Source: an uncultured bacterium
GTDB taxonomy: Bacteria; Krumholzibacteriota; Krumholzibacteriia; Krumholzibacteriales; Krumholzibacteriaceae
Reading direction: 5' to 3'
DNA length: 53,978 bases
NCBI GenBank assembly: GCA_965371515.1
Contig: CBDUYR010000018.1
Location: 1 to 53,978, forward strand
The notes beneath the pieces are model-generated. The model was not told where the DNA came from and ran no database searches. It worked only from the letters and a program-made list of their open reading frames with translations. A program made the translations under genes and the position numbers. Below are positions 1 to 53,978 of this stretch, in pieces (the stretch's first letter is position 1; each line of letters begins with the position of its first letter).

Positions 1-1
1 C

Positions 2-1279
<1,278 letters not shown>

Positions 1280-1336
1280 TTTCCACTCCGCGGCGGCGGC
1301 CCCGGGGAATCACCCCCGGGGCTCCTGCCGCCATAT

Positions 1337-2752
1337 CTATTCCTCGATATCTATTACGTTGACCTCGCCGAACTCGCTGAGCGGCTTGTCAAACGTCTTG
1401 TCGTCGCCAACGATGAAGAATGTCATCTTGTCGGGATGCAGGTATTTTCCCGCCGCCTCCTTGACCTCCTCGATCGTCATGGTCGCGTATCTCTCCATGT
1501 CCTTCTCGGGGGTATCGAGCGGCCTGCCCTGGAACTTCAGTCTGACCAGGCGGCGCACCATCCCGCTCTTCGAGTCGTAGTCAAAGACCTGGCTGTTGAC
1601 GTACGAATCGATCGCCTTCCTGAACTCCTCCTCGGTCGGGCCCACATCGCGCATCCTCTCGATCTGCTCGATTACGATCTGCATCGCCCTGCTGTACTCC
1701 TCGCCCTTCGTCTGGGCAAAGGCATAAAAAGCGCCGAGCGTGAAGGCATCGGGGCGGTAGCGTGAGCCCGTCGAGTATGCCAGCCCTTTCTTCTCGCGCA
1801 CTTCGATAACGATCCATGAGGTGAACGAGCCGCCTCCGAGGATGAAGTTCATGACCTGGACGGCGCAGCGATCCTCGTTCTTCGAGTTGATACCGAGATG
1901 GCCGAGCATCATGTAGGCCTGGCTTATGTCCTTGTAGGCATAGTTCCAGTTCTCGGCAAATACCGGCTCCACGACGGGAACCTCGGGAATCGTCGTCTCG
2001 ACCTGTTCCCATCCGGCAAACACATCCTCGAGCTTCGAGATGATCTCGTCCTTTTCGACGTCACCGCTGATGCCTATGATCGCCCTGTTGGGATGGAACC
2101 AGGCTGCGTGGAACGACGTGAGGTCGTCCCTCGTGATCGCCTCGATCGAACCCACCGTCGTATCCCATCCGTAGGGATGGCCCTCATAGACCAGCTTGAA
2201 GAACTCGCGCATCGCGATCGCCCTCGGCTGATCGTTCTTGCGGCGGATCTCCTCGAGCATGTCACCCCGCTTCTTCTCGATCTTGTCCTCGGGGAAGACG
2301 GGGTTCCTGATCAGGTCGGCCGCAATCGCCAGAACGGCATCGAGGTCCTTGCTGAGACAGTTTATCGCCACGTTCGTGCTTAGATTCCCCCCGTAGACCT
2401 CAACGCTCGCAGCGAGGAACTCGAGTTCCTCGTTGAGCTTGTCGGACGGCCAGCTCTCACTGCCGCCGTTGCGGATGACCCACTGCGCCATCGCGTTCAG
2501 GCCGTACTTACCCTCCTCGGGGAAGTAGGTCGGAAAGAGGATGACGATATCCACGACAGGGATCTCGTGATCCTCGATGAGAAATCCCTCCATCCCGTTG
2601 ACCAGGGAGATATCGATCACCTCGGGCGACGTTATCTCGATGGGGGGGTACTTGAGCTTGCTCGGGTGCTTGCGCTTCCCGGCGAAGAGCGGCGACGCGA
2701 GGGCCGCCACGAGCACCATCGCAAGCACTGCAAACAGGATCCTGCGTTTCAT
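1337..2752 (-). CDS. M16 (pitrilysin) family protein, non-catalytic partner subunit, signal peptide
   Basis: M16 fold motifs (FLIEDHEIPVV; ILGGGSFTS..VREKKGLAYS); no HxxEH; ATG overlaps the upstream TAA (TAATG at 2750-2754). Confidence 0.88.
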   Translation of the reverse strand: MKRRILFAVLAMVLVAALASPLFAGKRKHPSKLKYPPIEITSPEVIDISLVNGMEGFLIEDHEIPVVDIVILFPTYFPEEGKYGLNAMAQWVIRNGGSESWPSDKLNEELEFLAASVEVYGGNLSTNVAINCLSKDLDAVLAIAADLIRNPVFPEDKIEKKRGDMLEEIRRKNDQPRAIAMREFFKLVYEGHPYGWDTTVGSIEAITRDDLTSFHAAWFHPNRAIIGISGDVEKDEIISKLEDVFAGWEQVETTIPEVPVVEPVFAENWNYAYKDISQAYMMLGHLGINSKNEDRCAVQVMNFILGGGSFTSWIVIEVREKKGLAYSTGSRYRPDAFTLGAFYAFAQTKGEEYSRAMQIVIEQIERMRDVGPTEEEFRKAIDSYVNSQVFDYDSKSGMVRRLVRLKFQGRPLDTPEKDMERYATMTIEEVKEAAGKYLHPDKMTFFIVGDDKTFDKPLSEFGEVNVIDIEE

Positions 2753-4686
2753 TACTCGCCCTCCGTCTTTTCTTCCTTGATGAATCCGGCGTCTTTAGCA
2801 CGCTGGATCAGTTCCAGCCCGAACTCCATCTGTTCCTTCTCCGACTTGAGCGTCTGGAATTTCTGGGCTATCTGCATCTGCTCTTCCGGTGCCAGCGACT
2901 GTATGTACTGCATCATCGCCGCCTGGTGCTTCTCCATCTCTTCCTCTATGTTCTTTCCTTCTCCCTCTTCCTCTTCCCCTTCTTCCTTCTCTTCCACGAC
3001 CTGGACCCGCCAGCCTACCGTCCTGTTCTGCTCGGTGAAATACTTCTCGGAGACCGCCATGACATCCTCGGCCGTGACCTCCTTGATCCTGTCGATGAAA
3101 CGGAACAGCGCCCTGTAGTCGCCCATGTATATCTCGCCCATCATGATGGTGAACCCGATCCCGAGGTTCGAGCCGAGGCTTCTCACCAAGTCGGCGTCAA
3201 GCTTGTTCTTGATCCTCTGAAGCTCTCTCTCCTCGACCGGCTCGGTCTTGAGCTTCTCGATCTCGACGTATATCGCCTGCTCGACCTCCTCGAGGGTGTG
3301 CGGGTGGCGCGGCTGTGCCGAGATGATCATGAGGTTGTCGTAACGGTCGCCCGGGCCGGTGAAGGCAGTTGGCGGCCTGGCGGTGAGCTGCTGATCCTCA
3401 TAGATCGACTTGTACAGGCGAGTCGTTCGGCCGCCCGAAAGGACGCTCTTGATGACGTCGAAGACCACCGCGTCGGGATTGGGATATGCCGGCTTGTGCC
3501 AGCCGATCTTCAGCGCCGGGTTGGCGTCGTGCTCCACGACGACCCTGCGTTCGCCTCTCTGCTCAGGCTCCCTGGTCTCTACAGGATTCGGGGCCTTCTG
3601 GGCCTTGATCTTGCCGAAATACTTCTTCGCCATCTTCCTGACCTGCTCGACATCGACGTTGCCGACTATGCAGGCCGTGGCGTTGTTCGGTGCGTAGTAC
3701 TTCGTATGGTAATCTGCGAGCTCCCTGCGGTCGATCGTCCGCAGGTCACTCATCCAGCCGAGTACAGGCCACTTGTACGGACAGGCGGCGAAGGCGACCG
3801 AGTTGAATGCCTCGTCGAGGACGTCGTCAGGGTCGTTGTCGCTGAGCCTGCGCTCCTCCATCACGACGTCGCGCTCGATCCAGAACTCCCTGAAGACCGG
3901 GGTGTCCATCCGGTCCGATTCCATCGTCATCCAGAGCTCGATCCGGTTAGACGGCAGATAGGCAAAATAGACGGTGAAGTCGTTTGACGTGCCGGCGTTG
4001 AGCATGCGGGAACCGTTGTTCATGTAGGTCTCCCACAACTCGTTGTTCACAACGAACTTTTCGCGCTGCTCGTCGGTGAGCCTCACGATCTCGCCCCACG
4101 TCTCGAGATACTCGAGATAGAGCGCGAGGTAGTCCCGCCCTCCATCCGTGAGGAGGTGCTTCTGCGATTCGAGATCGCCGGGCAGCGATTCCATCGCCCT
4201 TATCTTCTCCACTACGAGTTTGTTCTGAAGGTACTTGTCGGTGCCGACCTCCTCGTTCTCCTCGTCGGTGAAGGTGGCAAGAACCTCTTTTCTCAGGTCC
4301 TCGAATTTCTCGAATCGCCACTCGTCGATCATCTTCCGGAGGTCGATCGTCTTCTCGCCGAGCTCGTCGGTCTTCTCGATGTACGGGATCTCCTTCTTGT
4401 AGTTGGAGGTCCCCATCATCTCCGTGCCCTTGAACATCATGTGCTCGAGCAGGTGGGATATCCCCGTGACGTTAGGCCACTCGTTCGCCGAGCCGACGTT
4501 GAAGACGACGGCCATGAAGACCACCGGCGCCTCGTGCCGCTCGACAACGAGAAATTTCATGCCGTTGTCCAGCTCGAATTTGTTGACCTTGTCCTCCAGC
4601 GTGCCCGCAGCCACCGCGGCGGCGAGCAGCAGCGCCGCGAGAACGGCCGCTGCGGGGATCGTAAGGCCCCTGCGTTTCAAGCTCAT
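2752..4686 (-). CDS. M16 family zinc peptidase, catalytic subunit, signal peptide
   Basis: GISHLLEHMMFKGT (HxxEH), NAGTS.D.T.Y and ERDVVMEERR motifs; start moved to ATG 4686, which follows a GGAGG RBS. Confidence 0.92.
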   Translation of the reverse strand: MSLKRRGLTIPAAAVLAALLLAAAVAAGTLEDKVNKFELDNGMKFLVVERHEAPVVFMAVVFNVGSANEWPNVTGISHLLEHMMFKGTEMMGTSNYKKEIPYIEKTDELGEKTIDLRKMIDEWRFEKFEDLRKEVLATFTDEENEEVGTDKYLQNKLVVEKIRAMESLPGDLESQKHLLTDGGRDYLALYLEYLETWGEIVRLTDEQREKFVVNNELWETYMNNGSRMLNAGTSNDFTVYFAYLPSNRIELWMTMESDRMDTPVFREFWIERDVVMEERRLSDNDPDDVLDEAFNSVAFAACPYKWPVLGWMSDLRTIDRRELADYHTKYYAPNNATACIVGNVDVEQVRKMAKKYFGKIKAQKAPNPVETREPEQRGERRVVVEHDANPALKIGWHKPAYPNPDAVVFDVIKSVLSGGRTTRLYKSIYEDQQLTARPPTAFTGPGDRYDNLMIISAQPRHPHTLEEVEQAIYVEIEKLKTEPVEERELQRIKNKLDADLVRSLGSNLGIGFTIMMGEIYMGDYRALFRFIDRIKEVTAEDVMAVSEKYFTEQNRTVGWRVQVVEEKEEGEEEEGEGKNIEEEMEKHQAAMMQYIQSLAPEEQMQIAQKFQTLKSEKEQMEFGLELIQRAKDAGFIKEEKTEGE

Positions 4687-4791
4687 ACTTCCTCCTCTCT
4701 GCGTCTTGCAGATCTGCGCCAATATATTTGGATGTTCGAAAGAAAAACACTAACAGCCGGGAGAGAATCATTCAATCGGAATCCGGAGATA

Positions 4792-7485
4792 TTATCTGAG
4801 ATATATGATCTTGATGGAGCTGGATTGTACGCCTGAGTTCATTCTGCAGAAATATACACCGCTCGCAATGTCGCTTTCGTTACTGTTTCGGCCATCCCAG
4901 ACGAGGGAATATTCCCCAGCTTCGACATATGCGTCGTTCCGCAGTATCCTGACAAGCCTGCCTGCAACGTCGTACACGGCGATCTTGACGGGGCCGGCCT
5001 GCGCCAGGGCATACCTTACGGTGGTCGTGCCATTGAACGGGTTCGGTGCCGCGAAGTATATCGACGTGCCGATCGAGGCGATCCTCTGGCCGAAAGACTC
5101 CTGGATCGACGCTGAACCAGTCAGCTGATTGTCATGGAGCTTCTGAAATCTGGCCATTACTTCAGCCTCAGTCAGCGCAGCCGTATATATCCTCAATTCG
5201 TCGATCTTCCCGTCATAATAGGACTCTTCGTGTTTTCCGACGTAGATTGCGCCGCAGCCGATATCAACCTCTCCGCTTTGCCTGAATACCGTCGAGCTCC
5301 TGACGCCATCGAGATAAACATACATGTTGACCCCATCATAGACCGCCACCAGGTGATGCCATCTGTCGGCGGAAGCCTGCTGGGTGCTGAAGATGCCCCC
5401 ATTTACGTCATCGGTCTTTGTCCTGAACTCGATTTTCCCATAGTTGAGGATAAGACTGAACGCTGCGCATTCGAGCCACTGATTGACGAGCGGTTGGCAT
5501 CTGAACCGGGGGTAATCGGGTTTGAACCAGATCTCGATAGTCAGGCTGTCCGTCCCCCCCCTTCCTTTGAGCTTTGGAAGGCTGATAAAGTCGTTCTCGT
5601 TGAGGTCCACGATATGACCTTCCGTCTCCAGGTCATATCTTCTGCCCGGACAGCTCCCTCCGAACAGCCATTCGCCGCCATTGAAAAAGCAGATGCCGTC
5701 GTTGCCGTGTCCCGAGAAATCCCTGAGTAAATCCGGGTCCGAGTCCTCGGTAAGCCATTCCACGAGGATCTCTCCGTCCGGCTCTCCCGATACGACGGAC
5801 GAATACTGTTCACACAAGACGCCATCGAGCTTTCCCGCAGGAGGTGCGGACGGATTGTCGTAGTACGCGTACAGTTGCCCCGGACGGGTCGGCCTGTCGA
5901 TGAGCAGCGTCGCGTTCATCCTGCCGTCATCTTCCGTGCCGATAATCCCTCTCTCCCCCCAGAGTATTACTTCGACCTGTGTGTTCATTGCGCCGCTGCC
6001 ACTCGGCTCGGAGCTGCCGAAGCTCCAGAAGACCTGGAAATCCTGAGCGGCGCCGAGGACTCTGACGGCATAGTTGTGCGATAATTCTGAATCCCGTGTT
6101 ATCTCATTGGACAGCTCCCACGTATGACCGTTGTCCTCGCTCGAATATTCGACCATTTCCCCGCCGTCATGGAGATCGTGCCCTACGGGGAGAAACGCCC
6201 TGAGACGAGGGGCCCGGTCGACGAGCAGGCAGCCCCTGTCGAACAGATGATTGCACGGTGCGATCGAGTTTATCACCCAGCCCGATTCGCTCCTTCTGGC
6301 CAGCTTCCACTCCCCCGGAGCCGGCAAAGCCGCCTGGCTCCACGGCCCCTCGTTGAAGAGGATATAAGGGGTTCCGTCCCCGCCTATCGCGAAATCATTG
6401 ACATGGCTCGAGCTGTCGGCGTTCTCGTAGACCAGCTCCAGCTGGGAGAGGGTGAAGGGAGGCTCCCCCGCGATCACAGTTCCGTCGCTGGCCTGGAATG
6501 TCCCCATCCCGTCGTCCGATCTGATGTAGTAGATATTCTCGTAGAGACTGGTGTCGTAGTTGAACGGCGTTATCACGAGGTGATATGAAGCCTCGTCCAG
6601 GGAATTCCTCACCACTTCGCTCAAGGCGTAGATGAATTTCTTCGGCTCGTTGACGAGCAGCCGACAGCTGCTCCACTCCTGTCCCTTGCTGGTCGATGTT
6701 ACGTATCCCCACCCGGCGGTCTCGATTCCAGTATACTCTCTGAACGACGTGATGATGGTTCGGGAATCGAGCATGTAGGACTGTGGATAGGTGGCCGCGA
6801 CGTCAATCTGAACCTCCTCCTCCCACTCGAGGATGTTCTCCGGAGCTTTTGATCTTCTCATCCGTATTGGATGATGATGACACCCGAAGAATACGTAAAT
6901 ATATCCCTCATCATCTATCAGAAGCGAAGGGTTGCCGTGCGCGTCACCGAGGATCGGCGTCCTCCCGGCGATGACGGCTTCGGACAGGATGCCGGTGGAA
7001 TTGTCGTAGTAGCGGATCGCCGGATCGCGGCTGTAATCTCCATATACGAAGTATGACCTGTCGTACCTTCCGACGAACCGTATCCCATTTGGCCTTATTG
7101 TGGTGTAGTAAGTAGCCGCGGGGGTGTGATACTGCGTGTAACCGTTCTCGCGGCAGCACGAATACCAGGCGCCGTGAGTGATCCTGTCATCATGCAGCCA
7201 GTGCCTGGCGACAAAAGCCTCTCCGTCGATGTCGTCATCCTGCCAGACGAACCGGATATCGCCGGCGGATCCTGCCAGGTTCAGACCTGGCAACGAGGTT
7301 TCGTCGAGGATTATCCTGATATGGCAGGGAGCGGTCAATTCCGCTCCAGGGGCCAGATCGACCCGGGCACGGTACTTCCAGTCCGAATCCCACCACGGGT
7401 GGTCGACACAGAGCGCTTCGCCGGCAAGCACGAGCAAGATGGCGATGCAGCATGGAAGATCAACAGCTATTCTCAATACCTGCAA
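4792..7485 (-). CDS. Secreted multidomain protein: DUF2341-like + BNR-4 repeat propeller + LamG + FlgD-Ig/T9SS-like C-terminal domain
   Basis: Signal peptide; WWDSDWKYR; DAHGNPSLLIDDEGYIYVFFGCHH; Asp-boxes (SKGQEWS, SEDNGHTW); WHHLVAVYDG..G.IDELRIY (LamG); APNPFN..T.VRY..VYDVAGRLVR..SGVYFCRM. Confidence 0.8.
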   Translation of the reverse strand: MQVLRIAVDLPCCIAILLVLAGEALCVDHPWWDSDWKYRARVDLAPGAELTAPCHIRIILDETSLPGLNLAGSAGDIRFVWQDDDIDGEAFVARHWLHDDRITHGAWYSCCRENGYTQYHTPAATYYTTIRPNGIRFVGRYDRSYFVYGDYSRDPAIRYYDNSTGILSEAVIAGRTPILGDAHGNPSLLIDDEGYIYVFFGCHHHPIRMRRSKAPENILEWEEEVQIDVAATYPQSYMLDSRTIITSFREYTGIETAGWGYVTSTSKGQEWSSCRLLVNEPKKFIYALSEVVRNSLDEASYHLVITPFNYDTSLYENIYYIRSDDGMGTFQASDGTVIAGEPPFTLSQLELVYENADSSSHVNDFAIGGDGTPYILFNEGPWSQAALPAPGEWKLARRSESGWVINSIAPCNHLFDRGCLLVDRAPRLRAFLPVGHDLHDGGEMVEYSSEDNGHTWELSNEITRDSELSHNYAVRVLGAAQDFQVFWSFGSSEPSGSGAMNTQVEVILWGERGIIGTEDDGRMNATLLIDRPTRPGQLYAYYDNPSAPPAGKLDGVLCEQYSSVVSGEPDGEILVEWLTEDSDPDLLRDFSGHGNDGICFFNGGEWLFGGSCPGRRYDLETEGHIVDLNENDFISLPKLKGRGGTDSLTIEIWFKPDYPRFRCQPLVNQWLECAAFSLILNYGKIEFRTKTDDVNGGIFSTQQASADRWHHLVAVYDGVNMYVYLDGVRSSTVFRQSGEVDIGCGAIYVGKHEESYYDGKIDELRIYTAALTEAEVMARFQKLHDNQLTGSASIQESFGQRIASIGTSIYFAAPNPFNGTTTVRYALAQAGPVKIAVYDVAGRLVRILRNDAYVEAGEYSLVWDGRNSNESDIASGVYFCRMNSGVQSSSIKIIYLR

Positions 7486-7685
7486 CGCCTCCTGCGGACG
7501 GTTGAATATTTCATAAAAACTGATTATATCATAATCCGGCCGGTCGCCGCAAGGACGCCGGAATTCTGATGAGAATACACGCCTTCGCCACAGAAAAGCC
7601 GGGAACAGAAAGTATTGTGAGATGTTAACCCGTGTGTTAATTTATTGTGCGTTGTATTTCAGGCTGTTACACGAGAGGCACCCGA

Positions 7686-10646
7686 ATGTCGCTGCCGACA
7701 GACAGACATGGGCGCGGTATTGTCCGCGTATTATCCATCTTCACTTTTCTTGCCATCCTGTCCGGAGTCTCCCTCGCCCAGGGGCCCGCCGTGCAGGACC
7801 TGCTCTCCGAATACTGGCAGCAGCAGGCCGACTACGACATCCGGTGCACCCTCGACATCGAGGCGAAGATGCTTACCGGAACGCAGAAGATCACCTACCG
7901 GAACAATTCCCCCGACTCTCTTCGGCGATACTACATACATCTATACCCCAACGCATACCGGGACAAGGATTCGAAGCTCTACCAGGATTTCTACCCCGGC
8001 ACCTGGGTCTTCCTCAGGGGCCTGCGCGAGGAGAGCAGGGGCTGGATCGAGATCGACTCGATGACCGTGGGCGGAGCGGCAGCCGAGTACACGATCGACG
8101 GCACGATTCTCAGCGGCACGTTCGCGCGACCTCTCCCGCCCGGCGGCACCATCGTCTTCGACATGGCCTTCCGGGAGAAGATCCGCAGGCGGACCGGGCG
8201 TTCGGGATATATCGGCAACCACTACGACATGGCCCAGTGGTACCCGAAGATGGTCGTTTACGACAAGATCGGCTGGCATCCGGACCAGTTCAGGATGGGT
8301 GAGTTCTACGGCGAGTTCGGCACATACGACGTGAGAATAAGGCTCCCCAACCAGTACGTGATCGCGGCGACGGGACTCCCCATCGAGGGCGATCCCGGAT
8401 GGACCAGCAACAAGAAACCGAAGCACAAGGGCGGCAGGGGAGGCGGGCGCCCCGACAGGTCTCCCGATGCCGATTTCAGCGGCATGAAGCGCGGCCGGGA
8501 CGACGCCGGCCTTTCGATGTCGCTCAAGACGGTCCATTTCCGGGCCGTCGACGTCCACGACTTCGCCTGGTGCGCCGATCCCCTGTACGTGGTCGAGGAG
8601 ACCCAGGTCGGCGACTACTCGATAAAGAGCTTTTACCGCCAGTGGAACCGCGCGTGGGCCGACTCGGTCCTCGCCCGCACGGTGAGCACGATGAAGTGGC
8701 TCGAGGGTCTCATAGGTCCATACGAGTGGCCGCAGATCAGCATCGTCGACTCACCGGCCCGCGGCGGCATGGAGTACCCGATGCTCGTGATGAACGGCAG
8801 CCCCGACCATGGACTGATCGTCCACGAAGTCACTCACATGTGGTTCTACGGGATGCTCGCGAACAACGAGCGGGACGAGGCGTGGCTCGACGAAGGTCCG
8901 GCCCAGTACCACATGTTCAGCTGGCTCATAGCAAACAGGGGGCAGAAGAAGCTCTGGAGAAAGATAAGCGATTCCGTGATCGAGCTTCACCGCAGCGGAT
9001 ACGCAGAGCCGGTGGCCACCCCCCATCAGGAGTTCGAGAGCGGCGCGCGGACGATGATCTACAACAAGAGCGCCCTCTTCTTCCGCTCGCTGAAGTACCG
9101 CGTTGGCGACGACGATTTCGACAAGATCCTGAAGGAGTATTTCAGGCTCTGGAAGTTCAAGCATGTCGACGAGGAGGCTTTCCTCGCCGTATGCGAGGAC
9201 GTGACGGGAGAGGAGCTCGACGATTTCTTCAAGCAGTGGATCCACTCGGTCAAGGACTGCGACTACGTCCTCGAGAGGTTCAAATACAGGGAAGAGGACG
9301 GTGTCCACTGGGCCGACGTGAGAATCAGTCGCAGAGGCGAGATGATCATGCCTCTCACCCTTGAATTCAAGCTTAGGAAAGGCGGGGTCGTCAGGGAGCA
9401 GGTCGACGGCATGCCGAGGGAGATCGAGAAATCATTTTCCTTCGCCTTAAGGCCGAAGTCGGTCTCGATCAATCCCGAAAACGAGATCCTCGACATCTAT
9501 CAGCTCAACAACAACTCCTCGGGGAAGACAAAGATCGCGATCGAGAATCCCTGGCGGTCCGAATGGCCGTCCGCGTCGAAGCTGTACGAGTTTCTTCCCA
9601 TAGGGTGGTACAACGAGGTCGACGGCATAAAGGCGGGCCTGAGGATCAAGAGCAGCTACGCCGACACTTATAACAAGCTGATCCTCCAGGGGCTCTACAG
9701 CGTCGACAGCAAGACGTTCGATTTCTACCTCAAGTACAGTCATCCGGTCGGCTGGCTCAGACGTGAGACCACGCTGAACTTCGAAGCGTTCTACCGGGAG
9801 GGCAGGCAGGGAGGGTCCTTCGTCCTCGACAAGCTCCAGAGAAACAGCCTCAGCGACCCGATGCCGAAGTACTGGCAGCTGAGATTCGTCTATCACGATC
9901 TCCTCGACCAGGACTACGTCTATCCCGGCACGTACGACGATGGCACCAACCTCCACCTCGGCGGCAGCTTCGAGCTGGCTCCGAAGACGGACATCTTCGC
10001 CACGTCGCTAAAGCTCGATTTCGACAGGTCGTTCTGGGGCAGCTACCAGAGCTACGAGAAATTCTCGCTGGAGACCCGCGTCTGGCCCGCGAACAGGTTC
10101 AGTTTCTGGTTGAAACCCAAGCTTCGCCTCTGGTACGGCAGCAGCGCAATCGATCCGCCCGAGCAGCAGAAGCGGAACCTCGCCGGCGCCGGCGTCCTCG
10201 AGAAGGAGAAGTATTTCTGGCTCCGCAGCGTCGGTGCCTTCCCGGAGGATTACTACCTCAACTGGGTCCTCCCGGGGAACTCCAACCTCAGGGGCTATTT
10301 CGACGGCGATTACGCCTTCAAAAAGATTGTAGCGTTCAACACCGAGCTCGGCCTGCCCTTCTGGGTGCCGCGCTTCCTGAGGAACTCGATGCGGGGCCGC
10401 CAGCTCTACCTCTTCTACGACGCGGGCCTGGTCCTCGACAACAGGCCGATGGAGGCCCTTCCGACCGATCTCGCGGAGAGTCTCGAACATGATTTCTTCC
10501 AGTCGTGGATGCAGGACTTCGGCGTCGGCATCAAGGTCTGGGTCATCAAGGCGGAGATGCCGCTGTGGCTCAGCCACCCGGAGCTGTCGGGCGAAACCGA
10601 GGACTGGTACGCGAGATGGACGATCGGCATCCACACTCTCTTCTAA
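7686..10646 (+). CDS. M1 family metallo-aminopeptidase with a probable C-terminal outer-membrane beta-barrel
   Basis: GGMEYP and HEVTH-x18-E (WLDEG); C-terminal part rich in amphipathic strands and ending in Phe; start at ATG 7686 after GAGAGG. Confidence 0.88.
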   Translation: MSLPTDRHGRGIVRVLSIFTFLAILSGVSLAQGPAVQDLLSEYWQQQADYDIRCTLDIEAKMLTGTQKITYRNNSPDSLRRYYIHLYPNAYRDKDSKLYQDFYPGTWVFLRGLREESRGWIEIDSMTVGGAAAEYTIDGTILSGTFARPLPPGGTIVFDMAFREKIRRRTGRSGYIGNHYDMAQWYPKMVVYDKIGWHPDQFRMGEFYGEFGTYDVRIRLPNQYVIAATGLPIEGDPGWTSNKKPKHKGGRGGGRPDRSPDADFSGMKRGRDDAGLSMSLKTVHFRAVDVHDFAWCADPLYVVEETQVGDYSIKSFYRQWNRAWADSVLARTVSTMKWLEGLIGPYEWPQISIVDSPARGGMEYPMLVMNGSPDHGLIVHEVTHMWFYGMLANNERDEAWLDEGPAQYHMFSWLIANRGQKKLWRKISDSVIELHRSGYAEPVATPHQEFESGARTMIYNKSALFFRSLKYRVGDDDFDKILKEYFRLWKFKHVDEEAFLAVCEDVTGEELDDFFKQWIHSVKDCDYVLERFKYREEDGVHWADVRISRRGEMIMPLTLEFKLRKGGVVREQVDGMPREIEKSFSFALRPKSVSINPENEILDIYQLNNNSSGKTKIAIENPWRSEWPSASKLYEFLPIGWYNEVDGIKAGLRIKSSYADTYNKLILQGLYSVDSKTFDFYLKYSHPVGWLRRETTLNFEAFYREGRQGGSFVLDKLQRNSLSDPMPKYWQLRFVYHDLLDQDYVYPGTYDDGTNLHLGGSFELAPKTDIFATSLKLDFDRSFWGSYQSYEKFSLETRVWPANRFSFWLKPKLRLWYGSSAIDPPEQQKRNLAGAGVLEKEKYFWLRSVGAFPEDYYLNWVLPGNSNLRGYFDGDYAFKKIVAFNTELGLPFWVPRFLRNSMRGRQLYLFYDAGLVLDNRPMEALPTDLAESLEHDFFQSWMQDFGVGIKVWVIKAEMPLWLSHPELSGETEDWYARWTIGIHTLF

Positions 10647-10660
10647 GGAACTGACCGGCC

Positions 10661-11179
10661 ATGAAAATATCACGTCTTCCCGCCTTTCTGCCGCTCATAG
10701 CTGTTCTTCTCCTCCAGTCCGCCTGCTCGGGCACCAGCGGGACCGCGCCGCAGTCCGCTGCCGCCGCGCACGAGGTCGGCGAGGAGGCGTTCGGTACCAG
10801 GATCCTGCTCGCCTCCCGGGACAGCGATTTCAAGGTGGAGATTGCCAGACGGATCGGAGAAGCGCTCAGGGACGAACCTGTTTACGTCAAGTTCATAGGG
10901 ATTAAGCAGCTCGCGAACGAGGCCGGCTCGGATTACACGGCGATCATCCTGATGACCAGATGCACCTCCTGGAGTATGGACCCGGAGGCGAAAGCTTTCC
11001 TCGAGAAGAATCCGGAGCTCTCAAACATCGTGTTGCTCATCACGTCGGGGGACGGGGAGTGGAAACCGGACATGGAGGGAAAGAAGTTCGACGCGATAAC
11101 ATCAGCGTCCGTAATGACCCACGTCGACAGCGTCACGGAAGAGATCCTCGAGAAGCTCCGTGCAATAATGCGAGCTTAA
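10661..11179 (+). CDS. Hypothetical lipoprotein, possibly flavodoxin-like alpha/beta
   Basis: Lipobox-like LQSAC; 14 bp after the M1 gene on the same strand; host-like codon usage. Confidence 0.7.
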   Translation: MKISRLPAFLPLIAVLLLQSACSGTSGTAPQSAAAAHEVGEEAFGTRILLASRDSDFKVEIARRIGEALRDEPVYVKFIGIKQLANEAGSDYTAIILMTRCTSWSMDPEAKAFLEKNPELSNIVLLITSGDGEWKPDMEGKKFDAITSASVMTHVDSVTEEILEKLRAIMRA

Positions 11180-11192
11180 GGCTGCCGCCAGA

Positions 11193-13367
11193 TCACTTTC
11201 GCTCATTAACTATGTTGATTTGAGGAGGGCCGTCTTCGCCGGTCTTGCTATCAACATATTTTGCCGACGGCGCGTATTTAATCTTTATCTTCTGTTGCGG
11301 CGTATCTATCTCCAGGTGCAATTGACCGATTGCTTCGTTCGAATTATCAGCAAACCCCTGGTCGCTGACCGCAATCCTGAAAGACGACGGATTTTCTTGC
11401 CCTGTCGGAACAAACAGATATATGACATATGTTTCGCCAAGGAATTCCGTCTGGTTTTCAAGTACGGCTGCGGGGACAAAATCGCCGAAGACGCCTGAAT
11501 ACCACCCCTGATATTCGGGCTTTGTTCTCCCGCTGATGATCTCTGTCTTGCCCGAAGAGAACGGTTTGACTGCTTTAATAATGCAGGACTGTCCCCGTGC
11601 AGATTCAAGTATGTATCTGAAGTCTCCTTCGTCCGTTACAGACACATCCGGCGGAAAATGGAAATATTGTTTAACATGCAGTTTTTCCCTGGCAACCAGC
11701 CTGTCAACTATCAAATAGTAAAAAGGCTTTATAAACAGAATCGCTCTGTTATGGCAGGTCAATCTGTGTCCATACTTCATGCATCCTTCGAGATAATCGA
11801 ATTTTGTGTTGGATATCCATGTGAGGATTTCCGGTCCCATTCCCGATGGAGGCCTGACTTCCTGCAATACCGTTTTCTTTTCGATATTCCTGTTCCTGCT
11901 TGATCTTGCATCGCTGCCCGGAGAAGAAAGATCTCTCGCGGTCTCTGTCGCGATTCTGTAGGGTACGATCGTATTATGGGCTGCGGCTGATATGATAAAC
12001 TCTCTCTCTTCCGATGTATAATTGTAATTATATCTCCCCAGGTCGGTAATCCACTTTGCTCCTCTTGCGTAGAGCTCGAAGCTCATAAGATCCTCATGAT
12101 CGTGATTTGATGCCGCCGCCGTAAAGAATGCAATAAGGCAGCTTTCGGAACCGGTTGCCCTGCTTTCACCCCACCCGCTTCGCATAATATATATTTGTGC
12201 ATCGGCAAATCCGGCTGAGTGTTTTTCAGGCCTTTGCCCATCCCGTCCCTTTGTGTATATGTATTTCAATTCCGGATGGCTGTTCAGCGCGATGTCCATC
12301 ATCTTTTCGGACGGATAAAGGTCGGAGTCTCCGAAAAGTGCGATCGTCCAGTCGGGGTGGAAAAAGTATCCGCAGGCGTAGATCGCCCTGTCGATAGATT
12401 CGATACAGCCGCCGGGAAGTTGCACTCCGTTACGCCTGCAATCGTCGGCGTACACCTTAAGGAGGCCCGCGACCCAAATCTGATACCAGGGCGAATACTC
12501 CCCGAATATTCCATCTCCGTCGAAGTTGTCCTCGAGCTGCTTATTGAGGCGGGAGATAGAGTGCCCCAGGAACTTGTCCGATTCCTCCATCTCGGGAAAG
12601 GCCAGAGCGAGCCGTTCGAGCGCAAGACAGCTGAACAGGCCATGATTCGTCCTGTGATTGTAGTTGTCCGGTTCCATCAGAAACCGGGCGTGCCTCCACA
12701 AAAGCTCGAGCATAAGGGAGGTGAATCCCGGTGACGGAGTGTCGGCCGAATGATACAGGAACCAGAAATCCACGAGATAGACGAGCCGGTTAGCAACGGG
12801 ATGGTCATACCAGGAAAGTCGTCCCGGCAGGGCCTTTGGATCGAGATTGTCCCTCGCGAAATCCTCGATCAGAACCCTGGCCTTCTCCAGGTATGCCCTG
12901 TTCCCCGTCTCCACATACGCCTCGTTCAGTATCCACAGGAACTCGAAGCTGAACAGGTAGTAGCTCCAGTTGTCCGAGGCGGGCGGATTCTCCTTCCACG
13001 AGAGGTCTTCGGACAGTTCGTATTCATCATACGTCCAGAACCGGTATCTGTTCGCCAGGATCCCGTCCGCCCTCTCGACGGCTTCCGGGCAGTCACCGAG
13101 ACCGGAGAGGCCGGAAGCGCCGCCCTTTGTTCGCAAACGGTCCCATATCAGTTCTTCGGCCCCTGTCGTATCTCCCCGTTCGAGAAGCTCCCGGGCCCCA
13201 TCGAACTGGTGCGCGTCCAGGTCGACCACGGCAATAAAATCGAATTCTTCTTTGAGACACTTCGTGTTTTGGTGATCTTTCGCCCCGACGCTTACGGCGG
13301 CAAGAAGTAAAACCATAGCAGCGCATAATGTTCTGCCGGGCCAGATCACACTGAAGGGGAAAGGCAT
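11193..13367 (-). CDS. Heparinase II/III-like / alginate-lyase-family polysaccharide lyase, signal peptide
   Basis: TNHGL, EYSPWYQ, FGDSD, MRSGW, HDHEDLMSFELY, DLGRYNY and AAHNTI motifs; ATG 13367 overlaps the pckA TGA. Confidence 0.82.
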   Translation of the reverse strand: MPFPFSVIWPGRTLCAAMVLLLAAVSVGAKDHQNTKCLKEEFDFIAVVDLDAHQFDGARELLERGDTTGAEELIWDRLRTKGGASGLSGLGDCPEAVERADGILANRYRFWTYDEYELSEDLSWKENPPASDNWSYYLFSFEFLWILNEAYVETGNRAYLEKARVLIEDFARDNLDPKALPGRLSWYDHPVANRLVYLVDFWFLYHSADTPSPGFTSLMLELLWRHARFLMEPDNYNHRTNHGLFSCLALERLALAFPEMEESDKFLGHSISRLNKQLEDNFDGDGIFGEYSPWYQIWVAGLLKVYADDCRRNGVQLPGGCIESIDRAIYACGYFFHPDWTIALFGDSDLYPSEKMMDIALNSHPELKYIYTKGRDGQRPEKHSAGFADAQIYIMRSGWGESRATGSESCLIAFFTAAASNHDHEDLMSFELYARGAKWITDLGRYNYNYTSEEREFIISAAAHNTIVPYRIATETARDLSSPGSDARSSRNRNIEKKTVLQEVRPPSGMGPEILTWISNTKFDYLEGCMKYGHRLTCHNRAILFIKPFYYLIVDRLVAREKLHVKQYFHFPPDVSVTDEGDFRYILESARGQSCIIKAVKPFSSGKTEIISGRTKPEYQGWYSGVFGDFVPAAVLENQTEFLGETYVIYLFVPTGQENPSSFRIAVSDQGFADNSNEAIGQLHLEIDTPQQKIKIKYAPSAKYVDSKTGEDGPPQINIVNERK

Positions 13368-15304
13368 CAGCCGAATATCTCCCTTATCTCCGGGTCGAGA
13401 TCTTTGAACGAGTGGAGCCACTCGATGCGCTCGTAGCGCAGCCGGTCATTAAGCTTCCTGATCTCGGCCTCGGTATAGTACCGATGCTCGTCGAACCTGG
13501 GCAGGTCGAGTCCGGGCACCTCGACTGGAACCTCGTACCCCCAGTAGTCCTCGGAGATCCACTTGATCCTTCCGCGGGCAACCTCCCTTATCAGCGCAGC
13601 GGAATCCTGGATCCGGATCTTCTGGCCGGCGAGACAGTACGCCTTGACGAGTTCATAGCCGGTGGCGTTCTTGCGCCCGTGTTCGATATCCTCGAAGACG
13701 CTCTCGATATCCTCTTTCATCCGTATACGTTTTTTGCCGTGATCGATCAGCTCGAACCGCACCTGGTTGACGCGGAACCACTCCTCCTTGCCGTCGAGGA
13801 GCTCTCTCTTTATTCCCAGCCCCTTGTCCAGGTGCCAGAACCCGCCGATGTAGCGGCGGAGGATCTCCATGGCGCCGGGGTTGGCCAGGCTTTCCCTCTC
13901 CACGTCGATCTGCCGGCCGCCGAAGCCGCCCGTGTTGAGGAGGAAGCATTGTATGCCGGGGTTCTTTTTCAGGATGTCGTAGAAGATGCTTCCCTCCTCG
14001 CCCCGTGAACCGACGATGAAGGGATTGGTTCCGACCGAACGTACCGTCTGACCCGCCTTCGTCGGGTCGGCGGCCGATGTGAGAATCGACTCGCCGAGCA
14101 TGAAGAAAGCTGCGGCCTGCTTTGTGTCGAGCCTCGCGAGCGGCGGGACGATCGTCTCACGCCTCGTTATGAAGAAGATCATGTCGACATGGTCGAGATC
14201 GACCTTGTCGTCGGTAAAATCGAGCTCGCGTCGGATCACGATGCCGCGGCCGTTCAGGCACTTCCCGCCAGGGACAAAGGGATGGTCATACCTGAAGAAG
14301 TCGACATTGTGCGTCTCCGGATCGACGTATACGTTCTCTAGAACAGCTTTCGAACTCGTTGCACCGGCGTAGAGAAGGGGCTGTCCCTCTGCCTCGAGTC
14401 CCTCGGTCTTGATGTACGCGTTGTCCTCGGTGCCGAAAGCCTGGGCCTTGTCGTTCAGCACGAAGAAATCATCCTGCCTTATGACGACGGTCTCGTCCTT
14501 CTCCGGATCGAGCCAGAAGTGATGGACCGAGAGGGTTGTCTTTCCCGTCCCGCTCAGCCCGAAGAATATCGCGCCCTTTTCGACAAGCTCCCCGCTTGCA
14601 TCGTCCCTTGCCCTGATAAGCTTCCCGCCGGCGTGTATACCCAGGCCTCCGCCCCTGCCCTCTTTCATCAGGACCTTCTCACGGTACATCGCCATCCGGA
14701 GGTGGCCCTTCTTGACCTCGCCGAAGTAATCGGTCCCCAGCGCCCAGGTAGCCCTGTTATCTGCGTCGGCGAGTATGCTGATCGGCGGAAGACCCTTCGA
14801 CTCGGCGTATTCCCCCCACTCGGGGATCATTACCTCGACCTGGTCGGGCTCATTCCCCTGGCGCTCCTCGGGGAGATCAAAGATCAGCTTGTCCCACAGA
14901 ACGAGCATTCGCGCGTATTCCGGCGTGATGATAGTCCTGCAGTGATGCGAGTGTTCGGGATGCAGCCCCATCATCTTGTCCATCACGAGAAGCGTGCCGC
15001 CCGCATCGATATGCCTCTCGAGCCAGCCGTACGCTCCCCGGAGGATCTCAGCCTGACGTTCGTCCGGATCGCCGAAGAAGACCTCGGTCATCGGCGCGGA
15101 ACGGCTCGTGACTTTCGTGACGAACGACGGGCTGCCGAAATTGTTGAGAACGTCGTCCGTTCCCCTTGTTTCCAGGGTGACACTGTCCTTCAGGGCAAGC
15201 TCGAAGATCTCGCCGCGATCACTGATAAAGCTGCCCCTCTCCTCGGCCAGGGCGGTGATTTTTTCGGCAAGTTCCCTTGCGAGGGCGCCGTCACTGCTGC
15301 TCAC
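13367..15304 (-). CDS. pckA: Phosphoenolpyruvate carboxykinase (ATP), with a large C-terminal insertion
   Basis: GTDYFGEVKKG, GIHAG, P-loop FFGLSGTGKTT, RQDD, YIKT, ENV, NGR and LLNTG motifs. Confidence 0.9.
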   Translation of the reverse strand: MSSSDGALARELAEKITALAEERGSFISDRGEIFELALKDSVTLETRGTDDVLNNFGSPSFVTKVTSRSAPMTEVFFGDPDERQAEILRGAYGWLERHIDAGGTLLVMDKMMGLHPEHSHHCRTIITPEYARMLVLWDKLIFDLPEERQGNEPDQVEVMIPEWGEYAESKGLPPISILADADNRATWALGTDYFGEVKKGHLRMAMYREKVLMKEGRGGGLGIHAGGKLIRARDDASGELVEKGAIFFGLSGTGKTTLSVHHFWLDPEKDETVVIRQDDFFVLNDKAQAFGTEDNAYIKTEGLEAEGQPLLYAGATSSKAVLENVYVDPETHNVDFFRYDHPFVPGGKCLNGRGIVIRRELDFTDDKVDLDHVDMIFFITRRETIVPPLARLDTKQAAAFFMLGESILTSAADPTKAGQTVRSVGTNPFIVGSRGEEGSIFYDILKKNPGIQCFLLNTGGFGGRQIDVERESLANPGAMEILRRYIGGFWHLDKGLGIKRELLDGKEEWFRVNQVRFELIDHGKKRIRMKEDIESVFEDIEHGRKNATGYELVKAYCLAGQKIRIQDSAALIREVARGRIKWISEDYWGYEVPVEVPGLDLPRFDEHRYYTEAEIRKLNDRLRYERIEWLHSFKDLDPEIREIFG

Positions 15305-15325
15305 GAAGATTCCTCCTGCAGGTTG

Positions 15326-16876
15326 CTATGCCTTTACCTTAAGCTGCCTGACCGTATCGATCACTGTGCCGTCCCGCCATTCGATCAGGGCCACGATCCT
15401 GTCCTCGTAATCCGGCTTCTCGGGGAGACCGGAGAGGCCGATGGCCATGTCTCTCAGCTCGCCTATCGTCCTTACGGGCAGGTCGCTCCCTTTCAGGCGC
15501 CCCAGAATGTCTTCGCGAGCGGGATTGACCGCTATTCCCCGCTCCGTGACGAGTACGTCGATGACCTCGCCCGGAGCTGTGACCGTCGTGACGCTGTCGG
15601 TGATCACCGGCAGCCTCCCGCGCAGAAGCGGAGCCGTGATCATCGTGATCTGCGAATCGGTCACGTCTGTGAAACCGCCTATGCCGTGCAGCAGCCAGCC
15701 ATCACTGTGAGTGTTGACGTTGACGTTGAAGTCGACGTCGATCTCGGTCGCGCCGAGGATCCCGACCTTGACCAGCGGGGCGAAGTTGCCCTTCGTGTGG
15801 TAGCAGTAAGACGTGAAAGGGTCTGTCTCGAGGTGCCTGGGATTTTCCCTCAGTGACCGGACTCCCACGAGATCGAAACACTGGCCGTCGAGGATGTATT
15901 CGATCAGTCCCTCCTCGAGCATGTCGACGAGATATCTGTTCGATCCTCCGCGCGCGAACCTGGCGACGACGCCGGTCTCCCTCATTATATCGCCGAGATA
16001 CTTGAGGAAGGCGAGCGATATGCCTCCCGCACCGGACTGGAAGGTGAAATCGGGCTCGTCGAGCAGCCCGATGTCCTGGACGAACCTCGCCGCGTACTCG
16101 GCGATCAGCTGCCGGGTCGGGCTGCGTGTGATCCTCGTCGTGCCTGATATGATCTGCTCCGGATCGCCGAGCTTCTCCACCGTGCATACATGATCGACGT
16201 TCCCGCCCTTGATCACCCACGGAAATACGGGGAAGGGCTGGAGATTATCGGTAAGGACAACCGTTTTTTCGGCGTATAGCGAATCGGCCAGCGCGTATCC
16301 CATCACGCCGCAGGCCGAAGGCCCGCTGTGCCCGTTGCAGTTGCCGAAATGATCGGCGGCCGGCGCGGCGATGAACGCTACGTCGATCTTTATGTCGCCA
16401 TCCTGGATCGCCCTGTACCTTCCGCCGTGCGAGCGGAGAATGCAGGTCTTCGACATCTTTCCAAGCGAGCAAGCCCTGCCGACCGGCCCGTTCATCGATC
16501 CCTCGACGTGTGAGATAACGCCGTTCTCGATGTGCTTTATGAGCGGCTCGTGGACCGGGAAGAGGGCCGAGGGCACGAGTGTGAGGTCCTTCAGCCCCTG
16601 TTCGGCGAGCTTGTCGACGACCATGTTCATAACGTAGTCGCCGTTGCGGAGGTGATGATGGAACGAGACCGTCATCCCGTCCTTTATTCCGCACGCGTCG
16701 ATTGCTTCGTCGAGCGAGGCCCTGAGCTTGTTCGCGTAATCCGCGACCGCCCTTATCGGCGGCGCCGCCTTGCGGCCGCCACCGTGCCCGGCGTGAGCGC
16801 CCATGAATGGCTTGAGCTTCTTTCCGTCTATCTCCTCCGGGATCAACCTTCCCAGAGCGTTCGGGACCATCTTCAT
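15326..16876 (-). CDS. citF: Citrate lyase alpha subunit (citrate CoA/ACP-transferase)
   Basis: GIKDGMTVSFHHHLRNGD, RSHGGR, FQSGAGG, LGATEIDVDFNVNV and VLVTERGIAVNP motifs. Confidence 0.95.
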   Translation of the reverse strand: MKMVPNALGRLIPEEIDGKKLKPFMGAHAGHGGGRKAAPPIRAVADYANKLRASLDEAIDACGIKDGMTVSFHHHLRNGDYVMNMVVDKLAEQGLKDLTLVPSALFPVHEPLIKHIENGVISHVEGSMNGPVGRACSLGKMSKTCILRSHGGRYRAIQDGDIKIDVAFIAAPAADHFGNCNGHSGPSACGVMGYALADSLYAEKTVVLTDNLQPFPVFPWVIKGGNVDHVCTVEKLGDPEQIISGTTRITRSPTRQLIAEYAARFVQDIGLLDEPDFTFQSGAGGISLAFLKYLGDIMRETGVVARFARGGSNRYLVDMLEEGLIEYILDGQCFDLVGVRSLRENPRHLETDPFTSYCYHTKGNFAPLVKVGILGATEIDVDFNVNVNTHSDGWLLHGIGGFTDVTDSQITMITAPLLRGRLPVITDSVTTVTAPGEVIDVLVTERGIAVNPAREDILGRLKGSDLPVRTIGELRDMAIGLSGLPEKPDYEDRIVALIEWRDGTVIDTVRQLKVKA

Positions 16877-18111
16877 GATCCTCCCCCTGTTTTCCCGTTC
16901 GATCCTTTATTCTCTTCTTCCAGCAGCCCGAGCGCCTCGGCGAGCCTGAGTATCTTCCGTGCCCTCGTCTCGATCGGGGCGTCGATCATCTTGCTTCCGA
17001 TCGTCGCGACCCCGCTGCCCTCCGATCGAGCCTTCTCTATCGCCGCCACGACCTTCCTGGCATATTCGATCCGCTCGGGGGCGGGGCTGAAAACTGCATG
17101 TATCGGTGCTATCTGCGCCGGATGAATCACGCCCTTGCCCTCGAACCCGAGCGCCATCGCTTCCTTCGTGTTCGCGACGAGGCCCTCCTCGTCCTGAACG
17201 TCGGAGAAGACCGTGTCGATCACCTGCACACCGGCGGCCTTGGCGCCGAGAACGAGCATCGACCGCGCCGCGAAACTCTCCGTCCCTTCTTTCGTCCGCT
17301 CAGCGCCGATGTCGGCCGTGAAATCCTCGGCCCCGAAGCATAGCGCTATAACGCGGCCGCTCGCCGCGCCTATCTCGTATGCGTTCAATATCCCCTTCGC
17401 CGTCTCTATGAGCGGCATTATCAGAATCTCGTGCCCGAGGGAATGCTTCTTCTCCAGCCTTGTGATGATCTTCTCCACTGCCTTTACGTCTTCGGCGGTC
17501 TCGCACTTCGGCACGAGGATCGTGTCTACCCCGTACGGAACGACCATCTCGAGATCGTCCGCTCCGTATTCGGTCGACAGAGGATTGATCCTCACTATGC
17601 GCTCGCAGTCGAAATAGTCGTTAGAGAGGAGGGTGTTCCTCACGAGGATCCTCGCAGCGTCTTTTTCGCCGGGAGAGACCGAGTCCTCGAGGTCGAGTAT
17701 AACGCTGTCGGCGCCGTAGAGGCCGCCGTTGCGCATCAGGTCGGGATTGTTGCCGGGCATGTAGAGTCGAGTCCTTCGCAGTCTCTCCCTTCGGGGAGGG
17801 CCGTACTCGACCTTGCGTTCCGGAAGGCATCCGGGGTGGCCGATCTTCCCCAGCCTCCTCGCAGCGGCCTCGATCCTCGCCATGATGACGTAATCGAAGG
17901 CTCCCATGTCATTGATCTCGATCTCGCAGTTCTCGATGCCGAGGCTATCGAGCGTCTCCCTTGCCGTCTTCTCGATCTGCTTGCCGAACATGTGGCCGAC
18001 GGAACTCTCGATCGATATCTCGATACCGCCGGCTTCCTTTCCCGTTAACCGGACGGCAAGATCGCCCTTCTTGCCTTCCCTTCCGGCACGGGTTTGCACA
18101 GAATCACTCAT
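16873..18111 (-). CDS. citDE: CitD (acyl-carrier-like domain)-CitE (citryl-CoA lyase beta) fusion
   Basis: First ~90 aa resemble CitD (I.SSV...FG.QI...D.GAFD.VI.ARIEAA); remainder is CitE (RRTRLYMPGNNP, DLEDSV, VRIN, IET, FGAEDF, GKGVIHPAQ). Confidence 0.9.
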   Translation of the reverse strand: MSDSVQTRAGREGKKGDLAVRLTGKEAGGIEISIESSVGHMFGKQIEKTARETLDSLGIENCEIEINDMGAFDYVIMARIEAAARRLGKIGHPGCLPERKVEYGPPRRERLRRTRLYMPGNNPDLMRNGGLYGADSVILDLEDSVSPGEKDAARILVRNTLLSNDYFDCERIVRINPLSTEYGADDLEMVVPYGVDTILVPKCETAEDVKAVEKIITRLEKKHSLGHEILIMPLIETAKGILNAYEIGAASGRVIALCFGAEDFTADIGAERTKEGTESFAARSMLVLGAKAAGVQVIDTVFSDVQDEEGLVANTKEAMALGFEGKGVIHPAQIAPIHAVFSPAPERIEYARKVVAAIEKARSEGSGVATIGSKMIDAPIETRARKILRLAEALGLLEEENKGSNGKTGGGS

Positions 18112-18241
18112 TGTCCACTTCCGGGATTAATCGTAAAAGGGTGAGTAAGCCGTATCTTCCTTCGTGATAAGGGGTGAATCATTCCCTTCCTCACAAGGTG
18201 AAACAACAGTCGGCGACCGACCGGCCACCGCACCAGCCGAT

Positions 18242-18270
18242 AATCTAAACAATGCGAACCGGTTTGTCTA
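18242..18270 (-). promoter_or_regulatory. Candidate sigma70 promoter for the cit operon
   Basis: Minus strand TAGACA-17 nt-TAGATT, about 130 bp upstream of citDE. Confidence 0.45.
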
Positions 18271-18300
18271 TAGGGATACAGTAAAATTATGGCTATGGGG

Positions 18301-18334
18301 AAATAAAAAGGACGGACCCGAAATGAGCCCGTCC
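18301..18334 (-). terminator. Intrinsic terminator
   Basis: Minus strand GGACGGGCTC-ATTTC-GGGTCCGTCC (with G-U pairs) followed by TTTTTATTT. Confidence 0.75.
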
Positions 18335-18477
18335 CCAGGTCCCGAAGGATTAGTCATGCGGTCTTGCTGCTCAATGCCCCCTTCGGCTACATCGCAACCT
18401 GCAGAGCCTTCTCTTAACGTTGGGGGGGAGGCCCCGTTCATCAAAGAGTTTCCGCGGGCTCAACCACAGGTTTATAC
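18301..18477 (-). ncRNA. Candidate ~175-nt structured RNA (sRNA or attenuator leader)
   Basis: Lies between a sigma54-like promoter and a terminator; nested pairings CCTGT/GCAGG, GAGCC/GGCTC, CTCTT/AAGAG, AACG/CGTT; no convincing ORF. Confidence 0.4.
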
Positions 18478-18487
18478 ACTACCAAGC

Positions 18488-18504
18488 ATCAATATTCATG
18501 CCAG
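18488..18504 (-). promoter_or_regulatory. Candidate sigma54 (-24/-12) promoter
   Basis: CTGGCATGAATATTGAT versus consensus TGGCACG-N4-TTGC; correct 10-nt GG-to-G spacing, but GA instead of GC at -12. Confidence 0.4.
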
Positions 18505-18727
18505 TTTCATGCTGTTCCGGGACTGAGGATCAGGCGCCAGTGACGGGACTCCCGGGTGTCTGTGGATAACACCCACAGTCTCATTGTTGTCAGGCGATTA
18601 CAAAATCGCTGATGCGGTGGAAAAAGCGCCCCGAAAGACGTAATCTCTTGATTGATAGCAAGAAAGGAACGCGGGCCTGTTAATTAAATATTTTTACGCG
18701 AGCCTCTTTCGCGTAAACTTTCTTTCC

Positions 18728-20158
18728 TCACAGGTCGACTACGTGGACGGTGTTAGTCGGCGCTCTTTCCTTCGTCGGAATGCCCGCAGTCATCACTATC
18801 CGGCCGGAGTATCCCGCCCCGGTGATCTTCTCTTTTATCACGGCGATGATCTCCTCGGTCGTCTCGATGTGATCGATCTGTATAGTCTCCACCCCCCAGA
18901 CGAGCGAGAGCTGCTTTACGACATGCTCGAGGTCGGTCAAGGCGACCACCGGGATCGGCGGGCGCCGACGGGCGACCAGCCTGGCGGTCCTGCCCGAATG
19001 GGTGAGGACGACGATGACCCTGGCGCCGACCTCTCGCGCGGTCTTCACCGCTCCCGAGGCCAACGCATCGGTGTCCGTGTCGAGCGCTGTCTTCGCGCCT
19101 GCCAGGGTCCCTGCCGAAGATTCGTCGTGCGGGAGGGCGAGGGCATATTCCTCGGCCGTCCCGATTATCCTGCTCATCATCGCTACCGTTTCGACCGGGT
19201 ACTTCCCCGTCGCCGTCTCTGCCGAGAGCATCAATGCGTCGCTTCCATCGATTACAGCATTTGCGACGTCGCTCGCCTCTGCCCTCGTGGGCAGCTCGGT
19301 CACCGTCATCGACTCGAGCATCTGGGTCGCCGTGATCACCGGTTTTCCCGCCGCCAGGCACTTGTCGATCAGCTTCTTCTGTACGACCGGGACATTGTCT
19401 ATCGGAATCTCCACGCCGAGATCACCTCTTGCGATCATCACCCCGTCCGTTTCGGCCAGTATCTCGTTAAAATTGTCGATCGCCTCGCGCTTCTCGATCT
19501 TCACCACGATCTTCGCATGCGACCCGGCCGCTTCGAGGATCCGCCTCAGCTCCCTGACCTCATCGGCTCTCCTGACAAACGACAGGGCGACGAAATCGAC
19601 GCCGAGTTCGATCCCGAAGTCGAGATCCTTCCTGTCCCTCGCCGTCATCGCGGGGGCGCTGATACTGACGCCGGGGAGATTTACACCTTTCCGCGACGTG
19701 AGCAGGCCTCCATTGACGACACGGCAGCGCACGTCCCTTCCGTCGATCCTGTCGACCTCGAGATGAATGATCCCGTCGGAAAGGAATATATCGTTTCCCG
19801 GCTTCACCTCGTCGGCCAGCCTGGGGTAATCGATCTGCACCACGCCGGTCCTTCCCGCGGGCTCTTCCGCAGTCAGCACGAGCGTCTCGCCCCTGGTCAG
19901 TTCGAGCTCGCCGTCTATCTCTCCCACGCGTATCTTCGGGCCCTGAAGATCCTGCATCACAGCGATGTTCGCTCCTATATTCCTTACCCGGCGGCAGACC
20001 TCTCCGTGCTCCTCGTGCGTTCCATGGGAGAAATTGATCCGCGCGACGTTCATTCCCGCCGCTGCCAGCTTTTCCAGTGTCTCTTCGTCCCTCGAAGCGG
20101 GTCCGATAGTGCAGACGATCTTGGCTCTCTTCACCGGTGACCTCCGTTTTTTTATCAT
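18728..20158 (-). CDS. pyk: Pyruvate kinase
   Basis: KIVCTIGPAS, ARINFSHG, DLQGPKIR, KIE, MIARGDLGVE, ITATQMLESM and PTRAEASDVANAVIDG motifs. Confidence 0.98.
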   Translation of the reverse strand: MIKKRRSPVKRAKIVCTIGPASRDEETLEKLAAAGMNVARINFSHGTHEEHGEVCRRVRNIGANIAVMQDLQGPKIRVGEIDGELELTRGETLVLTAEEPAGRTGVVQIDYPRLADEVKPGNDIFLSDGIIHLEVDRIDGRDVRCRVVNGGLLTSRKGVNLPGVSISAPAMTARDRKDLDFGIELGVDFVALSFVRRADEVRELRRILEAAGSHAKIVVKIEKREAIDNFNEILAETDGVMIARGDLGVEIPIDNVPVVQKKLIDKCLAAGKPVITATQMLESMTVTELPTRAEASDVANAVIDGSDALMLSAETATGKYPVETVAMMSRIIGTAEEYALALPHDESSAGTLAGAKTALDTDTDALASGAVKTAREVGARVIVVLTHSGRTARLVARRRPPIPVVALTDLEHVVKQLSLVWGVETIQIDHIETTEEIIAVIKEKITGAGYSGRIVMTAGIPTKERAPTNTVHVVDL

Positions 20159-20258
20159 TTTACTCGGCCGGCACCTCGTTATTGCGCACTGCCGGCCCGC
20201 CCGTGTATATTACCACTTTCGAGGGTCACGTCGAAGAAAAACAATGGAAGGCTGAGAC

Positions 20259-21266
20259 ATGGAAGAAAGAACGCTCGGCAGGACTGACATAAAGACATCT
20301 GTAATCGGATTCGGCGGCATCCCCATCCAGGGGCTCTCGTTCGCCGAGGCCGAGCGCGTTCTCCTTCACGCATTCGACAGCGGAATCGGTTTCTACGATA
20401 CGGCCCGGGGGTATACCGACAGCGAGGACAAGATCGGCCGTGCCCTCAAATCACACAGGGACTCGGTCTATATCGCCACGAAGGCGATGTCGAGGGACGC
20501 AGCGGGAATGAAGGGCGAACTCGAAGCGAGCCTGCGCAACCTCCGCACGGAGATGATAGACCTCTACCAGTTCCACGCGGTCGGGAACAGACAGCAGCTC
20601 GATAAAATACTCGGTCCGGGCGGCGCTTACGAGACACTGTCGAAGGCACGCGACGAGGGCAGTGTCCGCTGGATAGGAATAACGGGGCATTCGCGCGACA
20701 TCCTTCTCGAGGCGGCCGGCCTGGGCGTGTTCGACACGATCCAGCTTCCCTTCAACGCGATAGAGACGGAGTGGGAGGACAGGGTCCTTCCCGCAGCACA
20801 CGCCGCGGGAATGGGAACGCTCGGGATGAAGCCGGTCGCGGGCGGCGCCCTCGCGGACGTCCCGCCGGCAATCAGGTTCACCCTCACACGCGGGATCGAC
20901 ATCTCGATCCCCGGCATGGACTCCGTCGAGCAGGTCGACGAGAACATAGCGGCGGGCGATCTGAAGCCGCCCTCTCCCGGGGAACTCGAAGCCCTGTCGA
21001 AGGAGAAGGAGGCGTGGGGCGAGCTCTTCTGCCGCAGGTGCGGTTACTGCATGCCCTGCCCGTCAGGCCTCAACATACCTTTCCTCCTTCTTATCGAGGG
21101 GTACTACAACCGTTACGAGCTGAAGGACTGGGCAGTGTCGAGGCTTGATACGCTGGAGATGAAGTACAGCGACTGCACGGAATGCGGCGACTGCCTCGAA
21201 AAATGCCCGTACAACCTGCCGATACCCGAACTTATGAAACGAGCCGAACGGCTTTTGGAAAAATGA
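20259..21266 (+). CDS. Aldo/keto reductase with C-terminal 4Fe-4S dicluster domain
   Basis: GFGGIPIQ, DTARGY, IATK, IDLYQFH; CRRCGYCMPCP and CTECGDCLEKCP. Confidence 0.92.
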   Translation: MEERTLGRTDIKTSVIGFGGIPIQGLSFAEAERVLLHAFDSGIGFYDTARGYTDSEDKIGRALKSHRDSVYIATKAMSRDAAGMKGELEASLRNLRTEMIDLYQFHAVGNRQQLDKILGPGGAYETLSKARDEGSVRWIGITGHSRDILLEAAGLGVFDTIQLPFNAIETEWEDRVLPAAHAAGMGTLGMKPVAGGALADVPPAIRFTLTRGIDISIPGMDSVEQVDENIAAGDLKPPSPGELEALSKEKEAWGELFCRRCGYCMPCPSGLNIPFLLLIEGYYNRYELKDWAVSRLDTLEMKYSDCTECGDCLEKCPYNLPIPELMKRAERLLEK

Positions 21267-21325
21267 CATAGCGATTCCGGACGCGCCGATGGCATGTATC
21301 TTGTAGGTGCCCGATAAAAAACCTG

Positions 21326-21356
21326 TTGACAGCAACGAGAATGCTGGATGTAAAAT
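21326..21356 (+). promoter_or_regulatory. Candidate sigma70 promoter with 19-bp spacer
   Basis: TTGACA-19 nt-TAAAAT; inverted repeat CAGCA-N7-TGCTG overlaps the -35 box and spacer. Confidence 0.35.
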
Positions 21357-21593
21357 GGCGATTGTATGAGGAGATTCCGCGCGCGGCGGGCTTTTACTGC
21401 TAGTCGGGCCGCGCACAGATACTGATGGAAAACGGCGGCAGCTGACAGAGATCCTGCCTCGCCGGGAAGTTTTGATTGCCCCGGGGAGAGAGGGGGGAGA
21501 TCGAAGTATACGTTTGAGACAGATCGAAGTTTCCGGCGCGGCAGTGTGCCGTTCCGGATCAGATAGAGCGTTCAACTATCGGGAGGATCCAAT

Positions 21594-22163
21594 ATGAAGA
21601 GATATCTAATGATTTCGCTCGCGGTGCTTCTGTTCTCGACCGCGGCATCCGCGCAGACGAACGGTTACCTGGGCCTGTTCATGGACACCGAACGCACCAC
21701 ATGGTGCGGCGCTGCCTCTGCGATTCCGGGGAACTTCACCTGTTACATCTACGCCCTTCCCAATGTCGACGGTATGTTCTGTGCGGAGTTCAAGTTACAG
21801 ATGCCCGATGACCCCACGCTTTTCACGGGAACGATCATCCCCAATCCCGGCTGGGGTGTAATCCTGGGTGATCCTGTCACGGGCGTGAGCTTCTGTTTCG
21901 AATTTTGCCAGACCGACTGGGTCCAGCTCTACTCAGTGATGCTGGTGACCACGAGCGCGAACGCGAACATTGTCCAGATCGTCGCGCATCCCGATGCGGG
22001 CGGCCCGTGGATGGCCAGCTGTGAAGAACCGATGCGCCCTATGTACCCTGCCGTGGCATTCACCAACCTGTACGTCAACTACGATGGCAGCGAGCCGGAG
22101 TGCGGCGAAACAGCGACCGCGGAGAGGACCTGGGGAGCGATCAAGAGCATGTACACGGAATAG
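21594..22163 (+). CDS. Secreted Cys-containing protein with a C-terminal TWGAIKSMY motif
   Basis: GGGAGG RBS; signal peptide ending ASA; 7 Cys; ends ATAERTWGAIKSMYTE; followed by a strong terminator. Confidence 0.85.
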   Translation: MKRYLMISLAVLLFSTAASAQTNGYLGLFMDTERTTWCGAASAIPGNFTCYIYALPNVDGMFCAEFKLQMPDDPTLFTGTIIPNPGWGVILGDPVTGVSFCFEFCQTDWVQLYSVMLVTTSANANIVQIVAHPDAGGPWMASCEEPMRPMYPAVAFTNLYVNYDGSEPECGETATAERTWGAIKSMYTE

Positions 22164-22190
22164 TCCTCGTCTCTGAAAGTCCGAAAACAG

Positions 22191-22223
22191 AAGAGGGGCC
22201 GGGATGACCCGGCCCCTCTTTTT
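22191..22223. terminator. Intrinsic terminator, probably bidirectional
   Basis: AAGAGGGGCCGGG-ATGA-CCCGGCCCCTCTT then TTT, between convergent genes. Confidence 0.9.
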
Positions 22224-22247
22224 GTGCCCTGTCTATCCGAAGGAGAA

Positions 22248-23168
22248 TTATTTCTCCGCCTCGCTGAACCCCTCGATCAACGCCACCGTTTCCCCGGCAA
22301 GGGTATCGGCCGCCTTCGAGCCGGCCTCGAATCCCGTGACGACGCCCATGAACCTTCCGTAGATGAAGGCCTTTACCGCCCCCCGGTATGGCGCCTCTCC
22401 ATCGGCCACGGAATACTTCATCTTCCCCGATCCGGCCTCGCCTGCCGAGACCCCGAGCTCGCCCGCATACCAGCCGAAGATCGCGGCAGCGGCCTCGCCC
22501 GACTCGAGGGGAAATATGTACAGCTTGCCCTTCTCGCCGCCGACGGTGTATTCGCCCGAGAATGCCGGCGGCAGCTTGCCGCTGCCCATCACTCCCTCGC
22601 TCACGTAGGTCACGCTCTTTTCTACTAGCCCGCCGCGGGGGAAGAGGGACGTCTCCGCGGGCTCGCCTCCCTCGTCGGGGATCCTCCCCGCCACGATACC
22701 GGAGAACTCCTTCATCGCCGCGCTGCTCTTCTCCCCTTCCTCGTAGGCGTAGACCTTCACGTAAAAGCGCCCTTTCCAGAAATGGAGCGAATACTCGTCT
22801 CCGAACGCCTCGTTGCCGATATCGAGGTACAAACCGTCGGGGCTGCGGAACTGCGAATATATACCGAAGGTCATCAGGGAGCTTCCGTGTTCGTATATCT
22901 CGACCTTTATCTCGAGATCGGCGCCGTCGATGTAATGCTGCGCCGCGACCTCACGGAAGTCGTACATGAGGAAGGACTCGGCCTGGCCGTTGATATATTC
23001 CCATAGATCGCCGGGTCCGTAAAAAAGCGTCTCCCCGTCTTTCTTCCAGCCCTCGAGATCATCTTCCCCGGGGAGCAGCCCCGCCGGCGAGACCTCGCCG
23101 GCGCATGCCCCTGCCCATGACAGGGAAGCCAGCAGCAGGGCCGCCGGCAGCAATATCGCGCGTTTCAT
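22248..23168 (-). CDS. DUF6599-like exported protein
   Basis: Signal peptide; GW......Y.P.DLWEYING.AE.F..YDF pattern; FWKGRFYVKV. Confidence 0.65.
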   Translation of the reverse strand: MKRAILLPAALLLASLSWAGACAGEVSPAGLLPGEDDLEGWKKDGETLFYGPGDLWEYINGQAESFLMYDFREVAAQHYIDGADLEIKVEIYEHGSSLMTFGIYSQFRSPDGLYLDIGNEAFGDEYSLHFWKGRFYVKVYAYEEGEKSSAAMKEFSGIVAGRIPDEGGEPAETSLFPRGGLVEKSVTYVSEGVMGSGKLPPAFSGEYTVGGEKGKLYIFPLESGEAAAAIFGWYAGELGVSAGEAGSGKMKYSVADGEAPYRGAVKAFIYGRFMGVVTGFEAGSKAADTLAGETVALIEGFSEAEK

Positions 23169-23273
23169 CCGTTCACCGCCTTGTTAAATCCTGTCCATTC
23201 CTGTATATTATAGATTCCAGGGCGTACTTTCGCCTTATAATTCTTGTTGAACGCATTTTTCAGCGGAGATGAC

Positions 23274-23702
23274 ATGGGGTTATTCAAGAGACTGCTCGGG
23301 CTGGAGACGAAGCCGGGAGAACCCGAGACCCTGCCCGACAAGATCTTCGATGAGACCATCGGTGAGCCGGATATGCCCATGTTCATCCTCTTCTTCAACC
23401 TGTGGTGTTCCGGGTGCCAGGTGATGAACGGACTGCTCAACGAGGTCGGGCCGGAGTATCTCGGGCGCGCGCGCTTTTACAAGATGGATGTGAACAAGAG
23501 CCCCCATGCAGTAACAGTGCTCGGCATCCGGGGAGTGCCGGTGCTGGCCGCCTTCTCCCCCGTAGGAGAGACCGACAGAATGGCGGGGCTGGTGAACATA
23601 ACGGAACTGAGAGGCTGGATCGAGAGCTGCCTTCCCGGAGAGGAAACGACGGCCGCACAAAACATATCAGATACGGATCAGGACAGGGGGCAAAGACAGT
23701 GA
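23274..23702 (+). CDS. Thioredoxin family protein
   Basis: FFNLWCSGC, FYKMDVN and GIRGVP (cis-Pro loop); ATG 23274 after GGAGA. Confidence 0.82.
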   Translation: MGLFKRLLGLETKPGEPETLPDKIFDETIGEPDMPMFILFFNLWCSGCQVMNGLLNEVGPEYLGRARFYKMDVNKSPHAVTVLGIRGVPVLAAFSPVGETDRMAGLVNITELRGWIESCLPGEETTAAQNISDTDQDRGQRQ

Positions 23703-24391
23703 GATTCTATTCAAGCATAGCCGCAGCGTTACTGCTGATCGCCGCGATGACGGCGCCCGCGGCCGCACAGGACAGCAACGTCTTCCTCAAGACTACGATC
23801 GGGGGAAGCTATCCCTTCATGCAGAACCTCAACAGCGAGCTCAAGTCGCAGGGGAGATGCGAGCTCACCACTGGATTGAGCTTCAGCATGTCGATCGGAA
23901 GGCTCTTTGCCAAGCGCAAGTGGGGCCTCGAACTCTGGTTCGACGTCGCCCGCTATCAGAGCTTCAAATACGAGAACGCCTACGAGAGCTTCGAGGGCGA
24001 AATGACACACTACAACTACATGCTCGTCGGCAAGAGGAACCTCTGGCCCTCGAACGATATCTTCAGGCCGTATCTCGGCGCAGGGTTCGGGTACGGATAT
24101 ACGAACATCTCGAGGGCGGGCGGGAAGCTTGACGGGCTTCAGGGGATGGTCCTCCTCCAGTTCGAGTCCCGTATCAAGGACAACATCACCATGTTCGTGG
24201 AGAGCACATTCCTGACGACCTTCGACAAAGACAAGTACGATTCATCCTTCCTCGAGAGCTCCAACTACGACGCGATCTTCGACAGCAACGGCGACCCGCT
24301 CGACGAGAGATTCACGTCGATCGACCTCAGGATCGGCATCATGGCCTGGCTCAAGCCGCCATCCAAGTACGGGGATTACCGGAAGAACTAG
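23699..24391 (+). CDS. Outer-membrane beta-barrel protein (OmpA/OmpW-like membrane domain)
   Basis: GTG overlaps the thioredoxin TGA; signal peptide ending AAA; FRPYLGAGFGY strand motif. Confidence 0.65.
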   Translation: MRFYSSIAAALLLIAAMTAPAAAQDSNVFLKTTIGGSYPFMQNLNSELKSQGRCELTTGLSFSMSIGRLFAKRKWGLELWFDVARYQSFKYENAYESFEGEMTHYNYMLVGKRNLWPSNDIFRPYLGAGFGYGYTNISRAGGKLDGLQGMVLLQFESRIKDNITMFVESTFLTTFDKDKYDSSFLESSNYDAIFDSNGDPLDERFTSIDLRIGIMAWLKPPSKYGDYRKN

Positions 24392-24398
24392 GCGGACA

Positions 24399-24911
24399 AT
24401 GAGAACCGTCATACCAGTCCTGTTCATCCTGTCCGGCATGCTTCTTCCCGGTGCATGCACCAGCGACGGTCGTTCGCAGCCAAAGCAGATCGGCGGATGC
24501 GCTTGCGACACTATTCCCATGGACATAGCCGTCACCATCTCCTGTGCTGACGCCTCGTCTCCCGTCAGGATCTCGATCCTCTCAGTCGAACGCGCGACGG
24601 ACGGGATTTACAGAGATGCGGCGTCCGGGCTCGTCTCGCTTCTCGATTCTCTGGGGGTCGGGATATGCGGCGTGCCTCAGTTCGTCGTTATCCGAGAAGG
24701 GCCCTGCTGGCCCCGCCACCGCATCGATATCAGGCTCGAGAAGGGATCGGAGAAGAGATTCCCCCTGATCAGGTCGGCCCTTGCGGGAGGCGTGCTGGCA
24801 GGATTGCGTCCCTCGGAGAATCGGCCGGAGGGCTACGGAACGTTTTTCGTACAGGCCGGAGTCGGATCTACCGATCGCTGGATTCTCTGGTACGACCGGT
24901 CGCGGCATTGA
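24399..24911 (+). CDS. Hypothetical lipoprotein
   Basis: Lipobox-like LPGAC; 7 bp after the upstream gene; 3' end overlaps the convergent rdhA-like gene by 44 bp. Confidence 0.5.
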   Translation: MRTVIPVLFILSGMLLPGACTSDGRSQPKQIGGCACDTIPMDIAVTISCADASSPVRISILSVERATDGIYRDAASGLVSLLDSLGVGICGVPQFVVIREGPCWPRHRIDIRLEKGSEKRFPLIRSALAGGVLAGLRPSENRPEGYGTFFVQAGVGSTDRWILWYDRSRH

Positions 24912-26079
24912 GCCAGCCGGGCAGCTTCGCCGGCCTGAACGTCGCCCCGTAGATGACATCGTCCCCGAGCACGAGAGCTCTCCTGATCCACGGCACATTC
25001 ACGGCCGCAGCGGCGACGCTTCTGTGGAAGATCTTGTCCGGCTTCGTCCAGGGACAGACTGTCTGGCAGATCGAGCAGGTATACCCCGTCTTCCCCCAGT
25101 AGAGCAGGCAGGCCTCGGGGTTCAGCTTCCATTTGCGCACCCCCCTGACCTCGATCATATCCCCCCTGGGAATCGCTCCCGATGGGCAGTTCGTCGCGCA
25201 CTTCTGGCATTTCGAGCAGAAATCCTGCATCCCCAGGTCAACCGGGCGATCATATGCGAGCGGCATGTCGGTCGTGATGGTAGCGAGCCTGAAATTCGCC
25301 CCGAGCTTGCGGCTGACGACATACCCGCACCGCGCGAGCTCGCCGATCCCCGCGTCTACCGCGACCGGGACGCACATGACGAGATAATTCCTCAGGTGAT
25401 GGGCCCTCGCCCGCCAGCCGAGCGCCCTGATGAACCGGGCGAGCTGGACAGAGACGAGCGACGAAAGTGCGTAGACCCTCCCCACCTCGAAATCGACCGC
25501 GCGGGTCGAACCGGTCGCCGTCATCGCCTTGTCCTGCCTGAAAGCCAGTGAGATGGCTGTCGGGTGGTCGAGCTCCAGGGAGTCGCCGTAGAGCCTCCCC
25601 CGGTAACCTTCCGGGATGCCCCGGAAGTATGGAGGATTGACATACCCCTCGCGGAAGAAGGGCCTCGAGCCCTTGTGCGAGTAGACCCATTCCTGCCGCA
25701 GGGGCCCTATGCGCACATCGTCGGCGCCCAGCGAGCGGGCAAACTCCTTTATCCGCGCCGACCCTTCGGCACGGCCCCATTCGATTCTCGAGGGTTCGGG
25801 CGTCCCGTCGACCATATCGGGCAGGGCAAGCGCCGCGGGCGGGATGAAGTGCGATTCGTAGACGGCCCTCGCCAGCTGGTCGACATCCTCCCCGCCATCC
25901 ATCTTCGATATGATGAACTTCGACAACTGGGCATCTACCTCGGCGAGATCCGGGTTCCGCCTGTGGTATTCGATCTCCCCGGGACTGCCCGGCATGAGGG
26001 CCTCCCTCGAAAAGACGGTGTCCCTCTCGTCGAATCTCGCGACTTCCCCGACGATCTCGTATGTGGGCTCATCAGCCAT
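24868..26079 (-). CDS. Reductive dehalogenase-like (RdhA/QueG superfamily) cobalamin/2x[4Fe-4S] protein, no TAT signal
   Basis: RFDERDT.F.R; IKEFARSLGADDVRIG; AVDAGIGELAR.G; RLATITTDMPL; FCSKCQKCATNCPSGAI; CLLYW..CSICQTVCPW. Confidence 0.8.
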   Translation of the reverse strand: MADEPTYEIVGEVARFDERDTVFSREALMPGSPGEIEYHRRNPDLAEVDAQLSKFIISKMDGGEDVDQLARAVYESHFIPPAALALPDMVDGTPEPSRIEWGRAEGSARIKEFARSLGADDVRIGPLRQEWVYSHKGSRPFFREGYVNPPYFRGIPEGYRGRLYGDSLELDHPTAISLAFRQDKAMTATGSTRAVDFEVGRVYALSSLVSVQLARFIRALGWRARAHHLRNYLVMCVPVAVDAGIGELARCGYVVSRKLGANFRLATITTDMPLAYDRPVDLGMQDFCSKCQKCATNCPSGAIPRGDMIEVRGVRKWKLNPEACLLYWGKTGYTCSICQTVCPWTKPDKIFHRSVAAAAVNVPWIRRALVLGDDVIYGATFRPAKLPGWLNAATGRTRESSDR

Positions 26080-26280
26080 TCACATTCTCCTGTTGATTCA
26101 GTAACTTTTTTAATCATAAGGGATTCCCGCAGTCGCGGCCAATTGTTTTTTTACTCATTTCCTTTCTATAAACAGTTGAATTTTTCCGGTATTTCGGTTA
26201 TTTTCCAGTAACTATGTTTCAACCACTGATTATCGCAACTGCGCATTCAATACATTCAGAAAACCGGGAGGGACCCTGAT

Positions 26281-28059
26281 ATGGAGATGCTTCTGTCCGG
26301 AAACGAGGCTCTTGCGCGCGGCGTATTCGAATACGGCGGCGAGTTCGCCTCCGCTTACCCGGGGACGCCGAGCACCGAGATACTTCAGACGATCGCCAGG
26401 TACTTCAAGGACGACGTCTATGCCGAGTGGGCTATCAACGAGAAGGTCGCCCTCGAGGTCGCTGTCGGCGCCAGCTGGGGTGGGGCGAGGTCGATAGCCG
26501 TCATGAAGCATGTCGGCGTCAATGTCGCGGCCGATCCGCTCATGTCGCTGACATACACCGGCGTCGGCGCGGGCATGATCCTCGTAAGCGCCGACGATCC
26601 GAGCCTCCACTCGTCCCAGAACGAACAGGACAACCGCTACTACGGCAAGTTCGCTTCTATTCCCGTCCTCGAGCCGTCCGACAGCCAGGAAGCGAAGGAT
26701 TTCGTCAAGGCGTCCTTCGAGATCAGCGAGCAATTCGATACTCCGGTCCTTCTCCGCATCACGACCCGCATCTCACACTCGAAGGGCATCGTCGAGATCG
26801 GCGACCGCGAGACGGCCGAGAACAAAGGGTTCGAGCGCAATATCTCGAAATACGTCATGATGCCCGCCTATGCGGCCAAGCGCCACAAGATCGTCATCGA
26901 AAGGCTCGAGAAACTCAAGGAATACGCCGAGACGACCGACCTCAACCGGATCGAGTGGAACAACAAAGACGTCGGCATCATCACCGGCAGCATCTCGTAC
27001 CAGCACGTGAAAGAGGCGATGCCGGATGCGAGCATCCTCAAACTCGGCATGGGCTATCCCCTGCCGATGAAGAAGATCGCGAGCTTCGCCGCCGAGGTGA
27101 AGAACCTCTTCGTCGTCGAGGAGCTGGAACCCTTCTACGAGGAGCAGATCAAGGCCGCGGGGATCGCGGTCGAGGGAAAGAAATACTTCTCGAATCACCT
27201 TGAGCTCAACGTCGACCGCGTCCGTGACGGCTTCATCGAGGCGGGCCTTCTCGACGCGTCGGTCAAATCCTCGACCGCCGCCGCCGAGCCGGAGGAGGTC
27301 CTTCCCCGGCCGCCTGTACTCTGCTCGGGATGCCCGCACAGGGGCATGATCGTGGCGATGAAGAAGCTCAAGCTCTACACGAACGGCGATATCGGCTGCT
27401 ACACCCTCGGGGCGGTCCCACCGCTCAGCCAGATCGACACCTGTCTCTGCATGGGCGCGTCGATCGGGCATTCCTTCGGAATAACGAAGGCTGGCAAGAG
27501 CGATGGCAAATTCGTCTCCCTCATAGGAGACAGCACATTCCTCCACAGCGGCATCACTTCGCTCGCGTCGGCCGTCTACAACAAGGCGACCACGACGAAC
27601 ATCATCGTCGACAACAGGATCACGGCGATGACCGGCGGCCAGGACAATCCGTCGACGTCAAAAACCCTGATGGGCGAAGAAACAAACGCCGTCGATCTCA
27701 AGGCGATCTGCAGGGCCGTCGGCGTGGAACACGTCCGCGAGGTCGACCCGTATGATCTCGAGGAGACGATCAGCGTCCTCAAGGAAGAGACCGAGCGGGA
27801 AGCCTGCTCTGTCATCATCACGAACAGGCCGTGCATGCTCTTCCCTTCGAAGATCAAGGACGAGCCTTATACCGTAATCCTGGAGAAGTGCACCGCCTGC
27901 GGGCTGTGCTTCGGAGTCGGCTGCCCGTCGATCTCGGCAAGCGCCGAGAAGAATGAAAAGGGCAAGCCGAAATCCGAGATAGACCCGATCACATGCACCG
28001 GCTGCACCATATGCGCACAGGTCTGCCCGGCGGGCGCCATCGTCTCGCTCGAGCAGTAG
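26281..28059 (+). CDS. iorA: Indolepyruvate:ferredoxin oxidoreductase alpha subunit
   Basis: GNEALARG, YPGTPSTE, NEKVALE, MKHVGVNVAADP, SSQNEQD, RPPVLCSGCPH, DIGCYTLG, IGDSTF; two C-terminal 4Fe-4S motifs. Confidence 0.96.
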   Translation: MEMLLSGNEALARGVFEYGGEFASAYPGTPSTEILQTIARYFKDDVYAEWAINEKVALEVAVGASWGGARSIAVMKHVGVNVAADPLMSLTYTGVGAGMILVSADDPSLHSSQNEQDNRYYGKFASIPVLEPSDSQEAKDFVKASFEISEQFDTPVLLRITTRISHSKGIVEIGDRETAENKGFERNISKYVMMPAYAAKRHKIVIERLEKLKEYAETTDLNRIEWNNKDVGIITGSISYQHVKEAMPDASILKLGMGYPLPMKKIASFAAEVKNLFVVEELEPFYEEQIKAAGIAVEGKKYFSNHLELNVDRVRDGFIEAGLLDASVKSSTAAAEPEEVLPRPPVLCSGCPHRGMIVAMKKLKLYTNGDIGCYTLGAVPPLSQIDTCLCMGASIGHSFGITKAGKSDGKFVSLIGDSTFLHSGITSLASAVYNKATTTNIIVDNRITAMTGGQDNPSTSKTLMGEETNAVDLKAICRAVGVEHVREVDPYDLEETISVLKEETEREACSVIITNRPCMLFPSKIKDEPYTVILEKCTACGLCFGVGCPSISASAEKNEKGKPKSEIDPITCTGCTICAQVCPAGAIVSLEQ

Positions 28060-28089
28060 GGCCAGCCCTGGAAAGGAGTATTACGAGTA

Positions 28090-28668
28090 ATGAAGAACGG
28101 AATCACAAACGTATTGATCGTCGGCGTTGGAGGACAGGGTGTACTCCTCGCCAGTGAGATCCTGTGCGAGGTGGCGAAGATCATGGGGCTTGACGCCAAG
28201 AAGAGCGAGGTCCACGGCATGTCCCAGCGCGGCGGTGTGGTTACGAGCCACATCCGTTTCGGCGAAAAGATCTATTCGCCGCTGATCCCCTCGGGGGAAT
28301 CGGACGTCATCCTTGCCTTTGAGTTGTCCGAGGGCCTCAGGTGGGTCCACGAGCTCGCCGAGGGCGGCACCTTCATCGTGAACGACCACAAGCTCGTCCC
28401 GCCGATCACCGCCACCGGGAAATTCTTCTACCCCGAGGACGCGATGGACAGGATAAAAGCCCGGGTGCCTGGGGCGAAGCTCGTCGAGGCGACCGATATC
28501 GCGAAGGAACTGGGCAATCCCAGGCTGGTCAACACGATCCTTCTCGGCGTAATGTCGCAGTCGCTCGAGCTGGCGGAGGACAAATGGCTCGATGTGATCG
28601 AGCGCATGGCCCCGAAAGGCACGGGAGAGTTGAATAAAAAGGCCTTTCTCGCAGGCAGGTCTGTTTGA
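28090..28668 (+). CDS. iorB: Indolepyruvate:ferredoxin oxidoreductase beta subunit
   Basis: GVGGQGVLLAS, SEVHGMSQRGGVV.SH.RFG and N.KAF motifs. Confidence 0.96.
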   Translation: MKNGITNVLIVGVGGQGVLLASEILCEVAKIMGLDAKKSEVHGMSQRGGVVTSHIRFGEKIYSPLIPSGESDVILAFELSEGLRWVHELAEGGTFIVNDHKLVPPITATGKFFYPEDAMDRIKARVPGAKLVEATDIAKELGNPRLVNTILLGVMSQSLELAEDKWLDVIERMAPKGTGELNKKAFLAGRSV

Positions 28669-28737
28669 CAATTGGATACCTGGGGTAATCGCTGGAGAGA
28701 TCAGAATGATTGAACGGTTTTATAAGGAGGGGTTTCC

Positions 28738-29001
28738 ATGAACCGGTCTTTACCTGTTAATTGGAGAGTCGTTTACGCTTTTACGCTTCTATTATTTTTG
28801 CTGCAAGCTTGTTCCTGCTCGGATGATTCAGTAAAGCCAACGCCGCCGCCCGAGTCACCACAGAGGTGTGAATGGTTCTGGCAGAATCCATTGCCAACGG
28901 GCAACCAGCTCTTAAGCGTATCATTCGTGGATGAAAATACGGGCACGGTCGTGGGACTGCACGGCACGATCCTTCGGACGACAAATTGTGGAACAAAATA
29001 A
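28738..29001 (+). pseudogene. Truncated YCF48/BNR-like propeller lipoprotein, one repeat only
   Basis: AAGGAGG RBS; LLQAC lipobox; WQNPLPTGNQLLSVSFVDENTGTVVGLHGTILRTTNCG then stop; visibly more AT-rich than flanks. Confidence 0.55.
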
Positions 29002-29022
29002 TCGTCCGGAAGGCATAGAAAC

Positions 29023-29044
29023 GGGCGGCCCATCCGGGCCGCCC
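29023..29044. terminator. Terminator hairpin at the end of the hydrogenase operon
   Basis: GGGCGGCCC-ATCC-GGGCCGCCC between convergent genes; minus-strand tail GTTTCT. Confidence 0.7.
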
Positions 29045-29073
29045 TCATAATAATCACTTCATTCAAACCTATG

Positions 29074-29544
29074 TCACTCCGCCGCCTTCACCAGAATCTC
29101 GGCCAGCCTCTCCACACCCGCCGCGACTTCCTCGCAGAGCCCTTCTCCGACCTCTATCGACACTGGCTGTATCCCCACGAGCAGGGCGTCCCCGTTCCAC
29201 TCTTTTTTCAGGAACCTGATCATGTAGTGCAGGGAAAGGTGATGCGTACTCGTCGCCGATTCCATCATTTTTTCGAGCTCCACAATCCTTACCTCTCCCG
29301 GTGCGCCCCCGAAATCTACGGCGTCGACGTAGACCACAGCCTCTAGATCGCGCCTCTCCACCCAGCCTCCGTAATTCTCGGGGACCTCGGCGCAGTCCAC
29401 GATCGGCATCGGGAAATCTCCGCCGATCTTCTCGACGACCATACAGCCGGCTCCATCATCTCCCCTTATGACGTTTCCGATCCCGACCACTCCGAAGCGT
29501 TTCCCCTTCAGCCTCGCGAGCAGTTCCTTTTCCAGGTCTTTCAT
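29074..29544 (-). CDS. hycI: Hydrogenase maturation endopeptidase (HycI-like)
   Basis: GIGNVIRGDDGAG, PENY, VDAVDFG..PG, STHHLSL and LVGIQP motifs. Confidence 0.92.
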   Translation of the reverse strand: MKDLEKELLARLKGKRFGVVGIGNVIRGDDGAGCMVVEKIGGDFPMPIVDCAEVPENYGGWVERRDLEAVVYVDAVDFGGAPGEVRIVELEKMMESATSTHHLSLHYMIRFLKKEWNGDALLVGIQPVSIEVGEGLCEEVAAGVERLAEILVKAAE

Positions 29545-29566
29545 CCCGTTCCTCCCGTCCTTGCCA

Positions 29567-29590
29567 AGAAAAAGGCCCCTGAGGGGCCTT
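29567..29590 (-). terminator. Intra-operon terminator-like hairpin upstream of hycI
   Basis: Minus strand AAGGCCCC-TCA-GGGGCCTT followed by TTTCTT. Confidence 0.6.
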
Positions 29591-29613
29591 GAAAGATCGA
29601 ATGCAGTCCGCGA

Positions 29614-30243
29614 TCAGCTCGTTCCCCACTCGTCGGAGAGGATAAAGGCTGCGCGGCAGTTGGGGCACATGATCTTCATGAAGCGGTCCCGCTCGAGCGA
29701 TTTCCTCTCGTTCGCCCCCGTATTCTCCTCCACCAGCCCGAGGTCCTTGTACTTCAGGACGTTGAGCGTCTGGTTGCCGAACGCCAGCTCGCCGAGCTGC
29801 CTCGAGCACCACCTCGCGTGATCTACGGCCGTTATAATCCCTCCGCAGTTCTCGCAGAAGAGAAGCTCTTTCTCGTGGGAATCGATGATGTCTTCCGGCT
29901 TGAAGACAGATTTCTCGAAATCGGGGTCGAGCTTGATCCCCTTGCCCGTGATGCAGTAGGCGTAGCACTGGCTGCAGAAGATACAGGAACCCCAGTCACG
30001 CTCTATGTAGCGGATCATCCTGCCCTCATCGTTCACCCGGTCGACTATCGTAATAGCGCCCGCCGGGCATACCTGGCCGCACGATCCGCAACCCACGCAA
30101 TCATCGGGCACGTATGTGGGGGTCCCCCTGAAGTGCTCCGGCATCACCGGCATCACCTTCGGGAACTTCGATGTGTACGGCCCCGTGAACAGGGCGGTCA
30201 TTGCCTCTTTCAGCTCTCTCAGCTTAGGTTTGCGAATCGCCAC
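29614..30243 (-). CDS. NuoI/MbhN/HycF-like 2x[4Fe-4S] subunit
   Basis: PYT.KFP..FRG.P; CVGCGSCGQVCP; CIFCSQCYAYC; extra CENC...CPNC pair; GTG start. Confidence 0.9.
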   Translation of the reverse strand: MAIRKPKLRELKEAMTALFTGPYTSKFPKVMPVMPEHFRGTPTYVPDDCVGCGSCGQVCPAGAITIVDRVNDEGRMIRYIERDWGSCIFCSQCYAYCITGKGIKLDPDFEKSVFKPEDIIDSHEKELLFCENCGGIITAVDHARWCSRQLGELAFGNQTLNVLKYKDLGLVEENTGANERKSLERDRFMKIMCPNCRAAFILSDEWGTS

Positions 30244-30274
30244 TTGAAAAACCCCCGATGTTCCAGCGCCTCTC

Positions 30275-30619
30275 TCAGGCTATATCCTCCGCGCCTTCCC
30301 TGTCGTCGGCGTACTTGTCCATGATGCTTCCTTCCCAGAGCCTGATCCCTGACCTGTGGGCGGCCCTGGCTATGGCATGAGCGCCTGTTGGCGATGTTAT
30401 CAGGACAAACCAGATGCAGAGCAGCGCCTTCGCGCTGATCGCGTTAAAACCGGTGTAAAAGACGACGCTGAGCAGGATCATGCACGTCCCGAGCGTCACG
30501 CACTTCGTCGCTGCCTGGAGGCGGTTATAGATGTCGGGCAGCCTGACAAGGCCGATACACCCGACGACGTCGAACGAGATGCCGATTATCAGCAGTATCA
30601 ATCCTATGATCTCATTCAT
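30275..30619 (-). CDS. Mrp/Mnh subunit G-like (MbhC)
   Basis: GLVRLPDIYNRLQAATK..TLG and TSPTGAHAIARAA motifs. Confidence 0.92.
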   Translation of the reverse strand: MNEIIGLILLIIGISFDVVGCIGLVRLPDIYNRLQAATKCVTLGTCMILLSVVFYTGFNAISAKALLCIWFVLITSPTGAHAIARAAHRSGIRLWEGSIMDKYADDREGAEDIA

Positions 30620-30866
30620 CGAAACCCCTCCCTTCGAGATATTTTGCCAGGGCGAGTGTCCCGATGAAGCTCAGGAGCGCCCATGATAATCCGATGTTCA
30701 TGTACAGGTCTTTCTTGGTGATGATCGAGTATATCGCGCAGAACCCTACAACGAGCGTCCCGAGTATGTCGATCGCCACCGTTCTGTCAGGTGCGGTCGG
30801 ACCTTTCCCTACTCTGTACAGACAGAGAAAGATACAGAAGACCAGCAGTGAGACGAATACGATCAC
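30612..30866 (-). CDS. Mrp/Mnh subunit F-like (MbhB)
   Basis: YRVGKGPTAPDRTVAID and LSFIGTLALAKYLEG motifs. Confidence 0.92.
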   Translation of the reverse strand: MIVFVSLLVFCIFLCLYRVGKGPTAPDRTVAIDILGTLVVGFCAIYSIITKKDLYMNIGLSWALLSFIGTLALAKYLEGRGFDE

Positions 30867-31351
30867 TCGAATACCCTTTCTAGCATTTGCTCAAAACGCT
30901 GAACGATGATCTCCGTTTCCCTTACGGCATCTTCGGAGATAATATTTATCCAGTGGATATAAAGATGATCCCCGACACAGTCGACGGTGAGCGTTCCCGG
31001 CGTAAGCGTGATCGAGTTGGCGAGGAAGGTCCTGGCCATGTCTGTCTTGAGCCTGGTCCTCACTTTCACGATCCCCGGCCGTATCGGCATGTTGATGTTC
31101 AGCACCCTGTATGCGACGTCGAAGTTCGCCTTGATCACGTAGCCGAGAAAAGTGACGGCGTATACTATAAACCAGAAGAAACGTACCGGGTTCAGGATCT
31201 TGACCGCGTTGACCGGGTAGATATCACCGAGCGTCATGTCGGCTATGAGCGCGATGATTATTCCGACCAGCAGGTCCTGCCAGTGCACCGACCATGTCAG
31301 CAGCACCCAGATCCCGAACAGCAACAGAATGTGAACGAAGCGTTTCATCAT
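30863..31351 (-). CDS. Mrp/Mnh subunit E-like (MbhA)
   Basis: KANFDVA, PGIV and LANSITLTPGTLTVD...LYIHWI motifs. Confidence 0.93.
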   Translation of the reverse strand: MMKRFVHILLLFGIWVLLTWSVHWQDLLVGIIIALIADMTLGDIYPVNAVKILNPVRFFWFIVYAVTFLGYVIKANFDVAYRVLNINMPIRPGIVKVRTRLKTDMARTFLANSITLTPGTLTVDCVGDHLYIHWINIISEDAVRETEIIVQRFEQMLERVFE

Positions 31352-31366
31352 CTACCTTTTCTTTTT

Positions 31367-32869
31367 CTACCCACCGATCAGATAGTTCATATATGCCATC
31401 TTGTCGAGGAGCGCATCCGCGGCCGAACCGAGCATCTGCCCCTCGATGGCCATGTATCCGATTCCCATCGCCAGGCATAGCGCTGCCAGCACAACGAGCG
31501 GCAGCACCATGGCAAACGGGGCTTCCCTGACATTGCTGAGCGATTCCGGGAGCTTCCCGAACAGCACTTCCTTCTGGAGCATCACGAAATATAACAGGGT
31601 TACGAACCCAACCGCTACGCCAACAGACCCATAGATCCAGTACCCGCCCCTGAAGAGGGCAAGGATGATGATCAGCTTGCTCCAGAAGCCGTTGAACGGC
31701 GGTATGCCGGCGATCGACAGTGAACCGATGGCGCACGCCGAGCCGGTAACCGGCATCTTTTTTATCAGTCCGCCGAGTTTTCCCAGGTCGCGCGTCCCCG
31801 TCCGGTACTCCACGGCGCCGGAGCAGAGGAAGAGCAGCGACTTGAACACGGCGTGATTCACGAGGTGGAACAGCCCTCCGATCAGGGCGAGCGAGGCTAC
31901 GACGAGTTCCGCCCCGGGCTTCAGGGCGAGCCCGATCGCGATCAGTACGTATCCCATCTGGCTGATCGACGAATAAGCGAGCATCCGCTTGAAGTCCTTC
32001 TGGCCGACCGCCAGCAGGCCTCCGACGACCATCGAGAGCGCCCCGAGGAACATGATGATCGCCGAGATAAGCTCGTTCTTGCCGACTATGTTGAACATAA
32101 TCCGCATTATCGTGTAGATGCCGAGCGCCTTGATCAGGACACCGGACAGCATGGCGGAGATCGGCGCCGGCGCACTCGGGTGTGCGTCTGGCAGCCAGGC
32201 GTGGAACGGAACGGCAGAGGCCTTCAGGCCGAAACCCATTATGAACAGGGCGACCACGAAGCCCACCGCCTTTGTCATGCCGATCACCTCGAGCTGTTGC
32301 GCCAGGTCCGGCATGTTCAGCGTCCCCGTGATCGAGTAGAGGAACGCGATGCCGAAGAGGACCGCCGCGCTGGCCACACCGCCGAGGACCAGGTACTTGA
32401 ACGACGCCTCGAGCTCTTTCTTCCCCGTCCCGAATCCCACCAGGGCGTACGAGGCGAGCGACGCGATCTCGAGGAAAACGTAGAGGTTGAACAAGTCGCC
32501 CGTGATGACAACGCCGTTCATCCCGGCGATCATCAGCATGTAGAGCGAGTAGTACTTCGGCTTGGCCGTGTAAGTCGTCATGTACTTCGTCGAAAAGATC
32601 ATGGCGAGCAGGCCGATCCCGTTGATAACGACCAGCATCAGGGAGCTGAGGCCGTCCGAGACGAGCATGATGCCTAAAGGCGGCCTCCAGTTGCCGACGG
32701 CGTAGATAAAGGGAGCCTCGAAGAGCATCAATACGGCCATCACAGCGAGTATCCCGGTCACGAGGAACGCGATATAGTCGCTCACCTTCATCGAGATCTT
32801 TGACAGGAGAAGGTTCAGAAACGCCGCCGCAAGCGGAATCGCCGTGAACAATGGATAATACGTCTGCAT
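31367..32869 (-). CDS. MrpD/MbhH-like ion-translocating antiporter subunit
   Basis: TGDLFNLYVFLEI, LEASFKYL, WLPDAHPSAPAPISAMLSG..IK, KRMLAYSSISQ, NHAVFKSLLF and PPFNGFWSK motifs. Confidence 0.93.
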   Translation of the reverse strand: MQTYYPLFTAIPLAAAFLNLLLSKISMKVSDYIAFLVTGILAVMAVLMLFEAPFIYAVGNWRPPLGIMLVSDGLSSLMLVVINGIGLLAMIFSTKYMTTYTAKPKYYSLYMLMIAGMNGVVITGDLFNLYVFLEIASLASYALVGFGTGKKELEASFKYLVLGGVASAAVLFGIAFLYSITGTLNMPDLAQQLEVIGMTKAVGFVVALFIMGFGLKASAVPFHAWLPDAHPSAPAPISAMLSGVLIKALGIYTIMRIMFNIVGKNELISAIIMFLGALSMVVGGLLAVGQKDFKRMLAYSSISQMGYVLIAIGLALKPGAELVVASLALIGGLFHLVNHAVFKSLLFLCSGAVEYRTGTRDLGKLGGLIKKMPVTGSACAIGSLSIAGIPPFNGFWSKLIIILALFRGGYWIYGSVGVAVGFVTLLYFVMLQKEVLFGKLPESLSNVREAPFAMVLPLVVLAALCLAMGIGYMAIEGQMLGSAADALLDKMAYMNYLIGG

Positions 32870-32879
32870 TTGACTCCTC

Positions 32880-33230
32880 TTATCCCTTAAGCGTGTTTAT
32901 CTTTGACATGTCGAACGTCTTGAACTTCTCGTACATCCTCAGACAGAGGGCCACCATGAGGGCCAGTGTTCCGAGGCCGATGACGATCGACGTGAGCACG
33001 AGGGCCTGCGGCAGGGGATCTACGCCCTTCTGCACGAGCTCCTCGGTCTGCATACCTTTCAGAAGAATGGGCGCGATACCGCCACTTCTGTATCCCACGA
33101 GAACCAGGAAGAGGTTGATGGAATATTCGATGATGACGATCCCGATGATCTTCTTGATGATATTTTTTTTAGCGACGAGACAGTACAGCCCCATTACAAA
33201 AAGCACCATTGAAAGAAAATACAGGATCAT
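32880..33230 (-). CDS. MrpC/MbhG-like (NuoK-like) subunit
   Basis: KNIIKKIIG and DPLPQALVLTSIVIG motifs. Confidence 0.93.
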   Translation of the reverse strand: MILYFLSMVLFVMGLYCLVAKKNIIKKIIGIVIIEYSINLFLVLVGYRSGGIAPILLKGMQTEELVQKGVDPLPQALVLTSIVIGLGTLALMVALCLRMYEKFKTFDMSKINTLKG

Positions 33231-33233
33231 CCG

Positions 33234-33731
33234 CTATTCCTCGCTTTCCGTTTCTTCGCCCTCTGCGGCCTTGTAAATGATCCTTCCGAATATCGAGAGG
33301 GCCATAAATATCGCGAAGACCGACGCCGTTACCTTCACGCCGATCGCTATGTTCGACAGGAGGATCGAGCCGGCACTGAACAGATGGAACGCCTCTCCCT
33401 TAGGGAGGAAGTTGTAAAAGAAATACCCGCCCGTAAAGCCCAGCAGCCCTATGATCACGAACGCGAGCGCACCCGAATTATCGAGGATCGAGGCCCCCGT
33501 GTTACTCATCTTGCTCAGGCCCATCTCCTTGCCGAAGGCCAGCGTCAGGAGGACGTAGGCGGATGCGAGGATCACACCGCCGGCGAATCCGCCGCCCGGC
33601 GTGAGGTGCCCGTAAAGAACGACATAGGCCCCGAAGATGACAATGATCCCCATCACGAACCTGACGATAGTCTTGACTATAGGGGTCATCCCTTTGCTCG
33701 TGTCCTTGATTTTCTGTTCGAGTCTGTCCAT
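33234..33731 (-). CDS. MrpB/MbhF-like subunit
   Basis: YGHLTPGGGFAGG motif; about four TM segments. Confidence 0.9.
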   Translation of the reverse strand: MDRLEQKIKDTSKGMTPIVKTIVRFVMGIIVIFGAYVVLYGHLTPGGGFAGGVILASAYVLLTLAFGKEMGLSKMSNTGASILDNSGALAFVIIGLLGFTGGYFFYNFLPKGEAFHLFSAGSILLSNIAIGVKVTASVFAIFMALSIFGRIIYKAAEGEETESEE

Positions 33732-33741
33732 TTAGCGCTCC

Positions 33742-34335
33742 CTAGAACCCCTCGAAGTTCTTCTTGATATCCTCGTCCTCGAGTATGCCGAATTTCTCTT
33801 TGTCGACATCGGCCTTGCCCTTGCGGCCTTTTCTCCTCAGGATGACGAAGGCGCCGATTATCGAGGTGAACAGGACGGTCGCCTCGCCGAGCGTATCGTA
33901 GGCCCTGAAGTCGAGGAGTATGGCGGTCACGACATTCATCGCGCCGGTTTTTTCCGGCCCCGTCCTGAGGTATTCCTTCGACACCTTCATAATGGGTTCG
34001 CCGAACTTCGGGATTTCCTGAACCGCGAAAAAGGCGAACATCAGGAAGAGTCCGAAGAAAATGAGGCTCGAAACGAACGGGAAGGTGTCCCTCGGGCCTT
34101 CGATAGCGGTATTGTCGGTCGTGATCGTCGCCCTGATCAAAACGACCAGGATGAGGATCTCGACCACGACCTGTGTAATCGCGATATCCGGCGCCCCGAG
34201 CATCAGGAAGATGATACTGAGGCTGAACCCGACGACGCCGACCGAGATGACCGAAGAAAGCAGGTTCTTGGTCTCGATCGCGATAATCGAACCGATTATC
34301 ATGAACACCAGCAATAAAAGGAGAATGATCTCCAT
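33742..34335 (-). CDS. MbhD+MbhE-like fused subunit (DUF4040 plus MrpA-C/MrpB-N region)
   Basis: LGAPDIAITQVVVE and NVVTAILLDFRAYDTLGEATVLF motifs. Confidence 0.88.
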   Translation of the reverse strand: MEIILLLLLVFMIIGSIIAIETKNLLSSVISVGVVGFSLSIIFLMLGAPDIAITQVVVEILILVVLIRATITTDNTAIEGPRDTFPFVSSLIFFGLFLMFAFFAVQEIPKFGEPIMKVSKEYLRTGPEKTGAMNVVTAILLDFRAYDTLGEATVLFTSIIGAFVILRRKGRKGKADVDKEKFGILEDEDIKKNFEGF

Positions 34336-34360
34336 CCGTATACCTTTCCCTCTTCGTTTG

Positions 34361-36229
34361 CTACAAGGCGAACATAAGCACGAACGTCAGCGCTCCCAGC
34401 CCTATGATGACCCAGGACAGGTACGTCGACAGGATGCCGTTGTGCAGGCCCCTCAGCACCTGGACGATGTTGAACCCGATTTTGCCCCAGATGTTGTAGA
34501 CGTCCATGGCGCCTTCCTGCCCGTCCCTGAACAGGGCGGTCCAGGCGGGGTTCAGGTCGTCTGTTACAGTCTTATAGAAATCCGTGCCGGGGATCCTCAT
34601 CTCCTCGTTGTCCAGGATGTTTCCCCCGATCCACACGTTTTCATCAATGCGCACGCGTTTCGTCCTGCCGAACGCGTATATGATCAGTCCGACGATCACC
34701 CCGACGGCCATGAGGACCGTCGCCGCCACGGGGTTCCAGTATCCCGAAGCTGTGCTGACCGTCATCTCCTGGATGCTCACTCCCGTCGAACCTGCCACAC
34801 TCGGAGTTATGAATTTCTCGAGCGGCAGCTTCGCGTAGATGCCGAAGACTATGCAGAGGATCGCGAGGAATATCATCGGCACCTGCATGGTGAAGCCCGC
34901 CTCGCGCACGCCGTCGAACTTCTCCTGGCGCCTTCCGAGGAAGACTGAGTGCAGGACCTTGACGAACGAGGCGAGAGTCAATGCGCTTCCGAACACGGCC
35001 ACAATGAGGAATATGACGTTGTAGCCGGGACCCTCGAGCATCCCCTGGTAGACGAGCCACTTCGATACGAATCCGTTGAAAGGCGGCACACCGGAGATAG
35101 CCAGGGCCGCCACGAGGGTCGTGAGGAAGGTGACCGGCATCAGTCTCGCCAGCCCTCCGAGTTCTTCGAGGTTGGTTGTTCCGGCCCTCTTTTCGATCGC
35201 TCCGGCGGCAAGGAAGAGCCCGCTCTTGTATATCGCGTTGTTCAGCATGTGGAACAGTCCGCCTACAATCGCCACCGGTATCCCGCTGCCTACGCCGAGC
35301 ACCATGTACCCGACCTGACTGACCGCGTGGAAGGAGAGCAGTTTCTTGAAATCGTGCTGTACGAGCGCCATGAGAACGGCGAACAGTATCGTGACCGATC
35401 CGACGATCATCATCATCAGCGAGAGGCCCGAGCCGGTCCTGATCGAGAAGATGTCGAGCGAGATCCTCGCAAGCAGGTAGATCCCGAGCAGCTTGTCGAG
35501 AGCGGCTGGCAGGAACGCCATCGTCGGGGCAGGTGTCGACTTCGCCATCGCTGGCACCCACGAGTGCAGCGGCATCGCCCCGGCCTTCGCTATCGCTCCG
35601 ACGAAGAGGAGCAGGAAGGCTACCACTCCCGTCGTCGTGCCCGTCGAGATGCTGAGCGCCGAGATCGAGAGGGTCCCGTAGACGAGCCAGATGACAATCA
35701 CGCCGAGGAACATCGCTGCGTCGCTGAATCCGAGGATCGTGAAACACTTCTGCGCCGCCGTCTCGGCCCCATCCCCACCCATGTTGACCAGGAGGTAGAG
35801 AAGCAGCGTCAGTATCTCCCAGCATACGAGCAGCAGGAGAAGATTGTCGGAGAGCACGGCGCACGCGGCCGCCGAGAGCGTCCAGAGGATGTATGTATAG
35901 TATATCCCCGGGGTCTCCCTGTCCTTGAACCAGTACCCTATCGAATAGAGTATTATCAGAACGCCGAACAGCGCTATGAACAGAAGCACGAACGAGTTGA
36001 ACCCGTAGAGTCTCAGCGCAAAATCGAAATGGAAGACGTCGCCCATAGTGAAGACTGTCCTGAAGTATTCGGATTCGCCTACCCCGAACAGCTTGACCGT
36101 CTTGACGAACATCCACACGGACGATATCAACGCGATAATTCCGGCTGGCAGCCGCGCTTTCTTCGGAAAGAAGAGAGTCACGGCGCCCATCACTGCCGGC
36201 ATGACGATTATGTACAGAAGCTCATGCAT
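34361..36229 (-). CDS. Second antiporter-like subunit (NuoL/MrpA-N/HyfB/MbxH'-like) with C-terminal extension
   Basis: WEIL, AKAGAMPLHSW, KKLLSFHAVSQVGYM, GVPPFNGFVSKW; ends with LHNG.L..Y.SW plus a TM helix as in NuoL-type tails. Confidence 0.9.
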   Translation of the reverse strand: MHELLYIIVMPAVMGAVTLFFPKKARLPAGIIALISSVWMFVKTVKLFGVGESEYFRTVFTMGDVFHFDFALRLYGFNSFVLLFIALFGVLIILYSIGYWFKDRETPGIYYTYILWTLSAAACAVLSDNLLLLLVCWEILTLLLYLLVNMGGDGAETAAQKCFTILGFSDAAMFLGVIVIWLVYGTLSISALSISTGTTTGVVAFLLLFVGAIAKAGAMPLHSWVPAMAKSTPAPTMAFLPAALDKLLGIYLLARISLDIFSIRTGSGLSLMMMIVGSVTILFAVLMALVQHDFKKLLSFHAVSQVGYMVLGVGSGIPVAIVGGLFHMLNNAIYKSGLFLAAGAIEKRAGTTNLEELGGLARLMPVTFLTTLVAALAISGVPPFNGFVSKWLVYQGMLEGPGYNVIFLIVAVFGSALTLASFVKVLHSVFLGRRQEKFDGVREAGFTMQVPMIFLAILCIVFGIYAKLPLEKFITPSVAGSTGVSIQEMTVSTASGYWNPVAATVLMAVGVIVGLIIYAFGRTKRVRIDENVWIGGNILDNEEMRIPGTDFYKTVTDDLNPAWTALFRDGQEGAMDVYNIWGKIGFNIVQVLRGLHNGILSTYLSWVIIGLGALTFVLMFAL

Positions 36230-36264
36230 GCGTTCATCTCCGCTACGCGTAAATAAGTGTTACG

Positions 36265-37470
36265 TTACTTTCCCAGTTGCCTGCGGATCTCCTCTGTCTT
36301 CTCCGCTGACAGCCTTATCAGGTCTCCCTCCGAGAGAACGTATCTCTCGCCTGAATTAACATCGACTCGTCCAACACGCTCGGTGCACGAGTAACAGGGA
36401 TCGACGGCAGCCGTGATCAGGCCTGCGTCGGCTACAGTGTTGCCCGGCACGCTCACCTCGTTCGTCAGGATGTTGTTGAAGCTCGGGGCCCGGATCTTGT
36501 GCCTCATCGGTGTGTTCTTGCCATTCGAACGTATGTAGTGAAGCACCTCGCCGCGGGGGGCCTCGTAAACTCCGATGCCCTCGCCGGGCGGTATCTCGCC
36601 TATCTCCAGACAGAGCTCGCCGTCGTCCTTCATCGGACCCATCTCCTCGAGCTTGTCGAGGCACTGCCTGATGATCTTGACCGATTCGAAGTTCTCGAGC
36701 TGTCTCACGACGGCCTTGTCGAAGACGTCTCCGTTCTCGCAGACGATCACGTCGAAATCGAGCTCTCCGTACGCGTCGATCGGATGATCGCGCCTGGCGT
36801 CTACGTCGTATCCTCCCGCCCTGGCCGTCGGACCGAGCGCTCCGTAGAGGCGGCACTGTTCCTTGTTGAAGATCCCGACGGTCTTCAGTCTCGCGTGAAT
36901 GACCGGATCGTCGATGATCGCCTTGGTGAGCATATCGTTCTTTTCCCAGAGAGCATCGAGCATCTTGCGGATGTTCCCGTATTCCTCGGGCGGGATGTCG
37001 CGCCTGACGCCGCCGATGCGCATCATCGCGTAATGGTTCCTGTTGCCCGTCACTGCCTCGAGAATGTCGAGAAGGGGCTCGCGGTACTTCCAGCACCACA
37101 TGAATACCGTGTTGTACCCGATGAAATGGCCCGCCAGGCCCGTCCAGAGCAGGTGGCTGTGCAGCCTCTCCAGCTCGGCGGTGATGATCCTGATGTACTG
37201 GGCGCGTTTCGGGACCTCGACCTGCAGCAGGTCCTCGACTGCCTTGACATAGGCGTACGGATGGGAGCACGAGCAGATGCCGCAGACCCTCTCTACGAGG
37301 AAGGGCACCTGGTCCCAGGTCTTCGACTCGGAAAGAAGCTCGATCCCCCTGTGGCTCCAGCCGATCGTCATGTCGATATCTACCACGTTCTCCCCGTCGA
37401 CGTGGAGCTCGAAGAACTCGGGTTCCTCGAGAATCGGGTGGAACGGGCCGATCGGGATCTTTTTAACCAT
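36265..37470 (-). CDS. Group 4 [NiFe]-hydrogenase large subunit
   Basis: GPFHP.LEEP, HRGIE; L1 ERVCGIC and L2 DPCYSCTER with all four Cys; EAPRGE; 36-aa tail after the Arg. Confidence 0.94.
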   Translation of the reverse strand: MVKKIPIGPFHPILEEPEFFELHVDGENVVDIDMTIGWSHRGIELLSESKTWDQVPFLVERVCGICSCSHPYAYVKAVEDLLQVEVPKRAQYIRIITAELERLHSHLLWTGLAGHFIGYNTVFMWCWKYREPLLDILEAVTGNRNHYAMMRIGGVRRDIPPEEYGNIRKMLDALWEKNDMLTKAIIDDPVIHARLKTVGIFNKEQCRLYGALGPTARAGGYDVDARRDHPIDAYGELDFDVIVCENGDVFDKAVVRQLENFESVKIIRQCLDKLEEMGPMKDDGELCLEIGEIPPGEGIGVYEAPRGEVLHYIRSNGKNTPMRHKIRAPSFNNILTNEVSVPGNTVADAGLITAAVDPCYSCTERVGRVDVNSGERYVLSEGDLIRLSAEKTEEIRRQLGK

Positions 37471-37517
37471 TTCTGTTCACCTCTTTATCAACACAGCCTT
37501 GCAGGCTTGAAATTCTC

Positions 37518-38039
37518 TTACGGATTCTGTCCCTTCAGGGGTTTTCCCGCCACCTCGTCGGCTCTCTTCCGGCCATCGAGCTTCACGCGGGACATCTCGT
37601 GCTTGCACTTGTTCTCCCTCTTGTGAGGATAGAAGTCGGCAGGCCTCGTATCCGACCGCAGGACGGGCCTGAGGTCGGGGTGGTTCCTGAAGTTGACCTC
37701 GTACATCTCGAATATCTCCCGTTCGATCCATTTCGCGCCGGGTATTATCGGCGAGATCGAATCGAGCTCCGGATGAGGCTTGTTCGCGAACGTCTTTACG
37801 GTCACGTAGTACCCCTCGCGATCGAAGGGGAAAAAGAACATCACCTCGACGCCGTCGCGGTCGTCGACTGCGACGCCCGTGTCGAACCTCGCGTCGAGAT
37901 CGTTGAACAGGAACGAGGCGAGATCGACCCAGATCTCGTTCTCTGCATATATATAGACTCTCTTTTCCGACCGCTCGGCTATCTGTACCTTGTCGCCGAA
38001 TTTCTCCGCGATCCTTTTCTTTACTTCTTCCTTTTCCAT
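37518..38039 (-). CDS. NuoC/MbhK-like subunit
   Basis: SISPIIPGAKWIEREIFEMYEV.F..HPDLR motif. Confidence 0.9.
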   Translation of the reverse strand: MEKEEVKKRIAEKFGDKVQIAERSEKRVYIYAENEIWVDLASFLFNDLDARFDTGVAVDDRDGVEVMFFFPFDREGYYVTVKTFANKPHPELDSISPIIPGAKWIEREIFEMYEVNFRNHPDLRPVLRSDTRPADFYPHKRENKCKHEMSRVKLDGRKRADEVAGKPLKGQNP

Positions 38040-38067
38040 ATTTCCGGTTTCCCCGTGTTCGTCTTCC

Positions 38068-38481
38068 TTAAAGCGTTCCCAGTACCTTCACTACCCCCGC
38101 TATGATCGTTTCCGGCTTGGGGGGACAGCCGGGGACATACGCATCGACCGGGAGGAACTTGTCTACCGGTCCGATAATATTGTATCCGTCGCGGAAGATG
38201 CCGCAGCGGCATCCGCACGCCCCGATCACGATGACCTTGATCGGCTTCGGCGCCTGCTCGTACAGCCGCTTCAGGCGGGGCAGGATATTGCGCGTTACCG
38301 GGCCGCTGATGAGCAGCACGTCGGCGTGCCTGATGCTGCCCACGAGCAGGATGCCGAACCGCTCGATGTCGAACCTCGGCGTAAGAGCGTCGAGGATCTC
38401 TATGTCGCAGTTGTTGCACGCACCGGTGTTCACGTGAAAGACCCAGGGCGATTTCTTTAATGCTTTGAGCGCCAGTGACAT
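38068..38481 (-). CDS. Group 4 hydrogenase small subunit (NuoB/MbhJ-like)
   Basis: TGACNNCDIE, RHADVL, GAC and YVPGCPPKPE motifs. Confidence 0.94.
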   Translation of the reverse strand: MSLALKALKKSPWVFHVNTGACNNCDIEILDALTPRFDIERFGILLVGSIRHADVLLISGPVTRNILPRLKRLYEQAPKPIKVIVIGACGCRCGIFRDGYNIIGPVDKFLPVDAYVPGCPPKPETIIAGVVKVLGTL

Positions 38482-38498
38482 TTACAAGCCTCCGCGAC

Positions 38499-39431
38499 CT
38501 AGTACCCCAGCACCGCCAGGATCATTGCTATTATCGAAAGTACAAGCATCGGACCCCAGAAGAACCGCACTGCCTGGTCGATCCTCACCCTGGGGTTCGT
38601 ATTCTTAATAAGTACCATTATCGTTACTATAGCGACATACTTGAGGATCGTCGTGAGTATCCTCCAGCCGTCTAACGAGACACCGCCCCAGAACAGCGTG
38701 ATGATGAAGACCGGCACAACGAAGAACATTATGCCCATGTTCAGCTTCACGACGGCGAGCGGGGCGCCTGAATACTCGATATGGGTGCCTCCGGCCAGCT
38801 CCGTCTCCGCCTCGGGGATATCGAAGGGAAGCATCCCACACTTCGCCTGGGCGCAGAATATCGCGACGATGAACGCGATCACTCCCGAAGCGCTTCCAAG
38901 CATGACTCCGTTTGCGCTCTGGTAGCCGAGTATCTCCTCGAAGGAGAAGCTGCCGACCTTGTATACCGTCGTCATCATGACGATAACGAGAGGCAGTTCG
39001 TAGGCGAAGATCAGCTTCATCTCACGGGCGGCTCCGAGAATTCCCAGCGGGTTGCCCGAGGCGCTCGCTCCGATGATCATCGAGATCGCAGGGATCGTCA
39101 TGATATAGAGGACGACTATCGCGTCGCCGATAAATGACGACGAAGGATAGAGGTTGACCATCCACAGGATCGTCGAAGCCAGAGTGGCCGCGGCGAGGCC
39201 GACTACGGGAGCGAGTAGAAATCCGGTCGCCTTGGCCCCGGCGGGGACAATGACTTCCTTCCCGAGCAGCTTCACCATGTCGGCGAACGGCTGGTACCAG
39301 GGAGGCCCTACCCTCCAGTGCACCCTCGCGGTGACCTTGCGGTCCACCCACGTCGCCAGGAGGCCGGCTACCGCCGTGAATAGAAACCCGGGAAATATCA
39401 GATAGTTGAACAGATATTTCGCAGCGTCCAT
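38499..39431 (-). CDS. NuoH/MbhM-like membrane subunit
   Basis: DRKVTARV..RVGPP..QPFAD..KLL.KE; PFDIPEAETEL..G...EYSG; PRVRIDQA. Confidence 0.94.
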   Translation of the reverse strand: MDAAKYLFNYLIFPGFLFTAVAGLLATWVDRKVTARVHWRVGPPWYQPFADMVKLLGKEVIVPAGAKATGFLLAPVVGLAAATLASTILWMVNLYPSSSFIGDAIVVLYIMTIPAISMIIGASASGNPLGILGAAREMKLIFAYELPLVIVMMTTVYKVGSFSFEEILGYQSANGVMLGSASGVIAFIVAIFCAQAKCGMLPFDIPEAETELAGGTHIEYSGAPLAVVKLNMGIMFFVVPVFIITLFWGGVSLDGWRILTTILKYVAIVTIMVLIKNTNPRVRIDQAVRFFWGPMLVLSIIAMILAVLGY

Positions 39432-39443
39432 AGGTCCTCTCCG

Positions 39444-39923
39444 CTAACGCTCGAGCGTCCAGCGGGCGAAATAGCGCCCGCCTTCAGCGGCGTGTCTGTG
39501 TTTCTTCTCCAATTCGGTGAGCTCCTCGAACACTAGAGCTCCCGACGTACATGTCGCGACGCAGCGCGGCTGCTTTCCCTCGTCAAGTCTGTCATAACAG
39601 AGATCGCACTTCGGCGACAAATGCCATGTTGAATGCATGAACATCACGCCGAAGGGGCAGGACATGATGCACGACTTGCAGCCGATGCAGAGCTGGCTCA
39701 TACGCACGATCGTGCCGTTGTCGTCCTTCTTGATCGCATCCTGGGGACATACCTCGAGACAGAGCGGCGTGTCGCAGTGCCTGCATTGGAGAGGCATGAG
39801 GGCGACCTCTTCCACTGCTCCGTGCTTGAGCAGTCCCTGGTCATGGTGTCCCTGGGCGCAGGAGGCGGCGCACGCACGGCATCCTGTACACAGGTTCATG
39901 TTGATATAGATTCTCTTCTCCAT
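39444..39923 (-). CDS. HycB/HyfA/DmsB-like 4x[4Fe-4S] electron-transfer protein
   Basis: CTGCRACAASC, CRHCDTPLCLEVCP, CIGCKSCIMSCPFG and KCDLC...PRCVATC motifs. Confidence 0.92.
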   Translation of the reverse strand: MEKRIYINMNLCTGCRACAASCAQGHHDQGLLKHGAVEEVALMPLQCRHCDTPLCLEVCPQDAIKKDDNGTIVRMSQLCIGCKSCIMSCPFGVMFMHSTWHLSPKCDLCYDRLDEGKQPRCVATCTSGALVFEELTELEKKHRHAAEGGRYFARWTLER

Positions 39924-39927
39924 AACC

Positions 39928-41718
39928 TCAGCTCTTCTCGCTTTGCCTGCCCAGGGTCACCGCGACCGGGGCGAGGCTTATCTCACCGTGACGTTCATCC
40001 AGCCTCCATGGAAACAGCTTTCGGACCGAGGGGAAGTGTATCGTCGCCGCGACAGTCTTTCCCTCGAGCTTTCCTGTCGGCCTGGCCGCCAGCATGACCT
40101 CTCCGCCCTTGGAGACGACCTTCAGCATCTCGCCGCCACGAAGGTTCATCTCTTCGGCAATCTGCCTGGATACCATCAGCTCCGGCTCGGGGCATGTGAT
40201 CTTCGACCAGTGGAGGTTCCTGCTGATCGATCCGTCGGCGGCATGAACCGCCTCGCTCCACGGGATGAGGACGGTATCCGCGTTCTCCAGGCCCTTGATC
40301 TCTGCAGCGTAGCCCGCCCAGTCCGCAGCGAGGTTCTCGCCCGCACCGGTCCTTGCCGTCTTTCTCTCCACGGAAGCCGCCGCAAGCCCGACTCCCATCT
40401 CCTTCGCCAGATCGGTCAGAAACTGCCCGTCGCTGACAGTGCCGGCGAGCGGGACTATCGTCTCATTGCGTACTATGTCCTCTTCGAACGATGGCGACAC
40501 GGTGCCCTTCTTCTCGACAAGGGTCTCCGCGGGAATCACAACATTGGCGCCGGCTGCGGCCGTTCCGCTGAACAGCTGCGTAGCGACGGTGAACTTGCTT
40601 TCGCGAAGCGCCTTCTTCAACGGCGCGGCGGGGAAGACGGAAGACGGATCGAGGCCGAGCAGCACGAATGCCTGCACGCTGCCGGAGACGATGTTGGCAA
40701 GGGCTTTCCCGTTTCCTGCGCCGGCGGCGAGGACCGAGTAGATCCCCCAGGTGTTCTGCTGAACGAACTGGGCGTCGAAGACGGTCTCTCCGGGGCAGAT
40801 CCGCGTCACCGCCTCGGCCAGGACCGATGTCAGGCCGGGCGCTCCGAATCGTCCGAATATATTCGAAACGTATGTCTCGACAGAGGCGGCCCCGAGCATG
40901 GAGCCGGCAGCGCCCTCGAGATCGTCCCTCGAGACGCCGCCGAGACGTTCTATCTCGTTCCAGTCGAGCGAGCCGATCAGCTTCCCGAGCTCGCCGGGGA
41001 GCTGCGCGCCGCTCTTTGCGGCCTCCGCCTTGAGCAATCCGGCGAGGACCGCCGGCTCACCGCCCGGCCGGCACCCGAGGTGCCTGTTGGCGAACCACGC
41101 AGAGTGATTCTTCTCCGGACTTATCGTAATGACTTCGTTGCCCCTGCCCGCGAACTTGCCGGCCGCGACGGTCTTGGCCGTACACGGATGCTCGGAGAAG
41201 GGATCCCCGACGAGCAGGTATACCTGCCTCTCGCCGACGGGCTTCTGCCCGGCGGGTCCGAGACCGGAGAGGTCGTATTCCATCCACGCCCTGAACAGCG
41301 GGATGTCGTCGGGGGCCATAAGTGCGATGTTTTCGGTTCCTATCACCTCTCTGGCAAACTTCAGCGCGAGCGCAGCCTCCTCGTTCGTCAGGCCGTCGCC
41401 GATCAGGACGCCGATCGCGTCGCCGCCGGCCTCGTTCTTGATGGCCGAGAGATCCTTCGCCGCTTCCTTGACGGCCGCCTCGTAAGTCGACCTTTCTCCG
41501 AGGACGAACGGATAGTTGAGCCTGTCGGGGTGGGAGACGAATTCCACCATCGCCGCCCCGCGGGCGCAGAGGCTTCCGCCGTATTTCGAATCTTCACTGT
41601 CGTCCCAATCCAGAGAGAGAAGCGACTCGTTCGTGAAGATCGGGCTCCTGCCTCCACCCCTCAGGATCAGGGGACAGGCGAGGGAGCAGATCGAACAGTT
41701 GCTGCGTATTTCACTCAT
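39928..41718 (-). CDS. Molybdopterin-oxidoreductase-fold protein (FdhF/NuoG-C-like), probably non-catalytic
   Basis: CSICSLAC...LCARG cluster motif; DRL.YP; TNEE; A..ANVVIPA....EK.GT; C-terminal MopB-like domain; start moved to ATG 41718. Confidence 0.75.
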   Translation of the reverse strand: MSEIRSNCSICSLACPLILRGGGRSPIFTNESLLSLDWDDSEDSKYGGSLCARGAAMVEFVSHPDRLNYPFVLGERSTYEAAVKEAAKDLSAIKNEAGGDAIGVLIGDGLTNEEAALALKFAREVIGTENIALMAPDDIPLFRAWMEYDLSGLGPAGQKPVGERQVYLLVGDPFSEHPCTAKTVAAGKFAGRGNEVITISPEKNHSAWFANRHLGCRPGGEPAVLAGLLKAEAAKSGAQLPGELGKLIGSLDWNEIERLGGVSRDDLEGAAGSMLGAASVETYVSNIFGRFGAPGLTSVLAEAVTRICPGETVFDAQFVQQNTWGIYSVLAAGAGNGKALANIVSGSVQAFVLLGLDPSSVFPAAPLKKALRESKFTVATQLFSGTAAAGANVVIPAETLVEKKGTVSPSFEEDIVRNETIVPLAGTVSDGQFLTDLAKEMGVGLAAASVERKTARTGAGENLAADWAGYAAEIKGLENADTVLIPWSEAVHAADGSISRNLHWSKITCPEPELMVSRQIAEEMNLRGGEMLKVVSKGGEVMLAARPTGKLEGKTVAATIHFPSVRKLFPWRLDERHGEISLAPVAVTLGRQSEKS

Positions 41719-41768
41719 AGACGACTTTTCTTCCCGGGCCGCGGATGCGGGCCCAAACCACAAGCGAA

Positions 41769-42596
41769 CTAGCCGAACACGTTCGGAACGTGCTTGATCT
41801 TGTCGTAACACATATCAGGACCGTCGACGCACAGATAGTAGTGGCCGATATTGCAACGGCCGCACTTGCCCATGCCGCACGACATCTTCCTGTTCATCGA
41901 AAGATAGATCTGCGGGGGCTTGTAGCCGATCTCGAGAAGCTTAAGGGTAACGAACTTGAGCATGATCTCGGGGCCGCACGAGAGTGCGTAGCTGTCGACT
42001 ATGTCGATGCCCTCGAGCTTGTCGGGCTCCAGCAGCGTCGTCACCAGACCGACGTGCCCGCTCCAGTCGGGATGCGGGACATCGATCGTAGTCTGCAGCG
42101 ATATGTTGTCTGCAAGGGCGTTCCACTCGTCGTACTGCCTGCGGAAGCTCAGCTCCGCCGGTTCCCTCGCGCCGAACTTGATGACGATCTTCCTGTACTT
42201 CGACGGATCGTTGAAGAGGGCGTAGAGCAGCGACCTCATCGGGGCAAGGCCCACGCCTCCGCCCGCAACGAGGACATCCTTGCCTACAAGCTTGTCGAGC
42301 GGGTATCCCTTGCCGAACGGCCCTCTCAGCCCGACCGTGACGCCGGGACTGAGCTCGTGCAGCGCGTCCGTCACCTTTCCTGTCTTGAGGATGGTGATCT
42401 CCATCCTCTCGGTGATATTCGGGTCTGAACTGGGCGTGAACGGCGCCTCGCCCAATCCGGGGACGGTGAGCTGCATGAACTGGCCGGCACGGAACTCGAT
42501 CGGCCTGACCGGCTTGAGGACAAACGTCTTTATCGTCGGGGTCTCAGTTATAATATCTTCGACAACGGTATCGATGGGATAATACGGGTTTTTCAT
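41769..42596 (-). CDS. AsrB/HydG/FlxA-like FAD/NAD(P)-binding [2Fe-2S] subunit
   Basis: GQFMQL..PG.GEAPF, RGPFG.GYP, GGGVGLAP, CGPEIM and MSCGMGKCGRC..G...C.DGP motifs. Confidence 0.92.
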   Translation of the reverse strand: MKNPYYPIDTVVEDIITETPTIKTFVLKPVRPIEFRAGQFMQLTVPGLGEAPFTPSSDPNITERMEITILKTGKVTDALHELSPGVTVGLRGPFGKGYPLDKLVGKDVLVAGGGVGLAPMRSLLYALFNDPSKYRKIVIKFGAREPAELSFRRQYDEWNALADNISLQTTIDVPHPDWSGHVGLVTTLLEPDKLEGIDIVDSYALSCGPEIMLKFVTLKLLEIGYKPPQIYLSMNRKMSCGMGKCGRCNIGHYYLCVDGPDMCYDKIKHVPNVFG

Positions 42597-42609
42597 CCCA
42601 TTAGCTCCC

Positions 42610-43659
42610 TTACTTGGCTGCCTTGCTCATTACATTCCGGAACACTGCCCGCATGTCTATCCCGGCGCTGCACGTGTCGATGCACCTGCCGCAGCCGGTA
42701 CAGAAGATCTCGCCATGGCTGAGGGGCAGATAATCATACTTGTGATAATAACGGTGTTTGACGCGGTCGCTCAGGCGCGGCCTCGGGTTACCCATCCCGG
42801 CCATCCTCGCGTACCCGGTAACCTGGCAGCTGTCCCAGGACATCATCCTCCTGTACTTTTCCCCCTCTGCCGTATCGAACAGGAGGAAACAGTAGCAGGT
42901 CGGGCAGATATTGGTACAGGCTCCGCACTCTACGCATTTCGCCGACTCTTCGTCCCAGATCCCGTCGGTCAACACATTCTTGAGCGGCTCGTTCATCTTC
43001 GTCGCGTCGGGGAAATCCTTGTTTATCTTTTCGAGCTTCGCTACGACCTTCGCCCGCGCCTCGTCCCTGGCCTTCTCCTGGCCGTCGCGCGGAGCTGTGA
43101 AGAGATCTCCATTCTCTGAGATGACCTTCTCTCCTCGCTCCGATCCCGCCTCTATGAGATACCCCGCGTCGACCTTTGATATCGTCAGGTCGAAACCCTT
43201 TTCCGGCCAGGGCTTCCCGCCGAGCAGGGTGCAGAAGCATGACTCGCCGCAGTCGGTACAATCGGCGGCTATCGTGAACATCTTTTCCCTGCGTATCCGG
43301 TAGAACGGGTCCTCGAACTCTCCTTCGACCTGCACCTTGTCTACCAGTTCCATCGCTTTTACATCGCAGGCCCTCGCGCCGACCACGATGTACGAAAGCT
43401 CGTTTTCATCGGTCTCGAGCTCATCGAGTTCCTCGGATGGGTACTGAGCGACGGTCGAACGGAGAAGCTGCGCGAAGCCCTTCAGCGTCTCGACCGTACG
43501 GTATCCTTCGACGCTCATCTCTTCGGGAAGAGGAAAGGTTTCGATTCGCTCTATGTGGAGTTTCCCGGTGTCTTCTTCCGTGACGGGCACAAAAAGCTCT
43601 CCCTCACTGGAGAGTTTCTTGAGTAATCTCTCGAAGTTTGTCGAGTCGATAAACTGCAT
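42610..43659 (-). CDS. AsrA/HydB/FlxB-like Fe-S subunit
   Basis: GARACD, DPFY, CFC, CVECGACTNICPTCYCF, WDSC and CTGCGRCIDTC motifs; start moved to ATG 43659. Confidence 0.9.
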   Translation of the reverse strand: MQFIDSTNFERLLKKLSSEGELFVPVTEEDTGKLHIERIETFPLPEEMSVEGYRTVETLKGFAQLLRSTVAQYPSEELDELETDENELSYIVVGARACDVKAMELVDKVQVEGEFEDPFYRIRREKMFTIAADCTDCGESCFCTLLGGKPWPEKGFDLTISKVDAGYLIEAGSERGEKVISENGDLFTAPRDGQEKARDEARAKVVAKLEKINKDFPDATKMNEPLKNVLTDGIWDEESAKCVECGACTNICPTCYCFLLFDTAEGEKYRRMMSWDSCQVTGYARMAGMGNPRPRLSDRVKHRYYHKYDYLPLSHGEIFCTGCGRCIDTCSAGIDMRAVFRNVMSKAAK

Positions 43660-43854
43660 GTAGTTTTTTCCGTATAAATATCCGGCAACCGTGGACACGG
43701 CGGCCTTAATTCACCTTACCAGCAGCATGCCACCTTCAGCATGCCCGAGACAGCAGAGAGTACCATTCCACAGAGGGCCAAAAGTGTCAAGATTATTTTT
43801 TTCGGAAAACCGTAATAATGGGAGGGGACAAGCCTGAAGCATCGTACCGGGCGT

Positions 43855-43888
43855 AAAAAAAAGCGGACGGGCCGCCGGGCCCGTCCGC
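43855..43888 (-). terminator. Intrinsic terminator of tlpA
   Basis: Minus strand GCGGACGGGC-CCGGCG-GCCCGTCCGC followed by T8. Confidence 0.9.
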
Positions 43889-43916
43889 CGCAGATTACAT
43901 GACAGGAGATTTTCCG

Positions 43917-44843
43917 CTACTCCTTCAGAAGCTTCTCGACCGCCTCCTCGAGATCATTGCCGCGGAGATTCTTGTACCTGATCTTTCCCTGTTTGTCGAT
44001 AAGGAAGGTGGAGGGAATCGAACTGACCGCGTAGAGCTGGCCTATCTCGGCCTTCCAGCCATTGCCGTCGTAGATCTGGCGCCACTTCATGTCCTGTTCC
44101 TTCACGTAGGAATCGAAGGCGGCGCGGTTGTTGTCCATCGAGACGCCGATGATATCGAAACCCTTCTCGTGATAGGTCGAGTAGATCTTTTTGACGGCGG
44201 GCATCTCCACCCGGCAGGGTGCGCACCATGTTGCCCAGAAGTCGAGGAGAACGACCTTACCCCTGTAGTCGGAAGGGCTGATCATAGTGCCGTTGACATC
44301 CATGGTCTTGAAGTCTATCGCCGACGCCCCGATCTTGAGCTTCTTCATCGTATCGAGGCGCGCGAGCATTCCTTCGGCCGATGCCTTCATCTCCGGATTG
44401 ATCCCTTCGACGGCGGCGGCCTTACGAAGGGCCTTCTCGGCCCCGTTGAAATCGTCCTCGGCCAGACTGGCGTTGCCTATCGACATCCACGCCATCCCCT
44501 CTTCCGATGGCTCTTTCGGGAATTTGCTCTCGTTGTACTTGTTCAGGATCTCTTTCGCTTCCGCACCCTTTCCGATTTGTGAATAGATCTGCCCGAGCAT
44601 CACCATCGCGCTGCCCGATGCCGCCGTGCCGGCGTGCGCCTCGATGATGCCCTTCAGTCCCTCTTCGGCCTTGACGATGAGCTGGTCCATCGGGATCGTG
44701 TTCCGGCCCCGCTGGAGCTCTGCCATCAGCTGCTCGTACGCCTCCTTCGCCGCGGCCTCACTAGCGGCGTCGGCAACGGCCACGCCGGCGAATACGGCCA
44801 GCGCCATCAGGGCCAGCACGAAAATCCTTATTTTTCCTGTCAT
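43917..44843 (-). CDS. Exported TlpA/ResA-like thiol-disulfide oxidoreductase with TPR-like N-terminal domain
   Basis: Signal peptide; helical TPR-like region; GKVVLLDFWATWCAPC and IPSTFLIDKQG motifs. Confidence 0.9.
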   Translation of the reverse strand: MTGKIRIFVLALMALAVFAGVAVADAASEAAAKEAYEQLMAELQRGRNTIPMDQLIVKAEEGLKGIIEAHAGTAASGSAMVMLGQIYSQIGKGAEAKEILNKYNESKFPKEPSEEGMAWMSIGNASLAEDDFNGAEKALRKAAAVEGINPEMKASAEGMLARLDTMKKLKIGASAIDFKTMDVNGTMISPSDYRGKVVLLDFWATWCAPCRVEMPAVKKIYSTYHEKGFDIIGVSMDNNRAAFDSYVKEQDMKWRQIYDGNGWKAEIGQLYAVSSIPSTFLIDKQGKIRYKNLRGNDLEEAVEKLLKE

Positions 44844-44857
44844 CTTTTTCGCCCTTT

Positions 44858-44894
44858 CAAAAAGCGGGACGCGCCAGACCCCGGCCGCGTCCCG
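44858..44894 (-). terminator. Terminator-like hairpin between the DUF1573 gene and tlpA
   Basis: Minus strand CGGGACGCG-N12-CGCGTCCCG followed by CTTTTTG. Confidence 0.6.
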
Positions 44895-44924
44895 GACAAC
44901 TCTCTCCGTCGGAAGACGGATCTA

Positions 44925-45986
44925 TTACCTCTTTACCGTATCCTTCGTCAGCCTCACGGATCCCTTGATCGGTACCACGAGTTCCTCGTATCCAGGATAG
45001 TTGGTCAGGAACTTCAGCGAAGCCTCGTACTTTCCCGGCTCAGCTTTCGGACGGATCTGGAACCTGCACGTGTACGCCTTGCCGGGTTTGACTTCCCTGA
45101 TATTCCAGGTTATCGTCTCGTCGCTCGGGATCACGTCGAGGATCTTCAGCGAGTCTCCCCTGGCCGAGATGACCGACACTACCTTTTCGAAGTTCTTCGA
45201 CGTTCCCTCGGTCATCACGAGCTCCCTCATGTATATCGTGCTCGGATGGAGTTCGACGTCATCCATGATATGGAGCCGGAATGTCATCTTCTTCTCGGGA
45301 AGCTTTTCGAAATCGGTCTCGATAAACAGATCGGCGAAGTACTGCTTGGGCGGAAGGTCTTTCTTCAGCCATGTCTCGATCTTGTACTTCTTTCCCTTCT
45401 CGATCGTCGTGATCTTGATTCCGACGCCCTCCTCGAGAGCCTTCCTGTCCCTGCTCTTCTCGGACCAGTGATATCCGGTCAGGTCGATCTCCTCTTCGAG
45501 AGCCGACGTGAGTATCACTTCTTCCTTGAGCTTTTCGCCCTTGTACCCCGAAAGAGACAACCCCTTGGAAGCCTGGAAGACCTGCTTGACATGCCCGATG
45601 ACGCTGAGCGTCACCTTCGTGTTTTCGGGATCGTTCGTCTTCACCGTGAAGCTCTTCTTGAAGCGCCCTGGGCGAAGCTTGTGTCCTATGAGTTTTACAC
45701 CTATCGTTCCCTCCGACCCGGGAGGGATGACCTCGTCATAGTCGGCCACTGAGCAGCCTCACCCGGGGCGGACGCCGAGTATGTGAAGTTCCGCCACCCC
45801 GTTGTTCCTCACCTTGAACTCATACTCAATGTCTTCGCCTTCGTAGAAGGTGCCGAGATCGGGCTCCTTGTTCCTTATGTACATCTTCGGCGGGTCTTTC
45901 TGTGCCGCTGCTGGCGCCGACGCGAGGACCGTCGCCATCACGGCGAAGGTCACGGCCGCCAGACCCAGCTTTCTCGAAAGGTTCAT
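44925..45986 (-). CDS. Exported DUF1573-domain (Ig-like) selenoprotein, 353 aa, Sec76 in a U-G-C motif
   Basis: ORFs 45759-46046 and 44925-45749 are in frame across TGA 45761-45759, reading VRPG-U-GCSVADYD..IPPG..G.I; this matches the DUF1573 V.PSCGCT..IPPG pattern; GGAGG RBS and signal peptide at 45986. Confidence 0.82.
45713..45745 (-). promoter_or_regulatory. Candidate bacterial SECIS element of the DUF1573 gene
   Basis: CCGAC-T-ATGAC-GAG-GTCAT-N9-GTCGG; loop begins with G, 24 nt after UGA; alternative hairpin TCCCTCC/GGAGGGA at 45708-45727. Confidence 0.55.
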
Positions 45987-46182
45987 AGAGTGTCCTCCAT
46001 CTGACGGGCACCGGTTCGCAGCCTCGCCCGCCCATACATGATTCATCCACTGAAAACAGACCCGATACCCCCACCGTTACCTACAAATCCGCCCGGGGGG
46101 ATCGGGACTTTCCCATATCGACCAATAGTACATTATAAAACAGTAAGCACCGCAGGTTCCACCAATTATTTCGTCGCGCGCC

Positions 46183-47100
46183 CTATTCTCCCGCCTCCCA
46201 GCCATAGGTCTCGTATCTATAGTCGAGCTTTCCGTCCCTGATTTCCACGACGACGAAACCCTCGGGGAATCCCCTGTGCGGTCCCTTCCACCAGGCGCCG
46301 CTTACCGCGCCGCCCGTAACGAATTTGGTGCCTTTCACCTCCGCCTGCTCGACGACATGCAGATGCCCCTGGAGGACCAACCTCAGGTCGCGGCCTTCAA
46401 ACATCGAGAGGAGTTCTGGAGCATTGACCACCATCTCTGCCGGCGGGACCGTCTCGGTCGTCCCGTAAGTGACCTGAATGGAAGGAGATACGAGCGGAAT
46501 GTGAACGCAGAGCACGAGCGGTGTGTCCGGATCGGTATTTTCGAGATCCCGTGCGAGCCATCCGAGCGTCTCCGGCCCGACATGGCCGAAGTATCGCCTC
46601 GTTCCGGTGAACCCGATCGTGTCGAGAAGGATAAAGTGCCAGCCGCCGAAATCGAACGAAGAGCTCGTCGAGCCCCCGCCGAGCCTCTTTTCGAACATCT
46701 TCTTGCCGAACTCGGGATGAGCCGGATCGACTCCGCTCCCGATATAGAGCCCGAAGACCTCGTGGTTGCCGATAGTATGATGGACGGGCATCCCGAAATT
46801 TTCGCAGAGATCTCCGAACAGCCCGTACAGCGAATCGGCACGCTCATAACTCACGCCAAGCGCGTCATATATCAGGTCTCCTCCGGTTATCACGAAGTCG
46901 GGGGCCAGCTCGTTGACCTTTTCTATAGCAGCCTCGAACCCCTGCGCGCCCCGTCGTTCGGGCATCACATGGATATCTGTCATGAAGACAAAGCGGAACG
47001 AGCCACCGCTTTCCCCGCGAAGGGGTCCCGGCGCCACTATGGAGGCGACGACCCACGCGAGCAGAAGTGCGGTGAGGATCCTCGAGTACCTTCGTGCCAT
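46183..47100 (-). CDS. Calcineurin-like metallophosphoesterase, exported
   Basis: TDIH, GGDL, GNHE, HIP and GHLH motifs; ATG 47100 after AAGGAGG. Confidence 0.92.
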   Translation of the reverse strand: MARRYSRILTALLLAWVVASIVAPGPLRGESGGSFRFVFMTDIHVMPERRGAQGFEAAIEKVNELAPDFVITGGDLIYDALGVSYERADSLYGLFGDLCENFGMPVHHTIGNHEVFGLYIGSGVDPAHPEFGKKMFEKRLGGGSTSSSFDFGGWHFILLDTIGFTGTRRYFGHVGPETLGWLARDLENTDPDTPLVLCVHIPLVSPSIQVTYGTTETVPPAEMVVNAPELLSMFEGRDLRLVLQGHLHVVEQAEVKGTKFVTGGAVSGAWWKGPHRGFPEGFVVVEIRDGKLDYRYETYGWEAGE

Positions 47101-47205
47101 CTGCGGCCTCCTTCTGAAAACCCAACCGGTGCGCCTCCGATAAACGGCGTGACGACAGATTGTCATAGTACAGGAGGCTTTTCGTCTCGAAAAGCTCGTT
47201 CTGGC

Positions 47206-48204
47206 CTATTTGGGCACGTACCAGTATTTCGAATCGGGGTGATCGGCCACCCATTCGTCCCATGTCGTCTTTACCGACGGCCGGTAGGGAAGGATCCTGT
47301 CGGCCAGCGGCCCCGCGACCCCGGTCAGCCCACGCGCTCTCTCGAAGGGAAACCACATGGTCCACGTCTCACGGTCATAGAGCACAAAAGTGGAGAAGTA
47401 GGTCCACCCGCTCGCTCCCAGCGTCAGGATCTCTCCGTCGATTTCTCTGCTGCACACGGCAGCAAATCCGCGGAGTGGTCAGTAGACTACGGCCAGCGCC
47501 TCGTCGCCGAACCAATCGTTCACCACCTCGCGCATGCTGATCGTCGAGATCGGATACGCACGGGCATCGCCCCCGATTTCGACACCGATGATCTGCGTCA
47601 TCAGAGTAGAGGGCGGATACTCCGGATCGCCCGGAGAGAAAAATTGCGGGTCATTGACGGGCAGTATCGCGTCAGGCCCCAGGCCGTGCCCCCAGTATTC
47701 CACATCCATCCCGTAGACCTCGACCGCATGGGTTATGTCCCATAACAGGCCGGTAGAATCCTCGATGAAGATCCCTGCGACCACGGAAAAAGTCGCGTCT
47801 GACATATCGGAGGCGGATAGCCCGGAGGTATCAACGGCCGTGACGCTGATGAGATATGAACTGCCCTCTTCCACCAGGCTCAGGTCCCATTCGAGGCTGC
47901 CGGTGTTTCCGCCAGGATTGAGGACCTCCTTCCAGGTCCTGCCCAGGTCAGCGCTGAACTCGACCATTATGGCAAGCAACTCGGTCTCGCCCGGGTCGGG
48001 ATCTTCAGCGGTCCATTTGATCCCTATCTCGCCTCCCAGGCGCTCGCCTCCGTTCGGGAAGGTGACCACAACCGAAGGCGGCTCGGGCTCATCAGCCCCG
48101 AGATCCATCGGATTCATCGCCCCTCCTTCTTCCGTGCCGCAGCCGCCCAGCAGGACAGCGATAAGAGTCATCGGTAAAATGAGTTTTCTGGTGAATTCTG
48201 ACAT
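47206..48204 (-). CDS. DUF3179-domain (seleno)lipoprotein with Ig-like N-terminal domain, 332 aa, Sec242
   Basis: ORFs 47479-48204 and 47206-47457 are in frame across TGA 47481-47479, reading ARAYP....REVVND.FG..ALAVVY-U-PLRG...SG......VLYDRET..W...G.L....TTW..W...HPDS; lipobox LGGC. Confidence 0.85.
47440..47468 (-). promoter_or_regulatory. Candidate bacterial SECIS element of the DUF3179 gene
   Basis: TTTGCTGC-CGTGT-GCAGCAGA, an 8-bp stem with one G-U; G is the second loop base; loop starts 20 nt after UGA. Confidence 0.6.
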
Positions 48205-48356
48205 CTTCCTCCCGTCTACCCCCCCTGGCCCTCAATGGAACTGCGTGGAGTGAATATAATACATTACTGATTTGATGGGTAATTATTTCTGGGAGGGGAG
48301 AGGCATCGGTCGAACAGCCGTGCCCCTGATCTTGTATCGTCTATTATCCTACTCTG

Positions 48357-49406
48357 TTACGGCGCCATTCCCACTTCAATCGATTCGTCTTCCGGCTGGA
48401 AGAAGGGCTCGCCGGAAACGCCGGACACCCTCGCCACCCACCACAGGGACGCGACTCTGTTGTAGATGTCCTGGCTGCTCCGGACGAAATACTCCTCCGT
48501 TTCCTGATCGTATCTCATGACATAGACGCCGGCGTCCCGGAGCTCCCTGCGGAATTTGATCGTGTCTCCCTCGAGAGAGAGCACGTAGAACTTTGTGTTC
48601 CTTCCCCCGGGCACGATCTTGTAGTCGGGGTAGAACTCGCCGGCCCATCTTATCTCGTTGTCCAGCATCAGGTCGAGGATATCGGAGGCGGTCATCCCCA
48701 CGAGGAATGCGGTGCGGCCGACAGGCCCGTAGTATCTCACATCAGTGATCCTGTCCTCGAACCTGTAGAGAAACTCTTCCCATCCCATCTCATCCTGGGT
48801 CTGGATGATCGTGATCATCATAGACCCGCCGAGCCCTTTCTTTTCGAGGTTCTTCAGCCTGATCAGGTAGAACTCGCCTATCTCCCAGGGAAGGATGGGG
48901 CCGAAGGGGAGGTTTATATCGTAGAGTTCGCCGTCTAAGAGCTCGGGCAGGCATATGGGATAATACCTGTACATTCTCGGATAGATGATCTGCACGTTGC
49001 AAATATTTGTGATGTGCGTGTCGTGGTAATGGATATGGGGAATAGGCGGCGGTGTGTGGTGATCGCCGGGAATCACCGGCGTGACGGGATCGCCAGGCCA
49101 CCTGTATTTCTTTTCACCCTTCTTCCCGGGATACTTTCTGCGGGGCGGAACACGCCTCCAGCCGCTCTCCGGACCGTCATCGTGCCTGCGCGGCGGGCGC
49201 TCTATTGTGGTTCCACCGTCACGCTGAGCCTCGTCCAGTTGCATTTCCTTTGTTCCGGACGGCTGTTGCCTTTTGTCCCTGGTCTCCGCCGGCCTGTCCC
49301 TGGCTGCCGCGTCATCGGGCATAACGGCAGATATCAGAAAAACGGACAGGGTGAAAATCGATAATGCAGGGGCGAAAAAACCGGCGGGAAGATTCGAGCG
49401 TCTCAT
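48357..49406 (-). CDS. Exported hypothetical protein: Pro/Arg/His-rich linker plus S8-propeptide-like C-terminal region
   Basis: Signal-like N-terminus; low-complexity region; GPILPW...IIQ...Y.P...AFLV.M...IRWAGEFYPDYKI pattern. Confidence 0.6.
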   Translation of the reverse strand: MRRSNLPAGFFAPALSIFTLSVFLISAVMPDDAAARDRPAETRDKRQQPSGTKEMQLDEAQRDGGTTIERPPRRHDDGPESGWRRVPPRRKYPGKKGEKKYRWPGDPVTPVIPGDHHTPPPIPHIHYHDTHITNICNVQIIYPRMYRYYPICLPELLDGELYDINLPFGPILPWEIGEFYLIRLKNLEKKGLGGSMMITIIQTQDEMGWEEFLYRFEDRITDVRYYGPVGRTAFLVGMTASDILDLMLDNEIRWAGEFYPDYKIVPGGRNTKFYVLSLEGDTIKFRRELRDAGVYVMRYDQETEEYFVRSSQDIYNRVASLWWVARVSGVSGEPFFQPEDESIEVGMAP

Positions 49407-49516
49407 GGCACCCCCCCAAGTCTGGTCCGACAATGTAGTTACAGGTTACATATATATTATACTCAAAACCGCCGCCGCGCGCACACTCAATCTGCCCCTC
49501 GCCGGGCGTAAATTGT

Positions 49517-49532
49517 TGACAGTGAGTGTCAT
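49517..49532. promoter_or_regulatory. TTGACA -35 box inside a palindrome upstream of iscS
   Basis: TGACA-GTGAG-TGTCA in the AT-rich divergent intergenic region. Confidence 0.4.
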
Positions 49533-49682
49533 TTTTCTTTTCTTTACATGGGGCTCGCAGTAAATTATTTCTACTTATTACCGATCTCGCTTATGTAATG
49601 CACCGAATCGATCGGAAGGGGTGTTTCCGACAGGAGCGGACGTGCCGACGGCTCGCCCGGAAACAGACAGGACGGTTATCAT

Positions 49683-50861
49683 ATGAACGAACGTAAAGAG
49701 ATATATCTCGACCACGTCGCCGCCTCGCCGGTGAGGAAAGAGGCGCTCGAGACTATGATCCCCCTTCTCGAGGACGGCTTCGGCAATCCGCAGAGCGTAA
49801 CCACGCGCGGCCAGCGGGCCGCCGAGGTCCTCGCACACGCGAGGGAACAGGTCGCTTCACTCGTCGGCATGTCTCCGTACGACGTGATATTCACGTCGAC
49901 CGGCTCGGAATCGAACAACATGGCGCTGAAAGGTATCGCCAGGGGCCGCGCGAACAAGTCGAAGCGCGTCATCATCTCCGCCGTGGAGCATCATTCTATA
50001 ATGGCGCCGGCTAAGGCGCTCGAGAAGGAGGGGTTCGAGATCGTGACCCTTCCGGTCGATGTACACGGCCTCGTCGATCCGGCCGGCCTGAAAAAAGCGC
50101 TGGAGGACGGCGCGGCAATCGTTTCGATAATCCATGCCAGTACCGAGGTCGGCACGATACAGCCGGTCGAGGAACTGGCCGCCGCCTGCAAAGAAGCTGG
50201 TGTCCCGTTTCACACCGACTCGTGGGGCGCCGCGGGAATGATCGAGACAGACATGAAGAAGATCGGCGCCGGCGCGATGACGATCGCGGCGCAGAACTTC
50301 GGCGGACCTCCAGGCGCGGCCGCGCTGATCCTCGGAAAGGGATTCCCGATGAGACCGGTGATCCAGGGCGGTGTCCAGGAGAGGAGCCTTCGGGCGGGCC
50401 AGGAGAATATACCGGCAATTGCCGGCATGGGAAAAGCCGCGGAGCTCGCCAACGCGGAACTCGCCGACAGGGCGGCGCGCCTGATCCCGATCAGGAACGC
50501 GTTGATCGAAAAACTCCCCGCGGCCATCCCCGACGTGATCGCGACCGGTCACGCGGAGAAGCGTCTTCCCGGGCACGCATCCTTCTGTGTGAAATACATA
50601 GAGGGGGAAGGGCTCCTTCTCTTCCTCGACCACAACGGCATCATGGCCGCGAGTGGATCGGCCTGCACATCGAAGGCGCTCAAGGGAAGCCACGTTCTCG
50701 AAGCGATGGGGTACGACGCCGCAACGGCTCAGGGATCGATAGTATTCACGCTCGGCGACTCGAACACGATCGGGAACGTCGACACCGTAATAGACGAGAT
50801 GAAACCGGTCGTCTCGCGCCTTCGCGAGATGTCCCCTATCTATAACAAGGACAATGACTGA
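49683..50861 (+). CDS. iscS: IscS/NifS-family protein lacking the PLP-binding lysine
   Basis: IYLDH.A, FGNP.S, FTS.G.ESNN, EHHS, EVGTIQP, SGSACTS (C328); the SxHK motif reads AAQN. Confidence 0.9.
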   Translation: MNERKEIYLDHVAASPVRKEALETMIPLLEDGFGNPQSVTTRGQRAAEVLAHAREQVASLVGMSPYDVIFTSTGSESNNMALKGIARGRANKSKRVIISAVEHHSIMAPAKALEKEGFEIVTLPVDVHGLVDPAGLKKALEDGAAIVSIIHASTEVGTIQPVEELAAACKEAGVPFHTDSWGAAGMIETDMKKIGAGAMTIAAQNFGGPPGAAALILGKGFPMRPVIQGGVQERSLRAGQENIPAIAGMGKAAELANAELADRAARLIPIRNALIEKLPAAIPDVIATGHAEKRLPGHASFCVKYIEGEGLLLFLDHNGIMAASGSACTSKALKGSHVLEAMGYDAATAQGSIVFTLGDSNTIGNVDTVIDEMKPVVSRLREMSPIYNKDND

Positions 50862-50874
50862 CGGGAGAAGAACA

Positions 50875-51465
50875 ATGCCAATGTACAGCGACAAGGTGAT
50901 GGACCATTTCATGAAGCCGCGCAATGTCGGCGAGATAGAGAATCCCGATGGCATGGGCGAGATCGGCAACCCGACCTGCGGAGACATGATGACCTTCATG
51001 ATCACAGTGAAGGACGACAGGCTCGCCGACGTCAAGTTCAAGACCTTCGGCTGCGGGGCCGCAATCGCCGTCTCGAGCATGGTGAGCGAGATGGCGACGG
51101 GAAAGACCCTCGACGAGGCGATGGAGATCACGAACGAGATGGTCGCCGAGGAACTCGGCGGGCTTCCCAGGAACAAGATGCACTGCTCGAACCTCGGGGC
51201 CGACGCGCTCCACGCGGCGATAGAGGACTACCGCAAGAGGAAGGATACGGGCGAGCCCGCCCCGAAGCCTCACGCCCACAAGAGCGACATGCACGGGCAG
51301 ACCTGCCCGTTCTGCGACTCGGACGTCGAGGAGACGTATCCGTTCTGCGCCTCGTGCAAGACGGAGCTGCTCGACTGCCCGGAGTGCGGCAAGGTCGTCT
51401 CGAGTTCGCTCGAGGAGTGCCCGCACTGCGGCTGCGCCCTGGGCGGCGAAAAAAAGAAGGACTGA
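50875..51465 (+). CDS. iscU: IscU/NifU-N Fe-S scaffold with C-terminal double zinc ribbon
   Basis: YSDKVMDHF..PRNVG, GNPTCGD, FKTFGCGAAIA, K.HCSNL; tail CPFC, CASC, CPEC, CPHC. Confidence 0.93.
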   Translation: MPMYSDKVMDHFMKPRNVGEIENPDGMGEIGNPTCGDMMTFMITVKDDRLADVKFKTFGCGAAIAVSSMVSEMATGKTLDEAMEITNEMVAEELGGLPRNKMHCSNLGADALHAAIEDYRKRKDTGEPAPKPHAHKSDMHGQTCPFCDSDVEETYPFCASCKTELLDCPECGKVVSSSLEECPHCGCALGGEKKKD

Positions 51466-51484
51466 GCGAGGAGTTGATCGATCC

Positions 51485-52396
51485 ATGCCGGCCAGTGAAC
51501 TGATCGAGAAGATACTCCGGCTGAAGGAGGAGCGGGGCGCAGTCATCCTCGCCCACAACTATCAGCCGCCTGAGATCCAGGACATCGCCGACCACCTCGG
51601 TGATTCACTCGACTTGAGCCGCCTCGCGATGCGGCTGCAAGAGGAGATCATCATCTTCTGCGGCGTCCATTTCATGGCCGAGACCGCCGCGATACTTTCC
51701 CCCGGCAAGAAGGTGATCCTTCCCGACCCGAATGCAGGCTGCCCGATGGCCGACATGATCGACGCCGATCAGCTGCGCGAACTACAGGAGAAGCACCCCG
51801 GCGCCGTCACGGTGATGTACGTCAACTCGACCGCCGAAGTGAAGGCGCTTACCGACATATGCTGCACGTCGGCCAATTCCCTGGCTGTGATAGAATCGAT
51901 ACCCGAGGAAAAGAAGATAATTTTCGGGCCCGACCAGTATCTCGGCGGCTGGGTCTCGGTGCAGACCGGCAGGAGCATGATCCTGTGGAACGGCTTCTGC
52001 CCGTCTCACCAGAAGATCATGCCGGAGGAGATCAGGGAGCTGAGGGAGAAATACCCCGGCGCGGTCGTCATGGTGCATCCCGAGGTCAACCCCGCGATAG
52101 AGGCGGAGTCGGACATCGCCCTTGGAACCGGATCGATGATAAAATTCGCCGGCGAGAGCGACGCCATGACGTTTATCGTAGGGACCGAGGTCGGTATGTG
52201 CTACCGCCTCGAGAAACTCTACCCGGAAAAGACGTTCATCCCCGCCTCGCCGAACGCGATCTGCCCCAACATGAAGAAGATCTCGCTCGAGAAGATCCTC
52301 GCTTCGCTCGAGGACCTCGAACCGGTGATCACAGTTCCAGAGGAGACGGCCGACGCTGCGCGATCGGCTATCGAGCAGATGATCGAGATCTGCTGA
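51485..52396 (+). CDS. nadA: Quinolinate synthase
   Basis: ILAHNYQ, GDSL.L, FCGVHFMAE, GCPMA, YVNS, CTSAN, CPSH, HPE and CPNMK motifs. Confidence 0.97.
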   Translation: MPASELIEKILRLKEERGAVILAHNYQPPEIQDIADHLGDSLDLSRLAMRLQEEIIIFCGVHFMAETAAILSPGKKVILPDPNAGCPMADMIDADQLRELQEKHPGAVTVMYVNSTAEVKALTDICCTSANSLAVIESIPEEKKIIFGPDQYLGGWVSVQTGRSMILWNGFCPSHQKIMPEEIRELREKYPGAVVMVHPEVNPAIEAESDIALGTGSMIKFAGESDAMTFIVGTEVGMCYRLEKLYPEKTFIPASPNAICPNMKKISLEKILASLEDLEPVITVPEETADAARSAIEQMIEIC

Positions 52397-52409
52397 CGGC
52401 GGCTTGTAC

Positions 52410-53930
52410 ATGACTGTGCCAGGCTCACCGAAAAAATTCTTTCTCGCCGCCTTCGCGGCGCTCATCATCTTCCATGCCATCGCGGTCTCGAGCTCGAGGC
52501 TCCTCCCCTTCACCGACCTTCCCAACCATCTCGCCTCATCGACTATCGCACGACACTACGGCGAGCCGGGCAACGAATTCTCCAGATACTACAGCGTCGA
52601 CCTCTTCCCCAGGCCGAATGTGCTCCACATCGTCTTCTGCTCCCTGAAGATCTTTCCCTCCGTCGAAACGGCGAACAGGGCGTGGTATTTTCTCTATGCG
52701 CTGCTGCTGCCTCTGTCGGCGCTCCTTCTGACCAGACGGCTCGGCGGCGTGCTCTGGCCCTCGGTTTTTTCGCTTCTTCTGCTGTACAACTACTCGGTCA
52801 CCTGGGGCTTCTCCGGGTACACGATGGCCGTGCCGCTCGTCCTGCTCTCGGCTTGGGCCTCCGCCGGAATGGCGATGAAGGGCGGCGCGCGCCTCGCGGC
52901 CGCCAGTGTCTTTCTCCTGCTTCTCACCTTCTTCGCCCACGCGCTTGCCGCCCTCTTCGCGATCGCGCTGCATCTCGCTTTCATGGCCGGCTCGGGGAAT
53001 GCCCGTCCCGCCCGAAAGGCGGCCCGGTGCCTTGCGGCGCTGCCCGCCCTTGCGATGCTCGCCGCGTGGTGGCTGTACGGAAGGTCATTCTGGTTCGGCC
53101 AGAGCACTTCGGATCATCTTGCCGGCTATTATTCGGGAGCGTTCTTCACAACCTTCGCGAACAGGTGGAAGCTTCTCTTCATCGACAACTACACTCTCTT
53201 TGACGGGGCGGCGGGAATAATCGTCGGTACGGCATTCTCCCTCGCCATCATTTCCGCGGCACTGATTCCGCTGGTCTCGAAGCGGCGCGGCAGATCCGCG
53301 GGAACGGGCGGGATGAGATACGCACTGATCCTGCTTGCCCTCTCGCTCGCCTGCTACCTCTTCCTGCCGAAGGGGATCCCCGGCCAGGAGATCCTCTCGC
53401 AGAGGTTCTCCGTCTTCGTCCTGCTCTCTCTCACAGTAGTCGCCGGCGTCGCATGGAAGGACCGGGCGGTTCGGCTCATTCCGGCTGCGGCCGTTGCGGT
53501 CTGCGTCGTCCACCTGTTTCTCTGGTGGAATAACTTCCATCTCTTCAACCGTGAAAACGAATGCTTTACTCCCGCCTTCTTTCCCGACAGCGGAAAGGGG
53601 AAGATCCTCTCGGGCATGATCTACGACTACAGATGGCGCGGACGGCCTTCATACATCCATTACCCCGGATACTACATCACCTGGAAGAAGGGGATCGCCA
53701 CGACGGGCGTCGTCGGATACAGGTTCGGCGCGGTCAGGAGAAAGGCCTCCCTCGCCGTTCTTCCCCACTACCTCGAGTGGATCGGAAGGGATGGCAGATA
53801 CGACGGCCGCTACGATCACCTCGAATACCTGCTCGTGCGCGGCGACGCCCCTGCCGGACGCGAAAGCGAGACCGAAGGCTTTGTTCCGGTCCGTTCCGCA
53901 GGCAAGTGGCTCATCCTCAAAAACAATTGA
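52410..53930 (+). CDS. Polytopic membrane protein, possibly a GT-C-fold glycosyltransferase
   Basis: About 11-13 hydrophobic segments; P.TDLPNH loop after TM1; soluble C-terminal domain. Confidence 0.55.
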   Translation: MTVPGSPKKFFLAAFAALIIFHAIAVSSSRLLPFTDLPNHLASSTIARHYGEPGNEFSRYYSVDLFPRPNVLHIVFCSLKIFPSVETANRAWYFLYALLLPLSALLLTRRLGGVLWPSVFSLLLLYNYSVTWGFSGYTMAVPLVLLSAWASAGMAMKGGARLAAASVFLLLLTFFAHALAALFAIALHLAFMAGSGNARPARKAARCLAALPALAMLAAWWLYGRSFWFGQSTSDHLAGYYSGAFFTTFANRWKLLFIDNYTLFDGAAGIIVGTAFSLAIISAALIPLVSKRRGRSAGTGGMRYALILLALSLACYLFLPKGIPGQEILSQRFSVFVLLSLTVVAGVAWKDRAVRLIPAAAVAVCVVHLFLWWNNFHLFNRENECFTPAFFPDSGKGKILSGMIYDYRWRGRPSYIHYPGYYITWKKGIATTGVVGYRFGAVRRKASLAVLPHYLEWIGRDGRYDGRYDHLEYLLVRGDAPAGRESETEGFVPVRSAGKWLILKNN

Positions 53931-53978
53931 CACAAAGCGCCGTTATACACGAACCTCTGTGTCGAAAATTACGTTCCG

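Follow-up and report, generated by a model that had tools for sequence, protein, structure and literature searches.

Selenoproteins with a DUF1573 domain have been catalogued under several labels. A family named OS_HP2 was reported as new in 2007 (PMC1976440) and tabulated in 2008 as pfam07610 with the motif UxC (PMC2398784); Table 1 of PMC9312934 lists a 'DUF1573 domain-containing protein, PF07610, motif UGC', and Table 1 of PMC13188914 places the DUF1573 UGC family under 'Predicted with high confidence'. DUF1573 proteins also appear in two other papers, solely as table entries. The passages found in this literature give neither a function nor a partner for DUF1573/OS_HP2 selenoproteins. For the bacterial SECIS element (bSECIS), the legend of Fig. 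2 in PMC13188914 describes a consensus with a 4-16 bp stem, a 3-9 nt loop, a G among the first two loop positions, a minimum free energy of at most -7.5 kcal/mol and 16-37 nt between the UGA and the apical loop; the same paper states that some SECIS elements depart from this model.

Here we analysed a 53,978-nt stretch of DNA (the window) from an uncultured bacterium, whose genome (G000; 3.08 Mb, 99.6% complete) contains one match to the DUF1573 protein described below and one to PF07610. Ca. Krumholzibacteriota MAGs are among the named records of close relatives (81-89% identical), and every sequencing run with a word share of at least 0.2 is a marine sediment, cold seep or sediment metagenome. 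On the reverse strand, positions 45986 to 44925 form one frame of 353 codons plus TAA, and its sole internal stop is a TGA in the context RPG*GCSV (Table 1), in agreement with a preliminary description of two in-frame ORFs parted by the TGA alone. That description had also expected standard annotation to yield fragments, and this is what the databases hold: among the best 120 of 209 protein matches, 96 are C-terminal pieces of 269-291 aa beginning past the motif, and the 24 full-length proteins all read C-G-C. The databases therefore split this gene. The signal peptide was assigned by eye and from the AlphaFold2 helix at residues 3-23; it suggests that the protein is likely exported after cleavage near residue 28. 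A promoter scan at the locus gave nothing above chance.

Table 1. Features of the selenoprotein locus and its partner gene (window coordinates)
Feature	Position	Strand	Details
Terminator-like hairpin, 12 bp	43862..43889	-	3' of the TlpA-like gene
TlpA/ResA-type partner gene (candidate)	43917..44843	-	308 aa; signal-like N-terminus, helical TPR-like region, thioredoxin domain, C-A-P-C 207-210
Weaker terminator-like hairpin, 6 bp	44883-44865	-	Between DUF1573 and TlpA-like genes
Predicted selenoprotein gene	44925..45986	-	353 aa; ATG 45986, TAA 44927-44925; signal-peptide-like N-terminus and three Ig-like domains
DUF1573 (PF07610) Ig-like domain 1, residues 38-133	45588..45875	-	Also matches PF22544 HYDIN/VesB-like Ig
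Conserved SECIS candidate UCCCUCC-CGGGUC-GGAGGGA	45708..45727	-	7 bp, -12.8 kcal/mol; loop 45720-45715
Hairpin ATGAC-GAG-GTCAT of the preliminary description	45727..45739	-	Present, weak, poorly conserved
Short proximal helix GGCC/GGUC	45729..45747	-	Starts 11 nt past UGA; conserved in Sec copies
Cys78 of U-G-C motif	45755-45753	-	Codon position
In-frame TGA, putative Sec76 of U-G-C	45759..45761	-	Turn between strands 67-74 and 79-83
Likely Sec-type signal peptide, residues 1-28	45903..45986	-	Charged start, hydrophobic core, AAA/Q; by eye, AF2 helix 3-23
Shine-Dalgarno-like GGAGGA	45993..45998	-	6 nt 5' of ATG

The PF07610 match runs across the TGA codon and scores 69.1 bits against a cut-off of 26.1. 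The dedicated OS_HP2 model, NF041425, matches residues 45-134 over profile positions 9-98 of 98 (E 1.4e-24) with 86.3 bits (80.1 when the DNA is translated through the stop), short of the 100 that it requires; we therefore file the protein under the PF07610/UGC family and not under NF041425. Like OS_HP2, it has a PF07610 domain, a single Sec codon in U-G-C at the position of the first Cys, Cys homologs and a downstream stem-loop. It differs from OS_HP2, as far as the passages found describe the latter, in its two further Ig-like domains and in a loop lying at 38-39 nt, and its relatives are labelled Ca. Krumholzibacteriota whereas OS_HP2 was described from Olavius deltaproteobacterial symbionts. 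We also name a candidate TlpA partner, which those passages do not mention for OS_HP2. The gene is thus a member of a catalogued selenoprotein family and not the founder of a new one, and the novelty implied by the preliminary description did not hold, since DUF1573/UGC proteins are already listed in the four sources cited above, as seen in the passages found.

Comparison across genomes argues that the internal TGA is almost certainly decoded as selenocysteine. All four Sec genes are present in the genome: selA (505.9 bits), selB (362.5) and selD (364.8) score over their cut-offs, and a tRNA-Sec with anticodon TCA (UCA) scores 71.5 bits; selD carries an in-frame TGA of its own. A homolog of the DUF1573 protein was found in 54 of the 61 genomes searched, and the 61 copies at 52 fetched loci, with identity down to 22%, carry TGA (47 copies), TGC (11) or TGT (3) at column 76. 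The 47 TGA copies come from 43 genomes, 41 of which have selB over the cut-off (56 of 61 across the whole set); in the two others, G006 (92% complete) and G033 (81%), both incomplete, it was not found. Another 20 loci, hand-picked from a phylum-wide search, have TGA in 8 cases and TGC/TGT in 12. According to the passage found in PMC1976440, a Sec family is recognised by Cys homologs at the Sec column together with TGA in at least two sequences; here the column holds 14 Cys and 47 TGA. The preliminary description had proposed that Sec replaces the first Cys of a CGC motif in a 353-aa exported protein, and this proposal stands on the machinery, on the TGA/Cys alternation and on the Sec-specific hairpin described below, with export being predicted. 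One full-length homolog, 44% identical, lies in a record titled 'Patescibacteria group bacterium' (L058), a label that looks doubtful.

Two structures conserved in Sec copies lie downstream of the UGA. The distal hairpin (45727-45708), probably the SelB site, has seven pairs; the outermost forms with a probability of 0.71 and the other six with 0.96-1.0. Its loop begins 38 nt past the UGA (39 nt in copies with a GGUC loop). Its 6-bp core is intact in 44/47 TGA copies and 0/14 Cys copies, counts that are inflated by kinship among the relatives. We aligned 46 of the 47 TGA copies and 10 of the 14 Cys copies, leaving out G059 and four distant Cys copies because they are out of register; the hairpin cells are 95.3% paired in the former versus 50% in the latter, the mean pairing probability is 0.89 versus 0.02, and slid-position controls are 52-72% paired. 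Pair 38/51 of the alignment is C-G in 28 copies and U-A in 17, a pattern reached by 0/500 shuffles; the corresponding codons are CCT/GAG versus CTT/GAA, exchanging Pro for Leu on one side and silent on the other. Among the further loci, 7 of the 8 TGA copies hold all six pairs, all of them with the GGUC loop that is also found in the genome's own PrxU gene, and the 12 Cys copies are a weak control because they are offset by one codon. Pairing in the proximal helix amounts to 98.4% of cells in TGA copies and 67.5% in Cys copies, and all 8 further TGA copies keep its four pairs; in our sequence it is weak (-4.5, probability 0.29). It may bring the distal hairpin effectively closer to the UGA.

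The distal hairpin resembles the bSECIS consensus in its 6-nt loop (CGGGUC), its 7-bp stem, its loop G (position 2, followed by another G) and its energy of -12.8 kcal/mol. Unlike the consensus, it lies 38-39 nt from the UGA, outside the range of 16-37 nt, and a second short conserved helix stands in between; candidate loops of four other likely Sec genes in the genome lie at 16-23 nt. The preliminary description had placed the SECIS in the neighbouring ATGAC-GAG-GTCAT hairpin with its outer CCGAC/GTCGG stem. The letters are present as described, but the conserved hairpin is the next, overlapping one downstream. The inner stem of the former has -2.4 kcal/mol, short of the consensus energy limit (-7.8 with the outer stem), its pair probabilities are 0.04-0.12 (0.0 for the outer stem), and only 8/47 TGA copies have a G in the loop (A in 39/47) and 8/47 have an intact outer stem, so we rejected it. 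On the alignment it is 72.4% paired, above most shuffles (2 of 500), and 36 of 46 copies break the outer pairs at alignment positions 19/47 and 20/46. Taken whole, the region 45700-45761 is no more stable than shuffled sequence (z -0.75); what speaks for a SECIS is the conservation of the distal hairpin.

A quick tree search of 55 rows, rooted at the midpoint, recovered one group of 31 Sec and 7 Cys copies (SH-aLRT 97) and another of 16 Cys copies with a single long-branch Sec copy (G059). All 7 Cys copies in the Sec group are tandem paralogs of Sec copies. This fits a change from Sec to Cys after duplication, an order of events that the tree does not prove. Tandem duplicates with one Sec and one Cys copy occur at L046, L049, L063, L064, L070 and L072-L074; the Cys member has lost the SECIS hairpin, and such duplicates are natural controls for comparing Sec with Cys function.

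AlphaFold2, run on a 50-row alignment, predicted the protein with a pLDDT of 92.3 as an N-terminal helix followed by three Ig-like beta-sandwiches at about residues 35-134, 137-241 and 244-347, with U76-G-C78 in the turn between two strands of the first. C/U76 and C78 are invariant in this alignment and no other Cys or His is. The closest structure match of domain 1 is 2qsv (Z 14.9, rmsd 1.6 over 103 residues), a functionally uncharacterised protein from Porphyromonas gingivalis; likeness of fold does not by itself reveal function. Further matches are to PapD/ASH/HYDIN/MSP-type Ig domains, with VesB/VesC Ig, HYDIN and VAP MSP domains at Z 10-11.5. Identity to 2qsv and to the VesB/VesC domains is at most 18%. 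Sequence searches of the PDB gave no significant match, and Foldseek returned nothing but tandem-Ig look-alikes, none with a TM-score above 0.37 among the matches listed.

The gene directly downstream of the DUF1573 gene encodes a TlpA-like protein with a CxxC motif. Such a gene follows in 41 of the 52 loci, 80-291 nt past the end of the match. Of the 11 loci without it, four end at a contig edge and seven, with room downstream, lack it: six loci of distant homologs and that of a second copy in G010. Two of the seven are TGA copies (the second G010 copy and G059). In G140, which has a TGA copy, no TlpA match was found. The further loci show a TlpA-like gene downstream of 7/8 Sec copies and 0/12 Cys copies. 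Downstream of distant Cys forms, rhodanese and MauE/DoxX genes take the place of the TlpA-like gene (17/17 ORFs tested, 10 of 12 loci), and ORFs from G047, G049 and G052 likewise match rhodanese or MauE/DoxX. These counts are not independent, because gene order is inherited among relatives. Conservation of the hydrogenase-like genes downstream and of nifS/nifU/nadA upstream is confined to 17-27 genomes, and the TlpA pairing persists in G048, G053 and G058, where hydrogenase-like neighbours were not found in the fetched stretch. In the window, a cluster resembling a membrane-bound group-4 [NiFe]-hydrogenase lies directly past the TlpA-like gene (34361-43698, reverse strand), with Fe-S, molybdopterin-like and FAD/NAD-binding subunits; its nearest genes are kept in about 23-27 genomes. 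The TlpA-like gene at L055:7099-8068 (G006) carries a frameshift near residue 212, which may be an assembly artefact; the same genome is one of those without selB over the cut-off. Of 151 genomes sampled from the phylum, 136 have a match at E <= 1e-15 to a profile of the DUF1573 family, and this breadth suggests that the protein serves a core envelope function there.

It is extremely improbable that the TGA is a true stop, whether of a pseudogene, through a sequencing error or between two genes, or that TGA is read as Trp or Gly genome-wide. The databases do call a downstream protein of 269-291 aa, for which the GTG at 45749 could serve as start. However, 43 genomes share the TGA at a column that aligns with Cys and not with Trp, the hairpin covaries with it, and the stop would split a beta-sandwich and leave a downstream piece with no signal. 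TGA ends 488 of the 897 long ORFs in the genome and is its commonest stop, which rules out general recoding, and we rejected this whole set of explanations. The read check at the site was made on contigs only: one from a single run covers the stretch with 0 differences, which speaks against a sequencing error, though this DNA may itself derive from that run. A contig from an RNA run (study P7) covers 45732-45813, also with 0 differences, but was counted neither as bridging the TGA nor as expression, since it has 27 letters on one side of it and our rule asks for 31.

Given a selenoprotein, the U-G-C motif might serve purposes other than electron exchange. We regard it as unlikely that it binds a soft metal (Cu, Hg, Zn) in an envelope chaperone or sensor whose TlpA-like neighbour merely keeps the ligands reduced. 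C-x-C motifs do bind soft metals, the motif is modelled in a turn, and TlpA-type proteins reduce metal chaperones such as Sco; yet no copper or heavy-metal gene family appears among the recurring neighbours, only some of which have Pfam names, and the 50-row alignment holds no third ligand (His, Met or Cys) that is invariant or nearly so, the start Met excepted. Less probable still is a structural or regulatory Se-S bond, or a PapD-like chaperone or adhesin job of the Ig domains, with the thioredoxin link reflecting inherited gene order. The fold matches, to PapD/ASH/MSP-type Ig domains and pilus chaperones, have no redox role, and synteny alone is weak evidence because the hydrogenase-like and nifS/nifU/nadA neighbours are conserved as well (17-27 genomes). 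Against this, the link to TlpA persists across families for longer than those to the other neighbours, the Cys clade exchanges TlpA for another sulfur-handling pair, rhodanese with MauE/DoxX, and Sec is costly to keep and usually marks a catalytic site.

A redox role for the U-G-C domain fits the gene neighbours. We consider it rather probable that this single, Sec-decoded gene encodes a likely exported three-Ig protein whose U-G-C motif is a redox switch exchanging electrons with the downstream TlpA/ResA-type thioredoxin. In this mechanism, the hairpin 38 nt downstream would recruit SelB with Sec-tRNA, and Sec would be inserted at the UGA. In the envelope, Sec76 and Cys78 in the turn of domain 1 would alternate between a selenol/thiol state and a bonded one, selenenylsulfide or mixed, with the CxxC partner carrying out the exchange and domains 2-3 acting as a stalk or binding surface. 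The pair would serve envelope disulfide reduction or repair, a direction of exchange and a kind of substrate that we infer. The N-terminal domain of DsbD is a periplasmic Ig fold bearing a dithiol, through which it exchanges electrons with TlpA/CcmG and other proteins of the thioredoxin fold, and the pair described here may work in a like manner, an Ig-fold envelope domain with a redox pair facing a TlpA-type partner. The likeness is one of working principle and makes no claim of membership: here a U-G-C turn takes the place of the DsbD cysteine pair, there is no membrane domain, and no Pfam match to DsbD_N (PF11412) was found at E <= 0.01. No DsbD entry is among the 50 structure matches listed, an absence that excludes nothing.

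The genome contains other likely Sec genes. A second one lies in the window, 1.2 kb upstream (48204..47206, reverse strand): a DUF3179 protein of 332 aa by read-through, with TGA at 47481-47479 (VVY-U-PLRG) and a stem-loop whose loop is 20 nt past the TGA. The column has TGA in 7 related loci examined and Cys in 2. In contrast to the catalogued DUF3179 family, with UxxC/T, most copies here have U-P-L-R/Q/V and no second Cys. Elsewhere in the genome we found PrxU at C47:14275 (-) (NF040737, 414.8 bits), a TPR-like/TlpA protein with T-U-P-P-C at C3:87039 (+), a small protein with V-P-T-U-M and no NCBIfam match at C28:5726 (+), and selD in the C5:36822 region (-). A genome-wide read-through scan by dicodon score was noisy: it gave 105 candidates, mostly gene junctions, and missed both selD and the DUF3179 gene. 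One candidate, C5:29166, was rejected because its stop lies just 5' of the sdhA start.

Outside the window, at C30:30009-31292 (+; loci L099/L116), we observed a secreted repeat protein with an in-frame TGA in SPGGG-U-LGIFPRV, FG-GAP/VCBS-like by eye and with a weak match to a T9SS tail. A CGCGU-GGUCG-ACGCG hairpin has its loop 20 nt past the TGA; the column is TGA in 8 genomes, ours included, and TGC in 5 copies, and two further copies have the TGA one codon before a Cys (U-C). It matches no NCBIfam selenoprotein model, FG-GAP/VCBS terms are absent from the passages of PMC13188914 found, and the literature search found none. This protein possibly represents an uncatalogued selenoprotein family, and would then be more novel than the DUF1573 finding.

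On sequence comparison, the locus provides a known, functionally uncharacterised selenoprotein family with a new member whose Sec codon is well conserved, and what it adds is the partner-gene pattern and the distant hairpin. The need to correct the annotation is real, as seen from the 96 fragments among the best 120 database matches. Placed 38-39 nt away with a helix in between, the SECIS offers a modest test of the reach of SelB. The three-Ig layout, the distribution in 136 of 151 genomes and the Sec/Cys partner split were not found in the published passages available. More tentatively, and short of an even chance, DUF1573 may be an Ig-fold redox domain in a near-universal three-Ig protein that takes part in an undescribed envelope relay with two versions, one of Sec with a TPR-TlpA protein and one of Cys with rhodanese and MauE/DoxX, and the pairing of its distant, two-hairpin SECIS may dictate the choice between Pro and Leu. 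For a family listed as unknown since 2007, the TlpA-like CxxC protein offers a handle on function as candidate partner, and rhodanese with MauE/DoxX is proposed as the second partner set, for the Cys clade. A simple redox assay with two proteins becomes possible, since a candidate partner is named, the Cys clade has a second set, and Sec and Cys paralogs occur in tandem within single genomes.
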